Below are positions 1 to 64,000 of a stretch of 64,000 bases of DNA, piece after piece. The stretch covers positions 3,224,001 through 3,288,000 of the forward strand of contig OU015569.1 in the NCBI GenBank assembly GCA_907165135.1. Direction: 5' to 3'. The notes under the pieces are model-generated. The model was not told where the DNA came from. It was given only the letters and a program-made list of their open reading frames with translations, and did no database searches. A program made the translations under genes and the position numbers. How positions within the stretch are numbered: position 1 is the first letter of the stretch; every line of letters starts with the position of its first letter. Origin of the DNA: Oikopleura dioica (lineage: Eukaryota > Animalia > Chordata).

Positions 1-19
1 TCTGATCTTACTTTTATAG

Positions 20-723
20 GCATGGGATGAAGACTTCGAGGCGATCCAATGGGGCGAACACAACCAAGGGGAAACGATCTTGGTTAACTTCGAGCTCCTC
101 TTTATGGTACGTCTGAATTTCGCTGCTTTAAATTAACGGAACAACTTTTAGTTTGCCCAAGGCCACGGAGAATTCGCCTGTTACCGGCCAACGAACTACG
201 AAGACAACTTTGTAGCCGGACAGGCGAACCGACTCGAGCACAATCTCGTGCACATTTACGGTTTCAATGGTATCGGCTGTGAAAATTTGGAAGAAGATCG
301 CATGCTCAACGAGCAATCCCACGTCCGTATGTTCCAAGCAACCAATGAAACATTTCTTCATCAATTTTTAGTCGACGGTTTCTTCGACAAACTGGACGGA
401 ATCTGCCACAAGTACGGGCTCAACTCCGCGGGGCAATGGCACGAGTTCCACCACTCCGACTTTTTTCAAAGCGGTGAGAACAAAAAACTACTCTTCTCCT
501 TGATTTCATAACTATTTCTAGACAATCCCAAGATCGAGGACCGCCACAGGCCGAAGAGAAAGAACTCCAAGTTTTTCAAAATCTGCCAGACGCTGAAAAT
601 CGACTATCGCGTCCGAAAAAATGGCTTCGAGAAGAACGCTGTAAGTCTCAAAACTATCGGTATTTTTCATGAATCCGGTTACTTCAGCAAGACGGAGTCC
701 CAAAGCCGAACCGAAAAAAGTAG
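20..723 (+). CDS. 3' part of a multi-exon gene of unknown function (5' end lies outside the window)
   Basis: Exons 20-106, 152-473, 522-640 and 688-723 are joined by GT-AG introns of 45, 48 and 47 nt. The frame is kept throughout (AWDEDFEAIQWGEH...QDGVPKPNRKK*). No family motif recognised. Confidence 0.75.
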
Positions 724-1008
724 AAGGACTCGCTTCAATTAAATTAAATTGCCTCACTTATCATATGCACTGTCAGCTTCAATTATCTGCCAATCTGCTA
801 TTTCCAGTTACTTTGATTGAAATAAACCCTAATCTTGGTCAAAAAGGCTTATACCGAATTCGACAAATGCCCGTTTGAGAACGAGGGATTTGAACATAAT
901 GAATGGAAATTTATTGGAGTGTCTGTTGATTTACTGTAGAATAAGCAAAATGAAAACTAAGGCAGATGATATAAAAATATAGTATCTTTCAAGAAAACGC
1001 AGGTTATA

Positions 1009-1842
1009 ACATACCCCACCCCCAAGTTTTCGCGCATTCCTCGGTGCATTTTCCGTAATTTACTCTTCCTGATTTGTCCAAAACCCCCCAAATTTACGCC
1101 GCTTAACTTTTCCGCGCGCCTCAAAATTTCTTCTCCTAACTTTTCTGCGTGCGCCCAAATTTACTCTCGCGGCGCTGATCGGCTTCGTCGGTTAACTTTC
1201 TGAGTGCACAAAAGTCTTGTTTAGCTCGCTCCGGGTAAAGAAAGGATGATCTTTAATAAAAAGCGAGATGCCCTTATAGGGCAGCCCTATCTTATGTAAT
1301 CTTTGATAAAATTATTGTTTATTATTACAGTGAAGATAGATGAAAAGTTTTCATTCAGAATTTTTCATTTCAAAAGTCGTTACGACTTCTGCGGAGCAAA
1401 ATCCTGACCTCAATATTTTAAGTTACTCGAATGGTATGATTTTTATGTGTCCAAGCCACGAAAAATTTCCAATTCTGGCGCCTCAAGTACCTGAAAACCA
1501 ACTGTATTCGACTGCTTTTCACATGCTTTTAGTATTTGCATGTTACTTAAAATTATCTATTCTAAGTCGAGTTAAAATTTCTGTAAAAACAACTTTGAGA
1601 ACATGCACTAATAAATAAGTATTACTAAATTTTCTTTCGCGCCCGTTAATGAATCATTAGCATTGACGCGCATTTCAGCGGGTCGCGAGTAAATTTGGGC
1701 GCACTCGGAAAAGTTAGGAGAAGAAATTTGGAAACGCGGGGAAATGCGAGGAAGCGTAAATTTCGGGGTTTCGGAAAAGTTAGGAAACGTAAACTTGGGC
1801 GAAATACCACGATTTGCGCGGAAATTTAGGGGAGGGGTATGT
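1009..1842. mobile_element. Non-autonomous TIR element (MITE) with TA target duplication, Tc1/mariner-type footprint
   Basis: TA|ACATACCCC...GGGGTATGT|TA. Imperfect subterminal inverted repeats, e.g. ~1124-1168 versus ~1685-1729. AT-rich core with no credible ORF. Confidence 0.75.
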
Positions 1843-1855
1843 TATGTAGAATTAC

Positions 1856-3630
1856 TCAGGTTGAAGAAAATATGGTATCGCCAGTAGCAGCGTTTACGTC
1901 GTCGAGAGTAGAGTCGCTCTTGTCAAGGGCAAAAACACGGCCACAATCGTCCAGCAGGTTCAGCTGGCCATCTTTTACTTTTTCTTTAAAGAGCTTTTTG
2001 AACATCACTTGAATGAGCTACGAAACGGATTAAAAGGGCAGCATTGGAACAATAGTTACCTTGATTTTTGTGGTCTTTATCAACTCCTTTTCGATGCACT
2101 CGCCGGATTTACTCTTGAGATTGATCTTGAGCATCTTTGACTCCATTGTTGTCGCCATTTTGACTAGAGTAAACTCCTTAGATTGCCTTTTGCCCAAACA
2201 TACCTTGTTGCACAGGCTCACCCAGTTTCTTAACAAGTTCTTTCCACCTCGGATTCGCTACGAAAAAACAATGAGGACGGATTAAACGAAGATTGAACGA
2301 ATTACTTTTGTAAAATTGCTCTGACGAAGGCCCTGGAGTCAGGGCGTACCACTCGTTCGCTTTTCTATTCAAATAGTCGATTTCTGCCCCTCTTCGCGTG
2401 TTTAGCTTTGCACCTGTGCTCAGGCTGTCTGCATCCGTCGCTGGGATGAAACTTCTGTTCAGATACAACAAATTCTCCATTCTAGCTTTTTGCTTGGATC
2501 ACTTTTTCATCTCTAGCAAGTCGTCAATGATCTGCAAAATGAGATCCATTCCTATGATTTCCTGGCGAGAGTCGTCGTTGTCTTCGCCCACAGTGGAAAT
2601 GTTATTTACTGACAAGTGAGTCAAGCTTTCCATCACGACGTTGAGATTGGAGAAGCATTCGAGATTGTCGATTAGATTGCCGGACAAAATCATTTGCGTG
2701 AGCTTCGGGAAGCGAGCTTCATGACTTGTGATGTTCCGCAGAGAGCAGTTGCTAATGTTGAGGTCTTCTAGCGACAGTTGAACTTTGCTTTATCGAGTTG
2801 AAGAATTTTTTTTTTCATTTTTGACGAAGGATCTTGAAAAATTGCTCTTGAACTCCTTTCCTAAGAAGATTGACAAGCTCCTCCCACGAGTTTATTTCTT
2901 TATTGTCGCTCAGATCCAAAAATGTTAAGTTCCCAGGAAGATTCCATTTTGATTCTTTGAGAGAAAGCCGATTGCCCGACAGATTTAGCTTCTTCAAATT
3001 TGGGAACATGGCTGATAAAAGCGCTAAATCTTCGTCGTCGTAGTCGCAATTGCAGAGAATCAAACTGTCGATGGACTGAAAAGCTAAATTTTCCATGCCC
3101 GCTGAGTTTAATTTCATTCTAGAGGCTGTGAGTTCTCGTATTTCTGTCACTTCGACTGATTCGTGAACTTGTTTCCAGCTAGTTATCTTTGTATTGGAAA
3201 TGTCGAGGTGGCGGCATTTCGGAGTTTTCTGGAGAATCGTTTCCCTTGACAATGAAACTACTGGAAAATCGGTTATTGAGACGGAACGCAGCTCCGTCGT
3301 CGGCGTTTCAATCAAAAACAACGCTGAGCTGTTCATTGCTCCGACTTTTTCTTCCAATTCCGTGTTTCTCTCGTATTGAGCTATCAGCGCTTCTTCCAAG
3401 CTCATTTCTTCGACAATTTTTGAAGGCTTGACGAAGCTGCCGAAGTTCTGCGCGCACTCAAAGTACCGCTTTCCATTGTGTGTTCCATCGTGCTTGCCAA
3501 TCGGCTCCACGTAGACAATCCCGATCCAGCAATCTTCTGGTCGACCTTCGATTGCACCTACGTAGGCCACTGTGGCCATTTGTATCGAGGTTTTATGCCT
3601 GACCCCGATTTTGTTGCCGACACAGACCAT
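1856..3630 (-). CDS. TBCE: Tubulin-specific chaperone E (CAP-Gly + LRR + UBL), multi-exon
   Basis: N-terminal CAP-Gly with GKHDG, then LRRs (LKKLNLSGN, LTFLDLSDN), SRQEIIARMENL, RRGAEIDYL and NPRWKELVKKLGEP. The C-terminal UBL-like exon ends with TGA at 1856-1858. Confidence 0.92.
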
Positions 3631-3631
3631 T

Positions 3632-3681
3632 CTTCAGAAACAGAAAATGATTGATGAGCGGAAGAATAAAGAAGCTTTATT
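3632..3681 (-). promoter_or_regulatory. Intercistronic signals: AATAAA followed by an unpaired AG acceptor (putative SL trans-splice site) before TBCE
   Basis: Minus-strand AATAAA at 3676-3681. ttttctgtttctgaag|aATG, with the AG ending at 3632 and the ATG at 3630. Confidence 0.55.
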
Positions 3682-3914
3682 GGAATGTGAAAAGAGGTGA
3701 ATACAGTGGTGTTTAGGGCAGTAACTGTAAAGTGGTGTCTTGTGAACCGTGAAAAGAGGTTTAACTTGGACTTTTTTCTATTTGAAGTTTATCTTGGGTA
3801 AAATGCTTCTTCTGAAGGCGCTGCTTGCGATTTTCGCCGATGAGGACTGCAGATTTCGATGATTTCCGGAAGCCTACCAAGCACAAGCGTTTATAGAGGA
3901 CATGAGTTCATATA

Positions 3915-6900
3915 TTACCGTAAGTTTTCGTCTACGTAGAAGTTGTTGTAGTCGTAAACATTGGAGAAGCCCTCGATTCCGAGATTGACCTCCAGGGAGC
4001 GCATGAGATCGCAGAAAAAGCGCACAGAATCTCGGAATGATTTTCCAGCAGCGAAAGCGCTAGAACGATGAGCTGTTAGTTCAGGTCTTCGTAAAAGAAG
4101 CTTACGTATAAAGAAGCTCTTCGTCTTCGGCGACCAGGTATTTGCCGAAGCAGACACAGAACATGACGATATTGCTCATCATTTTGTTCTTGTGCGCAAG
4201 GAAGCGTTTCATATCATTCGTGAGCAAGCAGCCAGTTTTAATATGATGCAGGTATTCATCATGCGCTAGGAAAAAAAAAGTATTTTTCAATGAGTTAAAT
4301 CTTTCTTTACCAGGTAAAGTTTACCTTTTTTCAGCGAGTCGATTGTGAGCTCTCCAGCACGCTTCAATTTCTCCAGGTCCTTCTCGAGCTTCTTCCACTG
4401 CGCTTGCATCATGAACGTACAGATGAAGTTGTAATACTGGCCGACAAAGACTGTCATCTCATTTCTGATCAAGTTCAGCTTTCTCAACTCGTACGTAAGC
4501 GTTTGGCCTCGCTGCGAGTATGTAATCGATTGTAAATTCCAAATCGCAAATCGCATGTCTTGAATGTTGAATAAAAGGTTTCCCCGCTCGTTTATTGAGC
4601 CTACCGAATAGGAATTTGTTGACTTCTCTGTATGTTTCTTGTGCTTGTTCATCGACGATGAGGTTGTGGGGAAAGGCACTGTCCAAGTAGAGCGAAAGGC
4701 CTTTCAGATTTGAAAGCGGACTTTTATTCTCGGAGCGATTCTTGGCAAAATCTATGTACAGCTTGTCGATGTGCTTTTGCGATTCGATCATGTTCGTTGA
4801 TAGTTTACTGGATAAAAAATAAGCTTCGTCGACTTCAAATAAGCCTTACCATCTGTTGAGGCAAAAATTGAGCATCGATGCGCCACCCTCAAAGTTCCCC
4901 GTCACCAGCGGGAAAATCTCATCGAAAAACGCCATCGAAAACACTCCGTCTTGGAACCAGACCAGTTGACTTGTCGCTTGCAAATACCCGATCATGTCGT
5001 GAATTTCCATTATTTCAAACATCAACGCGTCCTCTTTTGAGAGTTGTTTATTTCATGAGCAGTTTTTAGAAACTTACTTATCAAAGACGCGTAGATTTTG
5101 ATGGGATCCTTCAATACAGCGTCAACATTGTTGAAGAAGTCGATTACTTCTTGCGTATCCAGAGGTTTATCTTCTTCCTGAATTGCTGAGGGTGAAACTG
5201 ACTGTATGGTGATTCACATACAGTCTCAAAAACAAAGATAAAGAACTTACCAAGTATGTCGTGACAGACGAAAGCGGGTTCTCCCTCCTCGAGGACTCCC
5301 TCTGGCTTCTTATCACGCTCTCGACTTCAAAGTTGACTTTCTGCATGAATTCCTCTTGTGTGATCACTCTTTCGCGGGGCTTAATCGCTTGCTCTTCGCG
5401 CTCCATCTCCTCCCATGCCTTTTTTGTTATGATAGTTCCGCGGACAAAGCCAGACTCGGAAATGCCCTTTCCGGAGATAACCTTTTTCCGTGGAATAAAC
5501 GTCGCCCCGGATTCAGTTGTCGCACTTTCTTCGCTCACGTGGGGCTTTTGCTGATCGACCTCCATTGGGAAAGATGCAGACGAATTGTTTTGAAGACTTT
5601 ATACAGGCTAAATACTGTATCGAAACAATAAGAGATCACTTTCTTGATACAATTTCAGATTATTTTTATCGTCTTTTGATCGAGACAAGTCAAAATATCC
5701 AGCCATGATTCCTGATTTCATCATTTCTCGATTCCTTCTCCCCATCAATTTCCATTTCTTCAACCGATTCGCTCTCATTCGTTCGCGACTGTAACTGCTC
5801 CTTCAGTAGATCAACCTCTTCATCTATCTTTTCTGGTGATAGAATGTATTCTGGTGATTTTTCATTCTCTTTCTTCTGATATTCTTCGATGAGCCTAGCT
5901 TTTTCTTCTTCAATCAAGCGCTCCTTTTCATTAATATACTTTTTTCGCGATTGCTCTTCGATTTCTTCCAACTCTTGCTGCAATTTCCGGAGTCTGATTT
6001 TGTCTGAAATCTGCTGGTTGAGCATTGATCTGAACGACAACTGTCGATTCCTCAGTTCAATCGCTCGTTTCACCCGCAGTTTTTCCGCTTTTAGGTCGAT
6101 TTGCTCGTTTTTCTTCCGCCTTTTTTCTTGAAGTCGTTCGTAATCTTTTCTGATGCTTTCGTAATGCTCCTCTTTGCGCGTTTCAATTTGAATATAAGAC
6201 TCGGCGATCCACGAGGAGTATTCTTTCTTCCATTTTTCAACAGAAGTTTTGGACATTTCGCGAATTTGCGGAACGTTGCTGTGGAAGAGCGGGTGATCAG
6301 GGGTCATTATTCTCAGAATGTGGCAGCTTTTTGTGACGAGTAGCAGAGTTGGAACGAGCTTGTAAATCAGGGGGTTGTGATGTGCGTCTGGTCGAAGGCG
6401 GAAGAGAGAATCCCAGCATGAGCGGTCACGCCTGTGCTGGAGGTTGTAGTCCTTTAGCAAGGGTTAATTCAAACGGATATGGGATTGTTTTTTGTGGAAA
6501 AAATGATACCGCGTGAATATGAATCATCACAAAAAAACGTCATCAAATGGAAAAATGATGAAAACTTCCTACATTCTTTTGATAAAATTCTGAACCCTGC
6601 CTTAACTATACTCTCGGTGAGCAATCCACAATGCTGATCGAGATAGATCCAGCTGTAAACAGAATCGAGCACCGGAACAGTCAGGTCGCGAATCATCAGC
6701 GACGCATATTGCAAGACACCATTGATGCGCGCGTTGGAAATAATATCGGCGATGGAAGAACTCTTCTCGCCAAGCATGAGCGCGCATGCGTGAATCGCCG
6801 CTAAGTCGCCAAACAGTCTTTTAGAAATCGCTTTGATTTCGTTGACGGATTCGATCTTCAGCGAAAAGATGCACGATTCCACAGCAATGACGATGTTGCG

Positions 6901-7941
6901 AAGCGACCAGCTTAATTTTTGACGCACGATTCTGTCACTTTTCGCGTATTCGTCGATCATTTCCTTCACGCGAAAGATCAGTTCACGATTTTCGTTAAGC
7001 GATTTTCGCTCTGACTCGAATGCTTCTTTGGTCAATCCTTCCGCCAGGCAGGAATCGTCCAGGGAAAGATGTGATGAATGGCCGGTTATGTATAGCTTGA
7101 TTTCTTTCTGTAACTCTTCTTGGGATAGTATGATTCTTCCTGTGTAAGGTCCACAGGCCTTTGAAGAGTCTTTCAGCTCCTGAGAGGGATTCAAATCGGT
7201 GGAAACAGCGCTGCTGAAACTTCCATCAGCAGGGGCATTTTTAGAGGCAAGACGGGTTGTTGGCTCGACAGTATTTGCACGGAGAAACAAGCTGGACAAG
7301 GACCGAGAGTCTTCTGATAGTTGAGTCGGATTCAGAGAGAATTGTGAGTCTATTCCAGAATCGACCGAAGCCTGGGCGGAAAGACGCGATCGCTTGGAAA
7401 AGAGATGATAAGTGGAATGATCGAACATGTCTTTTGAAATCTGCTCGGCGCTCAGGTCGAGCGCATTTTTCGTCCTGTTGATGAGCGATTTGACTTCTTT
7501 GTGGAAAGTGCTGTACTCATCAAATACTGAGGCTTCTTTTCTAATTGAATGTGGCTGCTGGTCACGATTTAGACGATCGTTCATTTCGGAAAAGACGGAA
7601 GTCCGCTCGGAGAAGAGGGTTGAATTGGCGCTCGATTTGTTGAGCGAAGAAAGGTAGAATAGAAATTTGAGAATTTGCGACGTCTCGAAGCTCCCGAACG
7701 CGCCAGACATTTTAAATCTCTCCGTTGCTTCAACGAGTTCCTTGGCCAAATGCGGCTGCGAGTGTTGATAGTTATCCAGGGCGAAGAGAAGCGAGAGGGA
7801 AGAGCTGCTTGTCTCGCTCAAATCAACGCCAGAGTCCTCGTTGTTTTCAAGGAAAGAAGAGTAAAGAGTGCCCAGTTTGGGGAGTTGAGCCGCAGCATCG
7901 CCCGACAACGACTCCAACAATCGACGAAGAGCTTCGAGCAT
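3915..7941 (-). CDS. TUBGCP6: Gamma-tubulin complex component (Spc97/Spc98 family), most like GCP6, multi-exon
   Basis: GRIP1-like motifs (VYSWIY, WDSLFRL), a long coiled-coil/acidic insertion (~5170-6200) typical of GCP6, and GRIP2-like motifs (LNLIRNEMTVFV, AHDEYL, YDYNNFY). The paralog assignment rests on the insertion. Confidence 0.78.
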
Positions 7942-9629
7942 CTCGCCCGCCGATCTACAAAAAAATTTTGTGAGAACAAATTCTCAGATTCACAGGCGGC
8001 GCCGAGGAACAGCTGTGAGAAAAAGGCCAAACAAGATGCATGCGAAAAAATATGCACAGCTGCTTCTTGAAAAAATGGCGACTCTTTACTTCAGATAAAT
8101 TCTTAGAAACTAAGATGAGAATCTTCTGAAAATGCAAATTTTAGGCAATAAGGGTTTTCGTAGAATTAACTAGCTTCTAGATTCTTTCGGAATAAACAGT
8201 TTTTTGGAATCATGATCAGTTCCCTCTACTAACAGAAAATAATAGGTACCCAGGTCGGTTTACGGTATTTACGGGTTTTTCAGGAAAATCGAGAAGCCGC
8301 TTGCGACTGAGCTCGGCAACCTGTCTACAACCTGTAGAAAACCCCAGTCTGAAAGATATCTAGTGAAAACCCGCTTTCGGGCTTTGTTTCAGACCCTGAC
8401 TCAGGTATTCTACACAGGATGCAGAGCCCAGGCTTGCGGCTTCGAGCAAGGTGAACAAAAACATAACCATAATCAAATTTTTATGGAAGAAAGAACAGTT
8501 GGTTATTTAAGAATTTACGAAAGCATGAGAAATAGGGTGGCTCACTTTTCGGGAAGGTCTTCCGATTACGTTCTATCCTTGTCAGGTGGAATGTTTCTAC
8601 CCATACAACATATAAAAAATAAAAATTCGAAAAAAAATTTTTTTCCCCAAAATTTTTTTCCAGAATATATTCTCAAAATACAGTTTTCGTACTGTAATTT
8701 CTCGGCACATACCCGAACCTTAGTACTAAATTACATTTTTCGAAAGAGCTCATCAAGCCGGTCATTATGATAACCATATCTTTTTTCGGACAGAAGTGTG
8801 ACAAAAACTATGGCCAGTTTACCCCAGGTTTTTTGGCCAAAATATCGAAAATTTCAGGCTTTTTCCTGAATTTCAAAGGCAGATAAAAATACTTTCCGAA
8901 AATCTCAAAGGGGTGGTTGAGTGCTTAAAATACTCAGCGGAATGAGCTCTTTCAGATAAGCACAAGAAATCGGGTGTGCCGGGAAATTGTTGAAAAAGTG
9001 AGCCACCCTAATGAGAAAAAGAAAAATAAGATAAATTGGAGTGGTTTTGGTTTTATTGGAGAAATTAGGTTAATAGTACGCGATTTATTTCTCTCTTTTG
9101 AGATTGTTCTGATAAAACAAATTGCGGATAGCAATTTCAATCGCAAAGATCGAGTCACGGGTGATTTCATTGTTTTCCCTTCGTGTGAGTCAGGCTTCCC
9201 TTTTGCCCGATCGAGGTCGGGGTCAAAAGCCGCCTCCAGCTGGGCGCTCGAGGGGCCAAAAGGCGCCTACGACCAAGACTCACCAAAAAGCTCAAATCGC
9301 TGAAATTATTCAAACGAGAACGAGAAACTTTTTTTCAGCGCGAATTTTTTTAAAGTTTCGGCAACCAGCTTACTTTCTCAAAAATTAAGAGGCACTAGAA
9401 AACAAAAGCCCTACATTCTCAAAAAATAAAAAGGTAAACTCTCATTTTCTTTTTATCATGGTTTTTTAGCATTTATTGATATCTGAATGGGAGCTTTTTG
9501 AATATCATTAAGAAATTTTATTACAGTAGAGAAATTACGTGAAAAAGGCGCAGTTTATCGCAATTTTCAGTCTAACTGGATCTTATTTAAACACGAGCAA
9601 AAGTCAGAAAAGTAAAAGAAAATTTTAGG

Positions 9630-10109
9630 ATGCCCGGCGCCGCTGAAAATCGTCGCACACCTCCCCGCTCATCACCCGCTCATTCTTGGGGCTCCGGCTC
9701 TTCTCATCCGAGCTCGAGCGAGTCCGAGGGCCGCCCCAGGTTCTTCGGTCCGCGGCGAGGAGGAGCACAGTACAACAACGGTTCCAACTCGTGGGGCAAC
9801 AACCAAACGCCTAGCCGACCGAGCGGCCAGCACTTCCGGCGCAACAGGATAAACTCCTCTTCTGACACGGACTCGGTCGAGCGTTTCGCAGGCGCACGGT
9901 AAGCCGTACAAAGCTCTTCTCGACCTTAATTCCTAATTGTTAGGTTTTCCTCGCCGCCCAGCCCAAATGCAGTACCGCTGCCACCACTCGAGTGGCTCAA
10001 TGTCGCCAACAACAAAGAGCATCAAGAGTCCCCCCCGACTTCACCGTTCTCCGACGAGCTCAGTTCCGCCACTCTAATTCTCAAAGACATTCTCAGCTTC
10101 AAGGCCTAA
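9630..10109 (+). CDS. PNRC: PNRC-family proline-rich protein (decapping/NMD cofactor motif), 2 exons
   Basis: A 45-nt intron (9899-9943) joins FAGAR|FSSPPSPNAVPLPPLEW, matching the PNRC motif [21 protein letters not shown]. The C-terminus is LKDILSFKA*. An AG acceptor lies 1 nt before the ATG. Confidence 0.8.
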
Positions 10110-10564
10110 ACAATTCGCAAAACGACAACACACGTGTATAATAGCTTGGTTGCATTAAGAAGTTCACAAATCTATCTTCCAAAAGTAAGTTTTTTTAATC
10201 CAAATTATCACCGCCCAAGATCTCGGCTAATCCCAACACGGGGAGCAAAGCCCCCCGCAACATTTTAACCTAGATTTAATGGCTCCCCGAAATATGATTC
10301 TGACCTAGGAGGCTAAATACACTTGATAATTTCAAACTGGGCGGTGGCAAGTCAATGTCATAGACCAAATTTGGGACTAGCTGTAGAAATTATCGAAAAA
10401 TATTTTTGAATTTCAAGCTAAATTTTCACTTTCAGAAGACGGATGATATTCTCGTGTCGATTCTTCACTGTTAATTTTCTGGGATCCAACTCATTTCTTC
10501 AACTCACCGAACATGATCCTAACGATCCCTGCACGAATATTTCTGCAAAGACAAACACACATGA

Positions 10565-11308
10565 ATGGACAATCGTCTTCTCACAAAAAGTTCCTATCTC
10601 CAAACTCAACACCCTCCCTCCTCGACCCCCGCTCTACTGGCGATGCTGCAGCTGCTTTTTACTAAGACGTACAATAGTAAATACGACGATCAACTTACAG
10701 ACAAGATAAGGTGAACTCCCGTGGCCCTCCTTTTATTTTTCACTTTTCTGTTTTTCTTTATTTTAACATTTTGTTATTGTTACTATTTTCAATTCTGTCG
10801 CCTTCGGCGGACAGGTCGGCCAGCGTTGCCCGACTTGCCCACCGCAGGGGACGCGTTCACTCCCAAAGGTTCCCCAAGGGCCTCCTCCTTGTTTTCGTTC
10901 CTTCAGTTTTACCATTTTACGTTTATTCACTGCTCGTTGCCAATTAACAAAGTAATACAAAAAGCCATGCTCAATCACCATTAGCACCGCAGCTGCGATT
11001 TTGCTCAGTAAGTGACTCTTTTAACCGCTCCTGTTCCTTATGTTTCACGCTGGGAGCTGAAATTCGCAAGAATCCAGAATTATCCCCTGGCGTTACTGCC
11101 GTTAGCAATCTTCGTTACAACTTATTACTGTCTATCCACTCTTCCAAAGAGAGCGACAGTAGTTCAACAGGAGCTCGTCCTCCCCGCACCCCGCCCCAAC
11201 CCTGATCTTCTTCTACCAAGCCTAAGCCACGCAATGTTTCAATGCCCTGATTTTTCCACCAGCGTCGGTTTTTCACAGCTCGCTTTTCTCATCCCCTCCA
11301 GATCGTAG
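10565..11308 (+). CDS. Possible 4-exon orphan gene with one hydrophobic segment
   Basis: Three GT-AG junctions can be joined in consistent phase (MDNRLLTK...DKIR|SASVAR...|HAQSPL...|NYPLALLPLAIFVTTYYCL...). No homology recognised. Confidence 0.35.
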
Positions 11309-12545
11309 ACGACCGGCAGTTGATTAAAAGATACTCAGACAGACTGATGACTTTCTCTCTTTCTCTAATCGCCTAAACACTTCAAAAATAAGACTATAAA
11401 GTGCAACGCTGTGCGTCGCGCTATCAGTTCTCACTGTCGGCCATCAGTGCGTCTGACCGAGATATTTCCAACTGGCAGTCACTTTATTTTACGTCTACGG
11501 GGTCGAGAAAAATCGGGATGGAAAAGCCGGCGCTTTTGGAAAACGGTTCTTTTTCTGTATGTCGGTATTTCTACCTATTTTGGTTCATAGCCGCGCTTCC
11601 CTGGGCCATCTTTCCAGGGCCAAGTGCGGCTCTTCTGAAGCACAATTCATAATAAGCTCATATCAAAAAACGATCGTTGATTTATCGACGATGTTTCGCT
11701 GACGAATAATTCCATCTCATTCCAGCTTAATTCCTGGCAATATTGCTCTCTCGTGGCTCTACAAGTTCGCTTGGGCCGCGATACAGAGAGCAATACTGTA
11801 CTAGACCTCCCCTCGGTCGCCACTTCTGTTAGTAGCACTAACACGCGCGAACTTCAAACAAGTTCTACCTCCCTTTCCAAGCTAAAAACAACATCGTGCT
11901 GCAACTTCAAGGTGCAATCTGCGCACATTTAGAAACACTCCAAATTCACACCAAATCTCGCAGTTCTTTGCCTTTCTGAGTCTCGTGTTATCTGTCCAAT
12001 CACGTGTTTTATCTATTTAAGACCCGCGCTGGGTCGTAATATTATTATAGAAGCGTGATTACTCAAATATTCCATTCCTGATTCAGTCAAACCGCATCGC
12101 AACTGCCTTATTCGAAACAATCGTAAATTAACCCTGTGTTCATTTCATTTCATTGTCTCCCATTAGGTCTTTCTTTGGCGCCAAATTCTTCTTAAATTCT
12201 GAACACATGGAAACATAATAAACAATATTCGGCAATTAAGCTCTCATTCGGATCCACTTTGAAAGTCCTTGAACATCGCGGAAGCAAATTGGATTCAATT
12301 TTATTGTCTTTTGCAGAATTGATTTCTTTTTTAACTCGCATGCCTAACATTATAAAGAGAGAATTATCGCAGAAAGGATAGGATAGAAAAAACATCAAGC
12401 ATTCGTTTTCGTAACTCGATTATTATCCGATCTAGAGAGAGGCAAATCAGCTACTACAAAAAGCTTCAGACTCTGCAGGACTCTCTGACAGCCACAAAAA
12501 TCGAAATGTACAATCGGCCAACAATATCATCGGTAAAGAGAAGTT

Positions 12546-13513
12546 TTGCTCATGGGAATTTTGAAAAATTCGCTTTTTAAGACATTAAAAACCCTAGCAT
12601 GTCCGGCCCATCCATTCGTAAGGCCTGTTAGCCAACACACAAGTCGAAACAAACTTAATCCAAATCCAAATTGCAAGGAAAAATACTTCAAACTACAACG
12701 AAACAAAACGCGTCTTGAAAGTATCAATCCTCCCAGTCGAAGGGAGGATTGGCTCGTCCCTGAAAACACATTCATCGGGCGGCCGGTTCAACACAGATTC
12801 AATAAGGAGAAAACTACAATTTCGATAAAGGCAGAGTTCGGCGGTCGAGGGGGCCTAAGTCACTCTAATCGCTTCAATACAGATATTATGGGAAGTCCGA
12901 TTTGGCAGCGCCCTGTTAGGTTCGTTGATGCACTGGCATTCCATTTTCATGAGATTTTTGAAGAGTGACCAGGTCGTATAATTTTGATGGAGGGCAGTGG
13001 AGTCTCAACCCTCGTGAAAACACCTTTGCTCCTCGGTAAAGAGCTGCCTAAAATCATCATCAAAATAATTCTAGCGAGAGCGCCGACTTTTCATTGAAGT
13101 TATTACGGAAGAACACGCTGCTTAGGTTGAACGCAAGAGATGAACTGCGAGTACAGCTAGACGGTAACCCAAAATAAGTACCAGGAATTCCAATCGTCAA
13201 TTTCCAGTCGCTTGCAACAAGAAACATGAACACGAAAGAGAAAAACGAGTTCGGCGACTACGACCTTCTCCAGAAAACGACCCTGTCTCGTATGTCATGA
13301 AGAAGAAGGAGAAAGATCTATCAGCATTGGTTTAAACTTTAAAGCTTCTCGCACACACTTCCAATTACTTATTATGAACCAGAACTAGAAAACGAATATA
13401 GATACAAGAGAATTGTCCGCTGGCTGACAGACGTCGAGTTCGAGAAGAAAACTGATCAGCTAACAAGTAAAATCACTGACCTTGCCTTTTCAAAAGTAAC
13501 TGAGCTGCTTTAG
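12546..13513 (+). CDS. Probable multi-exon hypothetical gene (5' boundary uncertain)
   Basis: Exon-like open stretches with donor sites, ending YEPELENEYRYKRIVRWLTDVEFEKK...VTELL* at 13511-13513. Convergent with the kinase gene. Confidence 0.35.
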
Positions 13514-13636
13514 AGATCGTTACAGTAGAAATCAACCACCCGGAAGAAACTTTCTTTGAAAACATAAAACGGAAAATAAAAAGAGTGAAACGTTGAAAAT
13601 CGCCGAATATCGCTGTTGAAAGTAAAGATTCTTGAG

Positions 13637-15725
13637 TTAGAAAAACTGCACAAGTACAAAAGTGATCAAGGAAAGTGCTAGCGTGGTCGGGGATGAAGCT
13701 GCGCAGGGAATGTCCCATGTGTTGTCGGATTGTTGCGTTTCGCATTGCGGGTACTCGGCGTAAGTTTCGCCCTTCGTGCATTTATCTAGAATTTCTCGTT
13801 ATTATTCGATCAGATCAATCAAAAAATCAAAAAAGCGCAAGAAGTGTCGTCCTTCCTAATCTCTTATAAAATTACTTACATCCATCAGGCGCCGCGAATT
13901 CCGACAAAACACCGCGCAAAACTTCGTTGAATCCCTTCCCCCAGTCAGGATTCAAAGCGTACAGAAAGGCGCTCCTTTCAAGAACGTACCAAGGCATGTA
14001 ACAGACAAATTCACCCTCGACTTCTTCAATCGTAAAGTTTCGCGGAGGGTTGAGTGCGTTGTATGCATCTGTGTAATTTCCAAGATATAAATTTACTGCG
14101 CCACTGTCAAGCTCGCTTCAAACGGTTTTCAATCTATTTGTTTCGGCTACTCCCGCATTTCCCAAAATCCTGGATTTCCCAAATCCTGGATTTCCCAAAA
14201 TCCTGAATTTCTCAAATCGCCAAATTTTGGGAAATGCGGGAGCAGCCATTTGTTTCAGAGCTCTCAAAACGTGGCTACAAAACCGATCCTTTGCCAGTTG
14301 AAAAAGTAGTAAAGCAAGTCCCAAGCACGCGGCCCGAAACCAGCGTTGTCGTAATCAGTTAGCATCAAGCGATCAAGAAGCGTATCTTTTTCTCCTCCAT
14401 TTTTTAGGAAAATATTACCAGCGTGGACGTCTTGGTGTCTGATTTTCGTATTTTGATGATTAAAAAATGAGGAAAACTTACGTCATAACAACAGGAGAGT
14501 TCGACATTTCTACGTTTTGTACGGCGAAATCGTAGATATCTTTAAGGCACGTAAATGAGGCTTTTTCGTCTTCAATCGGGTCTTTTTTGAAGTTATCATT
14601 GATGTATTCAAGCCCTTTTTCAAACAACGGATTGCTCAAGTGAACGCGGAGCGCATTAGTATTCCAGGGCCAGGGCTCCGAGCAAAATTTGATCGGGATG
14701 TCGATCTCTTCTTTCGTCATTTGATGAAGCTCCGCTAGTCGTGTCGCTACGGCCATGTATGTTTCCGGTTTGTGCAGATCTTTTACATCGACGTTTTTGC
14801 CACTGAGAAACTCTTCGAACTTGGCGTAGAAAAGGTTTTCGCCGCATGCATCGAAATTTCCGCAGTTGACATACTCAATTTCAGGAATACCAGGCTCGCA
14901 ATTGTCGAAATTGCCGCACACTTCATAATTAATTGGAAAGCCTTCCGTCTTCGAGCCGTAAAAAGCTGGTCCATTGCCGGCATCACCAACTGCTCTGTCA
15001 ACCTTTATCCGAAATTCCGGCTCTCCGACGAGCTCGTGCGGCTAAATTTACTAATGATGGTCGTTTGAAAATTTCAAGCTCATGATTAGATCTATTTGTA
15101 GGCCTCGGACGTAAAAAATCATCACCACCAGCCGGTCGTCGTACGGTAACAAGAGTAGGCTCATTCGAAAGCTCTTGAACAGGGCTTTCTGTTGGGCTTA
15201 TAAAAAAAATGGGCCCTGTCCTTCTTTTTCGAGATATTTGATTTTGAAGGTAAGCTTCGAAAAATATTTTTTATAATAACTCGTAACAGAAAGGGAGGGT
15301 CCAGTTTTTTTATCGGTCAAATAGAAAGCCCTTATCAAAACCTTTCGAATGAGCCCTCTCATGTTCCCGTACGATGACCGGATGGTGAAAATCGTCTTTT
15401 TTACGTCCGAGGCCTATCTATTTGACAAAATGATTCGAGTCGAATTTCGAATGAGCTTTCCCCAGGGGAAATAGCAAAGATATTATCTTTACCTTTTTGT
15501 AGATTTTCAATGCGGAAGTCAAGGTACTGTTCTCGCATTTGTAGACGACCGCTTGTTCTCCTTCGCCAAGTCTGCTTGATGTCGCTTCTATTAAAATTTT
15601 AAGAGGGTAAATCATTCAGGTAAGCAACCTTCTCCAAAGAACTCTTTGCAAGTGCTGAGCGCCTTTTCTGGAGATGTATCTGCGGCGAGAGTGCTCTGCG
15701 TTAGAAAAACTGGAAGCAGCCTCAT
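13637..15725 (-). CDS. Choline/ethanolamine kinase-like (APH fold) protein with predicted signal peptide and GPI-type C-terminal tail; 6 exons, ~428 aa
   Basis: Exons 15629-15725, 15493-15587, 14482-15041, 14289-14438, 13880-14115 and 13637-13785 all fit in phase. Motifs: TCKEFFG, LGEGEQAVVY, ALKIY, GNGPAFYG, EEFLSG, LAELH, SPVVMTHQDVHAGN and LTDYDNAGFGPRAWDL. N-terminus MRLLPVFLTQSTLA; C-terminus AASSPTTLALSLITFVLVQFF*. Confidence 0.82.
14145..14247. mobile_element. 103-bp MITE with 9-bp TSD (Mutator-like), intronic
   Basis: TSD ATTTGTTTC at 14136-14144 and 14248-14256. 24-bp TIR GGCT(A/G)CTCCCGCATTTCCCAAAAT. Internal tandem AAATCCTGGATTTCCC. Confidence 0.85.
15101..15414. mobile_element. 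314-bp MITE with TA TSD, intronic
   Basis: TA|GGCCTCGGACGTAAAAAA...TTTTTTACGTCCGAGGCC|TA, with imperfect inverted arms of about 75 bp. Confidence 0.85.
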
Positions 15726-16604
15726 CCTTCAAAGCAAATCTCTCTTTTTTATTCGAAAAAATTCAATCTGCTCAAAAGTGGAGCGGCGATAACGACAAGA
15801 ATGCGTGCTTGGCTGCTCCTTTTATCGCCTCGGGCTTGAACTAATAGACTGTTTGTCGAAGTCGAACTCTCGTATAGACTGGCGGTTTTTGGACAATGCG
15901 GGCGTTCACTATTGAAATCTGGCTCTGTATATATGTCTTCGGAAGCAAGTAAAACGTAATAAAACGAATATTCACTAGCCTTGACAAATTTACGAAATGA
16001 ATTGAAAATGAGCGCCTTTCAAATACAAATGATATTATATCGAAGAATAAACTCACAATAAACAAGTTATAAAGTGTTCCTATTGTTGCACTTGCAGAGT
16101 TGTGCAATTATCTCACTGGATGAAAATGTAGAACTTACAAATTCTCGGTCTCGTACAACCTTAGGTGTAGCATTAAATTTTCATCGCAATAGATGCTCAA
16201 TAATAAATTGCAGAGGCTCGCTATATAAAAATGCTTTTGTGGAATTGATTTGTGCAAAAATGTGCAACAAAGGTGGAGGTATTGAATGTTGATATAAAAG
16301 CTTAGTGCATGGAATTGCAGATTATATTCGGGGTGAGGATGATATCTTCTTGGACAAAGTTGCTTGACTCGTGCCAATTTTAAGAAATTTTATGATCGAA
16401 AATGCGAATTTCATCAATGAATAATCGACGAAAATGGTTTGATCGCGCTCCTGTTCCGTCGGGATTAGCGCCGGTATGGTTTTCCTGTTTTGAATCAGTC
16501 ATCGCATTCGCCCTTTTTTGAACAGCTCCATTCCTGTCATTTCAAAATTTGCTCGAACCAAGTTTTACCTTTTTTTTTTATTTCGAAGGAGGCAAGGAGA
16601 AAAG

Positions 16605-19111
16605 ATGGAAGTCGATGGGAAATACTACCCGCCGGAGAATATCTATTTTCTATCTGAAATGAAGATAGATTTTCCGACAAAGACTCCTGCGAAAAAGAAA
16701 CCTCCCAAAGATGACATCCAGATAATTTCGGAGATGGTCCGATCAGGACAGAGAATAACCATCGAGTAAGTCCATCGACTAAAATTTGATTCTATTCTTA
16801 AAATTTATTTCCACTAATAACTTTATTAGACAACAGAAGATCGTGCTACGAGAGTATGTCTGCAATGAAATGATACTGAAAGGAACAGACCGTGTTCTTT
16901 TTCAAGATCTTCCATTCGGAATGCAGCGCTTTTTCTGGAACGCGCATCATGACAAGTACGAGTACAACGAGAAACTCGTCTTTGGTAAGAATCTCTATAT
17001 TTTAATTGTCATTTTTCAAACTAATTCTCAAGCACTTTTCTTCCTCGAGCACGACAGCGTCACTAACATTGAACGCTGGATCCGGAGCGCTCTCGAACCG
17101 GGCCGGGAGTTTAAAGGCGATGAAGTTTATCAGGAGAAAACCGTACATAAGAATCTTCTCCCGATGGCACTGATGAGCAATGATGAGTGGAGGACTCTCG
17201 CCCAAGTGGACTTTCGCCCAAGTGGACTCCCGCCCAAAAGGACTCTCGCCCAACTTGGGCGGGAGTCCATCTAAGGCGAGAGTCCATGTGGTAATTTTCA
17301 ACCATGAGAAACAGAAAGTTGGCCGAGAGTCCATCTTGGGCGAGAGTCCACTTGGGCGAGAGTCCTCCACTCCAATTGTTAATGACTATTCAATGACTAT
17401 GCAATGTACTTTATATAAATTAAAGTTAAGGTTAGGGGGCACTGGGCAAAATGACAGAACAACCTTACCCGAGGGTAACCCTAAGTAACCCTAGACTAGA
17501 CCCCGGAATCTTAGGACCTAAGGGGCGAAGCCCCGTGGTAAGGGGCAATTAGATTTGATAATTTTGGCTGAAAAGAGGTGCAGTAGGACTGACCTTCTCT
17601 TTCAACCTAGTCGAAGATTAGCACTTTTTTTGAGAGTTCCAGTTTCGGTTTGTCTAGCAAGATAAGCGAAAGCATAAATTCTTTGATGTGAGAAAATATT
17701 GCGCTTCGCTAATAAAACTGGAACTCTCAAAAAAGTGCTCATCCTCGACTAGGTTGAAAGAGAAGGTCAGTCCTACTGCACCACTTTTCATCGGAAATTA
17801 TCAAATCTAATTGCCCCTTACCACGGGGCTTCGCCCCTTAGAGCCTAAGATGCCGGGGTCTAGTCTACGGTTACTTAGGGTTACCTTCAGTAACCCTAAC
17901 TAACCCTAGCCTATCCTCCTCGGGTAAGGTTGTTCTGTCATTTTGCCCAGTGTCCCCTAACCCTAACTTTAATTTATATAAAATACATTGAATATTTACT
18001 ACATACATCTCATTGCTTTCTTTTGTCATTGAATAGTCATTAACAATTGGAGTGGAGGACTCTCGCCCAAGATGGACTCTCGCCCAACTTTCTGTTTCTC
18101 ATTGTTGAAAATTTCCGCATGGACTCTTGCCCAAAAGGACTCTCGCCCAACTTGGGCGGGAGTCCATCTTGGGCGGGAGTCCACTTGGGCGAGAGTCCAC
18201 TTGGGCGAGAGTCCTCCACTCGCAATGATACGTATCTAATGCTTTACGAGTGAGTACTCTCTACAGTTTTATTCTTCTAACTTGACTTCAAGAATGGCGA
18301 CGACTGGACGATACAAGATCAAGAAGAAGTACGGTCTTGACCTGCCTTCAAGAGTTCTTGCGAACTTTGCCGATGTTCTCGATTTGAAACGTCAAGAAGG
18401 GCTGATGAGGTTGATTTACGCGGTCAGAAATATTTTCCAAGGTAGTGTATTTGAGCATTTTATTATTCTTACGCATAAACATCAGGTGTTTGGAAAGACG
18501 GAAAAGCCTGCACAATTGGGATGACCGGCTATGGAGCGGAAGTAGATGCATGCCACGAAATCGAGCATTATGGGGGACCCAACGTCGAAGTGTTCGATTA
18601 CTGTGATCGTCATTTCCGCATCCTGGAGCTGGACCTCCTCAAGTTCGCTTGGAAACTCACAAGATTCGATAAACGACCGTTTTTGTTGGATCGCCTTGAT
18701 TATGCAATCGAGAAGGTGGAAGGTGCATATTTTTGGCTTCCTATCAGATGCGAGATTTGCAATGATCCGGACTACATCTTGAATGACCTTGATGCTCATG
18801 GACTATTTCCATGGTGTGTATGCGAGGAAACGCCGCAAAAGATGCTAAGTAAATACATAAGTGAGGAATTTAAACCGCTCATCCAGTCGATTTTTGCGCC
18901 TTTCGAAGAAGCTCAACTAAAGAAGGTAACCAAAAAATTCAAATTAAAAACTCCAACGCAAAATCCAGATCAACTCGAAGAAGCCACTTCCGATTCAGTC
19001 CGAGATTGCTGCGAAGGATTTTCCTCCACTTCCCAAAACTCGACGAACTCGACAACGAACTGTCTCTCTTCCATCGGATCTCTCTTACATTCAACTCAAT
19101 TTTTCAATTGA
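16605..19111 (+). CDS. Multi-exon gene of unknown function whose third exon is interrupted by a foldback transposon (possible disrupted allele)
   Basis: MEVDGKYYPPENIY... with GT-AG introns. Removing 17185-18221 plus one TSD copy restores LLPMALMSNDTYLMLYE|MATTGRYK.... The last exon runs to the stop at 19109-19111. Confidence 0.65.
17185..18221. mobile_element. 1037-bp palindromic foldback element with 8-bp TSD (MULE/foldback-like)
   Basis: TSD GCAATGAT at 17177-17184 and 18222-18229. Termini GAGTGGAGGACTCTCGCCCAAG / CTTGGGCGAGAGTCCTCCACTC. Inverted arms of about 460 bp contain tandem GGACTCTCGCCCAA units. Confidence 0.9.
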
Positions 19112-19279
19112 AACTGAAGAATAAACTCACAAAAAATCGGTTTCTGTTGCTTCCATTTGTAGAGTCAGCCATAAAAGGCAATTGATAAAAATGCGTTCCA
19201 CTCTCATACAATAATAAAGTTTATTAGACAAACAACATAATAACAAAGACAGATGTCTTTTGAGTCCGGTCACTGAACT

Positions 19280-19909
19280 CTGGTTTATTTTATATAATTC
19301 GGAATGTTCCAGTATAAGTTCTTGATATAGGCATATTTCGATGAGTATGGATTTAGAAGCACGGTTTTCCTCTTCTCCGGATAGGTACAGTTCTGCGTTT
19401 CAGAGTCAGAATCGAACGAATCTTCAGGCTCTTCATTCTTCTCAGTCAATTCGAATCTGTTGAAATCATGAAATTTCCGTCCGTTCTATCGAGTGTTATA
19501 GCCTATAACTTATAGGCGAATCGCAAGAAAACCTACCATCTGAAGCGCAGCGCGGAGTTTTATTCCAGCTCAGAGTCCAAAGACCGTAATCAATCGGGTT
19601 CTCCACTAGCTTCCCATCGTTTTCTAACTGATGCCGAAAAAGATAATCAAAGGCAGCCTTATCATCAGCCTCTTCTAAACCCTGGAAAAAGGGCCACATG
19701 CGCTTCTGCTCTTCGAATTGAGTCAATTATGAGAGAACAAAGAAGAATTATCTACCTCGAACGGCTATCAGGGTCTCCTGCAGCTTCTTATCGAATTCAA
19801 GCTGACCTTCGAAGTCTTCAGGATTTTGTCGATTTCGACATCCTAACACAACGAGAAATGAATTCATGTAGGCCCGCACTGCGCTCAGGAAATCAAGGAA
19901 GAGTCCCAT
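19280..19909 (-). CDS. Small multi-exon hypothetical gene (one junction unresolved)
   Basis: ttcag|aATG GGA CTC..., then MGLFLDFLSAVR...AVR|EQKRMWPFF..., and a last exon NGRKFHDFNRF...IPNYIK*. Confidence 0.5.
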
Positions 19910-20361
19910 TCTGAAATCGACAGTACTTTTAATCTTGCGATTCATTCAAAATCAATATATTGAAATTACCAGGTAATTCAATCACCAGATATTTGATAAT
20001 AAATTAATCAAATAGACTTGTGGTCTTTAAATTAGTGAAGGGGAGATTCTCACGGAGGAATTCACACGAGAATCTCTTCGTTCGCTGATTGGCTGCAATA
20101 TTCGCGCACGGAGGAAAGTTCGCGCGTGCCCAGTCTCCACTTGAGTTGGCCCTTTCGAGGTCGAATCTTGATGGCGAGAAGGGAAAGGATAATCTCGGAA
20201 GTTGATCTGGGAACGGGCAGCCGTCTTCTGAGTCGAAAGAGGAGGTAATCGGCTCGAAGTCTTCCTCCTTGAGCGCGGCGTCCGGCCAATGACGCGTGGG
20301 GCCACCGCGTGGCGCTGACTCTGATTGGCCAGCTCAAGGACGCGTCTGAATTCATTGAGAA

Positions 20362-21390
20362 ATGCGTTTTTCCGCCGTCCGCCATCTACGCCCGAAAAAC
20401 ACCAAATACAGAGAACGAACCTGGCTCAAAGATTATCGAGAAAATACTCTCATCAGTCATCACAGTAAGTCATCTGTTTAATCTTGAACCTTATTTACCT
20501 CCATCGGAATCAGTTAATTCCAGTCAGTTTTTCTAAGTCTATTTTAACTTTAATTTATTATTATCAAATTTAAATTAAGGCGAGACCCATTCCGGAGCTG
20601 TTGGATGGGATCCCGGTGCTCGGCCTCAACGGCCCGTGGAAACGCCGAATTTCAACGGAGTCAGATCATTCATCCCTCAACTCGCCAGACTTGTCTTTAG
20701 GTAGCTCTGTTTTACTTTATCACTTCTGTCCTTCTATCAATGAATTGTAGGCTTTCTCCCTCTGCTGGCCAATCAGCAGCGTTGCGAAGATACATCGATC
20801 TAGAATTGTCGACTTTCGCTGATCAGAATCCCTGCACAGTCTGTTATGTACGACCCGACGAAGAGTTTTCTCAAGGTTCACAAAATACCAAATCTTCAAC
20901 TCTTCAAAACTAGTATTCAGGGTTTACGGCTCCTACAGTTTCTGCCGAATATTTGGACGAAACGCGCCAAGTGGTGGACCTTTTGGACTTCAACGAGCAA
21001 GAAATTTCCCGCGTGATTGAATTGCTGAGTCAACAGTCGACGGCGGAAATTAACTGCTATCGAAAGAAGCTAACGTCTACTCAGAAACCCTCAATCCAAG
21101 GCTATTCGTTTTCATTTATGAAAGGTAATTTCCGACTCCTTCATTTGATGAGGACAATTTTAAATGAGCAAGATTCAAGCTATTTTTTAGAATCGAAGCC
21201 GCTTAACTTGAAAGAACTTCCCGAAACGAAGCTAGCTGATTCGTGGGCTGTCGAAATTGATGAAAAATACTATCGCGACGATGAATTAGAAAAGGTCAAA
21301 TTCCGCCAATTTCCAGAAGAAAGATCGCGCAAGGAAGATCCATTTGGCCCCTTCGCCAGTGTCGAAGAAAAGACTGACTTCAAATACTGA
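20362..21390 (+). CDS. MRPL43: Mitochondrial ribosomal protein L43, multi-exon
   Basis: NGVRSFIPQLARLVF|RLSPSAGQSAALRRYIDLELSTFADQNP...TVSAEYLD...KPSIQG matches the mL43 pattern. The first exon is basic and resembles a targeting peptide; the start is approximate. Confidence 0.8.
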
Positions 21391-21454
21391 TTCCACTTCT
21401 TAACTCGTGCGATTGATGCGATACAGTGCCTTACAGTATACAGCCGATTCTAGA

Positions 21455-21943
21455 ATGGGCGATGAGTCCGAAGATTTTAACGAGAAAATCGTTAAAATTG
21501 GCGGGAGCGCGCTTCTGGGAACCTCCGTGCTGACTGGGTTGTTTGTCGCGATCGGCAAGAGCCAGATTGCTCAGCGGGCGGCGAAGAAGGGAGAGGATAA
21601 CTTGGACTTCGCCAAAATGAATGAAGGTATGGAAAATCTATTTCCCGAAGCAATTCGTTAAACATCTCCTTAGCCAGTAAGTGGGCCATGAAAGCGCTAA
21701 GAAGAGCGACAATGTATAATATCATCGTCTTTGGTGGAGCGATTTCTGCCTTTTGCTACTCCTACGACGTCCGATCATTCGCCGATTTCAAGAAAACTGT
21801 CCAAGGGTATCTTACCACTCACCCTTTTCTTCTAAAAAACATTCTTTAGAATCAAAGGAGTTCAAATTTCGAAAGAAGGAGCAAAGCCAACTACTTGGAA
21901 TGATATTTTTCCCGAAGATTCAAACAGCAAAAACTCCAATTAA
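21455..21943 (+). CDS. TMEM242: TMEM242-like small two-TM membrane protein
   Basis: KIGGSALLGTSVLTGLFVAI, AMKALRRATMYNIIVFGG and DVRSFADFKK resemble TMEM242/DUF1358. ttctag|aATG. First intron donor unresolved. Confidence 0.6.
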
Positions 21944-22026
21944 ATTCTATTTATTCTGTACAGACCTTCTCTTATATCATTCCGAGTACTAAATCAAATC
22001 AAGTTCAGAGTCGGTCCAGAAAGAAA

Positions 22027-22426
22027 ATGGCTGTCGTCCACGATATGGTCGTCGGTCTCAACAAAGGCCACAAGGTCACCAAGAACGTCCAGCCTCCTCG
22101 ACAGAACCGAAAGAAGGGCACAAACACCGCCAAGGTAGACTCCGACTTGTCGCCGATGGATTCTTATCATAATTTAAGAACGTTTTCGTCCGAGAGGTTG
22201 TCCGTGAAGTTATGGGCCTCTCCCCATACGAGCGACGAGGAATCGAATTGCTCCGAATCTCCAAGGGTAACGCTCCCTTTCTCTCTTCATTTAGTTATTT
22301 TCATTTTCAGACAAGCGATGCCTTCGATTCTTGAAGAAGCGACTCGGTGCCCACGTCCGAGCCAAGAGAAAGCGAGAAGAACTCTCTGACATCATCGCTT
22401 CCCAGCGAAAGGCTGCCAAGCACTAA
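22027..22426 (+). CDS. RPL36: 60S ribosomal protein L36, 3 exons
   Basis: [20 protein letters not shown]...|[27 protein letters not shown]|[25 protein letters not shown]. Confidence 0.97.
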
Positions 22427-22694
22427 ACCATTTCTGCATTTCCCTGATAGCCCAACTGAAAACTGGAATTAATCAAGGTCGAATACAGGATTGTCTGACG
22501 TGCACATGTGTCCTCTATTTTTTTTTACAGAGCAGGAGTTGTTTGGGATCGAAATTGTTTTTAGAAGGAGATTTTATTTGTAAATTTTGAATTGCATTGA
22601 CAATTTAATTATTAGCGGAAATAAACAAATGAATTGCATTTCGTAAAAGCACCGAGCCTCAGTACCACAGGGGGATGATGATTGTTTTCGTAGA

Positions 22695-23535
22695 ATGGAT
22701 CGATTGAGGAGAGTCGGTCGCAAAATGACCTCTAGACATCGAAAGCCTCCGCCGATTGTGAGGGAAATAGAAAGTGAGATAATTTATCTTGGTTTAGTAC
22801 GAGCATCCAATAAGGACTCCAGTGGTGAATGACCAAACGCTTGGTTCTGGAAATCTCCGGATGGCGGTCATGCTCCCGGTCGGTGAAGATGAAAACGAAT
22901 GGATAGCATATCACCTCGTAGATTTTTTCAAGCAAATCACGATGCTCTACGGTTAGTTGAATAATTCACGGCTTTTGTTTATTCTCATCTAGGCACTATC
23001 TTACCGTATTGCACCGAAGATAGCTGCCCTACGATGAGTGCCGGACAGAACAAATACTTTTGGGTAGAGTTCTAACCGTTTCGTGGTAAAATTCAATACT
23101 CCCTCTTAAATGGTATCGGAACGGTCTTGAACTCAGAAAGACCGAAAATGGAAAATGTGATTATGTCTGCCAGTGAATATGTCGACAACTTGATGACTTG
23201 GGTTTCCGAACTTATCGATGATGAGTCCGTCTTCCCATCTCTCTTGAACAAGCCTTTTCCGCAGAATTTCAAGGCCACCTGTTCCGATATTATAAGACGT
23301 CTATTCCGGGTTTACGCGCATATTTACATCGACCATATTCAACACATCCGGAATCCCCGGCTTGATGAAGAAGCTCATTTGAACACGAGCTTTAGACATT
23401 TCATTCTTTTCGCGCAAGAATTCCAGGTATTCATATTCTATCAAAAGCTCTCTAATCATTTTATTAATCCAGTTGATTCCCCTAAACGAGCTTGCTCCGC
23501 TTCAGAAGATCATCGATCGGCTTACCAAGCACTGA
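22695..23535 (+). CDS. MOB1: MOB kinase activator 1-like, multi-exon
   Basis: [74 protein letters not shown]. Confidence 0.93.
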
Positions 23536-23791
23536 AAATTATTCTAACAGACTCGTCCGCTTCCTACTTATTTCCGAACACCTCGAATTGCCTTCATCTT
23601 CCTCCTTTTATTTTTCAGAACAGCGTTATACTTCAAGCAAAGAAATCCTTACTCTCAAGTCCGAGTACTATATTCAATGCGTTCGTTTTAGTACTATCTA
23701 GCTCTGTACTATAAATTCAAGATTCATAACCACAAATGTTTTGTGAAAAAAATTAATCTTTTGTCTTCTCAGAAAATTCGAGCGGGAGGGG

Positions 23792-26700
23792 ATGAAGCTG
23801 GACGATGTAGAGTGGTCAAATAATGTTGTCTTCTTGATTCACAATTCCCCCCGTGCGATTCTTCGCTGCCATGATAATTTCTGGTGTGGACTCGCGGAAA
23901 TCCAGCTGGCGAATTATGAGAACGCGGAGATGCGACTCGAACAAGTGGCGAAAGAAGATCCTAACTATTTGGGAGCGTTGTTTCTTCAGCAGCAACTTTG
24001 TCGCACTGAGCCGTCTGAGCGAAACCAGACAAGGTACAAAGAATTAGACGGAGAAATAAAATCTCTCCGAAACGGTGCATCTTCAATCGAACTTGAATTC
24101 GCGGCCATTGCTCAGTACGCTATTGGAAAGCCCGGAAAAGCGGCAGAATACCTGGACAAGTCGCTAAAACGACATGGAATCGATCAAAGAACGCTAGCTC
24201 TTCGATGCGCTGTTGAATCGAAGGCTGACAAGATGGACAGCCTACTTGAACAGATTCCTGAAGATACCAACTGCGCGCTGGGACAATATTACCTTGCTGA
24301 GAAATTGCTTCGTGCTCGTCAACACACCAGAGCTCAGACGTTAACTGAAAACATGTTGCAGGCGAACTCTAGTTGCTCATTAGCCCATGTGCAGATGGTC
24401 AAAGCCGCCTTTGGTGTTCAGGACTGGGATGTCGTTAACTCTTCCTCCTCTTGGTTGATCTCAGTGATTCCACAGTTCTGGGACGGATACATGTATCTCG
24501 CACTGGAATCCCTTCTTACCACTGGTTCAGAAACAGCAGCTGCAGACAGACTTGAATCAATGCTCTCAAATGCAGGCGAAACCTTTCCAAAAGCTATCTC
24601 TTTTGCCCGTTTACTTGTGAGAACTGTTGGCCAAAGTAAAGTACTCTCGCCACAAATTGAAAAGATGCTTGCCAAGTGTGCAGACTCGGCCGATGCGAAG
24701 ACTGTTCGGGGAGACTACTATCTGCTCAAAGGAAATGTCAGAAAAGCAAAAGAATGTTATAACGAGGCACTGTCTATGGACTCGGGGAATCCTGGAGCGT
24801 TTGTCGGTGTTGTTTGGTGTTGGCTCAGGCTTGGAGACAGACGACGGGCAAAACAACAATTGGATATGGCGGGAGCAATTCCAGAAGACAAAAGGAAACA
24901 GTTACCAGAACTGCATCTGCTTGAAGTTGAGCTTGGAATCGTGGCAAATAAATTTGATGCCCTAAAGACCGCGACAGTTGAGATAACTAAAAATCTAGCA
25001 GGCCGCGCCTATGATCTTTCATTGCTAGAGGAGCTGAACCCAAACTTATGTCTCGAGATTCTCAAGTGCTACATGAAACTCATCGATAAAGAAGAAGTAA
25101 GGACTGCAGCGAAGCTTCCCAACCACGTTAAACGAGCAGAACGATTACTAACCGTTGTCAAAAACGCTGTCGGTGGTCTTACACCTGTCAAAGTTGTCGA
25201 TGCAGAGTTCAAATGTATGATTGGAAAGTTTGAAGATGCTGAGGAAGTGCTGAGGCGAATGGTGCCGGGATCTGACGTTTATCTTCTCCAAGCAAAAGTG
25301 GCTAATGAGCGTGCCGATCCAGACAGTGCGCGACGTCTATTAGACTCCGCTTTGGCTGCAGATTATAACTTTGGTGAGCACTGCCCTTATCAGCTTGTGG
25401 CCGCGGAGACTGCCATGCTGAAAAATAATTTTGGAGAGGCTATTAAGCTGCTCAACAAAGCCCTTGCATCTGGAAATCTGACAGAGAATGAGTCCGTCGC
25501 TGCGAATTTGAAGCTTTCAGAAGCATTTCGTAGAAATGGCCAAGCGAATGAATCTTCGAACGTTATGGAAAAGATCGAAAAAGACTTTTCTTCCGCTTCA
25601 GCAGTTGCAGCAAAACTTGCCCTTTCAAAAGCCGAACAGTTACTTGACGCGGGTAATGTTGAAGCTGCTATCGATACTTTAGAGAACGTGGCTTACGACA
25701 CAGCGGGAGCGTTTCAAGCGAAAGCGCGTCTCGCAGAAATCTATCTAGTTCAACGCCGTAACGAAGAACGCTATCTGACTGTATTCCGGGACATTTGCCA
25801 CAATAGGCCTGGTGAATTCGAGCCTCTTGTTGCCTTCGCGGATTCATTAATGCGCGTCAATAGAATAGACGATGCAGTAAGAACATATGAGGCGGCGTTG
25901 AGACTGAAGAAGACTGATACCGCGCTTCAAGTCAAAATTGGACAGGCAATGGCAATCACTCATGATTACTCCGGCGCTATATCATACTACAGGAACGCGG
26001 TGAATGCTATAATTTTAACTATTTTATAAACTATGTATATGCATACCATTGTTTTCATCACGACTAAGAAAGAGCCTTGTCTCCAGCGAATGCGGAGGAC
26101 TGCGTCTTGAACTCGCAGATCTTTTTGTGCGACTTGGACAAATCGAGGATGCGATTGCTACCCTGGAAGAAGCGTACGACGACCCAACTATTGACAAAAT
26201 GCTCCAAGCTCGTTGCTACTACAAACACGCGGACATTCTTGCAGAGGACTATAAAACCGATGAAGCTCTTCAAAAATTGGCAAAAGCAAAGAATCTTTTA
26301 GGGACTTGTGATTAATTTTCTTGCATTTCACCCAAGATGTGTCTAATAAATTAACCATGATAAAAGACGAGGCGATCAAGAATAATGTCGAGGGCGCGCG
26401 GGACCTGTCAATAGAGATCCATCTCAAGATCGGTGACTTGGCAAGGGAGCGTGACGATGCGGATAACGCGGTGAAGTTCTATTCTCGCGCAAAGACAATC
26501 TCGCCAGGCTCTGCCTCAGCTAATCAAGCAACACTAAAACTGGCAGATGCTTATAGACTCAAGGGAGATCTTACATCGGCCCAAGGAAAAGGTTGAAGAT
26601 AATTACAAATTGTTTAATGTTGCGCAATTTTATTTATTCAAAAATAATAATCAGGTGATCCACGGGTAAGAAATCGCCCCATTTTTCTCTTGGTGAAGCC

Positions 26701-28600
26701 GGTTTTGGAGCCACCTCTAATTGAATGAGTTTTATACATTTATGAAAGTTCCATGAAAGATTACTTATTGTTTAGCGAGACATTTAGTGAATTATATAAA
26801 TTAATAAAATTCTGCGGGTAATTATGTCAATTTAATTTAAGTACCTCAAGCTGTTCATAAATGCAGTAAAGAAGCTTTGTCTCTTGTAAAGTCTAGGCTG
26901 GTCCAGAGACCACATAGACTCTGCGCTTGCGAACGCGTAAATAAAAATAAATACACTTCCAAAATTCATGTTTCTGAATATTTCAATTTTGTTGACTCTT
27001 TATAATTGATAGAGAAAGACGCATCGGATGGCGCTCGTCATGTGCCCCTAGGTGCGTGTATGTGTTTTCACCCTTGTAAAAGCGGTTCTTTCTAAGCTGT
27101 TGGACAGTGATGTGGCAAGTCAGGCACAGTCTATGATAGCAGATGTTATTTGTGATACTGGAAACATTCAAGGGGCCATTCAGGTAAAATATGAATCAAG
27201 TTTTGATTGCTAAATTAGAAAGCTTTCTCTTGGAACGGAGCTTCAGCTGCATGCTCTCTTCCTTCCAATAATACTAGTGAAGTTAGCATAGCTAATAGAA
27301 TATCTATTTTATATTTTTTCAGCTAACAGTCCTTATAAATAAGTCTAGCATTTTAAACGACTCTTCGAAGGTGGAAGAGACCAATGGGGAATACTCGGAC
27401 GAATGATGCCATTGTTACATCGAAATAGACAACTCGATTTAGCTCAACAGGAACATGGAGCACAGAAAATAGACAGCCTGACATGTCTAGCATATCTTAT
27501 TCCTAATGAGAGTCTTATATGAACTTATATGATCAGCCCATCATAAAGTATATGAAACAAATCAAAGAAAACAGCAGTCCTGCGGCAAAAGCATACTGCT
27601 TCGGGATGCTGGATGGGTACCAACTCCGCACTAAGTCCGCAATAGACCATTTGCTACAGGCGAAGCGCAGTCCCCGCTGGAGAACGCAAGCGATTCATGC
27701 GATCATTGACATCGCCCTTGGTAAGTGTATTGGAAAATTTTGAATGATTGATGAGCAATTATTGTGAAGGTCTTGAAAGTGAGGAGCTGAACATGGATGA
27801 AGGCGCGGTTTACATTTGTAAGCGGCTTTTGTACGAACTACCGCAAAACGATCTGGAAACTAAACTATATGAGAATTGGGTGCTACTTGCCAACAACGAT
27901 CTCAATGATGGAATAAAAGTATGAATAGCTGTCAATTGGTTAATTTAAGAATATCTCTTGTTTACATAGGCATAATTGAGTTGTCTTGAACTTATCTGAT
28001 TTAAGGGTTTCCAAGCACTGGATAGAAAGTGTCACGTCGCCTCGCTAACAGGTTTCTTTCTTACTTAAACTCGTTGAAGAAAACATTAATTCAGGTTCTT
28101 GCGCTGGTTTAATTATGCAGGGCAATGGCAAGATTGCTAAAAATCAGCTTGTTAGTGTCTTATCAACGCCGTATACTATGAAAGTGGCAAAACACCTGCA
28201 AAAGGCACGACTTTTATTAGGTGAATATTGAACTTCAATAGTTTTTATTAGTGTTCGCTTAGGTCAGGAACTGATTAACTCCGGGAAGCCGGCAAAGGCT
28301 CGTGAAGAGCTAGAAAAAATTCTAGAGAAGAACCGCGGCTGTTGGCGTGCAATGGAACTCCGTGGAATTACTTTCGAAATGGAAAAAAATTACGAGGAAG
28401 CAATGAAAAGTTTCGAATACGGCTGGAAAATGTGCAGCCGTAACAACCCAGCTATCGGCTTTCGTCTGGCCCAAATTTACCCAAAAGTCGACCAGCCGAT
28501 TAAGAGTATTCCTATCTGCCACTATATAAAGAAAAATTTCCCTGATTATCCTCAGATAGATGAAATCTTGGACGCCGCTCTTTATCAAGTTAGACATTGA
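23792..28600 (+). CDS. TTC21B: TPR protein TTC21/IFT139 (IFT-A), multi-exon
   Basis: A long TPR array. The terminal exon NNPAIGFRLAQIY...ICH...PDYPQI matches the TTC21 C-terminus. Internal exons are only partly resolved. Confidence 0.88.
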
Positions 28601-29725
28601 AGAAACAACCTCCACTTTTATACTGTCATTTTATTTTAACGCTCTGTCATCCCTTTTCTACGATCATAGTTTTACTACTTTTATACTCATCAAGATATTT
28701 TTCTACGAATAAATGGATACTTTTCTTTGTATCTTGACAACGACAAAGTAAACTATTGTTACACGATTGGTCTCATTTATGGAGGCTCATCCGGTACTTG
28801 ATTTACTTTGTATTCCTTGCTTACATAACTGTTAAGGCATATTTTATTTACAGCAGCTATACCGTGAGTGAATACTCGTAGCCGGGCAGGAAGTGTATTT
28901 TATTAAGCCGGGTACTCGAAAGATTCAGTAATTTCGCCAAGCCAGGTGTCGTTACTCTCATTTTATATTCCCGTCGGGTGATGAATATGCACTTTCGGAG
29001 GCTTTCGAAGTCGCTTTTGTATATTATTCAGGTACGGGCTATTCATATATTTCTTGTATAAGGCTCGCATTTAATATATCATGTTTTTCAATTGATTTGA
29101 AATCCTCATCAAAATGATCATTGCAAAGCAGCACGTCGTTACGGTTAGGCCATATGGAATTGAAAAGTAAGCTGGCGTCTTATTCGCTTAATTTAATTTC
29201 GGTTATCAGACACACTTACTTATTCACTTACTTGTCCACGTGAAAAAAACAACAATAAATGTAATAGGTATTGCAAAAAGAAGACAGAATAGCATGAATA
29301 TTTTCTTCACGAACTCAAACTCCTGAAATATAATCGTAATATATATTTGCTTTTCCTAATCGTGAAAACATGCGAATAAACAATTTTGAATAATCGGTTC
29401 TACACCTGAAGAAGATATTTCATAAGCTCGGGGGTCATCTCTTTTCTCTTCTTTCTACTTCACACTAATACTGGAATTTTAAAAAGGAATTGCATACTCC
29501 GAATAGGGCATGGCCACATCTTCCATGTATTAAATTTTTGATTAGATTACTTGATTGCGGTTAGAGCATCTTCTTCCGAAGCTACTCAGTTTGGATGAAG
29601 TGAAACTTTGTTTTGATGCTCAGATAAAGCCTTTGACTTGTAAAAAAGTTCAATTTATTCAAACCAACCGGATTATGTTAGCTTTTGTCGTGAGGAAAGT
29701 GCAGTATCGCAAGAATAAAAAATTT

Positions 29726-30649
29726 TTAAAGACAGGAACAGTCTGAGATTCTGGAAAAATAGGACCAGACATTCGTCTCCAAAGTAGATCCGGTTCGTTG
29801 AAAGATTCGTTCTGGTGAGTTTTTGAGATGATTAGCATACCAGCATTTGGCTTGCAAACGGCAATTTCGTCGAGAGTTGGATGAATCTGTAGGCTTAGAT
29901 AAATCCGGACAGACAGCTTAATTTTTCTGTGTTATTATCCCTTTTCAAGGTAAATAAATCTTACGTTCACAGAAGTTTAATTTTCCTCGTCTTCTGTCAT
30001 GACAATTTATGCCGCCTTCCCAACCGAGAATATTGTACTTCTCGCCAAATTCAATTCTCGCAAGTTCTGGATTACAGTCGCCGACGACGATTTCTGCTCC
30101 GCCGCCGGACTCAGCTGAGCAGGGGCACGTGATCACTTCTCCGTTAAGAATATTCAAATTCGAAACCGTAGGTGATCTGAACTGAGCATTTACGTCGATC
30201 AGGTTGTTTCCAAAGTTGTAGCCATCAATGAAGGTAATCCAGTAGTAAAACTTTCCCTCGTATTCCCGAACAAATTGAACGTCCTTTGCTGGGCCAGCGA
30301 TCGTTATGAAGGTCAGATTCTCGTTGAACGAAAGATAGAGCTTGTCGTTTTCATTGGTGTTGAAATGTGTTCCCGCTGGTACTTGAGTCAGGTCAACCTT
30401 TATTACGTTCTTGAATCAAATTTTTATCTAAAAAAGATTTTCGTTCGAATTTCAAAAATCTCGCTCCTCTCGCATCTCTTCGATATATAACGTATCCTGA
30501 ATTCTCACATTGAAGCAATCCTTGCAAGCCCAAGAGTTCGTAAATTGAACGCCTCCAGGAACAGCTTCACAAGTGTAACTTTCTCCTTCGACACAAGCCT
30601 GCACTCTGCTCGCGACAAAAGCGGTGAAAAGAGATTTGAAAAATTTCAT
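29726..30649 (-). CDS. Secreted Cys-containing orphan protein, 3 exons
   Basis: Signal-like MKFFKSLFTAFVASRVQA, then CVEGESYTCE.... The middle exon is open over ~29960-30395. Last exon VCPDLSKP...SDCSCL*. Confidence 0.6.
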
Positions 30650-31059
30650 TTTAGCAAGTTTCGCACTTTTAAAATTCAATTTTCAATAAAAGGGACACCT
30701 CCGTAATCTAATAAATTAAACGCTGGGTTGCTGCTTTTTATAAGATCTGGAAAAACCGCAGAGTTTATCTTGTTCGACGGGACTAAGAAATTTAACATAC
30801 GATGTACATACGACTTAAAAATGTTCGGAATTAGCGTTGTAAGTCTGTTAGGTTTATTTGGAGCGCCGCGAGATTTCCAAACAGAAAAATCCAAAATTTC
30901 AAGAGATATGCAAGCAAATCTCTTAACATGTCTCTATATTTGCGGAATCTTTATTGACCTTTCGTAATTTTTATAAACACGAATGTTTATCAAAAAGAAA
31001 CCAGCCCGGTCGGCGGTTTCATCAAAATAGCTGTCTAGTTCACTTGAACCAATTTTTCG

Positions 31060-33098
31060 ATGAAAAATTTTAAGAGATCTAGCTCATGGCTTGCGACATT
31101 GCCGAAGAATTTTCAGGGATCAAATCCTGGTAAATCATTCAGGCTACATCAGTCTAGTTAACATTGATTCTCGATGAAAGTTAAATTCAGCAAAGCCACT
31201 GATAAGTGCACCAGACGAATTGAAAAGGAAAAAATACGACGCTTTGGTCGTTGGTGCTGGTCATAATGGGCTCATTGCAGCGACATATCTCGCGAAGAAA
31301 GGAAAAAAAGTCGCTGTGATCGAGAAGCGGCACATGATCGGTGGAGCAGCTGTGACTGAGGAACTACTTCCTGGGTTCCATTTTTCTCGGGCGAGTTATC
31401 TTATGGCTCTCCTCAGGCCAGAAATCATTCAAGAGCTCGATCTTGTCAAACATGGACTCAAGTGGTTTGTCAGAGAGCCTCATGCCTTTACTCCACTGAG
31501 AGATGATGATAGATTTTTGTTACTAGGTACTGGCTAATAATAAAAACTACATGTATCAATTTGAAAGGTTCTGATGCCAAAGCGAATTGTGATTCAATTG
31601 CGCAGTTTTCAAAGAAAGACGCAAAAATATATGACCAGTACAATAATGAAATGGAAAAACTCGGTAAATATGAGATAAGAACTTAAAAAAATTATAAAAT
31701 TAAAGCTGATGCTATCACACATCTCATGACAGCCATGCCTCCAGATGAGAGATCAAGGTTGGGGGAGAACATAAAAACCGGAAAGCAAATGTACAAAATG
31801 GGAAGAGAGCTTGATTGGGACTTTTCGCTTTTGCACAAAGTTGCGACCGCCCCAATGAGCAAGATTCTCGACCAGTGGTTTGACTCTGAGCCACTAAAAG
31901 CTTGCTTGGCGACTGATGCTGTTATCGGAGCAATGCTCAGTCCGCATACTCCTGGATCGGGTTATGTGTTACTTCATCACGTAATGGGAGGCGTCGAAGG
32001 ACACAAGGTGAGATTTCATTTAACTATTATACATAATTGATTAAATTCTCCGTGAAGTAGTAGACTGGGATTTAATTTAATCTGGAACATCATTTAGGGC
32101 GCTTGGGCATATGTTGAAGGCGGAATGGGAGGAGTATCACTAGCTATTGCTAAAGCACTCAAAGAAGCTGGCGGAGACATTTACACTGAAACACCAGTAT
32201 CTTCTATAAATGTCAGCAATGGCAAAGCCAACTCACTTACCTTACATGATGGGTCGATTGTAAGAAAATTCATACAAAGCAAAAAACAAATTTTCAAGGT
32301 TTCTGCGTCGAAGATTCTAGCAAATACAACTCCAAAAGTTACTTACGAGCATTTGATGTCTGAAAAAGATCTTCCGTCTGGATTTCTAAGTGATATAAAA
32401 GGCATTGACTACACATCTCCAGTGACGAAACTCAACATCGCTGTGGACAAATTACCATCTTTCAAATGCACGCCACACTCGGGAAATACCCCAGGCCCTC
32501 ATCATTTCACAACAATCCACATGAACTGTGAAAGTATGGCAGAAATAGACAGGTGATATCATATCTGACATATCAGTTTTTAAATTATGGTAGAGCGTAC
32601 ATGGAATGTGCGACAACAGGCCGACCATCGAGAAACCCGATCATCGAGATGACTATTCCATCTGTCCTGGACAAAACCCTTGCACCCGAAGGCTCCCACA
32701 CAATCGGGCTCTTCACTCAGTACTCGCCCATCACTTTTGACGGGAAGAAATGGACTGACGAGCAAAGAGAGAACTACACCGAGAGATTGTTTTCAGTCAT
32801 TGAAGATTATGCACCAGGCTTTAAAGATTCAGTTCTGGGTGTCGACGTCCTGGTAAAAATAACGCCATTTTATTGCTCTACCTTCTTTAAGACGCCGCAA
32901 GATATCGAGGAGCAAATCGGTCTTACAGGAGGAAACATTTTTCACGGTGCAATGGGTCTTGATCAGCTCTTCATAGGACGCCCCGGCTATCGATCCCCTA
33001 TTTCTGGGCTTTACTTGTGCGGATCTGGAGCGCATCCTGGAGGCGGAGTGATGGGACTCCCTGGGAAACATGCTGCTCTTGCTGCTCTTGCTGACTAG
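31060..33098 (+). CDS. PYROXD2: Pyridine nucleotide-disulfide oxidoreductase domain 2 (phytoene-desaturase-like FAD oxidoreductase), multi-exon
   Basis: [88 protein letters not shown]. The start is inferred. Confidence 0.95.
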
Positions 33099-33229
33099 TT
33101 CATTTAAATTTGCTGAAGGCGCATTGAATTGAAATTTATTCTCTTTGACGATTAATTGAAAAAGTAGTTTGTAGATCTTCGCGGTCTGAAATAATGTAGA
33201 TTTTTAACTAAAGCTAGAAATCATGTTTA

Positions 33230-34179
33230 TACTACATGAGACGATGCTGGTTAAGTTTTGCGGATTTCATGGCGTCGACCGCAACATAATTCGGGATTTG
33301 GGTTTCTTTGTTCGCGGAAACATCTTCAAGTAAAACGTTTATATGTTCTTCAACTCTGTATATAAAACTTAGTCAAAATTACCGTTTTTGAAAGGTCGGC
33401 GAGTCGACTGAACAGTTACATACTGCCCGATCGGGTTTGCATCTGACGTACTCTTAGAAGCGCGCATTTATTTATTCATTTTATGCTTATTGATAATTAC
33501 CTTTGATGTGTGTCGACGAGAGTGATCGTTTCTCGTATTGATGCGGTTCAGTAAAGCTGCTGGCTCTCCGTAACCTAAAACAACGAAAAATCTCATTAAC
33601 AATATTCTTTTTTTTTCTAAACTTACTTAAACTCTGTGAGCGTTTTCCTTGCAGCCTAGCAATGTCGAAGGGGCTAACATAAATAGGACTAGATAAGCCG
33701 CCGTATTTACTGGAGCTTGGCATGTTCACTCGTGGCGATGGCCTGGGAGGAATAGGCGGAGGAGTGTTGTTCCTGGCGCTGCTAAAGTTCGTCGGAGTTG
33801 CCGGTGTCGAGTCGAGATTCGTGTAGATTGTACTTATGAAGGTAAAAACTGCTTCATTTTAATCTTGTCGAAAGTAATAAAAAGTTTCTCCTTTCCTTGT
33901 GACACCTAAGTTTCCATCTGTGATGGATCTTCGAAAAGTAGGTTGCTTCTTTATTGAAGGTAGAGGAGCTGGCGAGGTTGATGCTGACAGAGACTTTGAC
34001 GATCTGTGTCTCTTTTTCTTGTTCTCGCTCTCTTTTGAACTTGACCCCCGAATTTTCTTAGTCAGAGTCGAAAAAAATGACTTTTCTTTATTTTGGGCTT
34101 CTCGTTCTTTTTTTCGCTCTGGGTTTTTCGCATCTATTTCTTCTTGTAGAACTGTTATTGCCTGTAGTATGCTGTTCAT
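33230..34179 (-). CDS. Hypothetical Ser/Pro/Lys-rich multi-exon gene (boundaries uncertain)
   Basis: Open exon-like stretches 33859-34179 and 33487-33840 (PPPIPPRPSP) with donor sites. No family recognised. Confidence 0.45.
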
Positions 34180-35484
34180 CTTAAAAAGAGTAAATTTAAA
34201 ATGTACTTCCTTCTTACAAAACCAGTTGGATCGAATGGGGATGAAAAAAATCTAGGTCTGTTCATGGTCCCTATTTTCAAATGCTCTTTTTTGTGGGTTA
34301 AAATTTTTCGATTTAGGCACGGGCAGGTCCTGATCTTATAATGGCAAAAAGTCGCACCGGATTAGATTGTAATTTTACGTACTTTGTAAATTAATCCTCA
34401 ACAATAAGCCGCATTGTACCTAAATCCTCCCAAAATAAACGAGCATAGATCGCCTAAAGTTCATTTTGATAACAAGTTTAGGTGAAATGCAAAATTCCGA
34501 ATTTCGGACTTTAAGTTACGTTCAGCCGACTCAAAAATTGCATATAATTTTATCTGAAATACCTGAGAAGCCATGAGCTTGCGCTCGAGTTTCTGGTCAT
34601 TTTTGTGTGTCATGGTTCCTCTCACTCAACTGATGAAAAAATGATCTTGAAGAAGCGCCACAAATCTCCGTCCAAGGCCACTAAATCAATAATCCAGCTT
34701 CAAATGCTCTGAAATATTTCCTCTGACAACCCGTTGCGTAAATTGAGACTCATCAATTTCAAGTAAATCTTTAAAATGCTAGAATATATTCTAAATCAGA
34801 TGTCTACATGCATTTAAAATAGATCTAGGGGAATCAACCCAAACCATGACCCGAACCAAGCCTATGTTAGGGCTACGCCAAAGGTTGGGGTCGAACCCTG
34901 ACATAAATTTTCTCCTTGATTTTTATTCCCAAATTATAGTTGACATTTATTTACATCCCCTCATCCCGAGTCAGGAGGGTCCAATCTTATAACCGGTCTT
35001 GGACTGTCAAGAGTAAGACTGTCAACAAAAAAGCCCAGAAGAGATTCGGCGAAGAATCAACGAGTTTAGTCGCCAAAAGAATATGAAGGCAGCTCTTCTA
35101 CTGATGATGGAGAACTGTATGTGTTTTGATATGAAATGACACTTGGTGAATACTAATAAATATCCTAGCTAACAGCTAGAATCGACAGTCGAACCACAAA
35201 GGGGTTATCCTCTATGATTTTTCAATGATTCATGAACCATGATGAGGAATACCTTGTTTTTTGTACTCAATTATAGTCTATAATTTATAGAAAGAAAACA
35301 TTGAAGATTGAAGAAGTGAATTTAAATCAATAGATTTTTGTGTATAGATCAGAGAGTGCGCTGCAATTCATGAAGTATACGTCATTCTGATACTTTTTAC
35401 CAACTCTGGTATAGATATTATACCAGTAGGTAAGAAAGTTTTAATGGTTTTAGGCTAAAACTTTTAGCGAAGTCTGTTGGAGTC

Positions 35485-36161
35485 GGTTACACGACGTTTT
35501 CAGCATACCGACATTTTCAGCAACCGACGTTTTCAGCAAACCGACGAATTCAGCAGCGCTGAAAATGTCGGTATGCTGAAAACGTCGGTTTGCTGAAAAC
35601 GCCGTTTTTCACCTGAAAACGCGTGGGCGTTTGCAGTGACGAAATTTTCTAACCAAATGGATCTAAAGACGACGTTCTCGGAATTTTATTGGCTAATTAA
35701 AAGTTTAAAAGCATTTCTAAATGAGTCATTAGAAATTCATTATTTTGAAAAAGTAATAAGAAAAAGCCAAATATCTTTTTTAATACATAATTATCATAAT
35801 AATCATAGTCACCAGTTAGTTAACAGTATTAACGTATTATTCAGTTTCGTGAATATGCTGTTAAAAGATTGAAAATAATGATAAATCAATATTTAAAGGA
35901 GAAAAATAACAATTTTATTAAATATAATCTTTTGTAACTGACTAATTAATATTCAATCGATTTTATGTTATTTTACTATTTACGGGAATATCTTTTTCAG
36001 ATGAAATTTGATAAAATGGTTGCCTCTCTAAACGCCCACGCGTTTTCAGGTGAAAAACGACGTTTTCAGCAAACCGACGTTTTCAGCAAACCGACGAATT
36101 CAGCAGCGCTGAAAATGTCGATATGCTGAAAACGTGGGTATGCTGAAAACGTCGTGTAACC
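35485..36161. mobile_element. 677-bp foldback/MULE-like element with 9-bp TSD
   Basis: TSD GTTGGAGTC at 35476-35484 and 36162-36170. TIR GGTTACACGACGTTTTCAGCA. Arms of about 150 bp are built from CGACGTTTTCAGCA units around an AT-rich core. Confidence 0.9.
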
Positions 36162-36704
36162 GTTGGAGTCATTGTTTTTGTGGCTTCAAAAATAGACAGC
36201 ACACCAAAGCATCGGTTATATAATACGAATGGCGAGTGCTCATTGGTCGGTTCTTTTGAAGCGCGTTTCGTAGCGAAAATGTCCCATTTCACTTTTTCGA
36301 AGAGTAGAATCGCTTTCATCCTTTTTGAATTCCTTACAAGAGCTCAGCGCAGCAGCCAGACGACTTTTTAGTGAAAAAGAGGCACTTTCAGTTCGAGAAA
36401 AATGACCAAAATTGACGCAACAGGCTGGCGATTCGCGAAAAACGCGAACTCTCAAATCTTCCCTTTTTTGAGCCAACTTGTTACGTAACAACATCAGTTC
36501 GGACTTTCCTGTTAGATGATATTTACGATACGTTTTTTCTACCGATGTTTTATGAAAATTAGCATCTAAATCCGGATTTGACTAATATCTAGCGTAATTA
36601 TTTGTATTTAGTATCCTCGAATAAAAATAGGAATAACTTCCTTCGCAACTGAATATTCCCATATCACTCATTAATTTCAATTGTTAAGAATTTATTGCTT
36701 CAGA

Positions 36705-37369
36705 ATGTTTCGTCTTACAAATAAAGGCAGCCAGTCGCGTAAAAACCACAAAATCATAAATCAAACGACAAAAATATCGGAATCGGATCAAGCTATTCCA
36801 AAAAGCTCCCTCCAGCTTCAGATGGAAAAGCAAAGGTGAATGATTGAGCTGAATCGAGAGAGCTTTAACTTAGAATTAATGAAAGCTGGGGGTTTCCCTC
36901 AAGCGTATAATTCCGAAATTATCGGATAAGCCATTCACGAGTGCCATTTCGTAAATGATATTTTCCATAGGGAACTAGAAGAAAAGGCAAGGATAGAAGC
37001 AGAAGAAGCCAATCGAAAAATGCTAGAGCTGCAAGAACAGAAGAAAGCAGCCGCAGCGGCTGCCGTTCCAGTGGCTCCTGCTCAAGTCCCAACGTCGCCA
37101 GAATACTCGCTGAGTGATATGGAAGCTTACATTGCGAAGATGACAGAATACGTGAAACATATGCAAATGCTCGAACAAAGAAATTTGCTTTTGGAGAAGG
37201 AGAACTCAAGAATCCAAGAGGTAGATTCTATTTGAATCTTTCATTTGAAATTTTTAAACTTGCTTTTTAGGAAAATAATAATCTTCGACGCGAAATGGCC
37301 GAGCGTGTTCACATAAAGCCTGGCATCATCACAGCTCAAATTCAGAAGTCATTTCCGAATTACCAATAA
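36705..37369 (+). CDS. Small coiled-coil orphan protein, 4 exons
   Basis: ttcag|aATG, and GT-AG introns that keep the frame: MFRLTNK...MEKQR|ELEEKARIEAEE...RIQE|ENNNLRRE...NYQ*. Confidence 0.6.
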
Positions 37370-39053
37370 CTTCCGTAAAAGAGTTAGTATCTTCCCTCGT
37401 GATATCCCATCCACCCAAATATATGTTCACTTTACCAAAAGACCACATTACTTGCATTTTTGAAGGTTGAGAACTTTTCTCCCTGCCTTCTTGGCAATCA
37501 TGCTATTATTAAACTTTCCTTTATTCTTTGCGTTACTGCATATTCAATTCCATTTTTCACGTTCTTCCGCCCCAAAAAATGCCAACGTTGGTTAACTTCA
37601 AATTTGGTGTTTTTTGCTGCGATGCTTTCTTCTCGGAGCGTAAAAAATGGACATCATCAACCATCTCTTTTCCTTCTCATCCCTCAACCAGTCTGCTTTC
37701 ATTTTCTACAGCATCGTCGTTCGTGAAACCACAGTAGCAGTAGCAATAAAGATCATTCATGATCACGAGGCATCAGAATTCAAAGCTCCAATGCTTCCTT
37801 AAAAAACGGCGCGTTCTGCACTTCATCAGTCAGAAGTTTTCGTCTATTTAACGCCGACACGAATACCGACCAATTAATTGGTACAACGCCCTTTAATGCC
37901 ATTCCGACACTTTTGGAAATCTGCATATTTACTCATATTTACGTAATGATATGAGTTTAATATGGGGATAAAATTAAAGCTAAGCGTCTGAGAATTATTT
38001 ATCTATATCATTTATACAGTAGACTAATCAGTTTCATTGTGATAAAGGGGTAAAAGGGGCATACCAATTAATTGGTACGATCTGCGTTCAACGTTGAAAA
38101 AATTTTATGCGTTCCGAAATAAATTCTTCTCAAATTGAAGTTTAAAATTTCATTTTTTGGCTGTTACTTAATATAAAAAATATTGCTGACGATTCAAAGT
38201 CCGTTTTTTTCTCTTCTAAGTTATGCTGTTATCTCTCATCAAACTGTTTGCTGAGTATTTCCATTCAATTATTATCGGTGACGGTATTTTGTTTTTTTTT
38301 CCTGTGAGAACTTCCTATTCAAAGTTTGTCCCATTTTTCAGTAAATAAATTTACCTTTCAAAAACAAGGCTCTTCATTTTTTTAATACGAAATGAAGCTA
38401 AGTGTCTTTATTATTCTAGCCTAGGACTTTGAAATTTTTTTCTTGAAATCATAGAAGAGAATCTTGCCTTGCCTCACAAAATTCGCGAAAGAAGGCAAAG
38501 AGAGATCGAGCCGATATTCCTGCCAGACGAAAACTAAAAGGGGCTTTAGGCATGTTTTGATCATTTATATTTTAGTAACTGATAAAACAACAAGACAGCT
38601 AATTTGACAGAAATGATCATTTTATTTCTTTTTGACAGAAAAGATCGCGAATTATGAACGTTGACTGTACAAATATATAATTAAGGGCGGTGTGTGTGTT
38701 TGATGGGCTGATCAATGGAATTAGGGTCGATGGACTAAGGTATCCAACTGATCTGTTTGTAAGTTGCGCTTATCGCAAGGATGGAACTGAGACCTTTAAA
38801 CGCGCTTCCTTCTATGCGAGAAGGCGTCTCCTTCGTATCCTTGGTGTGATAAAGGTGTCGCGGATCTACAGGTGTCTATTCATCCTATAATCACAGAGCA
38901 TCCAGTGAAGAACACTGAAGACTCGAAGAGCGTAGAATGCAAATCACCTTAGATAAATAGACGCTTACTGTACAAGTAGATGAGAGAATGTGTACTTGGC
39001 TGTGTAGAATGGAGAGAAATAAAGAGAGGAGCTTTTGCTCCCATTCGCAGTAT

Positions 39054-41856
39054 TTAAAAATCATGAAGATTGGTCTGTTTGATTCGGCAAAGACACTTTA
39101 GGAGATACTTCTTGGAGAGTGGCTTCACGCGGAACCAACTCATGCGGTCCAGGGTCTTCTGATCGGAAGGCCAGAGGTAGAAGGGTCCCGAGTGTCGGAT
39201 TGCCGGAGGTCTGAAGGAAATAGTGAGCAATGGCGGAATTAATAGCTCGCTATTAGTAGCGAAAGCGCGTGTTGCTGCTATGATGTAAGCTGGTACGCTA
39301 CAGCACCAGCCCGCGCGGTGCGCCTTCTAAAGCGCCAAATGGTGTAGTAGCGATGGAACATTTGTTGAACCATGTTCAATCATTATGCTATTAGGGCGCA
39401 TCTTGGCGCAGGGTGGTGTGGTACCCACCAGCACCGCTTGGCGCATTACAGCACCAATTTAGAAAGCCAGAAGCCGTGGAGGCTTTAATTTTTAGGCTCT
39501 GAACGCGGGGAGTAATTGGCGCGCCGCTGGTAGGCCTAGCAATTTTGCAATCGGCGTGCACATGTGTTTATCTCGCTCTACGAAATTCGCGAGGCTTAAT
39601 TTTTCAGCGTCTAACTGGGCGCATTTTTTTTGGTGGAACGCGTACTAGACCCCTGCGCGCGGTCTAGTGAGCTCTACTCCACCGCCAGCAGTGGTGTTTA
39701 GAACGTCACTGAGACTTGGTGGCGAATGTCACTTGACATGAACCTCTTACCACATAATATTCACTGTTCAATAAGGGGCTTTACCTCTTTTCTAGGTAGT
39801 AGTCGAGAATTCGGACGGGGCATCGTTCTGGCTTCGCCAGGTTGGGAACAATCTCGCCACGCTTTGCATTGCCACGCGAATCTTTGTAGCGGTATATCTC
39901 TAGCAACTGAGTTGGGTTGCTTGGGTTGAAAATTTTCACTTTCTCAAAGTCGGACATCTCCATATCACTAGAAACAAAGAGTTAATAAATCTTGCACGTT
40001 CACATTTTCGAGTTTCGATTTTTGGGTTTGTGATTTGATTGTTTTGACGAATAAACAAACCGATGAGCCTGGGATGAACGAATTTTTAGATGCTTGACGA
40101 TGATCATAACGAGCGTCTGCGTAAGAGCCTCAGGCGAGTGGTAACCAAGTTCTCCTGATTGCCAGAGCGTTTCTTCATCTGATCTTGGAGTTGGCTGTAT
40201 CACAACTGTTTTCACGGAACAGTCCATCGCCTCATTCATGGCCTTAATTTTGTGTAAAAATACCAAAGACGTCAAAGGAAAAAAACATATTCGTCGATTT
40301 TTGATACAATACCTCGAGAAAAACAACAAATTTCTCATTTCGAAGAATATCAACTTGTCGACCAGTCTCCTTGAGAACTTTTTGGAGAGAAAATGCAAAC
40401 GCAGTGATGCTATCGATTTGGTAGGCTTCTCCGGAGTCTTTTCGAATCTCTCTGATGAAGTTGCTCATCCATCTAAATTATATGTTAGTTTTGTCAATTT
40501 CATTTCAGTGATAACAAAATATAATTTCTTCGTTTCAGTTTTCCTAAATATAAATTTTAGCTTACTTGACAAGGTCCTCAGTGTTATCCAAAGTCAAGAA
40601 GTCTTGTGGCGCTTGATCGTTGATGTCTGATTTGATAGTCAAACCAGGCAAATTACCGGCGTTTCTCTTCTTAGCCCATGACTCCCACTTTCTAAGGGTC
40701 CATCGGCACTGCTTGCAAGTAATCTGTGTTTTGCCATTCTGATCCTTAGTGATGACTCCTGTGCCGACGCCGCTAAACTGCGCTGGACCGATTTCTGCAT
40801 CCGGCTCGATATCGAGATTGTCTCCTGGTGGGAGATCGTCTTCATCTTCATCAGCATCACCCTCGACGTCAATGTCAAATTCGCCGTTCTCGCGTGCAGC
40901 TCGTTTTCTCTTTAGTTTTTCCATTCGCTTGATGATCCACTGCGGCTTTATTTGATGTGTTGGCGCCGGAGTTTCAATAACAGTGTTGGCAGCGTTAGGG
41001 TCAATGATACCCGCTTCATGTTCGGAGCTAGAATCTCCATTTCCTGACTCATGACCGGAATCGCTCTGGTGCGATGGAACTCGTCCGTCCATGCCCGGGA
41101 TCTTCTCTTTGATTTGGTTTTGCTGCGCTCGAAGAAGAATCGAGTACATCGCATCGCTCCAGTATCTATTGACGGGCTGGTTCTGGCCGACCATACCTGG
41201 TCTCAATCCTGGTGGAATTTGCACCTGATTTTGTGCCTGTTGAGCCTGCTGTTGCTGATACTGATGATATTGGTTGTTAACCATTTGTTCGTGAGCTTGC
41301 TGTTGAAGCCGGTTGAAATACAAATTCTGCTGAATGTTTTGTTGGAGTTGGAATACAGCTGGCTGTTGTTGGGAAAGTGCTTGTACTTCTTCTTTTGCTT
41401 CAGAAGCTGAGGAGCTGGCGAGGATATCGGATATTCCGTGCTTGACCCTCTTCGAGTTTGATGATGGTTCTGACTTGCTGGAGCATTCGGAATCCATAGA
41501 GCGCTTTCGGGAATCTTCATCTGTTGTGGCAGGGAAGAAGAGCCAGGCTCAAGCTTGATGCCAAGCTCATCTGTGAACTCTTCGATGACCTTTTCAATCT
41601 CGCCCTGTCTCTCCTTGATGTACATAGCTGTTTTTCGAACAACTTGTTGAAGATGGCGCATTTCTCTAACAACGCGGTCTGCCGTTTCAGCGAATTTCGG
41701 ATGCGAGCGCGCCTGCATCAGCTCCAGAGGCATTATCTGTCGTTTGTTGAGCTCATTGGTGAACGCCTGGTAGACATCCTGGTCTTCCTGCTCACAGGAT
41801 GAATTGTGAAAGTTGAGCATTTGCTCAGTGGCTACTGTTAACGTCTCCAGCTTGAC
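39054..41856 (-). CDS. Crypton tyrosine-recombinase-derived DUF3504 protein (ZMYM/QRICH1/KCTD1-like) with Gln-rich N-terminal region; 5' exon(s) lie further upstream
   Basis: LSNFIREIRKDSGEAY, EETLWQSGELGYHSPEAL, IRSSQAH, PERCPVRILDYYLEKR|P and GPFYLWP...WFRVKP. Q-rich and acidic segments lie at 40560-41500. There is a 41-nt GC-AG intron at 41521-41561. Confidence 0.82.
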
Positions 41857-43941
41857 TGATTTTTAAAAAAAGGTAGTATAAAAATGGTCTCTAGAATTTT
41901 AGATTATATTACTTCTCTATTTTCGAAAAATATTTTATGTTCTGATGGTCGAATTCAGAGAAATATGCTTCTGAGAAGGTTTGCGCGCTCCGCGCAGATG
42001 CGCGTTTAGAAACAACGCCACCTAGCCAGTCTTCTTGATTGAGCGCCGCGCGCCATCGCGTAACGCGGTACTTGGTGCTGATGTAATTGTAAAGGACTCT
42101 ATTTAGAAGACATTTCTCTACATGCCATTTTCCCTCGGCAATAAGAATATTTGCAAGGAATTCAAGGAATTCAAATTTTAAAGGACCGACCGTTCTTTTT
42201 GACGATTTTCGGGGATCAATTTTTGACTTTTGAAAATTTTCTTTGCCTGTTCTCACGAAATTAAATGACGACTCCAATCAAAATTTGCCCCATTTTTCGT
42301 GTGGGACGCAGTATTGAACCCCTTTAGATATCATCACAATTCTTATCTGGTAACCTTTATACAAGTCTAAACTATATTTCGAGCAATTATTACCTAACGT
42401 CATGAAATCCATAAAAAGAGCGGGATCATTTTTTTTCTTTCTGGTTCCCTTCGGCTATTATCTGGCTAAATAATTGGCCAAAAATATTTTTAAAATCTTA
42501 AAGGTATTAACCCAAAACCGATGTTTGAGAAAGTCATTCCAATATGAGGGGGGAGGGCGTTTCATAATTCCTTTATTATGGAAAGTAAAGAAAATCTATG
42601 TCATCAATAACTTTTAAGGTTTCCTTATTAATTTTCATGAGCAGTTATTTTTGCATGACGATTTTTGCCATTTTATGTGAGAGATTCAACTGTTTTCTGT
42701 TTTATTTTCGGATATGATACGTACACTGGTTAGGTTACACTGATACAGGCATATGGTTAGGGAAAGGGTTACAGAGAAGCTAGGCTACGAGAAAATGTTG
42801 TCATATTATGCATTCGTATGAAAAATAAAATGTTAAAGTAATAATGAGTTATCTTGTGTACGGTTCACTGAATTAATCGCTTCTCGTTTTAGAAAGGCAA
42901 AAAGTTATGTCACTAAGGAGAGGCCGCAGCACCACCAAGATGTTACTACACCATGAGACACCACACTAGCTAGGGCTACGTTCACTTCGTGAATTATTTG
43001 GCAATCCGTCGAACACCTCCTCCACGCTGTCTTCTTACGATTTTGCCTTTTTAAACGAGCCGCCATAGTAATAATCATCATAACCTATCAAATAAATTCC
43101 ATTTTAGAATAAGATAAAAGCAACTCTAGTGTGCAAAAATTCTATTCGATTTTTCAATAGAGCAAGTATTAGTAATTGACTTTTACTAAAAGTCGCCGAC
43201 AATAATCGCAAAGAAGTATGTTACATACAGCTTCAGCTCAAGTATCATGTAGAGCTTATATGAAACTACTTTGGTAGAACTATTATTTTTACAATTTGTT
43301 GAAAGACCTGAAAATTGTGAGTTAAATCGAATCCCATAAAAGATTATCTTCATTAGTATGCATAATTACGAAAATTGTATTTTAATCTGAGAGAACTCAA
43401 ATTTTTGAATAAAACACTATCTTCGAGAGGGTGCGGAGCAGATGCGATGAATTTCCACATCGTAATCGCTATAATCAGCATCAATCTTTCATTTCAATCT
43501 AATAAGACTCTCATTCTATGATATTTCAAGCTTTGGCTTGTGATCGTTCGGTTTTGGATATTACGGTAGCCGCTAGAAATATTCGAAACGCATTTGGCCC
43601 GCCGCCAACTTCTGACATTTTCCTTGAATCGCTGCCAATTTTCTCGGAAAAAAGGGATACCACCCTTATCGCTTTACTTTGCGATAGCTGCAGGGAAAAA
43701 CATTTGAAATTTTGAAAGTAATTAAATAATTTTTATTATCATTGTGCGAAGTCTTCTTATTACATTAATAGAACAAAAATAAATTAAATATATCAACTTT
43801 TATTAAATAAAATTCGTTTCTGTTCAAATAATTATTGGTTTATTGGGATTTCTAGAGCAAGATAACGAGAATTAAAAGATTGACTTTTCCCAGCGTGGGA
43901 ATTTAATTCAAAGAAGAGCGAAACCTGAAGATAATCAGTGA

Positions 43942-45580
43942 TCACATTAGAGAACATTTATTAGATGTTTCTCTCTTTATTTTGTAAAGAGAGCAATCCC
44001 TGCCTCCGATGAACATGAGACCGCTTTCTTTCGAATGCGAATACTGGACGATATGCAGCGGGATCCATTCAATGGTTGGTTTGCTGCTCGGTGAAAAAAT
44101 AACTTTGCGACTAGAACAAAATCGGTTAGAGAATATTTTGAGGCTTAAATTTACCTCGGCGACAAGTCACACTCTTTTTTGACATTTTTAAGTTCTGTCT
44201 GAACAATTTTTAATAGTTTTTGTTTGTTCTCGCTTTCTGGTAGGTCTTGAAGCGGGCTCACAAAGAGGGGACGGCAGTTGCTCAGCCAGCCAGTGAGTTG
44301 AGATGTAAATGGCGGATAGTCCCTGAAGATGTTTGGCGCTTTTCGAAGAACATGCTCTTTGCGAGCTATTGTGAACTTTTTGTAAACTCCGTCAGTGCAG
44401 TTTTTGCATCGAACCTGGACGCCACCGCACGTCATGCACTAAGTAAGACAATTTTTATGTCAGTCAGATATCGTAATAAACTATCACTTCGATAGAAAGG
44501 TACAGTTCGTCTTCAAGGCTCAAAGTACAATTTTTTAGATTCTACTTATCCTCTTTACCTCAACTTCTCCGTCTCCACCGCAATTATCACAATCGCCGCA
44601 ATCAGCTTCTTTCATATGAACTCCATTTGACACCTCAGTACCAATTTCGTATCCTTCATTCTCCTGCTCCTCGTGTCCATCGCCCATGTCAAACTCGACA
44701 TCATCACAAAGCGAGACTTCGTCCTTTTAGCAGGATCAACTTTCAATCTTCGCGAGCGCTCTCGTGATGTTACAGCTTAATTAATTTTATTTTTGTTGGA
44801 ACGTTCCAAAGTTGACCGTTTCCTGACAGGCCATGTCGCCCATTCCGCCGCACTGTGGACATTCAACGACGCCGTCTCCGCCGCATCTCGCGCAATCGTC
44901 TAAAGCGCTCCCAAGACAGTTTTCACAGCTCATATTTGCCAATGCAGAAGGTAGATTTTCTATGCAATAATTTTTAATTTTGTATTTATTATAAAAAATA
45001 GTCAGGGTTAGGGTAAGGTTAAGCTACTTAGGGCTATGGTTAGTTTCAATTAACATTGTGTAAAAATTAACCTTGAACAGTAGAATTCGGACGAATATAT
45101 TTTGTGCTTCGATGTTTCCAAATAACTTCTTCAATTTCTTTCTCAATAGCTTCCGTGCCGCGTCTTCCGAGCATTCTCGTCTCTATTGTAACTGATATCT
45201 GTTAGGATCATTAATGTCATTTTTTCATACTATTTAAATGAAGAATCCCTACTAATTGGTAAAACGGCCCACTTAGCGAGCAGCTCATCGCGATTTTTCG
45301 ATATTTCTTCTTCTTGGATTTTGCGATCATAATATTTTTTATATCTTCAATTTTAAAACAATTGTATTGGCGGCATATCAGCGGCTGTTCTTCCTCTCGA
45401 AGAAGAGGAATCATCAAGTGTCCTATATCGCCTGTAAAAAGTCTCTATTAGAGCCTCTTATCAAAAGTTACCTTTGTTAGTATGGTTGATGGTCACTATT
45501 GAACACTTTTTAGGCTCCTCTGTGCGCTCCACGGGAAGTAACTCCTCATCGATCAAAGACAAAACATCCTCGCTCCTTGA
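43942..45580 (-). CDS. SSUH2: SSUH2-like CxxCxGxG zinc-finger repeat protein, multi-exon (start uncertain)
   Basis: CENCLGS, CARCGGDG, CPQCGGMG, CDNCGGDG and CMTCGG repeats. The C-terminal exon PTIEWIPLHIVQY...FIGGRD...KCSLM* parallels the SSUH2 C-terminus. Confidence 0.75.
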
Positions 45581-45719
45581 ATTTCATTTAAATAATTATT
45601 CTCTATGCAATATTAATCAATTCCTTGGAAGTAATGAATAAACTTTCACAGACCGTTTTGAGGCAAGTCTGTTAAAGTACGCGGATTCTTAAAGTTTCAT
45701 AACAAAGGCTCACTAGTCA

Positions 45720-46206
45720 CTTGGATATTTTTTGTTTTCGTAAAGGTCAGAATAGTATCTTACCCTTTGAGCAAAACAAAATCTGGAAATACTTTGACAT
45801 CGCTCTGGCCACTCGTCTCAGTGAAATCTAGCGGACGGCCTAGCCGCTCAAGCTTTTGAAGGTTAAGTGATATTTTTGTTATAAAAGTCTACCTGTGAGA
45901 TGTTTCCATTCTCTTCTTTTCGCTTTTGCAAAAGATTGAAAGCGATTTTCCATCGATTTTGATTTCGGTAAAAATCGCTTGTTTTTGAAATCTTTCTTGT
46001 CTCATCTGGACTTCTTCTTTCGGAAAAATAACTAAGGGACTCCGACTTGAGACTCTCTTCCTTGATTTCAAATATATTTGGTTTTGTTTAGAAGCATACG
46101 GTATGCTGCATACCTCTTTCTTTTCTTCTTCTCTTTTATTATCGGCATTTTTAATAAGAACAAATGCTCTCTGCCATTTTTTTCCAACTTTAATTGACAT
46201 TATCAC
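45720..46206 (-). CDS. Possible exons of a PH-like hypothetical gene
   Basis: ORF 45889-46206 (KKWQRAFVLIK) with a donor site, followed by an exon LERLGRPLDF.... The gene model is incomplete. Confidence 0.3.
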
Positions 46207-46473
46207 AGCTTCAAAAATTCATTAATTTCGGATGCTTCATTCGATAGAATCATTTTCAACAAGTCGAATGTGTTGAATATTGGCCTCGCCATAAAAATGA
46301 ATGATTTGAAGGAAAATCTACATTTACGATCCTCTTCCCTTATCCGTCTCAAAAGCTCTGTCACGCACGTTTTATCTTTCAGAATAATTCATTGCCGAGT
46401 TGACGATGACGAGACAATACCGACCATTTGAACAATTACTTCCTTGGCTCGAAAATAAGGATGTTACTACGTA

Positions 46474-46604
46474 CCGAGTATTTCAGACTCCAAACCCGAG
46501 AAGCGCTGCCACTAAGGCTTTCCAGAGCTTTGATTGGCTGACCAGCAAATTGGATTTTCAAAAGTCGACGTATATGTCTCGGGGCAAACGCTTGAAATAC
46601 TCGG
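46474..46604. mobile_element. 131-bp MITE with TA TSD
   Basis: TA|CCGAGTATTTCA...TGAAATACTCGG|TA, a perfect 12-bp TIR. Confidence 0.65.
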
Positions 46605-47564
46605 TATATCATTTTCAAGGATGATTTTTTCAAAAAAGTGACATTGGTATTGAAAAGGACATGTTTAATCGATCAAAATTATTATAGTGACACCCTTATT
46701 TTACTGAATTATATAAAAATATTTGCTCCTAATAAAAACTCCGAACATTTATTATTTTAACCTAACTGAAATCAACAAGGAGTTCTATCAAAAATCCTTA
46801 AGTTTAATTTTTCAAAGGAAAACAAGAGAGTAAATCTTCGAAATTTGAAATCATGTTTTTCAAATAAACTCTAATCAAATAATCTGATGGGGTCGTCCGC
46901 ATTGCCAAGGATTCAATATGGTCTATACTCTCGGTAGGTGAAGGCGCCAAGCCGAGGCAGGGAGATGCAACGTGACCACCGCCAAGTGCTAACTCTCGCA
47001 GAGGCAGAACCTCGGCCCAACTCGACAGCGGCGAGGCTACTCTCGGCGTGTGATGGCTGAGTTGATGTGCAAACATAATGAGCGAGTTGGGCTGCTTAAT
47101 CAAATCAAGCTCGACCCCCGGATGAGCTGCATACATGTATTTGGAGATATGGAGGGAAAAAATTTGAATTGGCTAAAAGTTTCCCTTGTAGGGTTTTCTG
47201 ATGCGAGGAATCCGAGTCTGATGTCAAAAACTCTTTATGTCTAGTTTTAACAGGGTAGTAATATTAGCGAAATTTTCTGCCAAAAGTAGAAAAGCCCTCC
47301 AGGATCCAGAAAATGGAACTTTTTATTTTTGATTTGTCAAAATTTCAATTCTCTATATCTTTTTTAAAGATTTACTCCTTTGTTAAATCACCCCTTATTT
47401 ATAAGGACTCTCCAGTGCTAACAACATACTCTGAAAGATAGGGTTACACTTTTTCAACAAAAGATTGTCAGTGTTGACCTCTCATAATGATTGATTCGTA
47501 ATATATTTGGGGTACGCGTTTCGGCGACTATTGTGCTTTCATCAGCCCCTAGTACAGATATTAA

Positions 47565-48312
47565 GGGTAATGGTATACATCGGCGCGGCGCTGCTCTCTC
47601 GATCCGCGCTCCGCCAGAACCTATTTCTCACGGAGCCGTAAAATCTGAACGGATAAAGATTTTCAAAATTCAAAAAGATTCTGAATAAATAAAAAGTCTT
47701 TTCTACAAACACAGCGAAATTGGTAATGATTGTCAAAGAAAAACTATCTGAAAATTGCCAGTTTCCTTCCAATGACATTTTCTTCGATATTACTCATCCA
47801 AAATTTTTGAAAATTATACTTTCTTGTAGAAAATCGTCAGCTCTACAGGTCCTGTTTTTCAGATTTTTGTTTTAAGATCTTTGGATTTTAATATGCGCCC
47901 TTGAAGTCAGCGCTGCGAGGTCGTGGCGTGAGAAATAGAAAGCGGAGAGGCGCGAGAAGAAGTAGCGCTCTTTACAAATTGCGATGTAAAATTTATAAAA
48001 GCTTCAAACAAAAATCTTAAAAACAGGATTTGTAGAGCTGACAATTCTTTACAAGACAGTGTAATTTTCAAAAATTTTGGATGAGAAATATCGAAGAAAA
48101 TGTCATTTGAAGGAAACTGGCAATTTTCAGATAGTTCCTCTTTGACAATCATTACAAATTTTGCTGTGCTAGTAGAAAAGACTTTAATTATTCAGAATCT
48201 TTTTGAATTTTGAAAAAATTTTATCCGTTAAGATTTTACGGCTCCGTGAGAAATAGGTTCTGGCGGAGCGCGGATCGAGAGAGCAGCGCCGCGCCGATGT
48301 ATACCATTACCC
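47565..48312. mobile_element. 748-bp palindromic TTAA element (Kolobok-like), copy A
   Basis: TTAA|GGGTAATGGTATACATCGGCGCGG...CCGCGCCGATGTATACCATTACCC|TTAA. Inverted arms of about 305 bp around a GC-rich spacer. Confidence 0.88.
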
Positions 48313-48322
48313 TTAATTTCAC

Positions 48323-49537
48323 GAGAGGTTAGATTTTCCGTAAATTAGATTTTCCGTATATATTAGATTTTTCCGTGGGATTGGATTTTCCGTGAGTTAC
48401 GGAAAATCTAATATACGGAAAATCTAACATACGGAAAATCGAACATTATCTTAATAGCCTTATCTTTAAAAACACTTAAATATACTGTGTAACATTGAAA
48501 TAAATAAAAAATTCTTCAAAGATGACATAGTTTGCGGTTCTTGTTTGTTCAAATACTGCATCGACCAAAATTGGGTTATTGGTAGGGAAATCACTAATAA
48601 TTAAGCTTATTTTCTAGCTTCGAAAGGTGAGATTATAAATTATAATTTATAATAAAGATTTAGAATCCTCAGAATCTTGGGATCATTTTAAGTATTGATA
48701 GTAGTAGAGTTTTATATAGGAGAGTTGACCCCCTCGTACCCTGAGGGCATTTAGGCACCTCCGAAGTCCCATAATCCGGCAAACTTCAGAAATTTGAATT
48801 TTCGAACGCCCAGACCGCCCTTTTAGAGCGAGCGGCTGTGCTAGAATTGTAGCCCGGACTCTGACGGTCATTTCTAGGGGTCGAAAAGTACTGAGGCCCC
48901 CTTTTCTGGGGCGCTAGAGACCTCCGAAATTGGGGAAGTCGACCGAAAATAGGTACTTTTTCGAAAAATATACTTATTTTCTTCACTGATGCTTGATATG
49001 AGTTCCGATCTACTTTTTAAGGTAGCTGACACAATTTGGGGTCATCTGAGGTCACTTGAGGTGAAGATTATAAAAATAATTAAAAGCTGAATTTGTGACC
49101 TCAAGTGACCTCAGATGACCCCAAATTGTGTCAGCTACCTTAAAAAGTAAATCGGAACTCATATCAAGCGTTTTGGAAGCATCAGTGAAGAAAAATAAGT
49201 ACTTTTTCGAAAAAGTACCTATTTTCGGTCAACTTTCCCAACTTCCGACTAGAATGCGAGAATCAGCGCTACAAATGCAAAACAAAAACCTGGATTTATG
49301 CTGCTTGCCCAAATGTAGAAGATCCAAGATTCTTTGAACAAATGAATTGGCAAAACTGTACATTCAGTAATTTTTAATCAAATACTTTTCCTTCAAAGAT
49401 TCGAATTTCCGTAGATTCGATTTTCCGTGACTCACGGAAAAACTCCGTGAGATTAGATTTTCCGTGAGTTACGGAAAATCTAATATACGAAAAATCTAAC
49501 ATACGGAAAATCTAATTTACGGAAAATCTAACCTCTC
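48323..49537. mobile_element. 1215-bp foldback/MULE-like element with 9-bp TSD and an internal hairpin
   Basis: TSD TAATTTCAC at 48314-48322 and 49538-49546. TIR GAGAGGTTAGATTTTCCGTA with tandem AGATTTTCCGT units. Internal inverted repeat at ~48923-49248. Confidence 0.88.
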
Positions 49538-50059
49538 TAATTTCACAGCTCAGAAAAAGAAAGAATACTCTCACCTAGAGTTGGACAATTTCGAATGAGA
49601 TAGAAAGTTGAAAACAAAAGATAAAAACTCGCTTTCGCGGCAGATGTAATGGAGCGCCAGAGAAAGCGAGTTTCAAGCTTGTTCAGCTGTGAAATTTATA
49701 TCTGTACTAGGGGCTGATGAAGGGACAATGGTCGCCGAAACGCGTACCCCAAATAAATCACGAATTTTCAACAAAAGCTTAAAAAACGTGATTGAAAATT
49801 GGCTTTCTTTATATTTTGCCGCAAAAATATACTTTGAAAAAATTTTGCAGCCCCATTTTTTCTTTGATGACCCAATTTAAGGGACTTTTTCGAAAATTTT
49901 GGAGCAAAAAAGTCCCTTATTTTGGACTCCGACTGTATCAGGAAATTGAACCTGGCTTTTTCAATCATTTCAACGCGAAGATTTCTGTCAGCTTCAAAAG
50001 AGTCAGATTCAAACTGAGGAATGTTAGGCTTGATTAGTTCATGATTGGCTTAATTTTGT

Positions 50060-50212
50060 GGTTAGGGTTAGGGGGCACCTCGCAAAATGACAGAACAGTT
50101 TCAACCGAGGGGGATAGGCGAGGGGTTAACCCTAAGGGGGTAACCCCAAGTAACCCTAGACTAGACCCCGGCATTAAAGGACCTAAGGGGCGAAGCCCCG
50201 TGGTAAGGGGCA
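50060..50212 (+). repeat. Solo partial copy of the inner arm of the 17185-18221 element, with TTAGGG-like motifs
   Basis: Shares GGTTAGGGGGCAC..GCAAAATGACAGAACA, GTAACCCTAGACTAGACCCCGG and GGACCTAAGGGGCGAAGCCCCGTGGTAAGGGGCA with ~17428-17546. Confidence 0.85.
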
Positions 50213-51163
50213 CTAAGATTTTTAAATTTATTATCCAAGAAGGTCCACTGATATGGCATTTTCTCTTTTTAAAATCAATCATTATTCAAAGCAATCATGA
50301 AAACCTCGAGAATCACTAGAAACTTTTCTGGTCGAGCAAGAAAAATCCCAGGTTCAATTTCCTCATGAAATGCGGTGACCTGGGTTTGCCAAACCCAGGT
50401 TCTCAGGAGTGGCTGACCTGGGATTTTCGAAACCCGGCTTCTCGAATTCTGCAACCTTGGACTAGTACCATCCAGGTTAGGCACTTTTGAGAACCTGGGT
50501 TTGTTAATCCAGGTGACCGCCTGCAACCAGAAAAATTTTTACATTTTTAAAATTTTGATTATATTTTTGGATTCCTTAATAAAAAATGAACATTTTTGTT
50601 ATCCAGCTTTTTCGGCATTGACTTACTTTTTAAACAAAATTTTCGATTTTCTGTCTAGAATTCGAGATTTCACAAAATTTTAAAATTGGTGATTTCACTC
50701 AAGAACAATCTGTATCTAATTTATATTTTTAAGATAGGGTTTTTAATGATTTCTTTATCATTATGAGTAAAAATTCCGAGTCTCCACGACCTTGGTAAAA
50801 TTCTATTTGAGAAATGAGCAAAAATGAAGATCGGAAAATCGTATTATTTTAAGTAACAGAAAAAATTTTTCAAGAAAAGCTTTCCTTTTTAATTGTCGCC
50901 GGTGTATTCATAAGGTTTTGAACTTACTATTTATTGTATTTGATGGAGAAGAAAAGATTCCGTTATCGAGATTTTTTGATTACGAGATACTCCCACTTTT
51001 ACCTAAATTTTTGAAAATCTTTTCGAAAAAATTTTTCTTGAATTCGCCGCTGTATTTTTCAGACCCTTTTCTTATCACCTGATAAGTCAGAATTTGCCTA
51101 TCTAGGCAGAGTCTTCCGCACTTTTGGTTACAAAATCCCGATTCTCGTCGACCCTCTCCTTAA

Positions 51164-51915
51164 CGGTAAAACATGAAATCGGCGCGGCGCGGCTGCCCGT
51201 TCAGCGCCCCGCCGTGACCTATTTTTCAGAGGCCCGTCAAATCTGAACGGAAAGAGTATTTTCATAATTCTTTTTGCCTTATAATCATCAAAGCCTGCAC
51301 TTTCATGAGGACAATTTTGAAAAGAATTTTGAGCGTAGAAGTATGAAAAAATGGGATGACTTGGTCAAAGTCTATCTCCTCCCACAATTCTCGTGTGATT
51401 TTTCCAAATTAGAACCATTTTGTAGAGCTCCGTCTACTCTACAATTTCGTAGAGTAACTTTTTAAATTTTAATTTTATAGATTTTAAGACGGAGCTTGGA
51501 AATGAGCGCTCCCTCGAAAAACGACATTAACAGGAGCGTAGCGTGTGAAAAAGGCGGCCGCGGAGTGAGAGCTATCATTTCAACGCTCCGTCGAAAAATC
51601 TATAAAATAAATATTTAAAAAGTTACTCTACGAAATTGTAGAGTAGACGGAGCTCTACAAAATGGTTCTAATTTGGAAAAATCACACGAGAGTTGTGGGA
51701 GGAGATAGACTTTGACCTAGTCATCCCATTTTTCATACTTCTGCGCTTACAATTCTTTTCAAAATTGTCCTCATGAAAGTGCAGGCTTTGATGATTATAA
51801 GGCAAAAGAATTATGAAAAATACTCTTTCCGTTCAGATTTGACGGGCGTCTGAAAAATAGGTCACGGCGGGGCGCTGAACGGGCAGCCGCGCCGCGCCGA
51901 CTTCATGTTTTACCC
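51164..51915. mobile_element. 752-bp palindromic TTAA element (Kolobok-like), copy B
   Basis: TTAA|CGGTAAAACATGAAATCGGCGCGG...CCGCGCCGACTTCATGTTTTACCC|TTAA, with long inverted arms. Confidence 0.88.
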
Positions 51916-51919
51916 TTAA

Positions 51920-52433
51920 GGGTACCTAGGTCGAGTTTGGGTACCCCCTTAAACCATTTTCTCGCCAAAGAATCGAATTCTTCAAGTTCTGAGGAAATAA
52001 AAAACTCTATAATGACCCTATAGCTATCTAAACGTTTTCACGGTGAAAACTAACTATAAAGTATAAAATCTACAGGAAATGCTAGCGCCTCAAATATGGA
52101 CGAAAAATTTTTCTCTCCGATTATGCTGATTAAGTGCTAAAATGAAAGCTTATGGCCTGGTTAACATCGTAATGAAGCTTAAAATTGCCCCAGATAATTA
52201 ATTTCAGATCAAAATCAGAGAAAATGGAAGCTTACCAAGCAAAAATACGAAATTCGTGAAGACTAGACCAAACTTTTGAAAATTTTCTTAAGAAAATTTT
52301 TGAATTTCATCAAAAGCTACTGACAAAAGTGAGATCTAGGTTGAATCCTTCAAAAGGCTATTGTACGCATTTTTAGCCCTTCCAGGTTCCTCAGAATAAA
52401 CCCTTAAAGTCGGCGATCTCGACCCAGGTACCC
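51920..52433. mobile_element. 514-bp TTAA element (Kolobok-like), copy C, sharing its left TTAA with copy B
   Basis: TTAA|GGGTACCTAGGTCGAG...CTCGACCCAGGTACCC|TTAA, a 16-bp TIR with 1 mismatch. Confidence 0.8.
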
Positions 52434-52849
52434 TTAAGGCTCTCTCTCTGCTATTCGAAAAATGGGCTCATTTTTGAAAAATGAGCTTGACTTTTACATG
52501 CTTTATCACCTTATATTTACGGTGGATAAGGTGCCGTATATTGATATGTGCACAGTTTAAAGACTGACAAACAAAAATTGAGTGGTACTAAGGGGTGTAG
52601 CTAAGATAGTTTGGCTAACTTTTTTGTCTGGTATCCCGTTAAATAAGTCATAGACATCAGCTCACATATAAATATGTGCATAGATAAAACGTCTTTCTTT
52701 AGAATTTTAAGTTCGAATTTTGAACAAAATAAAAGGCACCCTTGATCTTGATTTCTCAAAATTCTGGTCCGCGTGAAGCCTATTTGGTTTCGATTGGGGG
52801 TGAGTTAAAAAAACAAAGCTAATGGATAATAGCAGCAAAATTGATCCCT

Positions 52850-54160
52850 TCAGTTGCCGCGCCAAAATTTCATCCAATCGCTAGCAAGGTTGCGTTTGAG
52901 GACTTCCCACGGGGAAGATCGAAGTGCATTTTTATAAACAAGAGCGCAAAAGAAAACCCCTTTTTAAGACTCTTAACTGGCCAAGACAAAGGTAACAGCT
53001 CTGAACAAATGGAGAGAAAACGATAAGACATTGAAGAGTTCAATCTCTAAAAGCGGCACACTATCTATCGAGACTATAAAAAATGTTGCCAAAACCAAAA
53101 AAAGAATTTATTCACGAAATGAAGAAATCTTTGTTTCTAAATAGAAACGAGAAGGAAAGTCTTAAAAACACAAATTGTTTTTGTGACGATATCTAAGCTA
53201 TAAATTTTTATTTTTATAAAAGACTCAAAATTAGGAAAATCAAACCTCGAAGATTTCTGTGGAACATACACCGCGCAGAGCTACTATTTTTACTGAGGGT
53301 GGATTATGGAAAAACGGAATAACCAAACACAAGGAGGAGCTTTTTGACGAAAGAAACCTTGATATCCAGTCAAAAGTATGCTTTAAATTGTTAAATTTTG
53401 AGCTTTTTAAATTAATCTTACTGTAGGATCAGTAAGAATCATAGGCTATGATTCATAGCCCTTTAGTCTTTATTTTTATCATTTATATCTTGACTGTTAG
53501 AAAGGTAAATTTCGAAATAAAGACTCGTCGATTTCCCCTGTCTTGAAAAAACCCTAAGGATCCCTTAATGTAACTTGTGATCAGTCACGTGAATAATTCT
53601 ACTGCTTTTACACCAAGTAAGCAAGTCATGATGAGTGATGAGGTTTATTCAATGGAATTGGTGATGGTGTATGCCTGCGGCTAGAGCACCAAGCTGCATG
53701 GATAATGCAGAATCCGATAGTTTCACAACCTTGATTTCATCCTTTTTTCGAAATAAGCGAGACTATAAAGATTTTTCGTATAATTAATTATTTCGTTGAA
53801 AAAAATATACTTGAATATAGCACATTTTTCGATTTAATCGATGAAACAAGAGTCACCACAAAGAATTAAGAATGCGATTGACAAACTCAAAGCCAAGGTA
53901 GAAACTTTGACCGTGATTCAGGGCTGCTTGAATTCACGAATGAAATATTATGTGAATCATAAACAAAAACTGTGTTCTTCGAAATGCAATTACATCTGAA
54001 AAAAGCATTTTTTCTTTCAGGCTGCTTCGCTTCCTAGGACGTCTATGCTTGTCAGCCCGAGCCCGACAAAAGCGCAGAAAGCAGCGATAGAGAAGAGATT
54101 GACCTCGATTGATAATCTAGTCGATCAGTTTAGACGAGGAAGCCCCTTCAGCAGTAAAAC
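52850..54160 (+). CDS. Probable multi-exon hypothetical gene (boundaries uncertain)
   Basis: Exon-like blocks with GT donors, e.g. ISVEHTPRRATIFTEGGLWKNG...IQSK| and AASLPRTSMLVSPSP...PFSSK|. Confidence 0.35.
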
Positions 54161-54698
54161 GTAAGTTGAACTGGACAATTCTCAAATAAGAAAGTAGAAA
54201 TGAGACTTCACTATGTTGAATATGTAAGTCTTGATATATTTTTAAAGTCAAAGTCAGCTTTATAGACTCTTAATCATTAAATTTGATTTTTTCATTAAAA
54301 GCGATCAAGATTGATGCCCTCGACTTTTCCATCAAAATTCATTCGGAAGAGAAAATCTCTTTGAAATTGTTATGAGAGCGGCTTTGCTAGGAAGTGTTAT
54401 GTCTAAGCGGACCTCTTTGTTTCTGTGATTTATTTCTTTGTCAAATAGACCCATCCTAGTCCGAATAGAAAACTCGACTTTCGGAAGAAAATCAAAAGGA
54501 AAATGATCAATCTAAACAAGAATCGAGAATAAAATGAATATTGATACTCTTACTTTACCAACAAGGAATGGTCGCGGAAAATTTTTGTTTCTATAATGCG
54601 AGCTTCGTGAATATAATTTTAAACATAATGTCTCTTGATTAAAATTTAATCGTAAAAAGAAAATTAATTCTGTCATAATCTAAATCAATCTTGCTTAA

Positions 54699-55194
54699 GG
54701 ACCCCTCCGTCATGTGATAATGACTTTTTCAAACACGGATATCAGGTTGATCCCCTTATGATTTTGAAATATTTTTTGATAAGTCTGTAGCTCGATAGTT
54801 GCTCTAGGGCACCAGATGGAAAAGAAGCTCATAGGCCTCTTAAGGGTGTCGCAACGATAAGTTAAAGTGAAAATATTTTTCAAACATAGATATCATTATG
54901 ATCACCTTAATTGATCAAAATATATTTATATTGAAAATTTAGCTGAGACCCTTGTCGAGGGCACCGTATCAAGTGTATGGTGATATCTTAAGGGTTTCAC
55001 TAAGAAAAAAGGGTTTGAAGATTGGTAATCGACCGAAAAATGGGCAAATTTAGCTAAAAAGCCCGAAAATCAAGATTTTCAAAGTCGATTTTGAGGGTCA
55101 AGGAGTCGAATTAGATTTTTACGACAATAGAGAGAAATGATCCTCGGAACTCAAAGAATCGATTTCCGAAAATCGTCAAACATGACGGGGGTCC
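54699..55194. mobile_element. 496-bp TTAA element (Kolobok-like), copy E
   Basis: TTAA|GGACCCCTCCGTCATG...CATGACGGGGGTCC|TTAA. Confidence 0.75.
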
Positions 55195-58100
55195 TTAAAA
55201 TGCACATTCTCGTATTAATAAGACATGCTGTTGATTTATCGTGACAGAATAAATTTCTAATTAAGAATACTCTGCAAGATTCTGTGTGGTCATGTGAATA
55301 AGTTTATACTCGGGGCGCTTATGAGAGCGGTTTGATTATTTCTATTTTAATTTATAACTCGAAAAAGAGAAAATGCGGTAGTGAGATTTGACTAATTTTG
55401 TCTTTGTAAATTTTTAACAAGGAAGAAGATTTGATATTTGCATTCTAATGCAAAGAACTGCATACTGACACAGTAGATAAATCAGGCGCTATCAAATAAT
55501 GTTCAGCATTTCTCACTGCTTCGTAATCATTTATAAATCATCATCTTTAGTCTGATCACAGCGCACATAATAAGCGAGAGATAATAAAACTCATCGTGTT
55601 TGAGAACAAGGCCCGTGGCAATCAAATATAGAATTTTAAGCGTTCGCGTTGTACCCATATTTATGCAGAGAATGGGCGAAGAGGCATTTTTTCCAGCCCA
55701 GGGAAGAGAGCTTCAACGAAGGGATGCAATTTTCTTTCACCTGCCGGAACAGACGGAAAGGTTTGATAGAAATCTGCACTTTACTCTTTACTCTTTTTAA
55801 ATACCATTATGATTTTCTCAAGATATTTTTCCGCAAGCTCATTCTTAAATTGTTTTTTGCGCGCACAGCGATTAATAAATATAATAGTACGCTCTTTTGA
55901 AAGATCTCTTGTTTCTTAAGTGCGATTTATGACTTTTTTCGACAATTCTTAAGAGTTTACACGCGAAGTAGCGATTGAATTTTATTCGTTTTTATTGGAA
56001 TTGCTCACAAAATTTAAAAAAGGCAACAGCTTCCAATTGTGCGCAATTAATTGTCTATTGATAAAAATCGCTCGAAATTGCTAGGAAACGCGGAAAAACT
56101 CCTTTAGTTCTAAAGGGCCTTTCTTTGTCTTCCATATTTTTAATGCTAGGAATCTAAACAACAATGACACACTTTTTATTTGCAAAGAACTGCTTTAGTC
56201 TTCTTGAATTTTTTCGAGATTTTCCTTTAAACTAATGGTACGCCCATTTGGTTATGTCGCGAGGTAGATATTTTTCTTCAATTGAACTCGTTAAGGATAA
56301 TAAATCTCCTTTGAACTTACTTTCAACTTCGCCCTCGCTAATTGACCCTGAGCAAACAGAGGAACAACCTTTTTTCTTCTGCTACTTTTTTTTATAAACC
56401 TCAAAATGACAGTGGTAGAGAGGTTGAAAAGTCTTGAAATTATAATATTACCTTTTCCGCCATGGGACGGCAGTGTGAGGTATTTGCTAGTCATTAATAA
56501 GAATTTGCATGTGATGAACCCTAAGCGTGTGCAAAGCCGCATCTTATTGCTTTATCTTCCTTTTTTGTAACTTGCAAAAATATCCACTAAAGCAAAATTG
56601 CATGAGTCGTCTTTTAAAGAGAAGAGCCTCAGAAGACGAAAAAAACAAAAAGTATGATTCAAGCTATTTTTATCGCGGCGCGATTGGATGCGCGGAGAAC
56701 GTCCGTACTCGAATTTCGATAAGTTTTCGACAGTAATGTTACGCATCTATTTCAGAAACTCCGTAATAGATGGTTATTCTTTTTCAAGATCGTCTGATCT
56801 TTTAATCATCCTTTTCTTTGCAAGACAAATTACTTTTCAAAATGAAAAGAAATCAATCTAATATCTTCTTCTTAGAAAATCTTCTCAATCGAATGAACTG
56901 AGTGCAAGCTCTGAGAAACTCCCTGGAAGTATCGAAGACCTGGAGCCTGCACAGAACTTGATACATATCACTCAACAGTAAGTTAAATATACCCATCCAT
57001 TGCTCATCTAAATTTTACGGTGTCCCAAACTGGTTTACGAGTCTTTTTTGAGTAAGATATCTTTGCGAGTCTTTTTAAAGCCTAGTGCACTCTTTAAATA
57101 GTGATCAGGTGACAATCCAGCATCGAGAAAATTTGTCTGAGACGATTTGTCACTTTCCAAATATTGAACTATTGACTTTCATAGCGTTTTTATTTATAAA
57201 ACACAAGCCATTTCAAACAATTAAAAAGTGAAATGATGGAAATACTGCAGAGAACCTATTCTGGGTAGGTTAAAAGAGTTTATTAATTAACTGGACTTCA
57301 CTTATGTCTGAGCTGCTCTTTCTATTAATTATTCTTACACTGAAGTCTTTCATTAGATATGAAAGAAGAATTCAATTGGTTCAGAGACATTCTCTCTTTT
57401 ATCAAGGTACTATGTGAGAACGACACAGTTGAATTTTTGAGATTGTAGAGGCCCCTACTTCATAGAATATGAATCGCTTGAAAATTGCGAAAAAGAAAAA
57501 TCTGAAAAGTAGAGACAGGCTCAAGAGCAATTCCTGCCACAATCTAGTATCTAGGTTATCTTAAGAGAAATTTAGTTTTTCAAATATAATAATAATTTCA
57601 GGGAGCAAAATGAGAAACAAAAGGAAGAGGAAAATATAAACTACAAAATACGAAAACTTGATGAGGAAATATCAATTCAAAAATCAAACGCGAAGAAGTA
57701 AAAGCAGCATTTTTTCGCTCAATCCTCGACCTGACCAGAAAAAACGCGTTGAAGCAAGCTATGAGAAGCAAAAACAGAAGATAAATGACAATATACAAAA
57801 ATTAGATAGACGCAAGCAAAAACTTGGTAAGCTTATTCACAAATTTGAGTTCTTGTTTAATACTTCTTTTAAAAATAAATAAGTTAACTTCGCAAAACAC
57901 TTGGTCCAATCATTTGACCAGCGCGATTTTGGCCGCCTGTAATTCTCGTTGTAGTAATCTGTTTGATCTAGATATTTTTTGTGAGCTAAGAAGACGTTAA
58001 CGAACCTCTTTGTGAGTTTTCGAATGCAGACTCAAAAGTAGTGGTGTTTTGTATCAGATTTGTCTTACGCTCTATGGTGGAAAATCAGTTCGATTTCTTT

Positions 58101-58494
58101 GGTAATAGTTAAATAATTAACTATTAAAGGAGAAAGTTAAAGCTTTCTACCAATTTATTTAGAAGCTTTTTTACTTTACAGAAACGTCAGTTAGAGCAAA
58201 AAGTCCTAAGCGCTATTTTTCACAGTTTAAATTTTGCGCGCCGCGCGGGCTGGATAATGCATTGTGGCCCAATAATTGGACCCCGTGTTTTGAGCGCTTA
58301 GTCGCGCGTCCGTGTATTGAGAAGTGAAGATGTAAATAATACATTTAATTTTGAATATTCTTTCTAGAAAACAATACTACAAGAGTCTGAAACACTAACA
58401 AATAAATTAAGAAGGAAAATTAAAGACCCATTCTTGCTCTGAAAGCGACCTTCGCCAAATTGTTCGTAGCGCGGATTCAATTCGAAACAATGAC

Positions 58495-60741
58495 ATGAAT
58501 AGTAATTCAACCGACACAATTATGCGAGACGAGCACAGCGAACCGGGCCCGATGACAGTCAATTTCTTACCGAGCAAGAAGAGCAGCTCACAGAGTCTGA
58601 TCTCGATGGAGACTCGCAGTCTTGAAGAATCAGAAAACGGAGAAATCAAAGCGTCAAATGAGATATTGACAGAACTAAAACTGCAGAAAGAACTCTACGA
58701 ATCTGGTCTCAAAATGATTAATACGGCAATTGCTGACTTTGAAACGAAAAAGGTACGTTTTTGTTCTTAAAGACCTTTTCCGGGGTTTTCCACGAAAAAG
58801 CCCCAGTGCGTACCGAAATTCACTGAGACGTAGATTATCGGGTGCCCTTCTTTTAAAGATATGAAAAAATGGAAATATCTAACTTGGTATCATTACCCCT
58901 AGAGTTTAGGGTAAAAATTCTTCCAGCCCTTCTTAGAGCTCGTAAAAAGTATTAATAGACTCAAATTACTAGAATGAAAGATTTATCCTAGATTCTACCA
59001 TTTACAAAGCTTTTTTTAGAAATTTCTAATGATGCCACGTAATGATGCCACATTTCTAATGTTGCCACATGACTGGTTCTCATAATTGGTATATTGATAG
59101 AAATCGGTGATATTTACGGCGAAATTTCTCAGATACAGTCATTTCTCAAGTTTGTTAACAGGAATAGACGGGCGGTCGCTAAGCCTGCCTTTCTTGGTTT
59201 TGTAAAGTGGAGCTTCGCACCCCTGTTAAAAACTTTGGTCTTCCAAAAATAGATAGGGCGCCGACCACTAAGAAACATGAGTGGAAATCGGTGAAAAAAT
59301 AGTAAAAATCATGACTACTTAAGGGTAGAACATGACATCGGCGCGCGGCGCCTCGCTCGCCCAGCGCCCCGCCGTGCCCTACTTTTCAGAATGCCCTAAA
59401 GTCGGAACGGATAAAACTTTTCAAAAATTTTTCGGATTTCAGATTATCAAAGCCTTTACTTTTCACAGATCAAAAATGAGCAGAATAAGCAAAGAATAAG
59501 TTGGAGAAAATGACATGAGTTGGTTAAACTCTATCTCCTCTCGCAATTCTTATCCGATTTTTTCAAATTTAGATAGGTCGAAAGTGCTCCGTTAGACCTA
59601 AAATTTCGTAGTCTCAGAATTAATTTTGAACCTCCCTTAAGTTCCACACGGCTTCTCAAAACAAGTGCTCTCACGCCGCGCCGCTTCTTCTCTCTCGCTG
59701 CGCGCCTCACGACGGTGCAGCTCTCATTTCAAAAGCTCATATAAAATTCCATAAAGCTTCAAAATTTATTCTGAGACTACGAAATTTTAGGTCTAACGGA
59801 GCACTTTCGACCTATCTAAATTTGAAAAAATCGGATAAGAATTGCAAGAGGAGATAGAGTTTAACCAACTCATGTCATTTTCTCCAACTTATTCTTTGAC
59901 GATTCTGCTCATTTTTGATCTGTGAAAAGTAAAGGCTTTGATAATCTGAAATCCGAAAAAATTTTGAAAAGCTTTATCCGTTCCGACTTTAGGGCATTCT
60001 GAAAAGTAGGGCACGGCGGGGCGCTGGGCGAGCGAGGCGCCGCGCGCCGATTTCATGTTCTACCCTTAAACCTGGGGAAAGGGATTCCTCAAGAATAAAT
60101 TTTTATACTTTCTCTCAGAGTGAGTTGGACGGTGAAATACGAAATCTTCATTCAGAAGTTTTCAAGAGTCAGAAAATTATTGAGCAGACAGAATTTGACA
60201 ATGCGGAACGGTGAGAGAACAAAGCTAATAACAGGTTTTACAATTAAATCCTAGGCTGAAACAAATTATGAACGAGATTCACGACGATTCAGATCTTCAG
60301 AAGATGGAACACTCAAGATTACAAAATGATTTGGATCAAGTAAGAATCATATTGAGGCTTTTACTCCCTAGTTAACCCTTCATTAAGTGCAATTACCGAA
60401 GTAATGAACGAAACAACGATCTCATAGAGCGACTAGAGAAGATGCAAGATCGAATCGAAGCTCTAGAAATTAAGCAGCGGAAGGTGGAAACCTCGAATCA
60501 AAGACCGATTTTGCCCGGACCACTTGAAAAAGGTGATAAATTATTTTTCTCTCGGTTTCTATGCGTAATTTAAGCTCTTGAATTGCTTATGCCCATCTTT
60601 GCATTCTTTCTCTTCTACTATAATCGTTTGGTACGCGGCGACAAAGACTCTTCATTTTGGCTCTTTGGATTATCTGGAGTAGCGATATCTGTCATCGTTC
60701 TCCGATATTTGACGCAGCGCGCATCAACATTAACTGACTAA
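58495..60741 (+). CDS. Coiled-coil protein with C-terminal hydrophobic (1-2 TM) tail, 5 exons; intron 1 holds element D
   Basis: Exons join in phase: MNSNSTD...FETKK|SELDGEIR...|LKQIMNE...|CNYRSNE...LEK|ALELLMPIFAFFLFYY...FWLFGLSGVAISVIVLRY...TD*. Confidence 0.65.
59323..60065. mobile_element. 743-bp palindromic TTAA element (Kolobok-like), copy D, intronic
   Basis: TTAA|GGGTAGAACATGACATCGGCGCGCGG...CCGCGCGCCGATTTCATGTTCTACCC|TTAA, with near-perfect long arms. Confidence 0.9.
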
Positions 60742-61737
60742 AATTCTTCATCGTCTACCGATTTTTACTTTTTGACGCCATCTAACATCAACAAGAAAAG
60801 ATAATCATAGTTTGAAAGAAGCTACCTCTTATTCTGTACTATCAAAACATTTCAAATACACTTCAAGTGAATAAAGTAGGGTTTTTCTTTCATTTTTCAG
60901 ACAAATGGACTAAAAAATCAACATTTGGTTTGTTGGCTTCTTCTTGATGTTTTAAGAAATAATTTTCCTGAAAAAATTTGTTTATTTACTTTAAGAAATG
61001 AAAAAGCAGACACTGAACGCATTTTTTTTGAAGAATCGAATTGAGAAGAGCCGTGTTAAGGTCGAATAAATAACCCATTTTGGTCCTTCTATGTAGGAGA
61101 ATAAAAAACAAGAATAAATTGGAGCTAAGTATTAGAATTCATAGAAAGATCAATCTCATCCATACCGTACTGGTTACATGTAAGAGAGAAAAGATTTAAT
61201 ATTTCTGGACTTGAACTGAAGAAGTCTTTTGAACTTTAAACATTGAACTTAGTAGAGGAAGGAACTTATAATGGGAGTCTGGTATGTAAGGTCAAATTTA
61301 ACTTTAGATTACTCTTGCAGAAACTTAGGGCTTTTGTTAAGCTGAAATGAATTATAACTTTGGTGAGTTTGTAAACAATTAAGCAGCATATTTTCACATT
61401 AAAAGACATGTTTTTACGTAAGCAGGGCTGTCGAAAACGCCCATGAATAATATGATCTCGAGAATAGGCAAATGCTTCAGATTGCATTAGTTCATTGTCA
61501 TTTACCTCTCAATAAAACTTGAGTTATTTGGGTACAACGTTGAGGATATTATTTTTTCCAGAAGCTACATGTTTCCGGATTATATTGCGATAAGTTTTAC
61601 ATGTCACAACATTTCAGGGAAATTCGGGAGAGGTTGGGGACTGAGAGAGGGTAATTGGGTAAAAATATAGCTTTGAATAGGGTCTGAGAAAGACACAGGG
61701 GCAAGATAGGTTGAATAATTTCTTATTTTGTCAGGAG

Positions 61738-62507
61738 TTAAAAGCGATTAGCCTGGAACGTGCGCTGAGCCGGAAGAAAAGAAGCAGCAATGGCAGTGCG
61801 CTGCTCGTAAGCAGGATGACCGTGCGCCGCAACAGGCAATACGCGCCCGTACGACAACCGTCGGTCCATCTGAGCGATAGTGTGGTTCTCTGAATACTCA
61901 TCTGATAAATTTGATCAAGAGTATAACGCTTTCGTTACCTTGTGCGCGCATTTGTCCACGAGTCTGACAAACGTAAGTCGAGATAGTCCGCCGCACAAGA
62001 GACTCGTTTGCTTTCTCCGGGTAAAAACGACGTGATTCCGCAAGTATCATGTCAAGTTTTTTCTCGTCAAGCAAGCCGATGCCGCCTCTACTTACTTCTT
62101 CCATTGAAAAGAATACCTACGAGGAATGTTATCTAGTTCTGAAAGAAGAAAACTTTTTAAAGCTAGCTTATTCTAAAAGCTTTTATAGCCTCATAGGAGT
62201 CCAGCAAGAAGCTAAGTAAAAGAATAAACTTCTACTCCTATCATGGTGCATTAATAACTGAATATGTAACCTTGCAAGCGCGGCGTATAAAGCTGGTTAC
62301 AGAGAGCTGGCCTGTCTCGGCTTCTCTGCGCAAATGATCCAGGCGAGATTGGGCGGCATGGGAGAGCTCAATAGAAAAAGCAGCTGAGCTTTGCTGAGCT
62401 TGAACAACAGCATTGGCGGCGTTTTGAGCGGCGGCAGTAGCTGCACAGTACCCTGGCGTTGACACTTGGTATCCTCCACCATGCTCCCCTGTGTAAATCA
62501 CCTCTAC
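61738..62507 (-). CDS. BEN-domain protein, 3' exons (5' exons unresolved)
   Basis: SVTSFIRRACK|VFFSMEEVSRGGIGLLDEKKLDMILAESRRFYPEKANESLVRRTISTYVCQTR fits the BEN-domain pattern. The last exon ends FQANRF*. Confidence 0.65.
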
Positions 62508-64000
62508 CTGAAAAGAGAGAATGACCACCTGCAAAAGGATAAACAGTTGCAAATCAAACAAAAAAATACATGCTTCTACATTTTAATCCTGCGAAACCTG
62601 CTTTATTGGCCTTTTATAATTGTATTTATGGTGCATTCTTGCAGTGAACTTTATTGGGCAATATATTCCAGTAGCTCTAAACTCTACAAAAGTAGCTAAA
62701 ATATGAAGTGACTCAGAAAGACATGACCTAAAGTTAGGTAATACTGACACTGTCTGGGCGCATAAGTGGTAAAAGATAGGCTGGACGATGTACATTATAT
62801 TAAGATATTATTTAGGGTCAGACTTGTATCGCCTCGTGCACGGTTTTGAGCAGCAACAAAGAAATATGAATGGGCATCTGATCGGTTACTTTTTGTAGAA
62901 TAAGAATATGAACTGTCCTGGAGGTCTTTACAACTCAGGTATACAGCTATTAGTCTATCTTGTTTATCTGTGCCACGTGAATTATCATTTTGTCGGTGGA
63001 AATGGATGCATATATAAACGAATATATATGAGTAGATAAATAAATATAGATATTATAAAAGTTGAAGTTGTGAGACGATGTTGGTAGTCTGGGCACAAGG
63101 CTGTATTAATTTCAGTAATTTTGAGTGAATATTCTAAATTCTAGACAAAATTTCTAGAAAAACTAGCGGCTAGATTAAGAGTCCATCTCTCTTATCTGCG
63201 ACGCAAACTCAGGCGCCTCAAGTGCTAAGGTCCCTCTTCCGAGCGGTAGTCCCGCGAAATAACGCGAGTCGGACATGTAACGCGGCATGGATCCATTCTG
63301 CGAGAAGTTAGGCCATGCAGAGGGCGCCATCACTTGTGCGCGGCCGGTCTGCCAATGAGCTGCTCGCTTAGACTTACGAGGGGTCACTAGACGCAAAAAA
63401 GCGCTCCTTTTAAGGGGCTGGGGTCGACGAGAAAATTTTTTTCGATTTTCAAAGTTTTTAGGACTTCTCAATTAAAAAAAAGGCTTTGTTGTTAGCTTTT
63501 GGGAATACTAACTTTTGATCGCAAAATTTTCGATTTTCAGTCTGGAATTCACGATTTTTAGATGATTTTAAGTATATTTTTTTCTTACAAAAGTAATCAT
63601 GATCATATTTATATTTATAAGACGTAGGTTTTTAAATATTTAACTAATGTGTAATTACAATTATCGAGTCTCTGTGACTTGCACAAAAATGTGTAAAAAT
63701 ATGGATTGTAAACGATGTTTTTTAATCAGAAAGACATTATTTTCACATGAGGTAATCCTTATTATTCGATTGCCACTGTATTTTAAGACTTAAAACCATT
63801 GGGCTTATGCCGAGCTGCGATTTTATGTTCACGACAAATTTTCAAAATGAAAAATCTATGAAAAAAATTAGCCAATCTACCGGCCAATCAGTGGCCAGTT
63901 ACTTTTTTCGGGAAAAGTTTGTCGCGAACAAAGTATCGCAGTTTGGCACTTTCCCAAACTTTAATATTTGAAAAGGAAAAAAGTAAGGTTCTATGGTTTT

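Follow-up and report, generated by a model that had tools for sequence, protein, structure and literature searches.

Introduction

Choline and ethanolamine kinases (PF01633; CHKA/CHKB, ETNK) are cytosolic enzymes that possess neither a signal peptide nor a GPI tail, and conserved cysteines of the disulfide type and sequons are likewise absent from them. The kinases of the APH group (PF01636), among them YihE/SrkA, APH(9)-Ia, Mph, the amicoumacin and corramycin kinases and CotS/YtaA, are bacterial; they are cytoplasmic or, lacking signal and GPI sequences, become assembled on the spore coat, and the CotS-type proteins sit in a matrix of extracellular type. In insects and nematodes, the EcKL/CHK-like kinases (PF02958 and PF07914, DUF1679) of the same clan are lineage-expanded animal small-molecule kinases, and the usual view of the EcKLs is that of intracellular kinases for detoxification or for hormones; the literature consulted names them as detoxification enzymes only.

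Enzymes with the attachment and topology proposed here are CD73 5'-nucleotidase, alkaline phosphatase and ART1, which act on extracellular nucleotides or phosphoesters; their folds and their chemistry differ from those of the protein described below, and none of them is a kinase. The kinases of the secretory pathway, namely Fam20A/B/C, Fjx1, VLK/PKDCC, POMK and FAM69/DIPK, come from unrelated parts of the kinase superfamily; they are type II membrane proteins or soluble secreted proteins. We know of no secretory-pathway kinase (Fam20, Fjx1, VLK, POMK, FAM69) that is lipid-anchored. Such kinases work inside the ER and Golgi, where lumenal ATP serves them to phosphorylate proteins or glycans; reviews on them are available (PMC7948968; PMC9941534). 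In Oikopleura, GPI-anchored proteins have been implicated pharmacologically in the templating and release of the house (PMC3071929).

Here, we analyse a gene in a stretch of 64,000 nucleotides of Oikopleura dioica DNA (the window), which an earlier note had read as encoding a cell-surface kinase of the choline/ethanolamine kinase fold with a signal peptide and a GPI tail. Judged from its sequence, the protein probably has the choline kinase/APH/EcKL fold, is competent for catalysis as a kinase and enters the secretory pathway, and it is predicted to be GPI-anchored.

Gene structure and transcript support

The gene lies on the minus strand (15725-13637), and its six exons (Table 1) join in phase into a protein of 428 aa that starts with MRLLPVFLTQSTLAAD and ends with CAASSPTTLALSLITFVLVQFF directly before the stop codon. 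Exon structure and length agree with the earlier note, as do the 12 Cys and the sequons, which are NST52, NYT314 and NFT327 in the spliced protein. An in-frame TGA is found 6 nt upstream of the ATG. Four of the five introns have GT-AG borders and intron 4 has GA-AG borders, and the 428 aa are obtained only with this choice. The GA-AG junction alone restores FFNWQSELDSGAVNLYLGNYTD, which is colinear with FFNWQSELGSLEHVDGYLTKYTD of the 65%-identical homologue P0019, and the intronless transcript contig L001, which encodes P0019, reads ...caaag/cgagctt... across the position of intron 4. Moreover, the genomic relatives L005, L006 and L007 have a GA..AG intron at the same place. Two further gene models, one of 414 aa with GT-AG borders throughout and a second of 423 aa, were rejected because they lack residues common to every homologue, and the GA-AG model was therefore adopted. 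A tblastn search with the family found no second family copy in the 64-kb window.

RNA contigs from a marine metatranscriptome (X1), 95-99% identical to the locus, contain the exact junctions 15493/15041, 14482/14438 and 13880/13785 and confirm three introns. One of these contigs covers 13634-13785, is spliced to 13880 and includes the stop codon as well as the hydrophobic tail, and an RNA contig of X2 covers 13898-14061. For the exons of the earlier note, RNA thus confirms three introns, the stop codon and the tail, while exon 1, intron 1 and intron 4, where RNA of this locus is absent, draw their support from colinearity with the L001 transcript. The contigs and the locus differ at nine positions, six of them synonymous and three conservative, which is a pattern of purifying selection. 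Two RNA-seq runs deposited under the name of the organism gave 0 and 3 partial reads and are uninformative on expression; the three reads are 90-95% alike with unlike flanks and probably stem from the WPWNT region of a paralogue. The gene is real, spliced and transcribed.

Table 1. Exons, intron 4 and sequence features of the kinase gene, in coordinates of the window.
Feature	Coordinates	Strand	Content
Exon 1	15629..15725	-	aa 1-32; start codon; leader followed by ADTSPEKALSTC(26)KEFFGE; colinear with the L001 transcript of P0019, MRVFRAFLATAYAADTSPETALTTCKEVFG
Leader (exon 1)	15725-15684	-	MRLLPVFLTQSTLA
Exon 2	15493..15587	-	aa 33-64; ATP-binding part of the N-lobe; Cys50
Gly loop (exon 2)	15570-15553	-	LGEGEQ, aa 39-44
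Sequon (exon 2)	15531-15523	-	NST
beta3 Lys (exon 2)	15513-15499	-	K60 in ALKIY
Exon 3	14482..15041	-	aa 65-250; both flanking junctions in RNA contigs
Cys-rich insert (exon 3)	14918-14844	-	C106-C130; limited to clade 1
Hinge (exon 3)	14825-14799	-	AKFEEFLSG
Family-specific invariant motif (exon 3)	14687-14658	-	FCSEPWPWNT
Exon 4	14289..14438	-	aa 251-300; catalytic core
Brenner motif (exon 4)	14437-14414	-	HQDVHAGN, aa 252-259
Metal-binding motif (exon 4)	14359-14345	-	TDYDN, aa 278-282
GPRAWDLLYYF (exon 4)	14335-14303	-	
Intron 4	14116..14288	-	173 nt; GA..AG, caaag/gatcgg ... ttgaag/cgagc
Foldback element (inside intron 4)	14145-14247		small
Exon 5	13880..14115	-	aa 301-379; helical C-lobe
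Sequon (exon 5)	14078-14070	-	NYT
Sequon (exon 5)	14039-14031	-	NFT
Invariant motif (exon 5)	14012-13989	-	EFxC(339)xxPW
Exon 6	13637..13785	-	aa 380-428 and stop codon; X1 RNA contig; conserved Cys382 and Cys394; GPI-type signal
Small residues and polar spacer (exon 6)	13705-13682	-	CAASSPTT, with C407-A-A-S-S as small residues
Hydrophobic end (exon 6)	13681-13640	-	LALSLITFVLVQFF

Fold and catalytic residues

Single exons and homologues (P0019 and the ORF of L009) served as queries for Pfam, structure prediction and database searches, and the gathering cutoffs in Pfam are 29 bits for Choline_kinase, 22 bits for EcKL and 23.2 bits for APH. With 66.8, 41.8 and 34.5 bits, respectively, P0019 lies above all three cutoffs, and P0003 scores 64.5 bits against Choline_kinase. 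In Pfam, clade 1 of the family fits PF01633 best, over profile positions 69-209 of 300 only, and clade 2 fits PF01636 best; of clade 2, P0006 reaches 54 bits with APH and 30.9 bits with Choline_kinase. Taken singly, exons 3 and 4 of the window score 23.3 bits (4.7e-5) and 14.3 bits against Choline_kinase, each below the cutoff of 29 bits; exon 4 alone weakly matches EcKL, Choline_kinase and APH, and the other matches of the Pfam scan were weak ones to ABC1 and DUF2252 only. Orthology with the EcKLs is not evident from these comparisons. The Pfam scans of exons and homologues gave no match to the Fam20, VLK, POMK or FAM69 families, and the secretory-pathway kinases serve as a working analogy, the proposed resemblance being one of function and topology only. 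None of the bacterial NCBIfam families came near its cutoff; a weak match to TIGR02906 (CotS-type) was seen, and YtaA (2q83) was found by Foldseek.

Searched against the PDB, the family profile retrieved human choline kinase alpha at 2e-8, whose HNDCQEGN aligns with HQDVHAGN of the window protein and whose HNDxxxGN...DFEY aligns with exon 4. An AF2 model of the clade-2 L009 ORF, built from a 38-row alignment, has a pLDDT of 64.6; at this moderate confidence it names the fold class, not the pocket or the disulfides. With this model, Foldseek returned APH/choline-kinase-type kinases only and gave a probability of 1.0 to YihE, APH(9)-Ia, choline kinase alpha and the macrolide, corramycin and amicoumacin kinases, the APH group (TM about 0.45-0.55, identity 11-17%) being the best structural matches. 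Every match in the ESM Atlas was an APH, ChoK or EcKL cluster. A structure model of P0019 from a shallow alignment (pLDDT 53) was left out of the fold search. The Pfam scores of P0019, the profile match in the PDB and the Foldseek result agree with the fold named in the earlier note, and the protein is a kinase of the choline kinase/APH/EcKL fold, i.e., of a small-molecule kinase fold.

The four motifs that had been picked out from the letters (LGEGEQ, ALKIY, HQDVHAGN and TDYD) were all located, and their key residues are invariant: G42, K60, H252, D254, N259, D279, D281 and N282 are identical in six full-length members. With its catalytic motifs intact, the kinase is apparently active. A bilobal fold, HxDxxxxN and D-x-[DE] are common to the family and the choline/ethanolamine kinases. 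The second motif of the family, D-Y-D-N-A-G-F-G-P-R-x-W-D, differs from the choline kinase motif IDFEYxxxNxxxFDIxNHFxEW, with which LTDYDNAGFGPRAWDLLYYFFNW aligns: the first and the later Asp are retained, an Asp stands in place of the Glu, and N-H-F/E-W are not conserved. Substrate specificity is therefore not transferable from choline kinase. Furthermore, FCxxxWPWNT and the Cys-rich insert are without counterpart in choline kinases.

Family and distribution

Among 1.84 billion representatives, 18 matches were found, and the family is a small one that was met in Oikopleura dioica and marine plankton meta-omes only. It has two clades with about 30% identity between them. As far as the databases show, the family is confined to Oikopleura and related marine plankton. 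One O. dioica member carries the UniRef name 'CHK kinase-like domain-containing protein', and the annotated O. dioica relative P0025 has no hydrophobic tail at its end, which may be an annotation error. P0011 (2278 aa, 11 matched stretches) resembled a giant relative but was set aside as a spurious or low-complexity match, since Pfam assigns it the unrelated ICMT and PP-binding domains. A recent bacterial transfer was considered as well and set aside: the NCBIfam matches were all far below threshold (YihE-like, AmgK, APH(9) and CotS models) and gave no sign of it.

Terminal signals and cysteines

All full-length members, down to about 30% identity, carry signal-like leaders of 14-17 residues, in which M[RK] is followed by 12-15 mostly hydrophobic residues with small residues at the end and then by acidic or polar residues. 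This comparison comprised the window protein, P0019, L005, L009, L010, P0021, P0023, P0024 and P0006 with a corrected first exon (L003). In the window protein, MRLLPVFLTQSTLA precedes an A and has, by inspection, a basic n-region, a 7-residue Kyte-Doolittle value of 2.3, T at -3 and A at -1; the leader is short and moderately hydrophobic, with a core of LLPVFL followed by TQST. Leaders equivalent to it are present in eight relatives, some of them weak, and the leader of P0021, MKLFSLFDKAINSALA, includes D and K.

The C-termini of P0019, P0003, P0006, P0021, P0012/L010, L009, L012, L008, P0023 and P0024 consist of a small-residue triplet, 4-7 polar residues and a hydrophobic run of 12-15 residues that stops at most two residues before the end. 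In some members, such as P0006 (NGA-REM-GVALG...), the spacer has just 3-4 residues. The tail of the window protein follows the layout of a GPI signal, as judged by inspection, with C/A/A/S/S, PTT and LALSLITFVLVQFF as the final 14 residues, and at least nine relatives show the same layout with unrelated sequences. A normal membrane span would require a longer hydrophobic run, and besides leader and tail no further hydrophobic segment was found in the protein. The character of the termini has been kept although their sequence diverged, which we count as support for a secretory and GPI-anchored protein.

The Cys totals are even (12, 12, 6 and 6). C26, C50, C184, C339 and C394 align invariantly, and a sixth site, C382 of the window protein, is shared with a shift of 1-2 columns. 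Relative to P0019, two Cys of the insert are missing from the window protein and two others are present, so that Cys change in twos; even totals and paired changes are as expected for disulfides formed in the secretory pathway. The window protein, P0019 and L005, which are the clade-1 members compared, all retain the sequon NST52. Leader, GPI-type tail, even Cys and sequons together set the protein apart from the cytosolic choline kinases. The termini proposed in the earlier note are backed by RNA for the tail, by colinearity with L001 for the leader and by conservation across the family, all read by inspection, and homologues with the same termini, which the note had suggested searching for, were indeed found. 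With Cys and fold, these termini support its prediction of a secretory, GPI-anchored kinase.

Proposed mechanism and alternative explanations

From the features described above, we infer that the protein enters the ER, receives a GPI anchor and acts as a catalyst. Residues 1 to about 14 or 15 would be the signal peptide that directs it into the ER and is cut after ..TLA or ..LAA. In the ER, disulfides would form between the Cys, and as many as three sequons may be glycosylated. A GPI anchor would then replace the last 20-22 residues, attached to a small residue in the region of C407-A409, and the kinase domain would reside first in the lumen of ER and Golgi and later at the outer face of the plasma membrane. 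Using ATP and Mg2+ bound via K60, D254, N259 and D279, it would phosphorylate a hydroxyl group on a small molecule, or on a sugar or other group of a component that is secreted or belongs to the matrix. The scarcity of ATP outside cells speaks against activity at the cell surface.

The protein could also be secretory without carrying a GPI anchor, with the tail acting as a short membrane- or lipid-associated segment or as a retention signal, or with the kinase being shed as a soluble protein of the lumen or the exterior. We regard this as unlikely: it shares all evidence for ER entry with the GPI-anchored kinase, and the omega site is not fixable by inspection, the spacer being reduced to 3-4 residues in some members (P0006), but at least nine members have a textbook GPI layout and a run of 12-15 residues is too short for a stable span. 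Slightly less probable than this is a surface-anchored binding protein without catalysis, which would serve as a receptor or matrix organiser on a kinase scaffold. Many kinase-fold proteins of the secretory pathway are pseudoenzymes, e.g., Fam20A, and little ATP is found outside cells, both of which fit such a protein; moreover, GPI-anchored scaffolds have been proposed for the templating of the Oikopleura house (PMC3071929). However, all canonical ATP-binding, metal-binding and catalytic residues are invariant across clades that are about 30% identical, which points to selection for catalysis.

Quite improbable is a cytosolic kinase that is held on an organelle by a C-terminal tail anchor and whose leader is perhaps a weak mitochondrial presequence. 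The weak leader core in some members, the R/K near the N-terminus, the abundance of ATP in the cytosol and the cytosolic location of choline kinase, EcKL and APH relatives speak for it. Against it, the tails end within two residues of a run of 12-15 residues, with a basic residue in few members, the acidic D16 and E20 directly after the leader are unlike a presequence, and the five invariant Cys positions with the shared sixth site, the even counts and the Cys-rich insert are unexpected in a cytosolic enzyme; NST52, moreover, is retained in the clade-1 members compared. Mitochondrial presequence and tail anchor are thus less likely than signal peptide and GPI signal. It is highly improbable that the gene model has produced the termini artificially and that leader or tail is absent from the true protein, for although RNA of this locus is missing for exon 1, intron 1 and intron 4, an RNA contig carries the tail exon with its splice junction, the intronless transcripts L001/P0019, L009/P0022, P0023 and P0024 encode both termini in one ORF, and the reading frame is closed by a stop codon 6 nt before the ATG.

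Significance and perspective

In the literature searched, no secreted or GPI-anchored kinase of the choline kinase/APH fold was found, in line with the statement of the earlier note that no equivalent is described. A far-reaching and doubtful extension of the GPI-anchored kinase is that the family may be without precedent in two ways, as a GPI-anchored kinase of whatever fold and as a recruitment of the choline kinase/APH branch of small-molecule kinases to the animal secretory pathway, and that it may act at the apical oikoplastic epithelium or in its Golgi on a house glycan, a cellulose-associated or other component, or a small molecule from seawater. Roles in the house matrix, in detoxification or in choline scavenging are speculation. 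The house proteome has been reported with its oikosins and without mention of a kinase (PMC3390340), and it thus gives no evidence for the protein as a component of the house. If the localisation fails, the protein would be an ordinary lineage-specific CHK-like kinase. Cultures of Oikopleura dioica exist, as do protocols for RNA interference and in situ work in this animal, which makes the reading as a secretory, GPI-anchored kinase directly testable.

If this reading is true, phosphorylation in the lumen or outside the cell would have been invented independently by placing a choline kinase/APH core behind a signal peptide and in front of a GPI signal. As small molecules and sugars are the usual substrates of this branch, the enzyme would point to a chordate metabolite or glycan that is phosphorylated and hitherto unknown. 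Finally, expression in the oikoplastic epithelium would make it a concrete GPI-anchored candidate for the GPI-dependent steps that have been proposed for the building of the house.

Gene Model and Transcript Support

The exons were assembled by script on the reverse complement of 15800-13500. Joined in phase, the six exons encode a protein of 428 amino acids that has 12 cysteines and three sequons (NST52, NYT314, NFT327), values identical to those of the earlier note; the ATG is preceded by an in-frame TGA 6 nt upstream. Introns 1, 2, 3 and 5 are of the GT-AG type (41, 451, 43 and 94 nt) and intron 4 (173 nt) is GA-AG. Models using GT-AG introns throughout (414 and 423 aa) lacked residues common to every homologue and were discarded. 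With P0019, a homologue of 426 aa and 65% identity, as query, tblastn extended the alignment into the stretch first taken as intron in the all-GT-AG model, and the GA-AG junction yields FFNWQSELDSGAVNLYLGNYTD, colinear with FFNWQSELGSLEHVDGYLTKYTD of P0019. The genomic relatives L005, L006 and L007 carry the same intron (caaag/gaat...ttaag/cgagctt, slashes marking the splice sites), and contig L001 reads ...caaag/cgagctt... across this position. L001, which encodes P0019, is a 1605-nt contig of a JGI sample and, having an intronless ORF, is taken as a transcript; this ORF starts with MRVFRAFLATAYAADTSPE, and the 92-nt 5' leader is similar to the DNA upstream of the window gene.

Coordinates of the gene and of associated elements in the window
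Feature	Position	Strand	Remark
Exon 1	15725-15629	minus
Exon 2	15587-15493	minus
Exon 3	15041-14482	minus
Exon 4	14438-14289	minus
Exon 5	14115-13880	minus
Exon 6	13785-13637	minus	stop codon included
Foldback element	15099-15416		inside intron 2
Small foldback	14145-14247		inside intron 4
WPWNT motif region	14662-14693		matched by three reads
Likeness to L001 3' end	13365-13470	opposite to gene	just downstream of gene

RNA contigs of run X1, a marine metatranscriptome, are 95-99% identical to the window and match the model exactly at the junctions 15493/15041, 14482/14438 and 13880/13785. One of them spans 13911 to 13634 across the last intron, so that spliced RNA includes both stop codon and hydrophobic tail. 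The RNA check of the exons proposed in the earlier note thus holds for three junctions, stop and tail, while exon 1 and introns 1 and 4, which RNA at the locus does not cover, are supported by comparison with relatives. The X1 contigs differ from the window at nine nucleotides; six of these changes are synonymous and the other three conservative (K>N, K>R, E>D), in keeping with purifying selection on the gene. In an RNA-seq run that carries the organism's name, three reads match the WPWNT motif region at 90-95%, solely over this 32-nt stretch and with unlike flanks, and probably derive from an expressed paralogue rather than from the window gene.

Most of intron 2 is taken up by a palindromic (foldback) element of 318 nt. 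Its 20-nt termini (TAGGCCTCGGACGTAAAAAA) are perfect, and its 126-nt arms show 77% complementarity. Run X2 contains RNA contigs that match the element at ~95% but have unlike flanks; further copies are therefore present and transcribed elsewhere. The foldback in intron 4 has 24-nt termini that are 96% complementary, and its interior holds four tandem, overlapping units of 16-17 nt (TCCTGGATTTCCCAAA); both longer introns are therefore largely foldback insertion. Compared by eye, the 3' end of L001 (1478-1605) resembles DNA just beyond the gene; if this likeness holds, a convergent neighbour would be syntenic in the relative, with 3' ends nearly touching or overlapping.

Family and Distribution

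A phmmer search with exon 3 against 1.84 billion representative proteins returned only 18 matches, word-indexed searches recovered the same small family, and a metagenome scan added 12 further loci. The family forms two clades with ~30% identity between them, of which clade 1 (window protein, P0019, P0003) has a Cys-rich insert and clade 2 (P0006, P0021, P0022-P0024, L008-L015) has none. Annotated members in the Okinawa assembly of O. dioica are chr1.g1266 (P0006) and chr2.g6040 (P0021), and O. dioica P0012 and P0025 are entered as 'unnamed protein product', the latter with the UniRef name 'CHK kinase-like domain-containing protein'; public databases label family members by these two names only. 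Unnamed proteins of marine metagenomes and metatranscriptomes make up the rest. Along with the GA-AG intron, this membership helps to place the window in Oikopleura. Within the 64-kb window, tblastn found no second gene copy. P0025 (297 aa) ends in ...GEENSRRIVMEL with no hydrophobic tail and with its N-terminal part missing, and may be either a truncated annotation or a member that lost its anchor signal.

Fold and Catalytic Residues

Taken alone, exon 3 matched Pfam Choline_kinase (4.7e-5) and exon 4 matched EcKL, Choline_kinase and APH, all below threshold. Full-length P0019 scored above gathering for Choline_kinase (66.8 bits), EcKL (41.8) and APH (34.5), as did P0006 of clade 2 for APH (54), Choline_kinase (30.9) and EcKL (29.7). 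The family profile retrieved human choline kinase alpha from the PDB at 2e-8, SPVVFSHNDxHxGNIF...LxDFDNAxxGPRxWDL being aligned with SPVVFCHNDCQEGNIL...LIDFEYSSYNYRGFDI. The AF2 model of P0019 was poor (pLDDT 53); that of the clade-2 L009 ORF, built from 38 alignment rows, reached pLDDT 64.6 and pTM 0.63. With the L009 model, Foldseek returned at probability 1.0 only APH/choline-kinase-type kinases (YihE, APH(9)-Ia, choline kinase alpha, and the corramycin, macrolide and amicoumacin kinases), and ESM Atlas matches agreed. Homologue domains, PDB profile match and Foldseek bear out the kinase fold proposed at first reading: the window protein belongs to the clan of small-molecule kinases and lies at roughly the same distance from choline kinase, EcKL and APH.

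Invariant in all six aligned full-length members are G42, the beta3 lysine K60, the hinge residue E141, the Brenner motif (H252, D254, N259), the metal site (D279, D281, N282) and a family-specific FCxxxWPWNT motif. Judged by these residues, the protein is very probably catalytically active. The residues that form the choline pocket in the choline kinase motif are not conserved, so that the sequence gives no substrate reading. For enzymes of this fold the known acceptors are small-molecule and sugar hydroxyl groups and, in a few instances, proteins.

Conserved Leader, Cysteines and Tail

Location signals were judged by their conservation across family members.

Termini of family members (slash, end of leader; hyphens, tail segments)
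Member	Leader	Tail
Window protein	MRLLPVFLTQSTLA/AD	C-A-A-S-S-PTT-LALSLITFVLVQFF
P0019	MRVFRAFLATAYA/AD	SGS-TANLQT-SILLVTLLQLFLH
L005	MRIFGAFLVTAYA/AD
L009	MKLFPLLAIQSAFA/AP	NSSA-TTQN-FGIALAFILLTVFNL
L010	MKLFSLLAINSALG/AS
P0021	MKLFSLFDKAINSALA/DG	GSD-AREY-SLALGLLFLSIFR
P0006 (real first exon in L003)	MKFLLLLDAVAISSILA/DP
P0023 and P0024	similar to those listed

All recoverable N-termini consist of M, R/K and 12-15 mostly hydrophobic residues of which the last are small, followed by acidic or polar residues; their character is conserved and their sequences are divergent. The hydrophobic cores are short (7-residue Kyte-Doolittle maximum 1.5-2.8). The published N-terminus of P0006 (MSSNQFDPGRSYRRRNSK...; OKI2018_I69 chr1 g1266, L003 5924-6103) is a frame error; in L003 a short upstream exon and a GT-AG intron give MKFLLLLDAVAISSILADPTADETAKAEEICRDVAGGDPKVF, colinear with P0021 and with a signal-like leader.

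In the known tails (at least nine), a cluster of small residues is followed by 4-7 polar residues and then by a hydrophobic run of 12-15 residues that ends at most two residues from the chain end. This layout reads as a canonical GPI attachment signal, and the hydrophobic run falls short of the length of a standard tail-anchor span. Besides leader and tail there is no hydrophobic segment.

Cysteine counts were 12, 12, 6 and 6. C26, C50, C184, C339 and C394 (window numbering) are alignment-invariant in both clades, and a sixth site (C382 in the window protein) is common to members, one to two alignment columns off. Compared with P0019, the window protein has two of the six insert cysteines fewer and carries C229 and C407 in addition, so that parity is kept. 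The pattern is that of disulfide-bonded lumenal or extracellular proteins.

Interpretation and Possible Physiological Role

Leaders, tails and cysteines together make a secretory, GPI-anchored kinase the best reading of the window protein, a prediction that we consider probable. The earlier note had reached this interpretation from one gene and proposed a search for homologues with the same termini; leader- and tail-like ends recur in relatives, and their character, like the cysteines, is conserved family-wide. A secreted or otherwise membrane-associated kinase with no GPI link is rather unlikely. That the protein is a surface pseudo-enzyme or binding protein is unlikely, given that all catalytic residues are invariant. 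The cysteines, together with the length of the tail and the acidic residues directly after the leader, make a cytosolic tail-anchored kinase quite improbable. The transcripts make a gene-model artefact very improbable.

Literature searches on Oikopleura choline kinase and GPI-anchored kinases, and on secreted or signal-peptide choline kinase or aminoglycoside phosphotransferase-like proteins, yielded no description of a kinase with leader and GPI tail, in line with the earlier note, which knew of no described equivalent. Two EcKL papers deal with detoxification enzymes of the nematode intestine and with the expansion of gene families rather than with secreted kinases, and the Oikopleura house proteome paper (PMC3390340) lists no kinase. 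The family appears to be lineage-restricted and would join a known fold and chemistry to a topology and membrane attachment not found described.

For the predicted GPI-anchored kinase, the signal peptide would bring the nascent chain into the ER, where disulfides and perhaps N-glycans would be gained and GPI transamidase would exchange the last 20-22 residues for the anchor. The kinase domain would face the ER and Golgi lumen first and the cell exterior later. As context for this gene, not as evidence, drug treatments point to a role for GPI-anchored proteins in templating and release of the Oikopleura house (PMC3071929). Since ATP is present in the lumen of the ER and Golgi but scarce in seawater, the kinase would more likely act in that lumen, or in the enclosed space beneath the house rudiment, than on free seawater solutes.
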